Position numbers and translations under genes: made by a program. 64,000 nt of DNA, from contig CP075495.1 of NCBI GenBank assembly GCA_021613535.1, positions 11,594,001 to 11,658,000 of the forward strand, read 5' to 3'. This stretch comes from Adineta vaga. Lineage: Eukaryota; Animalia; Rotifera. The notes below the pieces were generated by a model that did not search any database, had not been told where the DNA came from, and saw only the letters and a list, made by a program, of their open reading frames with translations. Shown piece by piece: positions 1 to 64,000 of this stretch; the first letter of the stretch is position 1, and the number at the start of each line of letters is the position of its first letter.

Positions 1-3000
1 TTCGTCATATCGAAAATATCAATGTTGGTTTATTACGTCATTCAATAAAATTTATTGATATTGCATCGAAACAAATTGATGACGAAGCTCAACGTATGTT
101 ATCTGATCTACGTGATGTTCGTGTAAGTAAATCAATTTTTATGAAAGAAGAGAAAAAAAAGTTTCTTTTTTTTGAAAACAATAACAACGTAATCTAGGTA
201 CCTGCGATATTGCCTGAAACGAGTATTATTCGATATACAGTTCAATGGTCAGATGAAGATGGTTTAAATAAAAATGTGCATGCAGATTATTTACAAGATT
301 TTATTGATACATTTTATCGACGAATTATTGATTTAATTGATCGAGGTGTTGGACAACAGAAAAGTTTAGCTGCCAATCGGTAATAATTTGCATATTAGGG
401 AATTACATTGATTGATAATCGAATAAAATGATCTTTATACTTATAGAGTTACACTGAAATTCTTCAACAACTTCATGTAGTCAATAATTTCAGTCAAGAT
501 TTTCAAGGACGTACGGATATTCTTGAACGTGTACGCCATTATGTTCAAGGTACTTCAAAACAACCCTTAGTTCTATGGGGTGAAGGTGGTTGTGGAAAAT
601 CAAGTGTGTTAGCAAAAATAGCATCGGAGTCAACTTCATGGCTTCTATCAAAAACTTGTACGCCAATACGACTCGTTCGATTTCTCGGTACAACGCCGGA
701 TAGTTCATCGATTGGTCCATTATTACGTAGCGTCTGTCAACAATTAAGTTATGTATATCAAGTGCCAGACAATACCATTCCTGTTGAATTATCACAATTA
801 ACTAATCATTTTAAACGTTTATTAGAAAAGGCAACAGTAGATAAGCCTTTGTGCATGTTTTTTGATTCATTAGATCAATTATCATCAGCTGATGGTGCAC
901 ATTCGATGTCTTGGTTACCACCAACGTTACCAAATCATGTTAAACTTGTATGAAAAGAACACATGTCTATTCCTTATGGAAAATAATTTATCATTATATT
1001 CTTTTCTAGATAGTGTCAACATTACCTGGCATATTCAATATATTAAATACACTTCGAAATTTAATTGATAGTCGAGAAAATTTCGTTCAGGTAAATATCT
1101 CTTCATTGATAAAGTTATATTTTGAATTGCGTGTATTTCTATATTTAGATTAAACCATTGGGTGAAGAATTAGGTAAAATTGTTCTGAAAGCATGGTTAG
1201 CTCGTCACAATCGAACAATAACTGACACACAATGGTATGTATTTTCAATTAGAAATTCTCTCTTTTACGTGAAAAACAAAAACATTCTTGTCGTTAGGTC
1301 ATTAGTTCATGAAAGATTGGCTGAATGTAATATACCTTTATATGTAAAGTTAGTATTTGATGAAATTAAATTATGGAAATCTTATACAAAAACAGAAGAA
1401 AAAGATTTGGCAAAATCGGTTTCAACTTCAATTAATAAATTACTAGGTCGAATAGAAAATGCACATGGACATATTTTAGTTGAACATGCTCTATCATATA
1501 TAACAGCATCCAAATCAGGTTTAAGTGAAGCAGAATTAGAAGATTTAATATCATTGGATGAAACAGTTTTAAATGATGTTTATCAATATCATTTACCACC
1601 TATTCGACGTATTCCACCGTTACTGTGGACTCGAATTAGAAATGATTTACCAAATTATTTGGTTGAAAGAGAAGCGGAAGGTGTTAGTGTTGTGAGTTGG
1701 TATCATCGACAATTTGCAGAAGGTAAATATCTAAGTAGAAAGTTAAAGTAATGTTTTAAGTTGAAAAGAATATAAGTATGAAATGTGTTGATGATTAGTT
1801 TTGTATATTCTATCTATTCTATTGAATTTGTGATAAAATAATTTTCTCTATTAACAGTCTCTCATGAACGTTATTTGGCAAATTCTGATGAACGTCGTAC
1901 ATATCATTCGCAAATGGCTGATTATTTTCTTGGTATATGGGCTGGTTGTCCTAAACCATTTCAATTTTCTGACAATCAAAAACGTATGTTTAATTTAACA
2001 TCAACTGACGGTGAAGCTGATCGTAAAGTACCAGCACAGCCCTTGATATTCGCAACGAATAATGCCTCAGCAACAGTCGATGTATCAACAGTTCGTTATA
2101 ATTTACGTAAATTAAGTGAATTACCATTTCAATTAATACGTGCACAACGTGAAGAAGATTTATATACTCATGTTTTATTTAATTATGATTTTATTCATGC
2201 AAAATTATCCTGTATGCCATTGAACTTATGTATTTTTGATTATGAAAGTGCATTGGAATCTGTTTATCATAAAGAAGTAAATAATATTGAAGGAAAATCG
2301 AAAGAAAATTTCATGAATTTTTGTAGGTTAAATTAATGAGTGATGCACTTCGATTATCAAGTTCAGTTTTAGCAGCTGATCCAAGTAATTTACCATGTCA
2401 AATTATTGGTCGTCTACTTCCATTTTATACTACATGTCGAAAAATTGCTTCATTCATTGATCAATGTGAAAGTACTGGTTTGCAAGTAATGGGGCTCGTA
2501 CCAGCATTTAATACATTAGCATCACCGGGCGGTCCACTTGTTTATTCACTAGAAGCACATCAATTTGCTGTTTATGGTCTTGAAGTAGTTTCAGCTGGTC
2601 AATATCTTTTGACAGTTTCGAGTAAATTTATTGTTTTTGATTTATCAAGTGGTGATATTGTGCGAATTATTGATCCAAAAATTGAAGGTATTATGACATT
2701 TCTAGCTGTTGCACCTGATCAACGATACTGTATTACGACAACAATAAGTAATCAATATATTATATGTAATCTCTTAACTGGAGAATTTATTCTACGTGAT
2801 TATCAACCATCGTCAACGAATCAACAACAAATCGGTGGTGGCGCAATGAAATCTATTAATAAAACAAATACTGGATCACCAAGTGATCCCTTATTAGGTG
2901 CAGCTGTTAGCAATACTCATTTTGCATTGTGGACAGCGAAAGTATATCAAGTATATACGAATAAAGGTATGAGTTCGAGTTTTTATTTCGATGAAGATCG

Positions 3001-5339
3001 AAGAAACGATTATGGCATCATTTTGAATCGGAAATTGAAAAAACGTTTATTTTTCTGTAACATTTGTTTCATGTAGGTGAATTACTTACAACTCAAATGA
3101 CACGTTATCAAATCATTCAAATTGAAGTATTAGACGGCCCTGAAGTAGAAATAGTCTGTCGATCAGAAGATGTTAAAGATGATCAAGATGTAGTTCGTGA
3201 TCGTTTAGTAATTGATTATTCTTTTGTTCCACCTATCGATTATTCAACTGATACAAATAATACTAATGAAAATACTCCTCCACGTTGTTTAACTGGTGGT
3301 AGAAAAAATATTCATAGTGCACTTGTCTTAACACGTGATAAGCGACGCATGTATACATGTTGCGAAATCAATGATAATAATGTGGAAATGTATCTGAATA
3401 AATCACATCCAATTAATTATACAACTCAACGCATTTGGGCATTTGATCATCAATTATATGAGAATAAAGATCGGTCAGTTTGAGTTTTGTTCGGAAAAGT
3501 TTTTGTATCTTTGATAGTTTGATTCTTTTTTTCACAGAATATTTTCATTTATTCTAAGTAATGATGAAAATTATCTTATGGCAGTGACTTTTAAAGGTTT
3601 TAAAATCTTTTCATTTCGATCATATTTATGGAAAACATGTTTATTACCTGGAAGTGTACGTAATATAATGAGTGGTACAAAACGTTTAACATATACTGCT
3701 GCATTTTCTCATGATAATCGGTAATTTTTTGAAAGATTCTATCTTTTTCGATATCGAGACTTCTATTCTTTAGTTACTGTATTGCCTGTGTTAAATCAAG
3801 TGTTTACATATTTGAAATTGAATGGGGTGATTTATTAGCATCATTCGATTCCCATTTCGGTCGTATACTTGTTTTAAAATGTTTATCAACAGCTACGGGT
3901 GGAAATAATTATATTATAACAACTGGTATGGATAAAACGACAAAAGTATGGAATTTACAAAATGCACGAGAAAAATCAATAACAATTGCACAATTAGATA
4001 AAACAATTGAAATGATGCATATTTCTACAGAAACTCAAATTATTCTTGCACAAACACGTACACAATTGTGTTTATTCGATATGAAAAATGGATCAATTCT
4101 TGGACAGTTATCTGCTAATCCACATGGATCAATATATCAATGTAGGATTCGTAATTTTAACTAGAAGAAATTATTATTTTAAGATATATATATATAGGTA
4201 CAACGATGTGTACTAATGGTTTATTTGCAGCATCAGCTGAATCTGGTAATCTTGTACTATGGGATATTGAAGAGAGAAAACCAAGTTTTGTAACACCATT
4301 AAAAAATGTTTGTCAACTTCTTCTTCATTCAGCTGAAACAATGGTAAAAGGAAAATTTAATAAATCTTTCTCATCAAAGATATTTTTTTAGGTATTAGTT
4401 TTAACTTGTGAAGCAGCTGTAGCTGCTGTTCCTAGTGCATCAAATAATGCACCAGCAGGTAATACTTATCTTGGTCAAACTGTTCGAGCTGTTTCATATG
4501 CATTACCTGATGGTGATATTGTCTATGAAATTACATCGAATATTAAACGTATGAATCAACCAAAAAAAGTTGCATGTACAGCCGAAGATTCATATATTAT
4601 TTGTATTGAAGAGAAGAAAAATAGTGAAGTATTGGCATTATACGATCCAATGACAGGTGAACATGTATATAATATTAAATTGAATTATTCAGGTTATAAA
4701 GATATAACATCAATGGTACCAATTCCGAAACAACCTTATCTTGTTGGTTTAATTGATGTAGAGAAAGGTGTGGTGATGAATCTTAGAGATAAAAAGGTAA
4801 AAAGATTACTTGAAAAAAAAACTAAAATGAATGTTAGAATTGGAATCTAAAAATTTTTGATACAGGTTCACATAGTTTTACCGAAATGGAGTGGTCAAAT
4901 ATCGAATGATGGTAAATATGGTTTATATGCTCCAACACGTGGTGGCCTTGAAATATTTGATTTTCGTAATGGTAAAGTAGTTCGTACTTTAATTGGCAAA
5001 GTTGCTGAAGGTGTATTCGATGTGATCACATTTTTTACACCAACCAATCAACATGTTATCTATTACAATAAAGGTAAACGTACTATTCGTGTATTTCGTT
5101 CAATTGATGGTCGACAAATTGCTGATATGAGATGTCCAGCAAAAGTTCGACAAGCTTGTGCAACACATGATGGACGAGCTTTAGTTGTTGGATATGAAGA
5201 TGGAGCTGTACAAATGTTTTTAATTGTTGATCCTTATGAACCATCAACGATTGCTTATTTAAAACAATGGAGAGAACAACAATTCGAATCAGCAATGGAA
5301 TCTACATCTCAAGAAACTGTTGAAAAACCATCTGAATAA
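1..5339 (+). CDS. NACHT and WD40 repeat protein (NWD1/NWD2-like STAND NTPase), multi-exon, 5' end outside window
   Basis: Walker A LWGEGGCGKSS near 574-606; RFLGTTPDSS, FFDSLDQL (Walker B), SGLSEAELEDLISLD and RRIPPLLWTRIRNDL motifs typical of NWD proteins; C-terminal WD40 repeats; ORF pieces join through short GT-AG introns; stop TAA at 5337-5339. Confidence 0.9.
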
Positions 5340-6759
5340 ACCATGACATGACATTTCTTAACTGTTGTCTTTTGTTATTCTACTACAATTTCAAATTAAT
5401 TTACATATTTAATAAGTTTTTTTCTTTCTCATTTCACATCATAGATGAAAGAAACAAAAGAGATTAATCACTTTGAAATAAAAAGTTCAATGAGACAATA
5501 ATGACACTAAAAATAATTCTTCACTATTTATAGAACGTATATTTTTATCAATGTTGAAATAAGCAGATTTCTTTTCGGAGAAGAGCATCATATCTTTTCC
5601 ATATTTCATTTAATTACATTCCTACTAGATTGTATTTATCATAATAGAATAGTGAAATGCCACAATCAATTTACATAAAACTCAGTAAGTTCTTTTATGT
5701 TAATTATGTTGAAAATATCGACAATAGAAGTTAAAATAGTTCCATCTGTCATGTTTCCGTTAATCTAATGGATTGTACTTCAAGTATTCTTTAAAGTTTA
5801 GACTATAATGAGTAGATATAAGACGATGAAAAGTAAGTATATTGTAAACATCAACCGCATGCTAACGAATACGTTGTAAATTTATCTATATTATACTAGA
5901 CTTTGAATATATTTCTCATTGTACTTTTCTATTGAGAACAAACGAGTTGTTCATTATCAATATGAGTGTTTATAACAAGATTATACTGTATGAATTATGA
6001 ATCTACATAAGGATTTATTTGATTCCAATGATTAGTTTATCCTATGAAGAAAATATGCGCACGAGATAAATAAAAAACTGGAATTAGGACTAAAGTAAAA
6101 GATTACACATCTGTTCATGTGAAAACAGTTATTGTAGTAAATACCACTGTCAGAAAGTAGAAATGTCATGTGAAGGAGGTATTCTGATAGGCAGGCTTGA
6201 TGATACTTTTTATTAGTCAAAGTTTTATTTATATAATATGTGATGTCTTATGTTTTCAAGTAACAGTTCTTTGATTCAATCATTCGAGTTATAGTATCTT
6301 CTTCTGTGTAAATTTCATTTTTTCGTCTCTAGAAGAAAATACGCTTATTCAAATGAGAACGATAATAATCATCATCATATCTCAACATAGGAAAAAATAT
6401 TCAAATTTAAGTCGTTTATCTTCTTTTTTCATTAGTACGACCAAATGGTAGTGTTAGTATGTGACTATGCTTAATATTCATCGAAAATAACAAAAATTTT
6501 AAGTAAGAAAATAATGCATAAACATGACGACAATAGAATATTTCTTTTGCTTAACAGCGCCATCTTTCGTTGTCTTGAATTTTGCTTCCGTTAACTACGA
6601 ATCATTGTTCAAGTCATCTAATGTTCGTAAATAAACATGTAAATACATCCTGTATGTAAGATTTCTTCGATTATGATCCTTTAGTGATAGTGTTCTGATT
6701 AATTATATAATTTAATCGTGTGTTTAATATATCTGAATGTTTGTTTTGTAGAAGTTAAC

Positions 6760-9035
6760 ATGGCAGAAGAAAATTCCAATGGTTATTTCAATCCTCGTTA
6801 TAAAGCTCAATCAACATCTCAACTTCTAACACCTGATTCAATTATTGTTAAGTCTATTCCATCTACACCATCGCCTTCTTCATCAACATCGTCATTAGCT
6901 GCGTCAAATAGTCCAAAAAATAGTCTATCATCCTTTTTAAAAATTCCATTACCAAGTCGAAAATCAACAGTTCCACAACCAACAGAAGATCGTTTTATTA
7001 TGACAATTATTAAAAGTCCATCAAATAATAGACAACGTATGTCATCGAATTCTTCGAATGATCTTACTACAGCAGCAACAACAACAATAACAACAAACGC
7101 CATACAACAAACAGTAACAACAATGAATGAAGAATCTGGAAATAATAGTAAATTTTTTAAAAATAAAGTTACTGCTGCATTTAATCATATGAAATATCGT
7201 AAGTTTTGAAAATAACTTATTCGAATTATTTAATTTTGTTTTTCTCTATTTTTCATCAGGTTGGGTCGTACGTATGAGACCAAATTTTCGAACGAATGAA
7301 TCACCTATTTATTTTCTGGGAAAGATTTTCAATGGAAAAGATGGTAGATCATATTTACCTGAATTTTTATTAAGAAATTAATTAAATTTATTTTTATTTT
7401 TATTTTAGAATCAGCATATGATGATATGCCTCGTCCCTATAGTGAACAATCTTATGCCAGTTTTTTAAAATCATTTTCACAACGAATCTATCTTTCCTAT
7501 CGAAAACAATTCGAACCATTAACTGGTTTAACACGTAGTGGAGATCCAATAACATCCGATTGTGGTTGGGGTTGTATGATACGTTGTGCTCAAATGTTAC
7601 TTGCTCAAACATTACTTATTCATCTGACAAATACAATTAATTTACCACACTCAAATATACAAATGTCCGATAAATGTAATCTATAAGAACGAAATGAAAA
7701 TCAATATTGATTTGATTTGAAACGTTTCTATTTTAGGTCCACGACGAAACTCACTTGAATGTTTTCGAAATGCAAATCGAGCAAATCGACGAACGCAAAT
7801 TTATACAGATATCATTCGATTATTTGGTGATTTTCCTAATGCTAAATGTCCATTTGGAATTCATAAGTAGGATTGAAATTATTTTCAATGAGATTAAAAC
7901 AATTTTTTCCATGATGATTCATTTAGAATTGTTGACATTGGTACTACACATGGTATTCGTCCGGGTGATTTTTTTGGACCAGTGAGTGCAGCACATTGTT
8001 TGAAAGAAGCTTTTCAAACAGCTGTTGAATTGAATCAAATATCAGATATGCTCCGAATTTATATCAGTCAAGATGCGATCAGTATGTTTTGATTTCTTTT
8101 CTATCTGCAGATTTTCTATTCAATATTTCTAGTTTATCGACAAGATGTTATTGATTTATGTTCAGCACCATCGACTGCATCGAAAGAGAAATCTTCTGAA
8201 TTGTCAACAAATTCAACTGAAAATCAGATTAGCAGTTGGTCAACATCTGTACTTATTCTCGTCCCATTAAGATTAGGTTTAAATGAACTTGATTTAACTT
8301 ATGAATTTTATTTAAAAGAAGCATTAAAATTATCTCAAACAGTTGGCATTATTGGTGGAAGTCCACGACATGCTGTTTATATTCTTGGTTATCAAGATGA
8401 AAGTTTTATTGATCTTGATCCACATTTTAGTCAAACAACTGTTAATGTTCTTGATGATAATTTTGATTTATCGGTATGATCAAGAAAATAGGAATAGGGA
8501 AAAAGAATTTCTACTCTCTTCTCTTCTAGAGTTATTCATGTACATCACCGAAAAGATTAACTGCAAAAAAAATGGATCCAAGTTGTACATTAGGATTTTA
8601 TTGTCGTGATAAAGCTGATTTTGAAATGTTTTGTGCGCAAGTAATTCGTGACACTGAAAAATCATTTCATGATTGTAGTTTTGATCATTTTAGTGGAATC
8701 ATATTTGTCATATGGCAACCGATGATCGACGTACTTGTCCAATATTTCGTATTGAACGTGGAACATTTCAAGAAAATCATGCACGTGTCTTAAATTTTGA
8801 TTATCCATCATTAAATGATGAAGAGAATGTTTTTCTTCGTGTAACTAAACTGCCAGCGTCAGGTAGTAATTCTCCTCTATCAATGTCAAATTCTTATTCA
8901 TCGAAAAAGTCCAGTTCATCAACACATCAATCTCATGAAATATGGAATGATAATAACCGATTATACAATGAACATTCAACAAAAAATCATCGTACTCGAA
9001 AACATTCTCTCTCCGATGATTATGTATTCTTATAG
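6760..9035 (+). CDS. ATG4: Cysteine protease Atg4 (peptidase C54), multi-exon
   Basis: Catalytic [10 protein letters not shown] motif, [14 protein letters not shown] (catalytic Asp/His), [12 protein letters not shown]-terminal LIR-like DDYVFL; Ser-rich N-terminal extension. Confidence 0.95.
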
Positions 9036-9349
9036 TTTCGAAACAAAATCTTTCTTCTTTTGTTGCCTATGAATTCTAGTCAATATAACGTGTGCAATGA
9101 GATTCCTTTCAATTGTTCAGGTTCTAAATCTGTTGTAAATCGTTCATCGAAATATTTATGTATGCATGTATATGTACGTTATTGTTATTTCTTTCTTTCT
9201 TTCTTTCTCTCTTCTTTTGTCGTTGGGAAGTGTGGGTGCTGTAAGATATATTTATCTATGTATCTACTTTGTCCGATTAATATACATATAAGAATGAAAC
9301 ATCGAGATTAATTATTGTATCAATGAACAGGTGTTTTTTTTCGTTCTAG

Positions 9350-9903
<554 letters not shown>

Positions 9904-10558
9904 TTCATCATAGTCACATACGCGCGAGATGATTGACAGTACAATGTTAAATATACACACATGTTAATATCAGGAGATGTACTTTTTTTCTCGTTATTTA
10001 AAATAAAAAATTCGGTTTCTTTTCTTTTTTTGTTTAATTTCATTTTTTCTTTGTCTTTCTGAAGTATATATTTCTCTCTTTTTTTTTGTTCTAGAGAAAT
10101 GTGTCAATTTATTTTGTCATCATGATTGGACTGCTCTCTCTCTCTCTTTCTCTTCTTGATGTTTGATAAAGTTACTAGTATTTCTTTTCGACATCTAATT
10201 ACTACTTGTCTTTGATTAACATCTAACTTCGTGCTATACTTTCGTGACAATCATCTCGTTTATTATTGGTTCAATCGAGACATTTAACTAATAACTAGAG
10301 ATGTTCGTTTTTTTTTCTTCATTCATATACAAAAAAAAACATACATAAATTTATTCCTTTCGTCGTTCAAATGTACATCTCGTACAAGTCTTCTCATTTT
10401 TCTTTCTCTTTCTTCTCTCATTTGTATGTATAGAGTTGACCTCGAAACATCATCATTATCACTATCTGTAAAATAGAAGATTGATAATCAGAAGAATATT
10501 AACTAAACAGAGAAATTTTTCTTATTCTTCTTCTAGATTCACTATCGGATGTGTGTCG

Positions 10559-12375
10559 ATGTCACCACAATTACCAGAAAGACAGATGGTGACCACACCA
10601 TCATCATATTTGTCAGATGTTGAAATGAAACCACAGAAAAATCGATCTCATCGTCGTCGTCAAAAATTGTGTACAACACAACGTCTTCCAGCAACGTTTG
10701 CATGGCTTCTTCTATTATCAACTTCATTCGCTTATTGGATCTGTATCTTTCCAGAAATTCTCATTGTTCTACCACAATTTTTACCACTACTAATTTTTCA
10801 TTGTGTTTTATTTGTTCTTGTTTGTGCAAATTTCACCCTTGCGACATTTATGGATCCAGTAAATATTTCGATTTCTATTGAAAAAGAAATTCATCATTTT
10901 TTTTTCTAGGGCATTTATCAACAATCATTAAAAAATGAACATAAGAATGTTAGTTTCTATACTCGCTCAAACAAGCGTAAAGGTGGAATTGAAATAAATG
11001 ATGATGATGATGATGATGATTTTGATGATCCACAATCACGCCTTGTTCGTATAAGAGATGGTAAGTTCTCATTTTCGTTTTCTCTTTATTTATATTTAAT
11101 GATATATAATTCAGGATCGGTTTACATCAAATATTGTCGTACCTGTAAAATATTTCGTCCACCACGATGCTCACACTGTTCGATATGTGAACGATGTATT
11201 GATGTAAGTTTAATTCGATTGATGAATATTCGATTTAAATATAATGAAACAATGACCTTGTTTTGCATATTTCTTTCTTCATTTTTTTTTGTTCTCATTA
11301 TAGACCTTCGACCATCATTGTCCTTGGTTAAATAATTGTGTTGGTATGTCATAGAGAGTTCAGTGTTAGGAACCAAAAAAGAGACAAATTGTTCTTCTTT
11401 TTTCAACGAGCCAATGAAGCGTGATTTTTGAAAAAAAAAGAAAAAATATGACATTTAAATGGATGAGAATGAGCCTGATACACTCATCAATAGTAGAATT
11501 ACTGAATCTTCTCTTTTGTTTTTAAATAGGTCGCCGTAATTATCGTTACTTCTTTCAATTTTTATTCTTTCTATGTATCCATATGATATTACTTTTTGTA
11601 TTCTGTCTCTATTATGTTCTTCATGATCGTCATCATAAATTAGTTATACCAAATTTTTCGTCATTACCATCTAATAATCCTTTATTAAAAAGACAAAACG
11701 ATTATTCATCATCGATATATTTTGCCAACAAAACAACATTTGTTGGTTTTTCGGACTATCGATTTATTCTATGTATTATCTTACTTGTTCTTCTTGGTTT
11801 AATGGCCATACCACTTGGTGGTTTAACAGGTTTTCACATCTATTTAATAGCACAAGGACGAACAACAAATGAACAAGTTACAGGAAAATTCCGTATTCAA
11901 AATGACATATTTAATGGTGGATGTTGGAAAAATTTCTGTTATGCTCTATGTCAACCGATCTATCCTCGATTACAAGCACCGAAAATAAAACGTTATGATG
12001 TCGATGTATTTACACAAATGGCATATGGGAAAATGAAATATAAAATATCGAATAATGGTTATGAAGGAAATAGTCAATTGAATCATATGACGAATGTGCA
12101 TCTTAATCCAATGGATGACAAAAGTAAGAAATGAACTGTTTTGAACAAAGTGATGTTCAATCACAGGATATGTTAGAAGGAAAAAGCAGGATACGAATCT
12201 ATCGATTAATTCATCTATACGGATAATTACATTTCTACTTGTAGGCAGTAGTTTATTTTATAGTTTATATTCAGTGAACTATGATAGTACAATATAAAAA
12301 GTCATGAAATAGATTCTTCAGATAAGTTTTTTTTTAAATACCTGCAAGGTATTCGAAGACCAACAATTTTCAATC

Positions 12376-12406
<31 letters not shown>

Positions 12407-12968
12407 CAATTTTATTATAGTTCGTCAATACAATAATCCACTTCATATTTCTCATCAAAAGGTAAATAAATATTTAAAAATCTTGAACTATTCTATTTCT
12501 TCAATTTCATAGCCATCATCATCGGCATCTTCAGCATCTGTCACATCTTCATCTTCGATTCAACCTATGAAAAAATCTCTAATACATCAAACCAAAAAGC
12601 CTGAATATGATTCTATGCGTCGTAGTCTATCGAATATGTCTCTATCTTCACGTTGTTCATATGATAATGTTGATGAGAATGATGATGATCTTCATCAACC
12701 ATTACCATATTATAGTAATAATAACAATAATAATAATTCGAAACAAATGAAAAGAATCTATATGAATCAAAATTCTATTCAAGCTGATAATGTCTCAACA
12801 AATAGTATGGCAACATTACGTACAGATTCTTATCGTCAAGCTCATCCGTTACAATCGTTTGCATATGATTATCCCAAACGGCCATTAATATCTCAAATCA
12901 ATCAAGCAACCGATCAACAAAATCGAAGCAAATTAAATGGAAATAAACATTATGAAATATCTGTTTGA
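10559..12968 (+). CDS. DHHC palmitoyltransferase, ZDHHC5/8 type
   Basis: [23 protein letters not shown]|[14 protein letters not shown]|[15 protein letters not shown] (TTxE motif), long tail ending in the PDZ ligand YEISV characteristic of ZDHHC5/8. Confidence 0.93.
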
Positions 12969-13324
12969 AAATAAACAAAAAAATCAAGTTTTCTCTGTGA
13001 TTATTAAAGATATTTATTTTCTATAATCTGTTTGTTTATTGTGAATATGAATTATGTTAGAAGTTTCCTTGTTGTTGTTGTTGTTTTTCATGTCGTCAGT
13101 GTTATAAAGATTATTTCTTTGAAAAAAAACCATGAACGCGTGTTTGTGTATGTACATAGGTATATATATATACATCATGGAATTCTGTATTTCTACTTGG
13201 TTCTTTGTATTGTATAGAAAATAAGAAAGATTTTTGTTTGCTGTTCGAATTTTTTGTTTCTCTTTAAAAAAGAGGCAATGAAAGTAAAAGAGAAAAAAAA
13301 CACATCTTTATTTCTGTTTTTATT

Positions 13325-13708
13325 CTAAAGATATTCTGAACATCTATCACTGCATCGTTTACATTCACATTGAGTCACAAGATAATATTTAATTGCTTGA
13401 AATTGTTTGTTTTGACATAGAACGTGAGTTTCATGTGATTTTGTTGCACTTGGTGAACAACAATGTACATTATGTTTATATCGATGTTGGCCAGATGTGT
13501 GACGCCAATCATAAACGAGATGTTCTTCGGAATAGCAGTGACCACGACATCGTGTTGTTTGAATTGAAATCGAATAATTCAAACAATTTCGAAGATAGAC
13601 TGTTTCATTGTAAGATTCAACGCCACAATCATGCATTGTGGAACTTCTCGATACGATTGTGTAAGTTGAGAATATTAGGAAAAAAAAGATCATGAAAAAT
13701 CCAGTCAT
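13325..13708 (-). CDS. Secreted cystine-knot protein, glycoprotein-hormone (GPA2/GPB5)-like, single exon
   Basis: Hydrophobic signal peptide; Cys pattern C-C-CRGHC-CC-C-CECxxC-C (11 Cys); N-glycosylation sequons NET and NYS. Confidence 0.8.
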   Translation of the reverse strand: MTGFFMIFFFLIFSTYTIVSRSSTMHDCGVESYNETVYLRNCLNYSISIQTTRCRGHCYSEEHLVYDWRHTSGQHRYKHNVHCCSPSATKSHETHVLCQNKQFQAIKYYLVTQCECKRCSDRCSEYL

Positions 13709-14219
13709 CTTATATGATATTGAAAAAGTAAATGAGAAAGAGTGTGTATGCTAAGAAAGCATCTTTCTTCTCTTTTCATAATCCTCAAGTTAAATTAATT
13801 CATTATTTTTTCCTCTATGGATATTAATTTGTCGTTGATATACTTAATTGTTTTATCAAAAAAAGAAAAGAATAGAACAAGAGAATTTTCATGACATCCA
13901 TTATCCATTTTTTTTTCTACTTTATTTCGTAGCCAATGAGGAAAACAACAACAAGAAGAGTAATGAAGAACAGATAGAGTAGTAATAGTTATAGTAGTAC
14001 ACATATAGAGGAACAAGACAGAAACAGTTGTATACAGAAAAAAATAGAGATAGAGATAGAGACAAGCACGAGTTTTAAGTGTTCAAACATCTTTTTTTTC
14101 ACATACAAAACAAGAATGTCATTCTACAACAATATAACAAGTAGTACACAGAAAAAATTCTGAACTCGACAGAAGAAAAAGGATAAGGAACGGTTAGAGA
14201 TTTAATTTTTTTAGTTCAT

Positions 14220-14739
14220 TTATTCTTCATCATCTTCATCGTCATCATCATCGTCATTATCTTCATCCGATGATTTTGATTTTGATGCAGGTTTCTTTCT
14301 TCCACCTTTGGCTGGTGCAGCTTTTTTGCTTGCACCTTTTGCTGGACCTTTACCTCCTTTGGCGGGTGAACTACTAGCACCACCACCACCGCCACTTTTC
14401 TTGTATTCAGCAACACGTACTTCATATTTTTGTTTTTCAACAGCAGCCTTTTGTTCATAACGTTTTTTAACATCGTCACTAAAAAAAAAGAAAACATTCG
14501 ATTAATAAGTACATTGAATATTTGTGAGATTTTTTATTTCGTTTCGTTTCATTTTCTTACCTAACTTTTTTCCATCTTGAACCAATTTCTTTTGAAATAT
14601 CACCAACTGATAATGATGGAGTTTTCTTCTTTATATCTGGTCGTTCATCTTGTGAAAAAAGAAAAAACGCAGATAATGGTCGTTTTGGTGCATTTGGATC
14701 TTTTGTTGCTCTTTTCGATGAACCAGTAGCACGAGGCAT
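14220..14739 (-). CDS. Single HMG-box chromatin protein with basic linker and acidic tail (HMGB/HMG-D-like), 2 coding exons
   Basis: KDPNAPKRPLSAFFLFS...EIGSRWKKV|SDDVKKRYEQKAAVEKQKYE, then a Lys/Ala-rich linker and a DEDNDDDDDDEDDEE tail. Confidence 0.93.
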
Positions 14740-14904
14740 AATGATTTATTGATATGTAATAATGAAGATATTGAAAAAATATATATGAATCTAGAAGAAA
14801 ATCGAAATGTATAAAACTATTCTATGTTCAGAAAACATCGTCAACAAACCAAACGAACTAACGAACTAGCGAACTGAACATTAGCTATCGAATAAATACG
14901 ATCA

Positions 14905-15540
14905 TTGCTCTCTGTCTCTCTTTCTCTCTCACTTCTCTAGATAAAGACTGCCAAATAAATGAATGAACAACGAAGTTAAACACAAGGAATGAGAGGGAGA
15001 AAGAGAGAGAGAGAAAGAGAAATGTGACCCAGTCAGTCAGTGATGTTGTTTCTCGTTACTGCCTGGCTCTAAGAGGAAGAATCGACAGCGAGAAAAAACG
15101 CACACACATACATGACGTATATATATATATATATATATGTGTGTATGTCTGTATGTATGTGTATGTGTGTGCATGTCTTTGCTTTCTCGTCTCGCTTCTT
15201 TTTTAAATATAAAGCGCACACGCTGCAACGGTCGTTTATGTGTGCAAGGAGCTTTGCTTTGCTTTCTATGTGTATGTGTATGTTCGTCTCCGTCTGCTGT
15301 GTATGAAATAGCGAACGATGATTGCAACAGCAGCAAAATGTGTAGAGAAAACGCGCTCGCAAGCAAAAGTGCGAGAAGCACAATAGGGGCCCTTACGATG
15401 TGCTGCATATAATAGCGTATGTAAGGAAGAAGGAAAAGGGAGGGGGTAATGGTTGGTGAAGAGAAGAATAATCATAAAGACACTACGACAGCGAAATGGT
15501 TTGCTTGTGTGTGTGTGTGTGTGTATGTGTGTGCGCGCAC
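14905..15540. repeat. Cluster of microsatellites (CT/GA, AT, GT/TG) in the divergent promoter region between the HMG and epimerase genes
   Basis: (GA)n near 14990-15020, (AT)n near 15118-15138, (TG)n near 15505-15535. Confidence 0.8.
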
Positions 15541-15891
15541 GTATATACGAAAATGTAATAGCAAAAGTAATTTTTTTTCATATATGAAGGAAAAAAAGGC
15601 AAATAAGATGAAAGTTAATTTGTTATTTAATGACAAGTTATGTTGAAGAAAAAGAAATTCTTCTTCGTTAAAAATCAAAAAGTATGTGTTTGAAAAAATG
15701 AAATTCATTATTTCGAAATAAATGTAATTGAACCATAATAACTAGAATAAAACAATCGAGATATTTCGTAATTATAATAAATGTTGTACTTAGTTTTTTT
15801 GATCTTCAAGATGAAAATATGAAATTTTAAAGATAAGAAAGTAAAAATTCAACTTATGAATTCTTTCAGATTGTATTTTGATTCGAAAAAA

Positions 15892-16940
15892 ATGTCATCG
15901 TCAGAATCATCACGATTAGTTCTAGTAACTGGTGCTGCTGGAAATATTGGCAAATATTTTGCTGAGCATGCGAATAAACAAAAATATAAACTTCGTTTAA
16001 TGGTTTTCTATCTATTAATTAAGTAATTATTCATCTGTGTAAAAATTTTCATCTATGCAGGTACACTCTACTCACGAACCAGAAAAAACTGAACCATTGA
16101 AACCATTTGGTGAAATTGTTCAAGGTGATTTAGATCAAATGAATGCACTGGATAAAGTATGCAAAGATGTTCATACAATTATTCATTTGGCTGGTGATCC
16201 GGATCCAAGCGGAACATGGGATTCATTGAGAAAAGCAAATATTGAAGGGTATAAGAAATAAATGCATTTTGTTCGATTTAATTTTTCTATTTTTCTCTAG
16301 TTTATATAATATTTTCTTAGCAGCAAAGAAGGCCGGAGTTAAACGAATGGTTTATGCTAGTTCAATTCATGCGATAACAGGTTATCCAAAAGATGTTCAA
16401 GTCAAAACCAACGAACCATCGAATCCAGGAGATCTTTACGGTGTAACAAAATGTTTTGGTGAAGCACTTTGTCGTTATATGGGTGAAAAAGAAGGTGTAC
16501 CGTCGATTGCTATTCGTATTGGAGCATTTCAAGATCATTCAGCTGCACGAAGTAAAGATTCCATTGATATGATGGATGCATGGCTATCTCAACGAGATTG
16601 TGTCCAATTACTTGAACGTTGTATTGACGCACCGGAAGATTTAAAGTTTGCTATTGTACATGGTTTATCTAATAATACATTTAACCGAATGGAAATTGAT
16701 TCCACACGACGATTACTAGGATATGATCCACAAGATAATTTCTTTGAAGAATCCGAAGCATTTAAACATTTAAGTATGACCGATGAATTAGCTGGACATA
16801 ATGTTGAGTATGTAGATTCTTTTCGATCGATTTTTAATCTATGAAATGAATTTTTCTTTTCCGCTTATAGAGATGATAGACAAAAATCTGGTTTACGAGA
16901 TAAATCATCGGAACATAAAAAGAATGAAAAGAAAAAGTGA
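15892..16940 (+). CDS. NAD-dependent epimerase/dehydratase (extended SDR, uronate dehydrogenase-like), bacterial type, 4 exons
   Basis: VLVTGAAGNIG Rossmann motif, IIHLAG, VYASSIHA, LYGVTK (YxxxK), IRIG, WLSQRDCVQL, LLGYDPQD; introns 16003-16060, 16249-16300, 16809-16870. Confidence 0.88.
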
Positions 16941-17797
16941 ATAGAAAACTTCTTATCTGCGATGAATTTATTTCTGCATACATGTGTGTATTAAAATTAG
17001 TCTGTTTTGTAATTAAGCGATAATGAATTTAATCAAGCAATTTACCTGATAATTGGAATGCCTTTGCACTGTAGTTGAGTCAGTCTTTTTTGTCACTATT
17101 GTTCTTTTTTTTATTAAAATAAATAAAAAATGATTGTATATGTTGATTAATTTCTCTTTTTGTTCGTATTTCATCGGAATGCCTTTCTCAATAGCATAAA
17201 GACATACAATGAAGAAGAATTAGTTCGTTGATAATATACATATGAATAAAATGCGGATTGAGTAAGGACGAATATTTATCAATATGATTATATGCAGAAA
17301 CGGACATCATTGAATGACACAGATGTTTGTAATACTTATATCTCGTTTCTTGGAAATAGAAAGCTCGTATATATTTCAATTGACGTCGATTAATTGGAAA
17401 AGGAATGTCTTCACAAGGATTTATAAACAGAGTAGAATATCTGATAAAAGACCAAGGACTAAAAAGTTTATTTCTATCTCTTGCTCTCTTTCTATTGATC
17501 AAAGTGTATATGGAAAGTAAAATAAATAGACAATGAAATGTAATAATGACATATCATATAAATTTCTTTGAAGATAATAATAATCGTAGCAGACGAGAAT
17601 CTTTTCTTATTCTCATCATAATTATAATAATAGAGAAATCATTTTTGTATTGATTTCTTCTCTTTTACTATTCTTGTATTTCATGTATTGAATAAAGATG
17701 CAATGCGATCCTTTCATCTGTGAATCATCAGTAAATCATATGTAGCAGAACGAAAAAAAAAGAGTATCAACAAAAACTATAATCATAACAATAAAAG

Positions 17798-17806
17798 AAA
17801 AAAAAA
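17798..17806 (-). terminator. Pol III oligo-T terminator downstream of tRNA-Ile
   Basis: Run of A on + (T on -) about 10 nt past the tRNA 3' end. Confidence 0.7.
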
Positions 17807-17814
17807 GAGAAGCT

Positions 17815-17888
17815 TGGTCCCTATGAGGATCGAACTCATGACCTCCGCGTTATTAGCACGGCGCTCTAACCAGCTGAGCTAAGGGACC
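17815..17888 (-). tRNA. tRNA-Ile (anticodon AAT)
   Basis: Reverse complement GGTCCCTTAGCTCAGCTGGTTAGAGCGCCGTGCTAATAACGCGGAGGTCATGAGTTCGATCCTCATAGGGACCA forms a cloverleaf with D loop, anticodon loop CT-AAT-AA and TTCGA T loop. Confidence 0.97.
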
Positions 17889-18335
17889 GCGTTTGTTTTC
17901 ATCGCCAAAATGAATACTTTTATGGAAAGAGAACTGTTTCGATTTGATCAAAATTTCATATGAACATATGAGATTCATTCAAAAGAAGGACATTTTATAT
18001 GTTATTTTCCATGAAAGAAATAAGATTTGTTTAAAACTCAAAGCAAATAACAGCATTATCATTCTTGTTTTGTTCTATAAATAATATTGCACCAGAATGA
18101 CATTTACTTAAAATAGCATTTCTTTGTCTATATAGTGATATTTTTATTCACTGACTATAAGTATTTGTTGTACTTTTTCTCTATACCAAAAATAACAATT
18201 TTTTTTCAAATCTTAGCTAATATCTTTATTAACTGAACTTGAAAACGTGTATATTTATCAATAGTATATACAGATTTGATCGAAAATACTACAATAAAAA
18301 GAAAACCATTTTTTTAATAACCCTAGACAAATATC

Positions 18336-19908
18336 CTAGAGATTCCATGATCGTTGCTCTTTAGTAAGAACATATTTGACACCTTCGAAAACATCTTCTT
18401 GTATCGTTGTTGGTATTTTCCATGGTTCTGTCTCCTCTTGCTTTTGTTTATCTGGATCATAAACACCAGTACAAACTAAAATTGATTCACATACTGTTGC
18501 ACTGAAATATTTTGTATCTCGTATTAAATCATATCCACTAATACTTGTTCGACTATTAATATCTTGTTGTAATAAACAATTGTACATATTTGCGCCGACA
18601 ATATCCACATCAGGATTGTCACTAGAAGAGAAAAAGAAATGTTAGTTTATCGCTTTTGAATCACATTCATTTTTTAAATCTTACCCAAAAAAATAAATAC
18701 GATCGATTTTTGATTGTCCATTAGCGAGTGCCAATTTATTAGCAACCATTTCAGCATATTGAAATGAGATTTCAAATGGTTTACCAACAAATGCTTTGTA
18801 TTTCAGATCATTTCCACTCAGATTCTATTTACAGAAGTAATATTTTTATAATAGATTTGTTTTCATTCATATAAATAAATAATTTACTTTATACAATGCT
18901 TCTAAACATGTGAGAAATGCACCATGTCCAAAGCGTGGTAAATCAGCAGCAGCTTTAAATACGAGATCTCGATTACAAGCAATGACTGGTATATGATCTC
19001 GATTATTTATTGTATCAAGAGGAACAATTGCTGGATTTCCATCAGTTAAAAGAAGATCAGTTATGACCTGTAAAGAACTTTCCCAACTGATTGGTTCACC
19101 AAGTAAAACAATAGCTATATTAAAATAACAAATTATCCGTAAGAAAGAAAATACATTAGATCTAATCATATTTACCATCAATGGGACGAAAGTTTTCATC
19201 ACGAACAAGTCCTGCGGTCTTTATAGTTTCACTCTTCAAGAAAAACCAGATATATGTATGTCGATATATGAAGAGCAAAAAACACGAAATTCTTCTTCTT
19301 TTTTCTTTCTTTAACTTACTAATTTTGCTCGATTCATATGATTAACCATATCCAATTCTGGAAATGCATCACAAACTTGTTCTATAGTTGTGATACTTTT
19401 GAAACCAAGACTATATAAGAGATCAAATAAGAATATTTCTTTTATGAAACAATTAATGACATACATTCGACCAATTTCTTCGACAGGTCCTTGTCCAGAT
19501 ATAAGAACATGTTGATTATGATACTCAGTTAAAGTACGCATTGGTGTTTGAGCAAGAACAACTTGCTCTGGATTAATCTATATATATACATATATATATA
19601 TACATATATATTCAAGACAGGCATGTTCTTTTGTAATATGAGTATTAAAATATACATACGGTGATGTCAAGCATTGATGATAATTGCTTAGCTTTGTCTG
19701 ATTCAAGTACACAAGTATTAGAAAGAAAAACCACAGGTATATTAAGTTGTATTAATGTGTGAATAGCTGGTTTTGCTACAGCAATAAAATTTGGACCTTT
19801 AGTAATAACACCATCAATATCAAAAATGCATGCGAAATTAGGCTATGAACACGAAAATATACAAATAGTAGTTCGATTCGTTTCCTTTATTTTACCTACC
19901 AGTATCAT
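18336..19908 (-). CDS. HDHD5: HAD-superfamily class IIA hydrolase, HDHD5/CECR5-like, multi-exon
   Basis: FACIFDIDGV (HAD motif I), CNRDLVF...LPRFGHGAF, VGKP, GDNPDVDIVGAN, SILVCTGVY; start Met approximate. Confidence 0.88.
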
Positions 19909-22090
19909 GTTAGTAAATATTCTACGTAGAACTTGCAATTATCTTTATAGATGCAGAAGAAAATCTGAAGTTTACTCTTTGACTAATGAATGCTTAGGTT
20001 ACACTTCTATATATGTATATATATATAGAACTTAAGAGTTCGCATATTCATTCATTAATAGTTGCATGCGCTGACTGAATGATTCTCAACCAAACAGTGG
20101 TTTGCGGGAAATACAAGGCGAAAGTTCAGCATGAAGTAAATTCATTGCTGTTCTCCTGGTAGATGTAAGCTAGTGATACATGGTAAACGTCATTCTTTCT
20201 CTTCCTCTTGATCATGCGTTCTGCGCGTGTGCGTAGCATTGCAAATCTGTTTTCTGTGAGATTCATTGAAGTAGAAGTTAGAAATTCGTCAGTATCCACA
20301 CATTCTGTGCATGATCAATCGATATCTATGAATCGAAAACAAAAAGTTTAAGCATGTCAAGTCAATATTTCAGTATCATGATATAAATATCAGAGAAAAG
20401 GTGAAACTAAATTGACAGAACATCTCCTTTTTTATGTATACTTCTGCCTTCTGTAAATGTTGTTTCATGAAAACATAACATTTGAGAAAAAGTACCCGAT
20501 AAATTAATTATATCTGAAACAACAGTGAGGTCTTTGATATTTGCCGAAGTTCAATGATATTTGCGTGTTACTTTGTTTTAGAGCATGAGTAGACTGTTGT
20601 TATTCGTGGAATTAGGATTGTCGAATATGAATATCATATACAAAGATGAGCTTTAAGTATGTGAGAAACTACTGAAAAGAGGAATTATTCTGCTTCAATA
20701 AATATCAATGAACATTTCGTATAATAATTAAAAGCGACTATTATTTCATACAGAGTTTCAATTTCTGAGAAATCTATTGAATATAATCATTATTTTGGTT
20801 TATTTTGATAAAATGATTCCGTCTGTGTTGAAGATAAGAATGACACTTCTTTTGTTTTTATACAATTGAAAAAAGGAAATCGCTTCTTATTCATAAAATT
20901 GATAAACGATGGTACTTCTTTATTCTCGGTGATAATAATCGATCAATGATGAAATCATACTCTTTAGAGATAGCATCTTGTTTTTGAATGAGAGAAAGAG
21001 AAAGATCCTAATGACGAATTCAAGTTTTATCGGAAAATGTCGACTTCTTAATTCTGATTTGCTTCGAGTTGCAGTTTTGGGTATATGCACTGTTAATACA
21101 TATAAAAAAAACTATTAGCGCATCCTGCTTTTGTTAAAAGAGACACTACGAAGTCACCGCATAGATCGACACAAAGGATAGCTATATATAACTACCAAGT
21201 CAATAATAGACTATTTAGTTTTTTCAGTCATCTGTCAAACTACTGCCATCTCTGTGTTTGAATAAGTGATCTAATCAATTTGTTAACATCGACACGAGCA
21301 AGTATTTTTCAAGTAAATATTTGCACCAGTTTTTAATAATTATGATGTTAGAAAACATCAATGTGCACATTTGTCTGTTCCGAATTGCAAGTATAAAACT
21401 TTATAGAATCAAGAATCTTACATCAAATAATTTTCTACTTATTAAAAAAAAACATTATTTGTCAATTTCTAATAAAGTATTTAATAATTTTTCATGTTTT
21501 TCTTTCGACTAAAAATAGCTGTTATGAAGTAATATACGAATAAATTATTTCACATTTAATCGAGAAAGAAAGTGTAGAAATGTACTAAATAACCCTGATA
21601 TTTCACACTCGTACATGTTTGATACCGAATAATTATTTGAAGAACGAGATGATGTTTTACTCTGTACTGTTGATCACGACACAGCTGCGTGCTTTTAAAT
21701 CTTCCAACAAAAGTATCGCCAGGCATACGATTGATTTCGAAGAACATATGATTCATGTTTGTTTTCGTTCTCCACTCTTCATGTGTTTTTCTTCGTTGCC
21801 TTCGACGTTGCACATTTTCTTTCTTTTTTTTCTTTCTGACTACAATTTCTATCGTCTATCTATTTTCTCCAGGCAACTCGTTCGCACTTTGCTGTGTAGA
21901 AAACAGCAACGTACAAAAGTACCCCGTCAACAGTAAAGAGAAGAAAAGGAAAGAAAGAGTGCAACGAGTCGTCTATTTAAGTTGATTTCACTGCTTTTTT
22001 CGTACTTCTTACATTCAATCTCCTGTATTAGTAAGTGTGACTGGTTAAACAAGAAATTTCATTATTTTATTATCGAAAATAAGTTCGCCA

Positions 22091-25000
22091 ATGGAGCAAG
22101 TAGTAAGTATTGATAGTCAATAATCTCAAAGAATATGTATTTTTGTGTTTTTTTTTAGAAATCTGCAATAAAAACAGTAACTGATAGTATCAGTGATTTA
22201 ACTGTTAAAAAAGATGAAAAAAAGGATGCTCAACATAAAGGAGTACCAATGAAAAAAACAATGCCAACACCTACAGCAGCATTAAAACAAAAAGCTTCAA
22301 AACAAATCAGTATTCGTGGTATTCCATTGGTAAAATCTTGACAATGAATTTTTTTATTTAATTAAAGACTGAAATTTTACTTTTTAGTTAGAAAACGTTC
22401 AATCTGTTAAGAAAACTTTCAATCGTCATTTACATTTTACCGTTGTTAAAGATCGTGATGTAGCTACTGAACGTGATTATTATACATCTTTAGCTTATAC
22501 TGGTTTGTTAGAAATATGAAGAGAATAGAAAAACTATACATAATACTGGATTTTTCTTTTTCTTTATAGTTCGTGATCATCTTATCGGTCGATGGATTCG
22601 CACACATCAACATCATTTTGAAACGGATGGAAAAGTAAACCATTTTCTCAATGATAATTTATCATGACGTCTTGTTTTGTCTGTTTTTAGCGTGTTTATT
22701 ATCTTTCAATGGAATTCTATATGGGACGAACATTATCGAATTGTATGATTAATTTAGGCATTGAAAATGATGTCGATGAAGCTCTTTATGAAATGGGTTT
22801 AAATATTGAAGAATTAGAAGAACTTGAAATGGATGCTGCACTTGGAAATGGTGGTCTTGGTAAATAATTATTTCTTAGAAAAATTTCATGCTTTTACTCA
22901 ATAATGTCTCTTTTAGGTCGATTAGCTGCATGTTTTCTTGATAGTATGGCAACATTAGGTCTTTCATCATATGGATACGGTCTTCGATATGATTATGGTA
23001 TTGATTTGAAATGTCTTTTGTAATGTGAATTGTAATGTATTCTTTGTTTCAAGGAATTTTCACTCAAAAAATTGAAGATGGTAACCAAATGGAATATCCT
23101 GATGATTGGCTACGATATGGAAATCCATGGGAAATTGCACGACCAGAATTTCTTCTACCTGTAAAATTTTATGGTAAAGTTATTGAAGAAGATGGAAAAA
23201 AGAAATGGGTTGATTGTGAAATTATTCAAGCTATGCCATTTGATACACCAGTAAGTTCTTTTTCATTGTTTATTTCAATGAAATCATTTCACATAACTAT
23301 GAAGTTTCATTTTATCGTCATATATATTTTAGATTCCTGGTTTTAATAATAATGTTGTCAATACACTTCGATTATGGTCAGCTAGAGCACCGGGAAAATT
23401 CAATTTTCAATTATTTAATGCAGGTGATTACATTCGTGCTGTTTCAGAACAAGTAAAACAAAACTCTCTTTGAACACTATTTTAATATTTTTTCTAGAGT
23501 TTAACTGAAAACATCACTCGTGTATTATATCCCAATGATAATGTAGGTCGTTAGAATCCAAACAATTCTATTTTTCTCATCGATTTTCATTTTTATTTCA
23601 GTTTGACGAAGGAAAAATTCTTCGATTGAAACAAGAATACTTCTTAGTTTCAGCATCATTACAAGATATTATGCGTCGTTTTAAACATTCCAAAGCTTAT
23701 GCCGATACAAATGAACCAGTTGATTTCGCACGTTTTCCTGAAAAAGCTGCTGTTCAATTGAACGATACACATCCAGCATTGTCTGTCGCCGAATTAATGC
23801 GTTTATTAATTGATCATGAAAATCTTGATTGGAATCAAGCATTTGACATTACGAAGAAAACAATTGCATATACGAATCATACATTATTACCTGAAGCACT
23901 TGAACGTTGGCCACTTAATATATTTGAAAAACTTTTACCACGACATTTAGAAATTATTACCAAAATCAATTCACATCATTTGGATGTAAGATGAACATAA
24001 GAAAACGAAAAACTGATTTTTGATAAAGGAATTTTCTTATAGCTTGTACGACAAAAATGGCCGGGAGATGAAGAACGTCTCAAACGAATGTCCGTTATTG
24101 AAGATGAACATAAAGTAAGAAAAGAATTCTCATCGAAAAACAATATTCTTGAATATATCATTCTAGGTTGTTAATATGGGTTATTTATCAATTGTTGGTT
24201 CACATGCTGTCAATGGTGTTGCTAAATTACATAGTGATCTATTAAAATCTACTTTGTAACTTTAAATACTTTGTTTAGATAGAATTCTTCTAAAATTTTT
24301 ATTTTCATCTAGATTTCGAGATTTTTATGAATTAAATCCTGAAAAATTTCAAAATAAAACCAATGGTATTACACCACGTCGTTGGATACTTTTATGTAAT
24401 CCTGATTTATCCGATGTTATTGCAAGTAAAATTGGTGAAAGTTGGATAACAAACTTATCTCAATTATCACAATTACGTAATTACGTCAATGATGAACAAT
24501 TTATTCAAGATATTCAACGTGTTAAATTAGTAAATTCAATCGAATCTTTTTAGTCATTTCAAGAAAAACAATTTTCATTCTAGGAAAATAAACAACGTCT
24601 TGTCGATATGTTTAAAACTGATTATAATGTTCAAGTTAATCCAGCATCCATGTTTGACGTACAAATTAAACGTATTCATGAATATAAACGACAATTGTTA
24701 AATTGTCTTCATGTTATTACACTTTATAATCGTATTAAAGATAATCCAAGTGCACAAACTGTTCCACGTACAGTTATTTTCGGTGGAAAGGTTAGTCGAA
24801 GAAATGAAAAATATCTTGAATCAATAATTTTTATCTTCATGATTTTAGGCTGCACCTGGTTATCTAACTGCGAAATTAAGTGAGTTAAAATATGAGAATA
24901 AGAAATGATTCATTGTATTTGTTTTTTTTTCATATAAATTTTCAGTTATTAAATTAATTTGTAATGTTGGACGTACGATTAACAATGATCCAGCAGTTGG

Positions 25001-25928
25001 TGATCGACTTAAAGTTATCTTTCTTGAAAATTATCGTGTTAGTCTTGGTATGCATAAATGATTATTAGAAATATATATATATATAGAAGAATTTGATCTT
25101 TGACTTTTTGTTTTCTTGTATAGCTGAAAAAATTATTCCAGCGATTGATTTATCTGAACAAATATCATTAGCTGGTTTAGAAGCATCAGGTACAGGTAAC
25201 ATGAAAATGATGCTTAATGGAGCATTAACTATTGGAACATTGGATGGTGCCAATGTGGAAATGGACGAAGAAGTTGGACGAGACAATATCTTCATATTTG
25301 GTATGACAGTCGATGATGTTGATGCATTACGCAAAAAAGGGTAGGAAAACATTATATTCATAGCTTTTAATACAATCAAATATCTTCCATTTTAGATATG
25401 TATCGAAAGAATTTTATGAACGTGAACCCGAATTAAAACGAGCATTAGATCAAATTCGTGATGGATTTTTTTCACCTGAAGATCCAAATCTCTTTGCTGA
25501 TATTATCAAACAGTTACTCGAATGGAATGATCAGTAAGTTAGATGTTGTATATCAAAAGTAAATCATTCTTCTCACATTAATTTTAGTTATATGTTACTT
25601 GCTGATTATGCTGAATATGTTAAAGCACAAGAACGTGTTGATCAATTATATCAAGTATATTTCTATGAAAAATTCAAAGATATAAATGACTTTTTATGCT
25701 TCTTATATTTAGAATCCAAATGAATGGACGAAAAAATGTATATTGAATATTGCTGCATCGGGAAAGTTTTCATCGGATCGAACAATTAGTGAATATGCCA
25801 AAGAAATTTGGGGTGTTACACCATCAGATAAGAAATTGCCAGGTCCAGAAGAAGGCCGTCCAGGTACAAAAGACGAAGGTGAAAAACTAGAACCAAAACA
25901 ACCACATACACGTCGACAAGATTATTAG
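22091..25928 (+). CDS. Glycogen phosphorylase, many short introns
   Basis: KQISIRGI (regulatory Ser motif), [56 protein letters not shown] (PLP Lys), FSSDRTI. Confidence 0.97.
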
Positions 25929-26165
25929 AATTGTTTGACAAACTCTAAATCGTACGTTAGAATGATTAATCAGTTTTATTAATCGCGCATTTTTATTTCA
26001 TAGTTTCTTTTTTATGTATGCGCGTCTAAACTTTTACTAGTTTTTATTTTATAAACAAGCATTTAATGACAAAGTATTTATTGTCTCTGTTCTGTATTAT
26101 TTATCTCTAAGCTTTAGAAAATATAATTGAAGAGACAAAACTTATATCTATAGATTATTTTATTC

Positions 26166-27732
26166 ATGTGGATATTTGGATACGGTTCAATTGTATGGAA
26201 ACCAGATTTTCGATATATTAATCGAATTGAAGGACATATCAAAGGTTTTATTCGACGATTTTGGCAACTATCTGAAGATCATCGTGGTGTACCAGGAAAT
26301 GTAATTAATACCCATTTATAGTTGATTTCATTGATGATCTATTTTATCATAGCCAGGACGAGTGGTTACATTGATTCCGACAAAAAATCAATCTGTAAGT
26401 TATAAACAGAATCTTCAAAAAAGATTTTAAATTTATTTTTCATGTCAAGATGAAAATTAAATGAAAAATATATAGTAAAATGATTATTTAGTCTTATTCG
26501 AGAGAATATTGTTACCATTATATATGTTGACATGAATTTTGAGGTTGGATAAGAATATCTTAATTATCTTATATTGTTACCTTCAACTGTCAACATTAAT
26601 TATCCTAATTAATTACCTAATCAAAACCTTTTTATCCAGATGAGAGCAAAATTAGAATAGATCTCTCTTTCTTTTTATCTTACCACAAGTTAGAATAGTT
26701 TAGTTTGAAAGAAAAAAAGAAAGTAATATTTCATCTTATATATTATTAACATACTTCTGGTTATGTATCATTGACGACATTGTTAAAGGCTGAATATTAC
26801 TTAATCAATTGTCTGGTTTTATTTACAAAGTTCGTTGAGTTTAGAAGCGATAGTTTATAAGATTTTTATCTCTGTCATATTAAAGACTCGATTGTCAACT
26901 TCATACGAGCGAGATTAATGAATTCACTGTGTCTATATTTATTGTTGATGGATTTTATTTTAAGAAATTCTTTTTTTCTTCCACTCGAAGGAAAATGTTC
27001 TCAGTCAAAAGGACAAAATACAATGAATGTTTTGATTTTTGAGCAATGAATCTTTTCGATGTTTTGACATTGATCGGCAGTTGTATATATTAGCATTTTT
27101 ATGAGTTAAACGGTACAAGAGAACTAAAACAAAACGAAATTCATTCGATATGTTTCTAATCTCTATTTTCTGAAGAGAAAAAAATATAAATTTAGAAATT
27201 GTTTATATTCATAATTATCTCATCGAAATATGATTCAAAAGATATAAGAAACTTGAGTAATTAAGAAAGAAGAAAAACCAAATACGTCATTGAAATTTTT
27301 ATAAATCGCATAACAGATGAAAAGTGTTTTTCTTCTCATCCCTTGTTCTACTTTTCTATCCTTTAGGATTGTGTGTATGGTGCTGCTTATGAAATTTCAA
27401 ATGAAGATGAAATTAGCGTACGACACGTACTTGATGTACGTGAAAAAGATGGTTATACAATTATCGAAACAGTATTCTATCCAAATAATAATGCAGAAAA
27501 AGAAAGAACTTGTTATACATATATGGCTCAATCTAATAATCCATTTTGGGGTGGTGATGCACCGATCGATCAAATTGCAAAACAAATTGCACAAGCACAT
27601 GGACCAAGTGGCTCAAATCGGGAATATTTATTTAAATTAGTAGATGCGATACGAATGATAACATCATTACCTGATGAACATCTCTTTGCATTGGATCAGT
27701 TAGTGAAGGATCATTTAGCGAAGGATGAATAG
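26166..27732 (+). CDS. Glutathione-specific gamma-glutamylcyclotransferase ChaC (CHAC2-like), 3 exons with a ~970 nt second intron
   Basis: [13 protein letters not shown]...[16 protein letters not shown]|PGRVVTL|...LDVREKDGY...[13 protein letters not shown]. Confidence 0.93.
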
Positions 27733-28572
27733 TATAGAAGACGATGTTGATGTCTCTCATCTTTTTTTCTGTTTTGTCTGAGTAATATTTTTTAATAGCA
27801 ATAAACATTCCTTCTTTATTTTTTTTTATATCTATCTTATCAAAAAAGAAAAAGAAAAGTGCATTAGATGAAAGAAGTTCATGAATGAAAATATAATGCC
27901 GTTAAAATCTCGGTTTTAAATACATAGAAGACTGAAAAGAAAAAGACGAGAAAAGCTGACATAACAAATTTCATGATGCGTATTTAACTTTTACTGGAAG
28001 TAAAGATATGCGTTGAGTCGCCAATAGAGAACGAGATATATGAATAAAAGGAAACGAAAAATTATAATTATCATCATCATTATCTTTTCAAAATACTTAG
28101 TAACTGAAAGAAAAGAAATGAAGAAGAAGAAGAAGAAGACGACGAAGAAGAAGAAAAAGAGAAAGATGAAAACATGATAGAAAAGAAGGAAATAGCACGA
28201 TACTGCAAAGAAAAGATGAGCGTTTGCACCATCAACAACTCAACACTCTATCATTACGTTCAATTACTATAATTGTATATCAAAACAGAGAATCATTTTT
28301 CAACGACAACCAGGTAAACATTTCATAAACGAACTTGATGGGCGTCACTTAATAGAAGAGGTTTTCTTTACCTACTCATTTTCGTCTACAAATGCCAAGA
28401 TAAATATTGATTCAATAATTACTAATGAGAATTTTACATCTGTAGACGACTTTGTTCCGGTCCATGAATTAATAAAACATACTAACTCTATAAATAAACA
28501 TATAGCTTTAATATATTTACCATGTCAAATCTGATTGACAAGTGTTTCCTCTTTGTTTAGATTCTAATCAAC

Positions 28573-31500
28573 ATGGCATATCAATTTAGATCGACTTATT
28601 CCGGGTAAGTAATAAAACACACCTCATTTTCGTGCTTTACAAATAAGCAGCTTTGTCTAAACACGATCGATAGTTATATTGTGTAAAAATTCTATTTAAA
28701 ACATAATATGAGTAGATATCTACACATGATACTAATACACTTTTTTGAAATTGTTTACGTTCATCATTTTATTGCTAGAAGAATTCTTCAAGCATAAAAC
28801 ATATTTATGTGGCTTTGTTAACATTATAAATCATGAATAATCAAAATAGAATCTTACGGAAAGTAAATTCTTCGATACATTATAGGTAAGTGCATTGAAA
28901 TAGTTACTTCAGAAATCAAAAGCTTAGGTGTATGTTAGAAACATGACTTTTCTGCTTCGTTTATATTTATTGTATTACTTAGTTTCATTTGCTGAAAAAT
29001 TGTTTGAGTGTAAATAAGGAAGTTAAAATAAGTAAAATTAACCAGAAAAAAAATAATGAAAGAGAATAGAACTATGATTATCATTGATAAGAGCAACATG
29101 TTCATGTTGATTTATTGTAATATTCGAAAAAAATGCGATCAACATTAACTACGCCACGACGACTAACAACTCCTGCAAGATGGCAAAGGTAAATTGTATC
29201 ATTCATTATCTTTTAATTCAAAACCAATTTCAAATGTTCGATTCCATGGATAATAGACATTTTCTACTTGAAAATGAGTCGTTATTTGATTTGCATAGGA
29301 AATAAAACCTTTTGAAATAAATCTTTCATAGAAAAGTAAGTCATTGTTAAGTTTATCCAATGGATCAAGTGAAACAGTGTTCAAATAAAATGAAAGAATT
29401 TGTCGTAAATTAGCTTGATATTGAACATCTTCAAGAAAACGATATAATGTAAATCGAGAATTTTCTTGCATTGTAGAATTTCGATAATAGTTTAATAGAA
29501 CACCATTACTTAAGCAGGTTCCTAATGTATTACCATTTGTATTCCATCCTGCATAAGCATACGTTCCTAATTGAGTTTGATTTAATATCCATTGTGAAAA
29601 ACATCGATCACCACCGTTACTATAACGTACATCAGCATAGACAATAATAGATTGATTTTTTGGTATATTCAATGGGGTATAATCTTCACATGTTTGTATT
29701 TCTGTTGCTTCATGTTGTGTTTCTGTTGACCAGTTATTAACTAGAACAAGAATATCAGCTGTTGTTTCATTTGTATAATCGATGTAATGTCCTCCAACAG
29801 CAGTTATTTGTTTCAGAACACTTTCATTGAGTGGTGCGCCTTCATAATTTGGTATATAATTTTGTGTTGTTACATTTCGATAATGAACTGTAAATGTTGG
29901 TTTTGATAGTTGTTTATTATTTACAACAATTTGACTGAGTATAGCTAAGCTAACTTCATCAGCACCAGGATAGATATTAACTTTTGAACTTAGATTAAGT
30001 GAAGGATCATTAATTAATTGAACTAATTTTCTTTCTTCAGCTTTATTTAATCCATATGCAGCATTATCATCCAGAGTTAACCAAATATGTTCGAAATAAA
30101 GTTGAGTATATTCATGTAATAGTGTATAAGTTAGATTATAATTTCGTGCTCGTCGCCATATAAATTCTTGAAGAATATCTCCGGGAATTTGTTTTTCTAA
30201 CTGTTGAACTTGTTCTTCATCGATTGGATTATGAAGTACAGCATATCGGTCAGTATAGAATGACCACAGATAGATAAGACGACCATACGTTGCCCAATAA
30301 TCAGGTTCTTCAAAATCTCCATTATATGCTGGAATACGCATAATGACAGAACTAAGATAGATTTGAATTTTAGAACCAAATTCTTGTTTAAATCCAATTA
30401 ATCTTCGTAATCGAGAATTTAATTCATCGAACGTCGTATTACTTAATCGACTATTGATCAGACCACCATAGACAAGTTGTTCCGTTGAAATTAATAACGA
30501 ACAAGATGATGAAATTATACATGATGTACTGATTTGTTCATGTAACCATTGAAAGAGTTGATTTGTATCTGCTGGTTGTTTCCAATGACTAATCATTTCT
30601 AAAGATGGTGTTATTAAAGTAAAATCATTTTGAATTAGACGAGCAAGATTTAAGACAATAGATCTTGTGGTAAAACGTTCATCGAGTGGAATGAAAAGAA
30701 TGGTTGATTGTGAAGAACATTCGACAATTATGAGAAATAAAAAGAGAAATGATCGAACTAGATTCATTGTAAAAATTTAGATGAATACTGAAACTTGATT
30801 AGGTTTTATTTTGATAACATTTTGATGAGAAAATCATCAGATGATACATTATAAGGCCCAAAGAAAAATAATCATTACAAATATTTAATCGCTTTTTCTT
30901 TGATATCTATTCATTTTGTTTTATAAACCATGTTTCAATTTGACTTTTTTCATTTTAAGTACAAGTGCAGACAGTCGAGATCTTCCGTCGACGCCTCAAA
31001 ATCGACATGTTTCATTGGCTAATATTGCAACAGCATTTTTAACTGAGCGAAAGTCTTCTGCACGTCGACTAAGTAGTGGTCGTCGAAAAAAACGTTTAGC
31101 AAATCAAGAAAAAAAATCATCGAATTCAAGGCTTCAATCAAGTTTTCCCAATGGACTTAACGATCTATTCGGACAACGTTTATCATCCGAAAACATGGAG
31201 CATAATATTGCGGCAATGTTTATGACCACGAGTAGTGGTGCAGGTGCCAATAACAAACATCGTGCAACTCTGGTAATAAAAGTTTGCTTTCTTAGATCTT
31301 GACAACATGTAAACTCTCGAACAAATAGATCAGTTATTTCTCTGACATTGACATTGATTGTGAGTATTTCAAAGAATAATAGTAGCTAAAAATAGAACAC
31401 TTGAATTAAATACGAAAGATGCAACTGAGAATATTTCATCAATTCAGATAATTTTATCTGATTCCAAAGAATTTACAATGAATTTAACAATTATTCTTAC

Positions 31501-33963
31501 AGTTTATTTTCTCCTATTCCATTGAATCTTGTTCATTTACGCCAAAAAATCCGTGTCAAAACAAGAAAGTCAGGAAATACCTTTTCTTATTCCTATCTGT
31601 CAAAATGTCTTTCTTTTGTCGTTTTATGTCAATGAAACCCTTCTCTATTATGCTATTAGTACGAAATAATTAATTCTGATATCCTAATCAAGTACTATTA
31701 GTATTAAAAAAGAGATAAATTTCCATAATTTAGACATTGTTTCTTTCTTCTTCGTGTTGTATTCACTTAAAACAATTAAGTAAAAATGGAATCTTCCTTT
31801 TGCTTTTCAAGAAAGGAAATCATGTGAAAAAAAAGGAAAGAACACGTTTGTTGTCAAAGGAAATTGACTTTGTTGTTCGTGGATGGATTCATCTTTTTGT
31901 GTCAATATCTGTTCTTTAAATTGGTTTTAATTTATTCTGACAAGCATTACACACACAGACACACTTCATCTGTCTATGCGTAGGACATGAAGATTGAAAG
32001 TCTAACTAGCGTACACTATTTTCTCTTGTTTTTTCTTCTTCTCTTTGTCATATTCTGCCAATCTTCAAACCTAACACATAATCACACCATTTCTTCCGTA
32101 GAAAGACAATGTGGCACATCAGCAGGGACGAGAGTAGCGGAAAAAGAGATAGAAAGCGCGTGCAAAGAAAGAAAAAGAGAAAAAAGAATCAGAGAATTTC
32201 TTTAGATGAAATTATTCGTAATAGATTTCCATATAAGCAAAAAAAAGGAAAGAACGATATACTAATCAATAGTAATTAGAAGTAAAAGTATGCAGTATCA
32301 ACATCGAAAATTATCGAGTACCAATGATCAACCTATGTTAAGTCAATTAGTATCGATGAAAGAAAATAGTATTAAATCAACAGGATCTGTACGAATTCAT
32401 CTTAATATCCCAGGAGAACAATCGCGACGTTCATCATTTGATTTCAATCTCACTTCGCCATTACCAACTACAGTTAAATTAACAAAAAATCGTTTAACAA
32501 CAACTATTCCCAAATCGATATCAACTGATATTGATGGTGGACGACGAACGACGCGTTTTAGTAACGTTAGTAGTAGTTATGCTCAGTTTTTAAAACAACG
32601 TGATATGGATAAAGTTAAAAAGATTGTAAGTGTGATAGGATGAAATAGATTACAAATAATATAGGTTTTCTTTTCTATTTCTATGATCTGATTTTTCATT
32701 TCGTTTTTAGTTATCACAAGAAGATCAACGTCTACTATTATCATCGAGTGAATGGGTTGAAGATGTTAAAGATACTGATCCCTATGTTTCAGTCCTTAGT
32801 CGACTTGGTAAATATTGGAAAAGAGAAGAATTTGTTCCTAAATAATTTTCTTTCCTATTTGTATAGGTGAAGCAATACAAGATTCAGAAACGTTGGTCGA
32901 ATTTGTTAAAAAATCATTTTCCATTGTTACAAATACATGTAATGTATAGATAAAAATTGAAATAGATGTGAATACATAGTGTCAATTCGATTTCCGTCGA
33001 GATAGATCTCGTATGTGAACAGAAAAATACAATCAATTGAATTTCTCTATTCCAGATGATTAAGAAATAATTGTAAAAATCTATTTAACAAAGCTTAGAA
33101 ACACAAACTCACTATTAATAAGGAGATTGAATGAGAAGGAAAAAAAACCAATATCCAATCTTTTTTCTATTTCTAATCTATATGAAGATGAGATTTTCAA
33201 TTTATTTTCTATTTAATGATGATATTAAACTAATGAAATAGAAAAACTATTTATAAACTATGAAGTATCATACCTGAAGAGAAGTTTTAAGCGACGTATC
33301 AGAAGTAGATAATATCTTCTTTATTTTCTAGACGGAGCGACTGCTTTATTAGCATTGTTAACTGTTTTTCAAGTGATACTTTTTTTTATTGGTATGTAAA
33401 TCGAAATTATTTTATTGGTTTTTATGAAGAAAAAAAAAACATACACGAGAAATGAATTTAGGTGTTAAATATTTAAATGATTGTCCAGTACAACCTAATC
33501 TACCGGTTTATTTACTTGTTGCTGGTTCGATGGGTCTTGTACGTCTATTAAATTTATTATGGAAACAATTTCGTCGACGACGTTTAAGAAAATTAGAAGG
33601 CGTAGAACTTGATCAAGAAGAAGAAACAGAAGATAGTGTGTATTTGACATGTGTCTGTTTTGAACTTAGTTATTATATTTCAAATTTTCTTATTTAGATG
33701 GTTCTGGTTTTACAGATGCTGTTTTAAATCTCTTTCTCCTTGCGTGGTTCATTGTAGGACAATTTTGGACTTGGAGAAGTTTCATGCCAAATTTCGAATT
33801 TGGATTAGAAAATCCAGAGAAATATTGTCATAAAAACGTTTATATATTTGCGCTTGTACATATCGCTTTGGTTTATGTCATGTTTCTTGCAGTTATTTTG
33901 TTTTTTATAGCGCTTACATGTTGTGCGACATTTCCACATTTAATTGTCAAAGCACCACGTTGA
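28573..33963 (+). CDS. TMEM272-like multi-pass membrane protein; long isoform (exons 28573-28604 and 30960-31272) and alternative first exon 32290-32625, both joining at 32711
   Basis: CPVQPNLPVYLLVAG, NLFLLAWFIVGQFWTW and YCHKNVYIFA motifs; splice phases of the upstream exons are compatible (phase 2 across 28605-30959, phase 0 into 32711). The downstream part is well supported; the upstream linkage is inferred. Confidence 0.72.
29199..30767 (-). CDS. DUF4127-family-like secreted protein, intronless, bacterial type
   Basis: 522 aa uninterrupted ORF; signal peptide; IPLDERF, LVYGGLINSR, YPGADE, ADVRYSNGGD, YAGWNTNGNTLG and YPWNRTFEI motifs recalled from bacterial DUF4127 proteins. Confidence 0.82.
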   Translation of the reverse strand: MNLVRSFLFLFLIIVECSSQSTILFIPLDERFTTRSIVLNLARLIQNDFTLITPSLEMISHWKQPADTNQLFQWLHEQISTSCIISSSCSLLISTEQLVYGGLINSRLSNTTFDELNSRLRRLIGFKQEFGSKIQIYLSSVIMRIPAYNGDFEEPDYWATYGRLIYLWSFYTDRYAVLHNPIDEEQVQQLEKQIPGDILQEFIWRRARNYNLTYTLLHEYTQLYFEHIWLTLDDNAAYGLNKAEERKLVQLINDPSLNLSSKVNIYPGADEVSLAILSQIVVNNKQLSKPTFTVHYRNVTTQNYIPNYEGAPLNESVLKQITAVGGHYIDYTNETTADILVLVNNWSTETQHEATEIQTCEDYTPLNIPKNQSIIVYADVRYSNGGDRCFSQWILNQTQLGTYAYAGWNTNGNTLGTCLSNGVLLNYYRNSTMQENSRFTLYRFLEDVQYQANLRQILSFYLNTVSLDPLDKLNNDLLFYERFISKGFISYANQITTHFQVENVYYPWNRTFEIGFELKDNE

Positions 33964-34477
33964 ATAAAAAGCATTCAGATATTCTGGAATTTTATCAGAA
34001 GGAAGATGAACACATAAGTTCATATTTCATACGATTATAAGTATTTTCTTGTCTTTATGAAAGTAGATTATCTTGCTTATGTTATCTGTCATTTGTCAGC
34101 AGTTAAATCATCCTCGAGTAATAGTGACGTATGATGATCAATAAATAATAAATGATCTTGATTGCCATGTTGTCAGTGAACATAAAATAAGATTCCGGCA
34201 TAAATACATATTATTTTTCTTCATCACTTCACTCTCTGTAACATAAACTATAAATATCTAATTCGTTCGATCGACAAAGAAGTTATAAACTGAATTCTTT
34301 CATAGGCAACAAGTTACCTTTATATATCTACTGCTCAACTCAATCCTAGACAATTCGATTGGATTATTATTTATTTATGATCAAAGTAGTTCGTTGAAGA
34401 ATGACACTGAATTACATAGCAACATAATTTTCTTATTTATCTATCGTTTTTTTTCTTTCATTACAAAAATCCATTGA

Positions 34478-34990
34478 ATGATATCTACAAAAAATGATGA
34501 TTGTCAAAATGCAAAAAAGCGTCTTCTCAAAGATCTTCTTCAACTTCAAACATTAACTCTTCAAGATGGTGTTACAGCAGCACCATTGAATGAATCTAAT
34601 CTATTCGAATGGCAAGCTATCATCATCGGACCTGATAAAACGCCATTTGAAGGTGGTCTTTACGAATTACATCTAGCCATTCCATGTGATTATCCAGTAC
34701 ATGCTCCAAGAGTTCGATTTAAAACTGAAATATTCCATCCAAATATCTATGAAAATGGAGATGTTTGTATTGATATATTACAAGATCAATGGAGTGAGGT
34801 GATGAGTATTGAGAAAATTTTAATTTCAATCCGTAGTTTATTAAATGAACCGAATGTGAATAGTCCAGCAAATACAGAAGCAGCTCTTTTATATAAAGAA
34901 CATCGAAATGAATTTGATCATCGAATACGTCATGATATTGACAAACAAATAAATAACAAATTACTAACAGTTGATACTATTTTCAATTGA
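34478..34990 (+). CDS. Ubiquitin-conjugating enzyme E2 (Rad6/Ubc7-related), intronless
   Basis: KKRLLKDL, GPDKTPFEGG, FHPNIYENGDVCIDIL (HPN plus catalytic Cys), EPNVNSPAN. Confidence 0.92.
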   Translation: MISTKNDDCQNAKKRLLKDLLQLQTLTLQDGVTAAPLNESNLFEWQAIIIGPDKTPFEGGLYELHLAIPCDYPVHAPRVRFKTEIFHPNIYENGDVCIDILQDQWSEVMSIEKILISIRSLLNEPNVNSPANTEAALLYKEHRNEFDHRIRHDIDKQINNKLLTVDTIFN

Positions 34991-35165
34991 AATATTTTTT
35001 CTTTTTTTGTAGAAATCATTAAACAAAAAGTTTGTTTTCTTTATATAAGTTTAATAGATTAGAAAGTTAATTCAACAAAGTCAGGATACAATGTTTCGTC
35101 GAGACTGTTTTTAATATCAAATTTCTTTTTGCAAAAAAGACTTATCTAAAAGACGAAAAAAACTC

Positions 35166-35666
35166 TCAATAAATAAAAGCAATTATAATAATTGAAGTCG
35201 AAATTAATATTATTCCGCTAATAGTTATCATTAAAATTAAATATTGTTTGGAACTTATCTGATATTGTTGATCATGCAAAATTTCTGTCAATTTTCCATC
35301 ATCAATATTTTTATTTGAATTGATCATATGATTATCGTTTTGCACTATTTTATCTAATGGATTTGAGAATGAAGTTGTTGAAACAATAAATGTCGCTGAT
35401 GATGTCGAATAACATGTTGGATTTCGTTTCTGTTCATCATTAACTATGATTGATTGAAAACAATTATCTGTGATATATTCAAGATTCAATGATGTTTCTT
35501 TATATTCGTTTTTATCATTAATGGCATCAAATATAGTTCTATTAGCAAGCGTTGATATGACTGGTAGATAGAGGCAATCACCTTGAGCACCTGTATGTAT
35601 ATTTTGTTTACTTGTTATTGGTATATGAATATCTGTTCTTTTAAATTTCTTATTTTCAATCGACAT
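35166..35666 (-). CDS. Hypothetical 166 aa protein with a C-terminal transmembrane anchor
   Basis: 501 nt ATG-initiated ORF in AT-rich DNA; hydrophobic C-terminus YLILMITISGIILISTSIIIIAFIY; no recognisable family. Confidence 0.55.
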   Translation of the reverse strand: MSIENKKFKRTDIHIPITSKQNIHTGAQGDCLYLPVISTLANRTIFDAINDKNEYKETSLNLEYITDNCFQSIIVNDEQKRNPTCYSTSSATFIVSTTSFSNPLDKIVQNDNHMINSNKNIDDGKLTEILHDQQYQISSKQYLILMITISGIILISTSIIIIAFIY

Positions 35667-36366
35667 TAATAATCATTAATGATAAACGAGGAAAAATAAC
35701 TAAAGATTCGACGAAGAAGAAGAATATTATCAAGGAAATCTTTCTTAATGCATATCAATAACAAATAAACTGAAGGTTCAGAAAATTCAATCAAGCGCCA
35801 ATAAGATAAATATTCAATTAGTTTACCTTCGAAATAAGAAGTGCTTTTTCATGCTAATAAATAAAATTGAGACTATGGATACTCAAGACGATATATTAGA
35901 ACATAAACGCGAATAGATAAGTACGTGTGAAAAGAATGAACGAAAGTGAATTTAAAAAAAAGAAAAAGAAATCAAACTAGTAGTAAGAATAAGCATACAT
36001 CTACGTTTGTCAAATGAAAAGAAAAACAAGCTAGTTTTTGTTGTAAATTTAGGAACAAAATGAACTTAAGTAAGTGAATACGTGTGTGCTCTTACTCATC
36101 TTTCTGTACAGCCAAACACCGGGAAGTACACTCTTGCCCGTTTTTCAAAGAAGAACAAAAAAGAGAAGTTATAACTAGACAGATAGACGAACATCACACG
36201 AATGAAAAAGAAGAAGAAAAATGATTAAAATGTAATGAAAAGAATGAATCAAATAAACACTGTTCTAAATATCGATTTGAAAGTAAATGAGTGAGGAATA
36301 ATAATCTAAACGACTTTGAATGATTTATGTTTCATAGATTATTGATGTTCTATTCGATTGAAATAT

Positions 36367-38779
<2,413 letters not shown>

Positions 38780-40195
38780 TTCTTTTTGTTAGTTAATTTT
38801 GATGGTTGACGATCTAGAAAAAGAAATATAATCGATTCGATTAAAATCAAACATGAAGAAGAATTTGATTAGAACATTTTTGTTGAAGGACTTACTCGAT
38901 TTCTACGTCCTATTGTTGGTCAGTCGATCAATAGCCGATTGGCCTGGGCGCTAAGGCCCTTTCTTTTGGTTCTTCTGTTTTTTTCTTCTCTTTCTCAACC
39001 AAACGCCGACGAGAATCGAATGCCAACAGACAAGCTGTAGCAAAAATATTTTCTTTTTCTCCTTCTCATTCTTTCTCTCCCGTCTTTTTTTTATCTCTTT
39101 TCGTCCTAAGCGACAGCCAAAAAACCTCACCGAAGAACAACTCGTCGCGTCGACAACACGCAGACAAACACATGCGCCTATGTTATTTGACAATTGACCT
39201 TGTGTTAGAAGTATAAGAACGAAAGAATAAGAGAAAAAACGTCTGGGTTTTTTATTGTGCAACTCCCAACGACGACGAAGAGATTTACAAGGCAACGTGT
39301 AGAAAAGAGAAGAAAAAAAGAAAAAAAATGAGAAAAAAAACAAGAGGTAGATTCTGTTTCTCTCTCTTTTTCTCCAAGGTCGAATAGACATACACAGAGA
39401 CTCTTAGGCACATCGGCATTGACAGGTTCAGCATGGAAAACTACATGACAGCGAAGAGAAAAAAAAAGGAATTGATTTGCTTACGTGACATGTATGTTTG
39501 ATATATACATAGACGACGAATATAGGAATATAGAAAATGATTCTTTGATTTTGTTACGTCACTCTTCTAATACCAGGGAGAAGCAAGAAAAAAAGGGTAC
39601 CGCAACTAGCTCGTTAGATATGTATGTACAAACGTATGCTCTTAATGTCGGACACACACTATTATTGATTAAATGACCTCTCATACACTGATGAATAATT
39701 CTATCAGATAGAAGACGAAAAAGTCGAATTACATTTTGTATATGGATGAACGAAAAAGAATGCTATGGAACAATGCAATACTTACGATAAAAGTTGAAAG
39801 TTTAATTTTTGTAAAATTTCGAGAATAAAATGTACAAAAAAAGAAGAAGAGAATAGTCGTTATTTTTTTTAATAGAGGTAAAATAAAATGCAGCTATTTC
39901 TTTTCTTTGTCTTCTAAAATCTCACTAATAAACAATCTGTATTCTAAAATTACGTGATCATATTTCTAGCCTCCTCTGCTGTTATATATTTATTTCAATC
40001 GATAAACGAACAAAGATCAGTTAGATATTTATATACGTGTGAAGAAAACAACAATAGTTTATCAAGTGTACTTTGTTCGAAATACGAAAGAAATATAGTT
40101 ATGTACATCCTACCGACACCCTCTATCGTCGCTGTTTATGATGATATAGGCAAATGTACCGAAACTTGCTTTACGCGTATGGTCTTTTATAGATG

Positions 40196-40225
40196 TTTCT
40201 TCTTCTTCTTCTTCTTCTTCTTCTT
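40196..40225. repeat. (TTC)n microsatellite
   Basis: About 9 tandem TTC units. Confidence 0.8.
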
Positions 40226-41372
40226 TTTCCACAAAGAATCGTGAATTATAAATAACGAAGAAGAACGAAAAGAGAAAATAATGGACTTTAACATAAGAAA
40301 TATAAAAATCAATCGATCACTATGGTATTTCTTCTTCAAGCGCTAAACTTTTATGAGGAACAATTCATATTTTAAAAACAACATGTTTTTGTACATCGAT
40401 GACAAGACATATTGGTTAAAATAGCTTTTCTTTTCTCTAAATCAATGGAGAACATTTTGCGAACTTTATTAAACTATGGACTTTGACCTTGAATAGAAAA
40501 AGAAAAATATCCAACTCATTCGAATACTGTAAGAACGACACTTGCGTATAAATTATTCGTATTTGAAAACAGAAATTTTCCGTTCAAATAGTTACACGTT
40601 ATTTCATCTCAAATATTTTCGATAAATAAATAATAAAAAGAAAAAGGTTTTCTCTTTTCATAAACAGATATTCAACGATCTTTATGGTAATAAAACTAAC
40701 AACAGGAAATAATAAACAAAGACATGAAGAGAATGTCTGGCCAAATTTAGGCGTTATATATTAAACTTTGATTATTGTGTATCAAAATGACAATCAGATC
40801 GATCGTTTATTTTCTAAAAGTCAAATTATGTCTACGCTTTGAACATTTGAATGATATAAGTTTAGATCGAAATGTTTCTTTTTGTTCATATATTTATTGA
40901 AATATATATGTTACAAATATAAAAACATGCACTGATAGATCTCTGTCTAATTTGTCAAGAAAGAAAAACATAAGAGTATCGAATTTGAACAAAACAAAAA
41001 GATATTCAATAATTATAAATAAAGATCATCGCTCGATTAATTATATATGTATACATCAATAGAATTTTAAAGACATGACAGAAATACAAAGATAAAACTT
41101 GCATTTTGCACTAGCAAGTATCTGACTATTTATCAATACATGAGAGTAGAATACATTCTAGACATGCAGGATAAATACTAAACTAAGTAAAATATTTCTA
41201 TGTATAAGTGTTTAACAGAAATAGAAAATAGACTTGAATGAATTACGTAGAAAAACATGTCGAATGACTATTTAAGTAAGATTGTAATAAAATCAAGACT
41301 AATTTTATCGTAAATATTAACACAAAATTTATCCATATTGATCACTGTAGTAAATCATCGTAAAAAGTATGA

Positions 41373-42555
41373 CTAATCTATTTCTTCTCTAATGTTTCTA
41401 GTGGTGGTTTATTTTCAATTTCATTGTTATCATTTGTTTTCTGTTCTTCATCATTTGTGTTTGAGAGTGAATCTTCATGGTCAGTAATATAATCTAAAAA
41501 TGCTTGACGAATATTAAATGAAAATGGACTTGTTTGATCTATCATTCGTTCTGGATGCCACTAGATCAAAATAAAAAAAACTAATCTTTTTCTTAAATTC
41601 AAAATATTTTAGTTTTACTTGAACGCCTAAATAAAATGGATTATCTTTTGTATTTTTCCATTGTATTGCTTCAATAATTGGTTCTTCTGCTGTAGCTGCA
41701 ACAGTCAATTCTTCTCCAAGTGTTTCAACACATTGATGATGAGAAGAATTCACAGCACCTCTAGCACATCCAGTGATTTCTTTCAAGAGAGTTTTCTCTC
41801 GTACAAGTATTTCATGACGTTGATCTATTCCTACGAAGAAAAAGAAAAACAATAATCTATTATTGTCTTTGAAGTATAGGAAAAACGACATCGATTATTC
41901 TTCTAGAATGTATCTATTAGATTAAGGTTAAAAAGTAGTTTATAGTATAAACAAAACCAGATATATCATATGCCATCTGGACGTTTATTTCGGTCTCAAT
42001 TGTACGAGAATAAAATTAGGCTAAGTTGTTTTCCTATTACTAAAAATAGAAGAACATGCAATGATTATTACCTTGTACTTTAGCATGACCACTAATTTTC
42101 GTTACAGTCGGAATATCATAAATTAATGTACCACCATGATAAACATTGAATAATTGCATACCTAAACAGAAAATCAATGAATAAAATAGAAAGAAACAAC
42201 AAGTTTTTCTATTGTATTCAATTTTACCTCGACAAATACTTAAGATTGGTAATTTCAGTTGTAATGAACGTCTAATGACTTGCATTTCGAAATCATCACG
42301 TTTCTCATCAATATCAGTAAATTCAATTCGTCCAAGTAGATCTGGTCGTTTATATCGACGTGGATCTACATCTTCACCACCGGATAAAACTACTCCTTGA
42401 CATTTTTCAATATCATCAAGGTTATTTAAACCATAAGATAAACGAATGATATCAATTTTTTCAGGTGCATCTAAAAACCATCGTTCATAATTACCATAAC
42501 GAGCACAATCGGTAATTCCGATTCGAATCCTATTCATAATTATTCGAGTTTTCAT
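41373..42555 (-). CDS. Peptidase C26 / gamma-glutamyl-GABA hydrolase (PuuD)-like class I glutamine amidotransferase, bacterial type, 4 exons
   Basis: GVVLSGGEDVDP, RDDFE, PILSICRG|MQLFNV (nucleophile Cys), VNSSHHQ, GVQ|WHPE (His/Glu); three introns; the start may instead be the Met at 42537. Confidence 0.88.
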
Positions 42556-43047
42556 TGTTCTTTTATGATTAGAAATAAATACCGAAAACAGTAATGATAA
42601 TATATTAAAATACAAAATTATTCTTTCAATGGTCAAAATATGAGTGGTTAGAGAACCATTCAGAATAGACGTGTGTTTTTTTTATGAGAGCAAATGGTAA
42701 CGGTACGGTACTTGCAGAGAATAATAATAATAATAATAATCATCTGATCGTTTCGGATTGGTCTATATTTATGAACTAGTAAGAATCATTTAAAGGTGTT
42801 TGTGAGTCATTATTGATGTTGACTAAATGACATAAAAGAGAAATAAATCATATAATATATTATAAAAAGAAAAAAGGTATTTTTTCTTAGAACACTTTGT
42901 ATAGATTGTAGCGCACTCTATGAAGCAGTTCTTTTTATATAGTTGACAGTTGGTGTATACAAATCTATATGAGTCAGATAAGCAAAGTTTTTCTTTTAAT
43001 AAAAGATCAAATGTGCAATATTTCTTCTTACACAATACATTGTAGAT

Positions 43048-43621
43048 ATGACATCGACATCGGCAATAACTTCAGTGAAAACTAATGATAATCAAGAGAA
43101 AAAATCAAATCAATCATCGAAAACTTTCGATGAAAGTAAGACGAATTTAGTATCATTAACTCTCGATAAAGGAGAAACAACAGATAATGTACGTTTTACT
43201 CCACGTCGCCAACATCATCACGGTATTGAATAGAGATGATTTTTTAATTTTTGCTCTTTTGCTTGCTTCTTTGTGCTTAACACTAATTTTCTATTTTTGA
43301 TGATAATTAGAACAACAAAATGACCTATCTCCGCATGTTATTCGAAAACGATCCACCGTGCCGCTCGCAGCGCTTCGTAGGACAAATAATGAAAAATTTT
43401 TAATACGAACAATTTATACTTGTTTTTTTTCTCTTATAGCTATTAGGCAATCTGTTGCAGCAGATTACTGTCAACAAAGTTTGATTTCCGATCGTGCGGT
43501 TGGAGTTCAAGCACGACCATTTGATGAGTTTTCAATGGATACAACAGATGCCGATGCAGCAGGTGGAACAGGATCGAAACCAATCGGCAGTCGTTCGACA
43601 CCGACGACTAAATCTTCATAA
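43048..43621 (+). CDS. Hypothetical hydrophilic Ser/Thr-rich protein of about 140 aa, 3 exons
   Basis: Exons 43048-43222, 43311-43376 and 43440-43621 join in frame through phase-1 GT-AG introns; acceptor-like AG just upstream of the ATG. Confidence 0.5.
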
Positions 43622-44169
43622 ACTATTTTATTCGAATTAAAAAGTGCTTATAATGAATGATTTTTCAATTTTTGTAATAATCTAAGTGTTCAGTCATTTG
43701 ATTTATTAAAAAGAAGAAAAAGTTTTTTTCTTTGAAAAATAAATTGTATCTCGTAATTCACTCGAGAATTGTCTGTTTGAAAGAATACTTCACAAAATCA
43801 ATAAATATCAAAATACAATTACTTTATATATTTTTATGTATTATTAACATAGATGCCATTAGTAATCGAATAATTTAAAAAGTCAAACTATCTTCATCGT
43901 AGTATGTAAAGGTAGTTGGATAGAGTATTATATTACAAAATTTTTACTGAATTATAAATGTTACGTTTGTGTTGAAAGAAAAAGAAAACTTGTTTTGATA
44001 TCCATTACGCCTACAAATACTAACGTTTGTGGTATTTTTACTTCCAAAGTTGCGTTCTATATGTATATAGTTATTCTTATCCTTTCATCATAAACGCCTC
44101 AATCTTGGCTATTTAATGTCTCGTTTTAGATACCTAAATGGAAAAAAAGGACATAAATATCCTTTTCTC

Positions 44170-44236
44170 TCTCTCGAATAATCTCGAAACATCGCAATTC
44201 AATAACCACCTCCATCCAATACAGTACATATATAAA
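44170..44236 (+). promoter_or_regulatory. Degenerate heat-shock element plus TATA box of sHSP copy 1
   Basis: cGAAt-aATCt-cGAAa-cATCg at 44175-44194; TATATAAA at 44229. Confidence 0.6.
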
Positions 44237-44307
44237 TATGACAACCGCTGAGTAGAATACATAAACATATTGTTCGTCTCTTTTCTCATAACATATCAAG
44301 TGAAAAT

Positions 44308-45301
44308 ATGTCTTATTTTCCTATAACACATTATCGACGATTTAACGATCCCTTTGATCGATTTTTTGGTGATCAATTACATTTCTTTGATCCCTGGCGT
44401 GATTTTGATACGTTTCCTACAGCTCTATCAACAACGCCAAGTTCATTTCGATGGATCAATCAACCACGTCGTATAAGTCGTTCATCGTCATCATTTCATA
44501 CAACATCAGGTAATACAAATAGTGGTGGTAATACACTTATTCCTGTTACAACAACAATAACAAAACCAGCTCTTTCGGAAAAATTTCGTGTACAACTCAA
44601 TGTTGCAGGATTTAATCCAGAAACGATAAGAACAAGAGTCGAAGGTCGTAAAGTCATTGTCGAAGCTAAACAAGAAGATCGACAAAGTGATGGCGATTAT
44701 AGTGTTCGTGAGATTCGAAAAACGTACGATCTTCCTGAACATGCCGGTTAGTAAAAGCAAATAATTACATTTTAAATTATCAACATGACTTCACATTTTC
44801 TATATAGATATAAACAATTTAGCTTCATATGTAACACCAAATAATATGCTTGTTATTGAAGTTCCTATTTATCAACCACAAATTGAACGTCGTTTATCTC
44901 AAACAGTTGCAGATACGAATACTCTTGCTCAATTTGGTCAGTATCGTGATCCAATATTTGATTATGCTGGTTTTATTGGATCATCAGATTTCTGTCCACA
45001 TATTGTTGATACCAATTTTAACGGACAAAAACAATTGAAAATGTTATTACCAGTAAAAAATTATCGTCCTGAACAAATAAAAGTTTCAGTGAAAAATAAT
45101 GAATTAATTGTTCAAGCTGAAAACATTTATAATGATAATAATCGTTCTGAACGATCATTTTTAACCAAATCAATTTCATTACCACCTGGTACGCAAGTAG
45201 ATCAACTTCGATCATTTTTAAATGCCGATGGACAATTAGAAATTGAAGCACCATTTATGGAACCAACTCAAATGCGTTCAATTGAAGTACAACGTCAATA
45301 A
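44308..45301 (+). CDS. Small heat shock protein with two alpha-crystallin domains (p40/Tsp36-like), copy 1, 2 exons
   Basis: FDPWRDF N-terminus; ACD1 KFRVQLNVAGFNPE...YDLPEH|...NMLVIEVP; ACD2 YRPEQIKVSVKNNELIV...SLPPG...GQLEIEAP; IEV tail. Confidence 0.93.
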
Positions 45302-45870
45302 TAAACAGACATTTTCTTTCATAATACACTTATAAACTCCTTTTTTTCTGTCTTATTTACTGTAGTATTATTTCTACAATTCCTTGATATTTCTATTCAT
45401 TGAAAAAATAATAATAAGTTATTCATATGAAATTTGATTTTCAAAGAAACTGTATCAAATTTCATAAACAAAATATGATCTTATATAGATCAGAAGAAAA
45501 ATTAATCTTAAGCGTAATCTTATATCGATACGAGTGTTTCTCCTGATCTATTGCTTTGTTTTTGACAAATAGAAGAAGAGATTAACCACTGAGAATACTC
45601 GATTTCACCTTTTTCTTTCTTAAACCTATTGCTATTTTTACAGATTTATAAAATTTGCTTAGCATTCAGATGTATCCCTCCCTCCCTCCCTCCCTCTATA
45701 TATATATATATAAGATATTCGGACTCAAAATCGAGAGTAAGCAATCTTTGTAAATCTCTGCGACGTTTTGCTTTTGTAAATAGAGATCTATTTTATTTAA
45801 ATAATTGTGTTCTGTATTTAGGTGTGATCAGCTTGATTGATATTCTTCGTCGACAAAATTCCAATTATCA

Positions 45871-46605
45871 ATGGCACTAATTCCATTTTCACGTTATCGT
45901 TTTCTCGACGATCCATTCTTTTTCCATCGATTCGATTTGTACGATCCATGGTTTGATTTTGATTTATTTCCATTCTTTCCTCCTATTACACCGCGATATC
46001 AACGAGTTAAACATCAAGAACGAATTTCATATACAACAACGAGTTCAACAAATAATACTAAAACTAATGATAATTATGAGCCTTTACAACGTAAAGGTAA
46101 CTACTTGTTTAATCAAAACTAAATCAACATATTAATCGTTTGATTTCCTTCAGATACCAATCGTCAAACATCGTATATAACTCCAAGTAATACATTAGCA
46201 GTTGAAATACCAATACAAAATTCAAATAATGATCGTCGTCTTCAACAAGTAAAAGATAATAGTCAAAGCCTGACACAATTTAGTCGATATCAAGATCGAT
46301 CATTTGATGATAATCTTTTTTCCAATGATACTGATATTCAACCACGTACTGTGGATAAAGGAAATAATCAAAAATATTTGGAATGGTCTATTGATATGAA
46401 AAACTTTCGACCGGAAGAAATAAATGTATCAGTGAATAATAATAGATTAGTTATTCAAGGTGAACATCGGCAAGAACAACCAAGTCGTTCGGAACGATCA
46501 TCTTTCTACAAATCAACAACATTACCACCTGGAACACGTGTTGATCAACTTCAATCGCGTTTCAATGATGGACAATTGAAAATTGAAGCTCCACTTTCCT
46601 CATAG
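45871..46605 (+). CDS. Small heat shock protein copy 2; most of ACD1 deleted, ACD2 intact, 2 exons
   Basis: Same N-terminus type and intron position (about 46097-46153) as its paralogs; retains SYITPSNTLAVEIP and a complete ACD2 FRPEEINVSV...LPPG...GQLKIEAP; ORF intact. Confidence 0.85.
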
Positions 46606-47125
46606 CCAAACAAGATGAAATCAATGGGCAGTCGATAGAAATAGACTTTAAAATATCTTTTTATTATTTTTGTAGTACGATGTAGAAAGTTCATTGATTG
46701 GTTGCTAGAAAATAAAACAATAAGAAAAATAAATGGATTCCAATTTTCATTTGATTTAAATTTTGTGGGAAGAAAAATATCATGAAAGTATATATTTTAT
46801 TCTCTGTTTTCTTTGTACAATATCATAAATATTTTATCGGTGTCTTTGAGACTATACACTCTTCGGTATATGCTATTGTGATAAAGTCAAATATGACATT
46901 AAAATCGAGCTATTGGTTAACGTTCTATCATTTGATAGAGAGTCTATTTTCGTTGTGTACCTGTGCACGAAAACATCATCGCGTTTTCACATTTGCCTAC
47001 GACGGCTCTTACGGTCGTATGTTGATAATAGGAAAGAAAAAAATACGAAGTGAAGAGAGAGAAAGAGAAAGCGAGGACGCAAAAAGAGGAGAAAGAAAAA
47101 AGACTGGAACGACGACGATCAAGCG

Positions 47126-47200
47126 AGAACATTTAAGAACATTCTAGAAACTGCTACAATTCTCTATTTTCCTAGTTTGCTGACCTATATATATATATGT
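47126..47200 (+). promoter_or_regulatory. Strong heat-shock element plus TATA of sHSP copy 3
   Basis: Five alternating nGAAn units aGAAc-aTTTa-aGAAc-aTTCt-aGAAa at 47126-47150; TATATA near 47187. Confidence 0.8.
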
Positions 47201-47293
47201 GCACGAACATCTCTAACTAGTCATACATTTGAACAATTCACTTGCGATTCACTGCTTTCAAATCAACGCTCTTCAAAGTAAGTCAATTCGACA

Positions 47294-48233
47294 ATGGCAT
47301 TCTTTCCAATTCGTCGTTATCGTCTCTTCGATGATCCATTTGATCGCTTCTTTGGTGATCAACTTGATCTCTTCGATCCATGGCGAGATTTTGATACATT
47401 TCCAACAGCACTTGCGGTCAGACCAAATGCATTTCGATGGGTCAACGAACCTCTTCGATTAACCAACGAAAATCGTCGTACTGAACCGACATCATCTGTA
47501 CCACATGCAGAAAAATTTCGGGTTCAACTCAATGTAGCTGGCTTCAATCCTGAAACAATAAAAACAAGAGTTGATGGTCGCAAAGTCATCGTCGAAGCTA
47601 AACAAGAAGATCGACAATCCGATGGCGATTTCAGCCTTCGTGAAATTCGTAAAACATACGATCTTCCTGAACATGCTGGTAAGTAATTCATATGTTTCAG
47701 TCAACATTTTTTTACTTATAAATTTGTTTGTGATTTTAGATGCACAACATTTGGCTTCGTATGTAACACCAAACAATATGTTGGTCATTGAAGTTCCAAT
47801 TAAAAATCCTGAAACGGAACGTCGACTTCAACAAGCTCAGAAGGATAATCAAAGTTTGGCTCAATTTGGTCAATATCGTGATCCATTATTTGACTATTCT
47901 GGCTTTATGGGCGGTTCTGACTTTCAACCAAAAATTGTTGATAAAGGAAACAACCAAAAACAATTGGAAATGTCCGTTGGTATGCAAAACTTCAAACCAC
48001 AAGAAATCAAGGTCTCTGTTAAAAACAATGACTTAATTGTTCAAGGTGAACATAAACATCAGGATGCAAATCGTTCAGAACGATCATTCTTCTTTAAATC
48101 AGTTGCATTACCACCTGGAACACAAGTTGATCAACTTCAATCGCGTTTAACCGATGATGGTCAATTAAAGATTGAAGCACCATTTATCGAACAAAAAGAA
48201 GGACAAAAATCCATTGAAGGTCAGAAAAAATGA
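47294..48233 (+). CDS. Small heat shock protein with two alpha-crystallin domains, copy 3, 2 exons
   Basis: Highly similar to copy 1 (KFRVQLNVAGFNPETIKTRV, REIRKTYDLPEHA, GQLKIEAPF); intron about 47679-47739. Confidence 0.95.
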
Positions 48234-48663
48234 AGCAAAAGCACAGATAAAGACATAAATATTTCTTTTCTTTCTGCTATTTCTAACTTGTGTAGCGTGT
48301 TAGTTCTTTGTCTTCTTTCGTGAAATAAAAAAAAACTCGATGACCAGAGTTCTGGTCATTGAATAAAAAGACTTCGCATTATTTTCTTTCTTTCTTATTA
48401 AATTCATGGTGAATTTACAAGAGATTAATTTGATATTTATATATACTTTTTATTTTTCTTTGATGAAAATATTCGGAACATGCCTATTTAATAAAACCGG
48501 CATAGGTCAATAATTTTTTCTTTTTTGTTTTCATGACAATAATAATAACAACAAGAAGATTAAAAATAGTCGGTTTACAAAACAAAAAAAGAAAATTTGT
48601 TTTTCTATTATAATTATTGCTGATGTTAGATCTTCTTCTGTTGCTATTGCCTTGTTAATCAAT

Positions 48664-49774
48664 TTAACGTTGGTGTACTTCAAATACTCGGATTTGATTA
48701 TCTGCATAACCAGCAAATAATGTTTGACCATCAGCAGACCATGCCAATGATGTACATTGTTTTTCTGATTTAACTTCATCAGCGACTGTTTTAGTTTCCA
48801 AATCCCAGATTTTAATAGATGAACCACTTGCTAAAAAGAAGAAATGAATATTTTTAACTGAGTATACTATCTGAATTTGATTTCTTACCAGCACAGAGCC
48901 AATAACGATTAGGTGAAAAACATAATGAATTAATGATATCTCCACTTTCAAGTGTATACAAGTGTTTACCATCATTAAGATCCCATAACATAGCTTTACC
49001 GTCACGACCACCACTAGCACATAATGAACCATCAGGTGAAACAGTAACAGTGTTGATATATGAATTATGTCCATAATGATTGGTACGTAATTTGCAATTA
49101 GTTAAATTCCAAACCTGAATAGAATACACAATAAAATAAGTAAACAAAGACTCAAATACAAATAATTTACCTTCACAAGTTTATCCCAACCAGCTGAAAC
49201 AATCAATGGATCTTTTTGATTTGGACTAAAACGTACACATGATACCCAATCACTGTGATTATCATCAACAATGGTATATTTGCCTAAATAGATGAAGTAT
49301 TCTCTTTCATTATATAATCAATAGTAAATTAATTGATTTACATTGACCAACTGTATTCCATAATTTAATTGTTTTATCACGGCTACCACTGACAATTTGT
49401 CGATTATCAGCCGAAAATGCAACACTTAAAACATCTTTTTTATGGCTAACAAATTGTCGTGTACTTGTACCAACGGATAAATCCCAAAGACGTAATGAAC
49501 TATCCCATGAACCACTGACAGCAAAAAGACCATCACTTGATATAACGACATCCGAAACGAAATGTGAATGGCCACGTAAAGCTTTACTTGGTACTCCGCA
49601 CGATGTGCTTTCACCAGTTGGATCATGTTGATTATTGAGTTGCCAAATAATAATGGATTTATCACGTGATGATGATAGAACAATATCGGGAAATTGTGGT
49701 GTTGTTGCGATTTGGGTTACCCAATCATTATGACCAACAAGAACGCCTTTTAATGTAAGATGTTCGTTTGACAT
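48664..49774 (-). CDS. RACK1: Receptor for activated C kinase 1 (7 WD40 repeats), 4 exons
   Basis: [82 protein letters not shown]. Confidence 0.97.
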
Positions 49775-50990
49775 TGTTATTTTGTTATAACAAGAGATGT
49801 GATGGAAAAGAGATATGAAAGTCTAGAGAAAGAAGAAAAAAACAGAAATCTTCAATAATTTTAAATTAATCAACAGAACAGAAAATAAACAAAAAACTTT
49901 CTAGTAATAGTAAATGTTGCCGTTGTCGTACTTTGCTTTTTTTTTACATACGATAGCGATGGATCCGATAGTTATATGAACCAATGAATATAAACATGAA
50001 TAAGATCAATTGATCTTGTTGAAACCTTTTTTTCTAGAAATTAAAAAATTATTTTCAAACATTTTTTCGAAGAAATTTCGTCAGATTTATTTATGTGATC
50101 GTATAAAAAATAGATTTACAAAGAAATTCGTTACTATTGTCTAGATGTCGCTATTATACAAAGATGTAACAGATCATTTACGATTTGTGAAATGTATATT
50201 TGAATATTATTTCATATTTCAACGATATTTACATCTTCATTAGTATGCTTTGTGTATCTTTACTTCTAGCAATTGAGTATTAACGAAGAACATCTCTTTG
50301 ATAGTATATGTTTGAAAGTTTGTAAAACATTCTATCATGAAAAATATAATACAAATTACAGTTTGAAGAAGAAACAAGTAAACTAGCTATAATCGAATGA
50401 TTTATCAGAGATAAGAAATAATAATATAATATTCCAAATAAATTCTCATTTATTTCAAATAGATATTTCGTTCATTCTACTACATCAACAAACGAACACG
50501 TACACAAATACATGAAACTAAATAAACAATGAGAAATAATGAAAAAACTAAAGCAAAAAGCAACGAAAACACAATAGATAGAAACTAGAAAAAAAATCAT
50601 AATTCATGACATAACTTTTGCCTTAAAAGAAAAATATCGAATATATGGACGTTTAAATCATTTTTTTTGTATGTTTTAAAGTTGCATATGAAAAGAACAA
50701 GAAGAAGAAGAAGAAGAAGAAAAATAACCCTGTAAATGGAATTCACGCGGAACTGAGAGCTCATGCAGTTAATTAAATCTTTTTCTTGTTTCTTTTTTTG
50801 AAATGAAAGAAAACAAATTTGATTTTTAGATTTGATTTGATTTAGTTTTTGTATGTTCTATCTGACGAGAGAAAACTAATTTTTGTTTTATTTACGGACG
50901 GTAAAGTGAATAGGATGTAAGCAGAAAGAATAAGGGAAAAGTTCAATTGTATACTTTGGTATTTTGTTGTTTGACTAGAATTTTTATCAT

Positions 50991-53900
50991 TCATTCATTT
51001 ATATCTTGTTGGTTTGTTTGATCTTGCCGACGACGACAACAAAATAAACGTTGTTTACAGAATTGACCAATTCTTTGAAATGGAATCGAACCGCATTTAC
51101 CTACTGGACCAATAATAGCACAAAGTGGTAAAAAGAAAAACATCGCAAAGACCCATGACATAAACACTAAAAGAAAAATTAATAAAAATCGTTTAATTGT
51201 TTTTCGTTCAACCTACTAATTGTCATTAAAAATTGACCCATTTGTCGAAATGATGTTAATGCTGATAATGTCATAGAAAATCCAGCAGCAAATGTTGTAA
51301 ATGCCGCCATAAATACAGCAGAACCAACACGAGCTATGGATTCTGTTACACGAGTTTCACGTTCGATTTGATGTTCTCTATATAGTAAACGATATGAACT
51401 AATTCCTAAAAAAAGTACACAGTAAAATACATCATTGTATATTGTTTTTAAATGAAATAAAACAAAATAATTTACTAGAAACAGTTTGTACTTCTGAATT
51501 ATCAGAAGATGTTGATAACGATGCTAAATAACGATCTTTTATATTTTTACGTTTTCGTTCAATATCGGTTGAATCCGTATGAATATAACCAACACCAAAA
51601 TGCACTACAAAATCTACTGAAAGACCAACAGACATAATAACAATAATAGCTTCAATAATTCCTAATTCCCATTTTAATGCAGCAAATATAGCTACACTCA
51701 CAGCTAGAAACAAATAGAAGTTCGTTTTTTTATAGGAAAAAAGAACGAGATATTGCTTTACCGATAGCAAATGTAATTGTAATCAATGCATAGACGGCAA
51801 TAAATAAATTGCCTGATGTAAGAAACAGAACTAATAACGCAATACCAAGTGATGCAATAAGAGATGAATAAGAACCGACAAGTAATTCACGTTGAACTCC
51901 ATAAAATGCAAAGCCAGGCGAAGAAAACCAGGCATGTTGTAAGTGTTGTGGAGCATTTTGTTTAATATATGGATCAAAGAAATTCTTTATATTGAAATAA
52001 TATGAATTATATGAATCATAATCAGTACGATTAAGTGCACCTAAATAGAGAAGAACTTGTTTTTCTTCATATCTTATTGGGGATAGTGTGTGCGTGTATT
52101 GCTTTTTTAAGATTAATATCAATCGAATTGCTAAACGATGATATTTTGCAAAACGCTAGTCTAACTAATGAAATGAAAAAAGCTTTTAGTGTAATACCTC
52201 AAGGGAGTTTTTAGAAAGTGAATGGCACATGAATTGCTAATAATTTTACGACGACATGTGAAATAAATCAATTGCAATATAAACATAACGTGTCACGAAT
52301 ATTTCTTTGCACTTACTACACGAAATGAATGCGTAGTTTTTTTCCCTTCAGGAAACATTATCCACTTGAAACTGAAATCACTAGACTTTCTCCGATGTTT
52401 TTTTTTTACAATTTACAATTGTGTGTAAACAATCCTTCTCTCTGAAGTTTAGCATTGAAGGTGTACCTTTAACCTATTTTTCTTACCTCGAATTGTAATA
52501 ATCACAGCAAATGGTCGAACACTTCCGTCAACGGATGATGCTTTGTCAGGTAGTACAGCCCAATTGACTGAACGTTGTTTGTTAAGTTGTCGTTCACAAA
52601 AATCTGGTGGAATATTATTTGCACCAGCTGCCCCCGTTAAACATTGCATAGCTGTTCTTAATGCTGCACGATGATATTCTCCTGTCAATGTATCACGTAT
52701 AGTTCCATTTAAAAATCTTCGAATTTCATTTTTATCATAACTTCGTTCGAGCTAAAAATATATTCATAACAAAAAAAAGAAAAGAAAAGAAAAAACTTGA
52801 GATATTTTCTCTTAAATTAAACAAACCTGATCTTTATAATATTTTTCTAAAGTTTTATTAAATAATTTCCTATAATTTGAATAGTTTATAATTGGATTTA
52901 ATCGATTGTTTAATTGTTTTAAACTAATTCTATTTAATGTTTTATTGATTTTACCACTTTTTGAATCGATATAATCTTCATGGTCAGATTCATCAGTTTC
53001 TATTCGATAACCAATCGTTCGTACAGTGTCACTGACTAAATTTTCGATTAAACTTGTATTTAATTGTGATAAATGTTTAATCATCGATAAATGACTTGTA
53101 TTATAGAGATTCTGTCGAGCACGATCATCAGCTATTTTAGCTATTAAAATATTTTCGGATGTAAGCTAAAAAGAAACGATTATGATTGAAAATCAATATA
53201 TAAAATTCTCATACTTGATAAAATGCTTCGAAATCTTTATCTAAATCATAATTTGAACCGAATAAATCAGGTCGTGCACCTAAATCAGTTATAAATTGTT
53301 TAAAAAAGTCTAATGTCATTTGTCGTTCTAAATATAATGGCATTAAATGAAGATGGCCACGATCATTCATATCAAATATATAACCATCATCAATATCACG
53401 TATGCCAAATATAAATGAAACAGCTGGATAAGCAAATAGACGTTTTTCTTCTTTGGAATAACCATTAAATTTCGTTTTCATGATAAATTCATATGTTTCC
53501 ATCGGATTATCTTTTAAAAAGAATGCGACTTTTTGTGTCGATGGTACTTGTAATTTTGGATAGTGAAAAACTCCGACAAGACCTAGAATACCCATTGGTA
53601 AAAAGAGTAAAACTAATAAATATCGTAGATTAATAATAATAAAAGGCATTAAATGACCGAAAGTATAAAGTCGTATATCTCGACAGATTGTCGCAAGACG
53701 ACGACATAATTTGCCTGTTGAATCATCTGAAGATGTATCAACAACACTCGTAAAACGAATGGATAATAAACGTGAAACAATATTTTGAATGTATTTTTCA
53801 TAGATAACCTTAAAAAGAACAAGAAGAGATTCATTAAAACCGTTAAATTGTTAAAACTTACAGCGAATGCTGATATTGCTGTGACAGTAATAAGGAAATA

Positions 53901-56900
53901 GAGTAGAATACAAGTGCCAGTAAAGACACCAAATACTTGAACGAAGGAAATATTTGTTAACATATTGGTAAAGAAAGCTGCGGATGTTGTAAATGATGTA
54001 ACGAACATGGATGATGCAGCATGTTTTAATGTTTTAGCCATGATTTCAGTTAGAGCTTCTTCACTTGATAATAATCGTTGCATTTCTTCTGGATCATTAA
54101 ATAATGGTAAACGATGACGAGATTGAAATTCATTCGATGGTAATTTAAATTTTCTTTTCTTCTTCACTTGTGTTTCTTCATTAGTGATTTCATTTAAAGG
54201 AATATTAACATCTAAATTATGAATATTATAAAGATCTTTTAAAAAATATTCTGAAAAATTACCTTGCTGTTGTCGATCTTGATATTTTCGTAACCATTCC
54301 GCTTTTTCTTGATCCCATGTATCAAAAAAAACAAAAATATCATCACAACCAATTCCAATCAAGATAAATGCTGACATTAAATTCATAAATGGAAATATTG
54401 GTATACGATAAATAACACGATAGATAAAGAAGCTCACACCAATCGATAATGCTGCACCGACGATAATAATTAAAGCTATTGAAACACTTCGTAAATAAAG
54501 TACAGTGATACCAATAATTAATGTGGTTGCAATTAAAACAAGTAACATATCTGTAAATAAAAAGTTCGAACAAGATTGAGATAAGATAGAAAAACCTTAA
54601 CTAACCTTCAGATATTCTTGCCATTGCTGCTCGTTCTCGTACATTCGCAAAATTTAATGCAATTAATTTTATAAATCGATCACGATAAGTTGGTAATTGT
54701 CTTTTTCCAGCGAAATATTTTTCAAATAAAGCAACCAATTCTTGTCCTTTATAAATAGGTGACATTGTTACAATCTGTTCCGTTGCATTGGCACATTGAA
54801 ATTTACATTGACAATATTTAAAACAGTTTCCTTTCGGTGGGGCTTGATTGGCACAGGATTGTAATAGAAGTTTATTTCGATAATCTTTCATACAACCACG
54901 TTCTTCACAATATTTTCTTGAATGAGGTCGACGACGTTCACACATTATTTGATCACGTGTACGATTATATTTATGACTTCGATAATTTGATATATAAATC
55001 GTTGACAAAGAAACTTTCGCTTGACTTTTCATTTGTTGTAAATCCACGATAAATTGTTTATCAACAAAATGATCAAAAATAAAACGTGTAATATTCTTAT
55101 AAAAACATGTATGACGTAAAGCAGTATAAACGGCTTTGACTTGTTCTTGATGAGTAAAATAACCTGGTTGATGTTCAAGTATAACACGATTAAGAAATAT
55201 GTCACTTAAAGGAATATCCATATAACCATTGATATAATATGGTAAACATGTATGAAGAATTGAACGAAAACGTGCAACATCATTATTTGTAATTAGTTGA
55301 CAATCATTTTTTGCTGAATATAAAGCAACAAAAGTTGCTAATGAAAGACTTGCTGTAGAATTTAAAGAAAGAAGATGTTTAAATTTTTTTTCCCATTGAC
55401 ATATTGATTGTAAATGTTTAATAGATAATAAATCCTCGGTTGATTGTGTTCGTTCAATATAGAATTCAATCATACCATCACGACCTTTTATTTTAGATAA
55501 ACAAAAGAAAAGAAGACATTTCATAAACAATCATACATCAAAGAATTGTCGAATGAAAAACTTCAAACATATAGCTATTCAAGGTTTTATCTTCTAAAGT
55601 TTGTCAATACATTAGTTTCTTCCTACACATAACATTTCAATTAAAATAAATATTTGATTGATGTTAAGTAGAATGGCAACTATCATGTCAATTTGATCAA
55701 TTTAGTATAATAGAATGGTATCTTGAGGGTGAGGGTCAATTCAACTATTGGGATTATTCCTTTTTACGATAATGATGATCTTTATCATATAGTCTAAAAT
55801 GTCCTTTTTTTTAATTATTTTTGCGTCTTCCTTTAAATATGATATTTATTCTAGTTTAAAACTGCTTACCGGCTCGCCCTCGATATTTTTCTTCTAATAA
55901 ATAAGCATATGGTCGAAAAAGGTCAAATGGTAATCTTGCTGATTTGTAATTCTTTCGATTGAATTGTGGTAGATTTTTAACAAATTCTAATACAGTAATA
56001 TTAATCCTAAAGAAAGAAGAAAATCAAAATTATTTGAAATCATTTCAATTATTAAAACTAGTTTTACATTTTATCATCGACATATTTGGTAATTAAATTA
56101 TTAACATCAAAATGTCTATCACGATGCCATTGATAAAGTAGAGCTGATCCTTGACCGTTTTCATCATCATAATCTGGTACTTCATCTTCATCAATTGCAT
56201 TATCATAAAAATTTTCGTCTAAATTATTATAATCAATTAATTCATCATTTTGTTTAATAGAATTTTTCTTTCGCCAAATATCATATTTAGCTAATACATC
56301 AGATCGATATGTATCTTCATCAAGATCTTCAACAATCACATCAGTGAATTGATTATGTGCACCGAATAACTCATAATTTTCTAATGGTAATTCATAAGCA
56401 AGACGAAATCTTTCGGATGCATGTCGTAAAACCATTAATTGAGAAAAGATTGTACCTTTTCCCCGTGCACCCCATCCCTAATAGATATAATCATTGAATC
56501 AAAAGATGCTTCATTCTCATCAATAACTTACACTTCTTGGATCAGAAAAATCAGGTAATTGTGTAAAAGCAAAACCGATGATTGTTAAAATGATTGAAAT
56601 GAGAACAACGAAACCAAGAACAAACCAATGATGACGAACAAGAAACCGTGAATAACTAAAAGAAAGAAAATATTTATAGTGAAAGATAGAATTGCTAGTC
56701 CCGCTGAATGAATCCAATAAACTAGAGTCCGCTTACGTACATAGTATTGGTTAAAATTTGCATCTTGTCAGATATTTCTTTTTTTTTCGTATACAAGGAT
56801 AGAATCAATACTAGCTAAAGAATCGTGAAATAAATCACGAATGAAAAGGATGAATAACATGATCGCATAACGGGACTTGCATTTCGTTCTCTCCTGTATA

Positions 56901-58019
56901 TAGTTTAATTTCGTCGATTTATTCGTCAACATTGTTCGTATCCATGTTTATATGATTCTCACTTTTTTTGTTTCGGAGATATGCCAATCTATGAGAATAT
57001 TATCCAACGGGTATGTGTAAAAAAGAAAGCTAATTTATTCTATTAAAATCAAAGTCGACACGATTAAGAAATGTCTAGAATTCTCGTCTTTTAAAGTCGA
57101 ACCGTCACATATTTTCATTAGTATTGTTAAACTCATACGTTCATGTGGAGAAAAATATCGTGGTCACGATACTACGAAACGAAATCTTATATTTGAAACC
57201 GAGCATATCTTTCTATGAAAATAATTTTTTTTCGTCACTCGGATATAAATAGTAAATATATAATGATAGTAATTTTGAAAATATAAATCCAGAAGCCTTG
57301 AGCAATATATGAATAAAAAAACATCGACATTCTTTATCTCTACTTTAATCAAAAATAGTAGAACTTCCTTTGCGTTTAGCTATCAAATCATTGCGTAGTT
57401 TCTCACTTGAAAAATAAAACTCATTAAGTTTTCCCATTTTCTCCTTCTGAAACACATTAGTAATATTATAATTCCTCTCTTTTTTTTATGAAAAAAAAAG
57501 TGTGTCATACACGTCAATAGAAGTATGTAATATCAATGTATAATGCCATCAAGCATAATTTTAACATCAGTTTTATGACGTTCAACTAACTACGGTTACA
57601 AGGACAGAAAAAGGCTGTTGTTATTTTCGAAAAATACACCGAAGCACAATTCGTCTGACAAATTTATTCAAAAAAAAATATGTAGGTAGTTGTATATCAA
57701 TATTTACTTGATGCTTTAGCATTCTAAGTGCGCATTGGAGTAAATGCATACATTTTCAATACTGATAAACAATCAGCGTTAATTTCATTTGACAATTCCA
57801 ATTTTTTTCTTGGATGTTTCCTATTCTGAATCGATTATTCGTTTCAATGAGAAAGCACATGCATATCTCATCTAATTATACTCAGTGAAATAAATGAATC
57901 GCTACTTTCAAGATAGTGTGAGAGCGCGTTAAAACAACGAATAAATAAGATATATTAGATTCTATCATATCTGTGCACTTGTTTTTCTAAGAAGATTGTG
58001 TAGAGACTTACCGTAACAT
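50991..58019 (-). CDS. Dispatched-like RND/sterol-sensing-domain membrane protein, multi-exon
   Basis: YSRFLVRHHWFV...LPDFSDP..GWGARG N-terminus, FPFMNL..FILIGIGCDDIFVF, SSMFVTSFTTSAAF, VGLSVDFVVH; first coding exon ATGTTACG|gt at 58019-58012 or an alternative at 56763. Confidence 0.9.
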
Positions 58020-59069
58020 GGCGTCGTCGTTGTTGTCGGCTAAAGATAATAAATCGGAAAGATTCGATCAATGAGTGAATGATGACAATTTTCAATTAAA
58101 ATATCTTGTATTTTGTGGCATCGCTGTTGTGTATATTTATTCTCTCCTTCTTTTTTACTTCTTCACTCGTTCTCTGTTCTGTCGACTGTTGAACAATAAA
58201 AATATTGACGACAGAAGCAAACCGGAGTATTATTAATGAAAGAAAAATGACGTTTGTTGTTAGTCGTCCTAGTGGTTCCTTTTTTTTCTTCTTTCCTTCG
58301 CTTTTTTTCCTTCTTCCTCTTCTTCTTCTTCGTCTTCCTTCAACTGAGTTTTCTATATTATCATAGAAAGAAGTCTACTGTTAGTGTTCTCAAGCATAAG
58401 GAAAGATCTCGTTTTTTTTTTTCGCTAAGGATTTTCCTCTTAATGGTAGTTAAATGCGTTATGCTATCGTCTATTATATCATATTCACTTTTTTATTTCT
58501 TGCTCTTAGAAAAATTCTTTTTCTTCTCTAGTTTATTAATAAAAAAAAAAACAGGATAATTTTCTTCACAAAAATTGTAACGATGACTCATCGGATGCAA
58601 TAAATCAAGAAAAATACATACATGCATAGAAGAACGATATCAATATTAATCGATTCTTGATGTTGAGGATTAATGTTTCTCTTAGAATGAATAATACATT
58701 TCTTACACTAGAAATCAATATTTCTATCATTCGGTTAATGTTCGAACAAAAACAAAAAATTAATTAATACTTTAATGAGTAAAATCGAATATTTAGTTGT
58801 TATTGTTGTTTCAGATTGAAAACTAACTTATCTTTTTATAACAATCAGACAAAAATGACATGTACTGAAAATCTCTTGGGAGAATTAACAAGTGATGCAA
58901 AAGAAGATTTATATACTCAAAAGCAATCATTACAGGTATTATGATTGTCATTATTCATACATAAAAACAAACATTTCCATCAACCTTTCTATTATCTATA
59001 ATAACCTTTGGATAATGAAAAAAAAAACAATGCATTTCTTTCAAAAAATGATTTCATTTTCTTATATAG

Positions 59070-60830
59070 ATGGCTGAGATAACATCATCATCAGGGTCTT
59101 TCATCCAACGAACATTTCCATTTGGATTTCGTGATGAAGCATCAACATTAATCAAAATTACAATCCCATTTGCAATGGGAAACGTTCTTGCGGCATGGTT
59201 AATCGCATTTATTTCACTTGCATTTATTGGTCATGCACATGGACAGTTAGAATTAAATGCATGTGCATTAGGTCTATCTACTTATATTTTGATTGCCAAT
59301 TCTCTTATGCTTGGACTCAATTTTGGTTGCGATACATTATTACCACAATGTTTTGGAGGAAATAAACGTAAAATGGGTTTAACTGTTCAACGAGCTATTA
59401 TCATAACAGGATATTCTTGTTTAATCTCATGGACATTAATGTTAAATGCAGTAATGACTTTTATTGTTTCAATGATCAATATTGCATGCCTTTTTTTTTC
59501 TTTTTCTATAGAAATTTTTATTAAAATTGGTTGAACATGATCAACAAGTTGTACGATTAGCTGATATTTTCTTACGTTCATTTCTTCTCGCTGTTCCATT
59601 TGATGGTCTTTCAATGTTATTACAAAAATATATTGCATCAAATGAAAAAACATGGCCACTTCTTATTATCAATTTAATAGGTAATGGTGTTAATGCACTT
59701 TTAAATTATCTCTTTCTATATAAATTTCACATGGGTATACGTTCTGTACCATTATCAATAACGATTTCATATGCAGTAATTGTCATATGTGCAATTATTT
59801 ATATTCGTTTTTCATCAATTTATACTGAAACATGGCATCCAATAACTCGAGCATGTTTAGATGAATGGAATGTGTATTTGAAATTATCTGTACCAGGTGT
59901 ATTAATGGTTATGTAAGAAGTGATTTTTGAAAAAAGAAAAACTTTTCATTGCAATAAAGTTTTTTTTTCTAAAGGACAGAATTTTGGTCAATTGAATTAA
60001 GTATATTTTTTGCTGCTCATCTTGGCGCTCGTTCATTATCAGCACAAGTATGTGCTTACCAAACAGCATGGTTATTCTATTTAGTAACATCATCATTTGC
60101 AACGGCAGCAAATATTCGTATTGGACAATTTCTAGGTAGTGGAAAACCATTAGAAGCAGCAAATACCAAAAATGTTACCTATACTCTTGGTGCTTTCGTG
60201 ATACTACTTAATATATGTTTAATATGTATTTTTCATTATTGGTTTCCATATGCTTATAATACGGACATGGATGCCTTAACACTATCACGTCGTGTTTTAT
60301 TATTAGTTGCAATTTTTCAGATGTGGGATGGATATAATGTTATTAATACAGGCATTGTTAAAGCATGGTAGAATCATTTGAAAATAAAATGCTATCATTC
60401 GTTTTTTTTTGTGAATTCTAGTGGAAAACAAAAACATGGTGCAATAATTGCATTTTTTGGTTTTTACTTTTTCGGTATTCCACTTGCTGGTGTATTGATG
60501 TTCTTTGTTCGTTTCAATATCTATGGATTTTGGTTAGGTATTATTGCTGCAGAAACTGTTACGAATACATTTTTATTCATTCTTGTACAACGATTTGATT
60601 GGGAACGACATGCTGAAGCTGCTCTTGTACGCATTAAATTCAATCCAAAATCAGCAACAACTGAAATTACAACAATTTCAATTCCGAATGAAAAGTCGCA
60701 AGAGATAAAAATCAAGGAAATCGATCAGAGTAGTTGGGTGAATTTAATTCGAATGAAACTTATTGTTTTATTGTTATTGATTTGTTTTTTAATCACTGGT
60801 ATTGTCACATCAACTATGATACCATTATAG
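59070..60830 (+). CDS. MATE family efflux transporter (SLC47-like), 4 exons
   Basis: GHAHGQLELNACALG, CDTLLPQCFG, YLKLSVPGVLM|TEFWSIE, ANIRIGQFLGSG, YFFGIPLA, GFWLG; extra C-terminal TM as in metazoan SLC47. Confidence 0.93.
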
Positions 60831-61219
60831 TTTAAGAATAAAAATTTTCACAGTAGTTTCATTGATATAACAAACATTGATTTGTTTCGTATTCATTCTT
60901 TTAACTACAAATCTAACATGCATGATTTAAACTATCATATTTTATTTGTGTAAACATAATATATGCTTGTCAACTATAATCATATTTATATTCAATGAGA
61001 AATATTCTTTACGTACAAATTATTTTTCTTAGGTCAAACATTTTAATCAATTCTTATCAATGAAACATTTCAAAAGAGTGATTGTATTTTGTTCTGTCTA
61101 TCTAAGGACATATATTTTTGGATGAGTGATAATGTGAGAATTAACTAGTGGTTAACTTTCTTCTCCAGGTCCATTATCTACTGCACCAGTAAGATGAATT
61201 ATTAAGTATACCTGAAGAA

Positions 61220-62879
61220 CACAGTGCCAGAATGTTGCCTTTTCGCAACATCCGACCGTAAAGGTACAAAAAGTTGGAAAAAGTCAATTGCTTTTCTCAA
61301 TGAAAGTCCTATCATTTGCTGTTGGTTTTACTTCAGACTGTCCAACGAAAGCATACTTTATTGATCTGTTCACTTCTTACAGCCTTAAGATGGTATATAT
61401 TCCGATAATAGTCAAAAGCTTACACAAAATAACGCAAATATCACCTATTTTCCCTAGGGAAGTTCACGAATTTAGTGAGATTCTAACAAGATTTACAGCA
61501 CATCATAGTATTCCTATTCAGACTATTATAAAACGCAAGTAGCGCAGATCCAACGGATTAGCTTACCTTTTCTGAAATAAAGAAAATACATCGTTGCATT
61601 CTTGCATTCTTGCAAAGAAAATTCAGTCTGAAGTTGTACGTTTTTTCCCGAATCAGTAGTCATACTCTTCACAACATTTTATGGATGGATACAGAGCTTG
61701 ACATTAAGGAGCAAGGTTAGTTTGAAAGTAAGACAGAATACATTGTTTCGTATAGTATTGAAATAAATGCTTCATGTATGCATTCTGGAGACTCACAGGA
61801 GTAATTCTTTAAATAATAAGATAGCTTTTCTTACGCTTTCAAGCTTGCTCTACAACGTGTTTTAAACGTTCATATCAAATTCTGAAACAAATACTTATGC
61901 CGGAAGTGTCGTGTTTTGTGGACAAATGCATATATAGATAGTTAAGTATACTTACGATGGAAATTAATGCTGAAATGTATTAAAGTTGCTTTTGTGTATG
62001 TAGGAAGCAAGTACTTTCATATCTTTATACTCAATAAAGTTGCTTGGTTTTTTCCAAGTAATGTTTATTTAAGTGAATCAACGAACCGTGCAATTGTATA
62101 CACATGCTTTTGAGTTGGATATGAATTAATGTCTTTCATGCATGTGTTTTTTTCATGACGCTGCACTATACAATTAGTCTTTCCTTTGTATTCCTTAGCT
62201 AATATAAGAAAAGACAAACGTGTATATTTAACGTAAGTAAATGTATGATACCAGCTTGGCTGGAATAAACCGACAAATTTTAAGCATTTTTATACTCCGT
62301 ATAACACTTTCTTTCAGAGAAAGAAATTCTGGATAAAATTAGTCTTTTATTCAGATTCCTAGACTTCGGTTACCGTTTGGTTTGGTAAAACTTTATCAGA
62401 AATTAATAGCGATGAAGTAGTGTCAGATTCGCATTGTTCGCTCTCAACTAACCGTGGGTCAAACCTTTTTTAACAACTATAGTGACTTTTCATGGGTTTA
62501 GTGCATGCTGAATTCTGATTGGCTTGCATAGTCAGACAAACTTTAAGCATATTACCATTGTATTTAAACGTCATATAACCCTTTCTTTCAGAAAAGGGAA
62601 CTGCGAATCTTGTTAGAACCTCAGTAAATTCGTGAACTTCCCTAGGGAAAATAGGTGATATTTGCGTTATTTTGTGTAAGCTTTTGACTATTATCGGAAT
62701 ATATACCATCTTAAGGCTGTAAGAAGTGGACAGACGAATAAAGTATGCTTTCGTTGGACAATCTGAAGTAAAATCAACAGCAAATGATAGAACTTTCATT
62801 GAGAAAAACAATTGACTTTTTCCAACTTTTTGTAGCTTTACGGCCGGATGTTGCCAAAAGGCAACATGTTGGCATTCGG
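61220..62879. mobile_element. Non-autonomous long-inverted-repeat element (foldback or DNA-transposon relic); ~274 bp arms at 61225-61498 and 62601-62874
   Basis: The arms are reverse complements with about 16 mismatches in 274 nt by manual count; no transposase ORF; left end begins CACAGTG; no TSD found. Confidence 0.75.
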
Positions 62880-63383
62880 CTCGATTTTAGTTTTTTAAAC
62901 TCCAAAATGGAATTCGGTAACCTCCACACCTGAAAGACAAAGAATATAAAGAAGTAGAATTTTTTCCATGCTATCTTCTGGTTGTCGGCTGGAAACGGTT
63001 AAAGATTTGAATATGTTCGATTGTAACGAATGATTGAAGAAATATCTAAATATAATTTGATTCTTTTACTCGTATTTCACAATATATGTTTATGTAAATA
63101 TAGTCAAACCGTCTATTTGGTGCTTCTGATGGAACTCTATCGGCGAAGAAGAGAAATTTTTGAAAATAATACTTCATTGCATTCGTTCTCATGGAATGAA
63201 ATCATTCATTTATTTATTTGATGAAAGAAAAAGAACTTACCACCACAATTTTACGTTTCAATCTGAAGGTTAAATAAATAATATTTTTTCTTGTTTTATT
63301 TCACAGTATACATTTCGACTACGAATTATTGTAGACAGGCTGATTAACATAAAGAAAAAAGTGTATTTCTTTCAGTTACAATT

Positions 63384-64000
63384 ATGTCAACTGAAAACAC
63401 AGTAGCAACTGTACGACTTATACCGTCCACTCGTTTCACATTAGCTTTACTCGTATCTTTTGCACTTTTTATTCAATATGCTCAGCGTGTTAGTTTGTCA
63501 ATGAGTATTGTTTGTATGGTCAATAAGACGAATATAAATGATGGATCGAAACCATCCATATCTTCCGCTCAATTTATGAATCAAACATCAACAATTAAAT
63601 ATGGATCGCAATTTTTAAATGACAAACAATTTTCATGGTCCGAACTTCAACAACAAATTTTACTTGGTGCTTATTGGTTTGGTTATATTTTTACTTTAGT
63701 ACCAAGTAATTTACAAAAAAGAATAAATACTGTTATCAAATAGATTCGATCTACATTGATTTTTCTGTTTCTTTTAAACAGGTGGTTGGCTGTCAATCAC
63801 TTTAGGTGCTAAACGAATGTTTGCTGGTAGTCTTCTTTTGAGTACTATTGCAACTGTTGGCATCTGCAGCATTTATTTTATCAATAAATTCAATTTCTAT
63901 GTTGCTTTACTCTTTCGAATTATCATAGGTTTTACTCATGGTCCATTATTTCCGGCAACATATACTTTTTGGTCGGTATGGGCTGTACCTCTTGAACGAA
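63384..64000 (+). CDS. SLC17/sialin-like MFS anion transporter, 3' end outside window
   Basis: YAQRVSLSMSIVCMVN, FSWSELQQQILLGAYWFGY...P|GGWL...GAKR, FRIIIGFTHGPLFPA...WAVPLER. Confidence 0.9.

Follow-up and report, generated by a model that had tools for sequence, protein, structure and literature searches.

An intronless DUF4127 gene of apparent non-animal origin nested antisense in a host intron of the bdelloid rotifer Adineta vaga

Introduction

Genes nested on the opposite strand within the intron of another gene are common in animal genomes, and the acquisition of genes by horizontal transfer is already established for bdelloid rotifers. The locus described here shares with other nested antisense genes of animals a complete opposite-strand transcription unit, with its own polyadenylation, lying in a host intron; it differs from them in that the guest is foreign and in that alternative promoters of the host avoid spanning it. 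Its likeness to other horizontally acquired genes of bdelloids lies in its nearest relatives being non-metazoan, its setting among native genes, and its host-like composition, expression and conservation across genera. It stands apart from them in being still intronless, in occupying a conserved block that is dense in genes and not rich in repeats, and in having an empty ohnologous intron for comparison. About 10% of bdelloid genes have been classed as non-metazoan in source (bioRxiv 10.1101/2021.09.04.458992). The locus is a clean, well-anchored case of this known gene borrowing, not a new phenomenon. No earlier description of the gene was found, the supplementary gene lists of bdelloid studies lying outside the search.

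The guest belongs to the family DUF4127 (PF13552), and a literature search for either name found no paper mentioning it. Bacterial members (Paenibacillus, Bacillus, Natronospora) resemble the rotifer protein in a full-length match, in the motifs PLDER, GADE and YAGWNT together with about 45 other invariant residues, and in the same predicted fold. However, proteins of the bacterial sister clade are about 490 aa long, start at the first strand with no leader, lack the glycosylation sequons N110, N211 and N509 and contain 0–3 cysteines, whereas in the rotifer protein a leader precedes that strand and there are 11 sequons and five conserved cysteines. The bacterial genes stand in operons with NanE, ROK kinase, RpiR and ABC transporters, while the rotifer gene is solitary. 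Protist members (Acanthamoeba castellanii ACA1_255750, Pelomyxa schiedti, Mastigella, Ceratiomyxa, Gefionella, Paratrimastix) share with the rotifer protein a predicted N-terminal signal peptide, a length of 520–560 aa, the three sequons and membership in the same major clade; they are 35–42% identical to it, and the rotifer clade has in addition sequons N258, N298 and N396 and cysteines 83, 89, 360 and 389.

The DUF4127 gene and its transcripts

The window analysed is a 64,000-nucleotide stretch of A. vaga contig CP075495.1 (GCA_021613535.1, positions 11,594,001 to 11,658,000); the features of the locus are collected in Table 1. An initial annotation, made from the sequence of the window, had assigned the 522-aa minus-strand open reading frame to DUF4127. 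This assignment is confirmed by the ORF list and by a Pfam search in which PF13552 covers the frame end to end (E 7.7e-111, profile positions 1–488 of 489) at 371.5 bits, against a gathering cut-off of 27 bits; an NCBIfam search with the same protein gave no match. The motifs named in that annotation as PLDxR, GADE and YAGWNT are present as PLDER at residues 27–31, GADE at 268–271 and YAGWNT at 405–410, all of them invariant or near-invariant columns in a 60-sequence alignment. The gene is single-copy in the A. vaga genome, its GC3 of 0.134 matches that of the host genome, and dN/dS values of 0.08–0.21 against orthologs indicate that it is under purifying selection.

RNA contigs over the gene span 28948–30745 without a splice joint, as expected from the earlier claim that it lacks introns. 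One of these, X6 record 25, ends in a T-run before 28948, corresponding to a poly(A) tail on the minus strand, and an AATAAA signal lies about 20 nt upstream of the poly(A) site; minus-strand expression, which the initial annotation had proposed as a check, is thereby documented. The guest forms a transcription unit of its own, intronless, polyadenylated and AT-adapted. Within the 192-nt spacer between its ATG and host exon 2, a single block is conserved (83% identity over 52 nt in A. ricciae, 86% over 42 nt in Rotaria) and the rest is unalignable; this conservation makes the block a candidate DUF4127 promoter or 5' UTR.

Table 1. Features of the locus, in window coordinates
Feature	Position	Strand	Evidence
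Host distal 5' UTR exon (start is a minimum; contig begins here)	28209..28313	+	RNA contig X3 record 18; joint 28311>28559, GT..AG
Host micro-exon, ATG 28573 plus 29 nt (MAYQFRSTYS, then split Gly codon), phase 2 end	28561..28604	+	spliced contig
Host intron, 2,355 nt, phase 2, enclosing the whole DUF4127 transcription unit	28605..30959	+	joint 28603>30959, GT..AG
DUF4127 3' UTR with AATAAA (28966-28971), poly(A) site near 28948	28948..29198	-	RNA contig X6 record 25
DUF4127 coding sequence, 522 aa plus stop, without introns	29199..30767	-	ORF list; Pfam PF13552; collinear RNA contigs
Predicted signal peptide, about residues 1-20	30708..30767	-	hydropathy, position, model confidence
Conserved block in the spacer; candidate DUF4127 promoter or 5' UTR	30795..30846	.	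sequence conservation
Host exon 2, 104 codons after the split Gly codon	30960..31272	+	joints 28603>30959 and 31271>32710
Alternative first host exon, ATG 32290	32240..32625	+	joint 32625>32711 in X1-X3
Downstream host exons (32711-32807, 32867-32938, 33332 onward with further introns)	32711..33960	+	joints 32806>32866; loose end 32938>33332

The host gene and its intron

The enclosing gene is read on the plus strand. RNA contig X3 record 18 (237 nt) aligns as 28209–28311, a 45-nt middle piece and 30959-47, with GT..AG joints that resolve to host introns 28314–28560 and 28605–30959, so that the exon order in the spliced transcript is 28209–28313, then 28561–28604, then 30960 onward. Across the larger intron, GG and T join into an in-frame Gly codon. 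The initial annotation had predicted the UTR intron at 28314–28560 and an in-frame, phase 2 junction 28604|30960, and both are found in this contig; the 28604>30960 joint, for which reads had been sought, occurs in one contig from one run at a depth of 3.4. Loose ends of several RNA contigs (30933, 32343, 32503, 33078) match nothing within the window.

The exons flanking the guest are conserved. The distal 5' UTR exon is 76% identical in A. ricciae, and its donor is kept there and in Rotaria. The micro-exon, the only such candidate within 27733–29198, recurs with an identical 32-nt coding length, ATG and GT donor in A. ricciae, in Rotaria and in the ohnolog of the host gene on chromosome 5, and a search in Didymodactylos found none of equal length. 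Counterparts of exon 2 were found by tblastn in A. ricciae, Rotaria and Didymodactylos as well as in the chromosome-5 ohnolog. The alternative first exon is 87.5% identical in amino acids to that of A. ricciae, and transcripts starting there do not span DUF4127. Since the host gene has two other 5' starts, only the isoform from the distal promoter spans the guest. By hydropathy, the downstream exons encode at least 3–4 membrane-spanning segments; a Pfam search of the host gene exon by exon, with the exons not joined, matched no family.

The chromosome-5 ohnolog has an equal 32-nt start exon and equal phase, followed by an intron of 738 nt in which no DUF4127 remnant was found, indicating that the host intron is older than its guest. 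The DUF4127 locus is syntenic across independent assemblies of four genera, and the orthologs are intronless: the gene order UQ_con, host gene, DUF4127, ChaC and phosphorylase is shared with A. ricciae and Rotaria, and the head-to-head host gene is found in Didymodactylos as well, which answers the call for a synteny comparison in related rotifers. The spliced transcript, the conservation in two other genera and the empty ohnologous intron establish that the DUF4127 gene lies antisense inside an intron of a membrane-protein gene, as had been annotated. The insertion site can be read directly: the empty ohnolog intron means that a foreign gene occupies an existing intron and that the host gene did not grow around its guest.

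Secretory features of the protein

The N-terminus of the protein is of secretory type by hydropathy: before the first conserved strand, which carries PLDER, lies a run of hydrophobic residues (Kyte-Doolittle maximum 3.67 over 9 aa). Residues 1–20, at pLDDT 49–60, form the one region that the structure model gives with low confidence. All bdelloid and protist homologs have a hydrophobic leader, which the Natronospora-like bacteria lack. N-x-S/T sequons number exactly 11, the same 11 that had been listed earlier as a minimum, against 6.4 +/- 2.3 in shuffled sequence (p 0.044). Eight or nine of these recur in 30 or more of the 32 bdelloid orthologs, and the ratio of observed to expected sequons is 1.8 for the 32 bdelloid sequences versus 0.9 for cytoplasmic bacterial forms. 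These features suggest that the protein is probably secreted.

Much of this equipment is not peculiar to rotifers. Sequons N110, N211 and N509 occur in 20–23 of 24 protist forms and in none of six sister bacteria, which have F/T, Q and K/Q at the respective Asn positions. Because the predicted signal peptide and these three sequons are common to the eukaryotic forms, the secretory adaptation would mostly predate the rotifer. The initial annotation had described the gene as remodelled for secretion, and this part of it is not supported as worded: bdelloid-specific are only a few sequons (N258, N298, N396) and the four cysteines, which probably form two disulfide pairs.

Phylogenetic position and origin

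Orthologs 56–80% identical to the A. vaga protein are found in A. ricciae, three Rotaria species and Didymodactylos. Among the best 120 of 789 matches, the next are unnamed eukaryote-like sequences (42–47%), Natronospora (44%) and protists (35–42%), and all named matches come from bdelloids, bacteria or protists. Neither these 120 nor a second search, made from the sister sequence P0037, contains a named animal outside the bdelloids; this absence refers to named matches, about three quarters of the database entries carrying no name. In a rooted tree the bdelloids form a clade (support 100/99) nested with P0042, P0035/36 and P0037 (100/98), and this group joins a protist clade in which Acanthamoeba, Pelomyxa, Mastigella, Ceratiomyxa and Gefionella adjoin it, the union having a support of 90/86. 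The Natronospora-like bacteria (100/100) are sister to the whole eukaryote-type clade. An AU test rejects the bdelloids and these nearest bacteria as one clade (p 0.0038), a grouping picked after the tree was seen. The genomic context of several relatives is eukaryotic: P0042, whose neighbours are syntaxin, RGS and DEP genes, contains a spliceosomal intron of 32 nt, with a signal-peptide exon upstream, P0040 adjoins a RabGAP gene, and P0036, whose eukaryotic assignment rests on this one neighbour, adjoins a mitochondrial-type IDH3-alpha-like gene. P0035 and P0037 are the sister sequences closest to the bdelloids.

From its position in the tree, the DUF4127 gene appears to be of non-animal origin and to have reached bdelloids before the divergence of the sampled genera. 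The eukaryote-type branch carries the predicted signal peptide and the shared sequons, and the donor was therefore most likely a protist-like eukaryote, or failing that a lineage whose DUF4127 was already secreted. The annotation of the gene as bacterial-type and horizontally acquired stands as to its non-metazoan nesting and is not supported as to its bacterial affinity, the closest characterisable sisters having eukaryotic genomic context. A Pfam family alone is a poor ground for labelling such genes "bacterial".

A direct transfer from a bacterium to bdelloids would require that the signal peptide, sequons and cysteines were gained later and that the likeness to protists reflects convergence or a shared, unsampled bacterial donor group. 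DUF4127 is indeed overwhelmingly bacterial, with relatives in 575 species-level genomes; the best named non-rotifer match by identity is the bacterium Natronospora; some Acidobacteriota also have N-terminal hydrophobic leaders; and both the lack of introns and the unsettled origin of P0035 and P0037 would fit such a donor. Against it stand the nesting of bdelloids among sequences with eukaryotic genomic context, the AU result and the three sequon-creating Asn substitutions, present in most protist forms and absent from the sister bacteria; for a bacterial protein in the cytoplasm, sequons would carry no selective meaning. We consider a bacterial donor unlikely. Still less probable is vertical inheritance, in which an old eukaryotic secreted DUF4127 was kept by bdelloids and scattered protists and lost in the other sampled animals. 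The eukaryote-type clade does span Amoebozoa, a malawimonad, a metamonad and MMETSP protists, and among bdelloids the gene is ancient, its composition being fully adapted. However, with no named non-bdelloid animal in either search, many independent losses across Metazoa would be needed, the gene is intronless in four genera beside intron-rich neighbours, and it sits at one of two ohnologous loci, in an intron that exists without a guest at the other; moreover, a non-metazoan source has already been assigned to about 10% of bdelloid genes (bioRxiv 10.1101/2021.09.04.458992). A microbial contaminant or a mis-joined contig, which nothing but the foreign gene family would suggest, is refuted for practical purposes by the location of the gene at 11.62 Mb of a 16.3-Mb chromosome-scale contig, within an intron bridged by a spliced transcript, and by its poly(A) tail, AATAAA signal, host-like GC3 (0.134) and synteny in independent assemblies of four genera.

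These considerations have led us to propose a history, to which as a whole we assign a probability of roughly 0.62, in which a non-animal DUF4127 gene, likely from a eukaryotic donor of the secreted form, entered the bdelloids before the sampled genera split. It would have landed on the opposite strand in the existing first coding intron of one of two multi-pass membrane-protein ohnologs, its product already bearing the signal peptide and shared sequons of the eukaryote-type branch, and the rotifer's own additions would be limited to a few sequons and what are probably two disulfide pairs. The protein would enter the secretory pathway and be N-glycosylated; in the gut lumen or lysosome it would act, as a putative carbohydrate-active enzyme, on glycans that contain hexosamine. 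With a secreted eukaryotic form as its likely source, the gene illustrates how an acquisition may be suited to the animal secretory pathway from the outset.

Fold and possible function

The structure model is confident (pLDDT 93.8), and a DUF4127 cluster of the ESM Atlas matches it at TM 0.89 over 487 residues, with no other family matched; Atlas feature and shape searches returned DUF4127 clusters only. Modelling thus supports a DUF4127 fold, while the comparison with solved structures that had been suggested alongside it gave no relative. PDB sequence and profile searches returned nothing below E 0.2, Foldseek against the PDB reached a TM of at most 0.22 with no informative match, and VIA-align against 48,161 chains gave Z of at most 8.5, for generic flavodoxin- or ribokinase-like alpha/beta domains. 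By these same searches no relation to a CAZy family, by fold or by sequence, was found. GT-B glycosyltransferases and SAH hydrolases (Foldseek TM 0.2) are not counted as relatives. Several ribokinase/PdxK-like chains scored Z 7–8; a ribokinase-like kinase, considered for motifs such as an NGGD before a helix, was set aside, as the scores are in the chance range and an ATP-dependent kinase is hard to reconcile with a secreted glycoprotein. SGNH-like chains also appear at Z 7–8 in VIA-align.

In the neighbourhoods of bacterial DUF4127 genes, across 81 loci, there occur NanE (32), ROK kinase (30), RpiR (30), an ABC sugar transporter (34–36), GFO/IDH/MocA (19), FAD_oxidored (17) and GH130 (13), together with a DgaE/KDGP-aldolase subtype. 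NanE, ROK or RpiR is present at 49 of the 81, and 70 have at least one of NanE, ROK, RpiR, ABC sugar transporter, GFO/IDH/MocA, FAD_oxidored and DgaE/KDGP aldolase. DUF4127 of bacteria belongs to amino-sugar and glycan (ManNAc/GlcNAc-type) catabolic clusters. Because of this association, action of the rotifer protein on hexosamine-containing glycans is proposed, and a role on bacterial food or glycans is plausible by analogy with bacterial homologs that are only about 30% identical to it.

DUF4127 is a large family, with at least 575 bacterial species and many protists, and no publication or structural relative of it was found. More tentatively, and with some doubt on our part, it might constitute an undescribed carbohydrate-active family with a novel fold, whose secreted version spread among phagotrophic eukaryotes before the bdelloid ancestor captured it from one of them; the locus would then offer a rare before-and-after view of a landing site. 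The tight ManNAc/GlcNAc-type catabolic gene association is a concrete start for assigning a function to DUF4127. A DUF4127–FAD_oxidored fusion protein also exists.

Family assignment and homologs

The minus-strand 522-aa ORF matches PF13552 (DUF4127) in a Pfam profile search over profile positions 1-488 of 489 (E 7.7e-111, 371.5 bits), bearing out the family named from sequence alone in the initial annotation; an NCBIfam search found no model matching the ORF. The motifs named there are present as PLDER, GADE and YAGWNT; in a 60-sequence DUF4127 alignment their columns vary little or not at all, and no His, Cys or Lys is invariant. ORF composition (GC 0.305, GC3 0.134) agrees with the whole-window GC of ~30%. 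DUF4127 and the neighboring ChaC are each single-copy in the genome assembly (100.8 Mb, six contigs; the window occupies 11.59-11.66 Mb on contig 2), and a dN/dS of 0.08-0.21 among bdelloid DUF4127 genes indicates purifying selection. All four of the four bdelloid genes are intronless.

A word-index search returned 789 homologs. The top 34, at 56-100% identity, are of bdelloid or bdelloid-like type, including A. ricciae (80%), three Rotaria species and Didymodactylos; then come sequences at 42-47%, the bacterium Natronospora at 44%, and protists at 33-42% (Ceratiomyxa, Mastigella, Pelomyxa, Acanthamoeba, Gefionella, Paratrimastix, MMETSP). No animals other than bdelloids occurred among the named matches in the best 120 of the 789, nor among the named matches of another search that used P0037, the closest sister sequence, as query.

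A probable eukaryote-type secreted form

The gene had been taken for a bacterial-type acquisition. Maximum-likelihood analysis of 44 sequences, with distant Bacillota and other bacteria from 81 GTDB loci as outgroup, instead nests the bdelloids, themselves monophyletic (100/99), in a clade with the homologs P0037, P0035/P0036 and P0042 (100/98), which joins a protist clade (90/86). The sister group of this eukaryote-type assemblage is bacterial and Natronospora-like (100/100), with Acidobacteriota and Bacillota outside the two. Uniting the bdelloids with that bacterial group was rejected by an AU test (delta lnL 32.8, p 0.0038, for a group picked after the tree was seen); tree and test both speak against the bacterial-type origin. 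Genes around the related sequences point to eukaryotic genomes. At the P0042 locus, DUF4127 is flanked by syntaxin, RGS and DEP genes; PLDER is followed at once by a 32-nt GT..AG intron, and the exon before this intron encodes a signal peptide (L007:2380-2470). A neighbor at the P0036 locus resembles mitochondrial IDH3-alpha most closely (human protein, E 1.5e-104), and a RabGAP gene lies near P0040. The truncated N-terminus of the P0042 gene model is a miscall, the upstream exon encoding the signal peptide and PLDER.

Natronospora-like bacterial proteins begin directly at the first strand (MKTILYIPLDERF), whereas a hydrophobic leader precedes that strand by 20-55 residues in all bdelloid and protist forms. 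Sequons exceed the shuffle expectation 1.8-fold in bdelloids and 1.5-fold in eukaryotic forms, against 0.9 in cytoplasmic bacteria; the 11 listed initially are exactly those in the ORF. Three of them, N110, N211 and N509, occur both in bdelloids and in 20-23 of the 24 protist forms; in place of each Asn the sister bacteria show F/T, Q and K/Q, respectively, with Thr at +2 kept. The three appear to be shared derived changes, sensible only in a eukaryotic secretory pathway. Together with the tree, the shared leader and sequons argue that the window gene is probably a secreted DUF4127 of eukaryote type rather than a bacterial gene remodelled in the rotifer. Remodelling for secretion is thus not supported as first proposed: the leader and N110/N211/N509 are common to the protist forms, and only sequons at 258, 298 and 396 and cysteines at 83, 89, 360 and 389 are bdelloid-specific. 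The window DUF4127 belongs to a known class of acquired genes: a non-metazoan source is assigned to ~10% of the genes of bdelloids (bioRxiv 10.1101/2021.09.04.458992).

Nesting within the host gene

Features of the host-gene region (window positions)
Feature	Position	Strand	Remark
ChaC (gamma-glutamylcyclotransferase-like), last exon	27373-27818		poly(A) site at 27818
Host introns (X3 record 18)	28314-28560; 28605-30959	+	
DUF4127 ORF	29199-30767	-	522 aa
Spacer, DUF4127 start codon to host exon 2	30768-30959		192 nt
Host alternative first exon	32240-32625	+	own ATG at 32290; spliced to 32711 in three runs
UQ_con gene	34409-34951		

Contigs of four public runs with the same organism label, shown to be RNA by their GT..AG joints and poly(A) ends, were compared with window 27300-33200. 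Record 18 of run X3 (237 nt) comprises 28209-28311, 45 nt of 28560-28604, and 30959-31047, and contains the host junctions predicted initially, including the 28604-30960 joint that establishes nesting, in one contig at low depth. The first coding exon consists of the ATG at 28573 plus 29 nt, and GG|T forms an in-frame Gly codon across the junction; further joints are 31272->32711, 32807->32867 and 32938->33332. DUF4127 RNA covers 28948-30745 with zero joints, in keeping with an intronless gene, and a T-run before 28948 in one contig represents a minus-strand poly(A) tail with AATAAA ~20 nt upstream. Hydrophobic 19-mers, at least three or four of them, occur in the product of the last host exons, making "membrane protein" a reasonable description; searched one by one, the host exons had no match in Pfam.

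Of the two or three 5' ends of the host gene, the distal end alone gives transcripts that run across DUF4127. The X1 and X2 contigs begin or diverge within 30933-30957, with 3-27 nt of the intron before exon 2 included, so a proximal host start is possible; these ends could also reflect RNA that kept the intron, a divergent allele or a chimeric assembly. The X1 contig continues for 255 nt with no match in the window. Amino-acid identity to A. ricciae is 87.5% for the alternative first exon versus 77% for exon 2. Within the spacer, a block at 30795-30846 (42-52 nt) has 83-86% identity to A. ricciae and Rotaria, the rest being unalignable; it is a candidate DUF4127 promoter or 5' UTR, possibly bidirectional with a proximal host start.

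Synteny in related rotifers places DUF4127 beside the host gene in A. ricciae, Rotaria and Didymodactylos, and the order UQ_con, host gene, DUF4127, ChaC, glycogen phosphorylase is common to the window, A. ricciae and Rotaria. In A. ricciae the distal UTR exon and the micro-exon (the host start exon) align beyond the 3' end of DUF4127; the ATG, the 32-nt length and all three splice sites of this pair are retained, and the encoded peptide is MTYQFRPAYS. Rotaria keeps the 32-nt exon, its ATG and its GT donor (MTHHFGSKDS), as well as the donor of the UTR exon. In Didymodactylos the host gene is head-to-head with DUF4127, and no micro-exon of the 32-nt form was found at it.

The host ohnolog on contig 5 (76% identity in the last exon) was examined over 20 kb and has every host exon. 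Its start exon (C5:7916276-7916307, 32 nt) encodes MSRQFGSMYS and then a split Gly, and its first coding intron (GTATGT donor, 738 nt, CAG acceptor) leads into exon 2 in the same phase as in the window; therefore, the phase-2 intron is older than the ohnolog split. tblastn with the DUF4127 protein against these 20 kb found nothing, even at E 1. DUF4127 thus sits in the intron of one ohnolog copy only, having either landed there after duplication or been cleanly lost from the other copy. The empty 738-nt intron supports insertion into an intron under both alternatives, and the locus combines a directly readable insertion site with evidence for a eukaryotic secreted donor form. The ohnologous block also lacks ChaC and UQ_con.

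Fold and putative function

No paper in the literature collection searched mentions DUF4127 or PF13552. The AlphaFold model of the window protein (pLDDT 93.8, pTM 0.92) is an alpha/beta protein with ~12 strands, with most invariant Asp, Glu, Arg and Asn at or just past strand ends. Nothing informative was found in the PDB by sequence, by Foldseek with the model (TM <= 0.22) or by VIA with the model (Z <= 8.5, to generic flavodoxin-, ribokinase- and SGNH-like domains); in the ESM Atlas the model matches DUF4127 only.

Among 81 bacterial DUF4127 loci examined, neighbors include an ABC sugar transporter (binding protein and permeases; 34-36 loci), NanE (ManNAc-6-P epimerase; 32), ROK kinase (30), RpiR regulator (30), GFO/IDH/MocA oxidoreductase (19), FAD_oxidored (17), GH130 (13), an amidohydrolase, DgaE-like and KDGP aldolase set (11-14), a xylose-isomerase-like TIM barrel (10), GHL10 (9) and GH3 (5). 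The Natronospora order is RpiR, DUF4127, ROK, NagA-like amidohydrolase. We propose, on the basis of gene association only, that DUF4127 may be a carbohydrate-active enzyme acting on hexosamine-containing glycans (ManNAc/GlcNAc type), and give this specific substrate class roughly one chance in three. The rotifer enzyme would be exported or sent to lysosomes. The locus thereby offers a pointer toward function for a large unstudied family.

At the P0036 locus (L008:1238-4233), on a eukaryote-like contig, the DUF4127 gene nearest the bdelloid clade is divergent from an adjoining cyanobacterial-type N-acylglucosamine 2-epimerase (GlcNAc 2-epimerase), most similar to Anabaena and Nostoc enzymes (E 1e-150); the pair has the look of a eukaryotic amino-sugar module of two genes. 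In P0139 (919 aa), DUF4127 is fused to PF12831 (FAD_oxidored), the family adjoining it in bacterial loci, a hint of a functional link between the two. A second bacterial context is conserved as well: Paenibacillus loci such as L020, L021, L028, L033, L035 and L038 combine DUF4127, amidohydrolase, SelA-like (DgaE-type) lyase, KDGP aldolase, PfkB kinase, GntR regulator, GH130 and solute-binding protein, a context that resembles a glucosaminate or mannosyl-glycan pathway; phage-tail-like (Baseplate_J) genes lie upstream.
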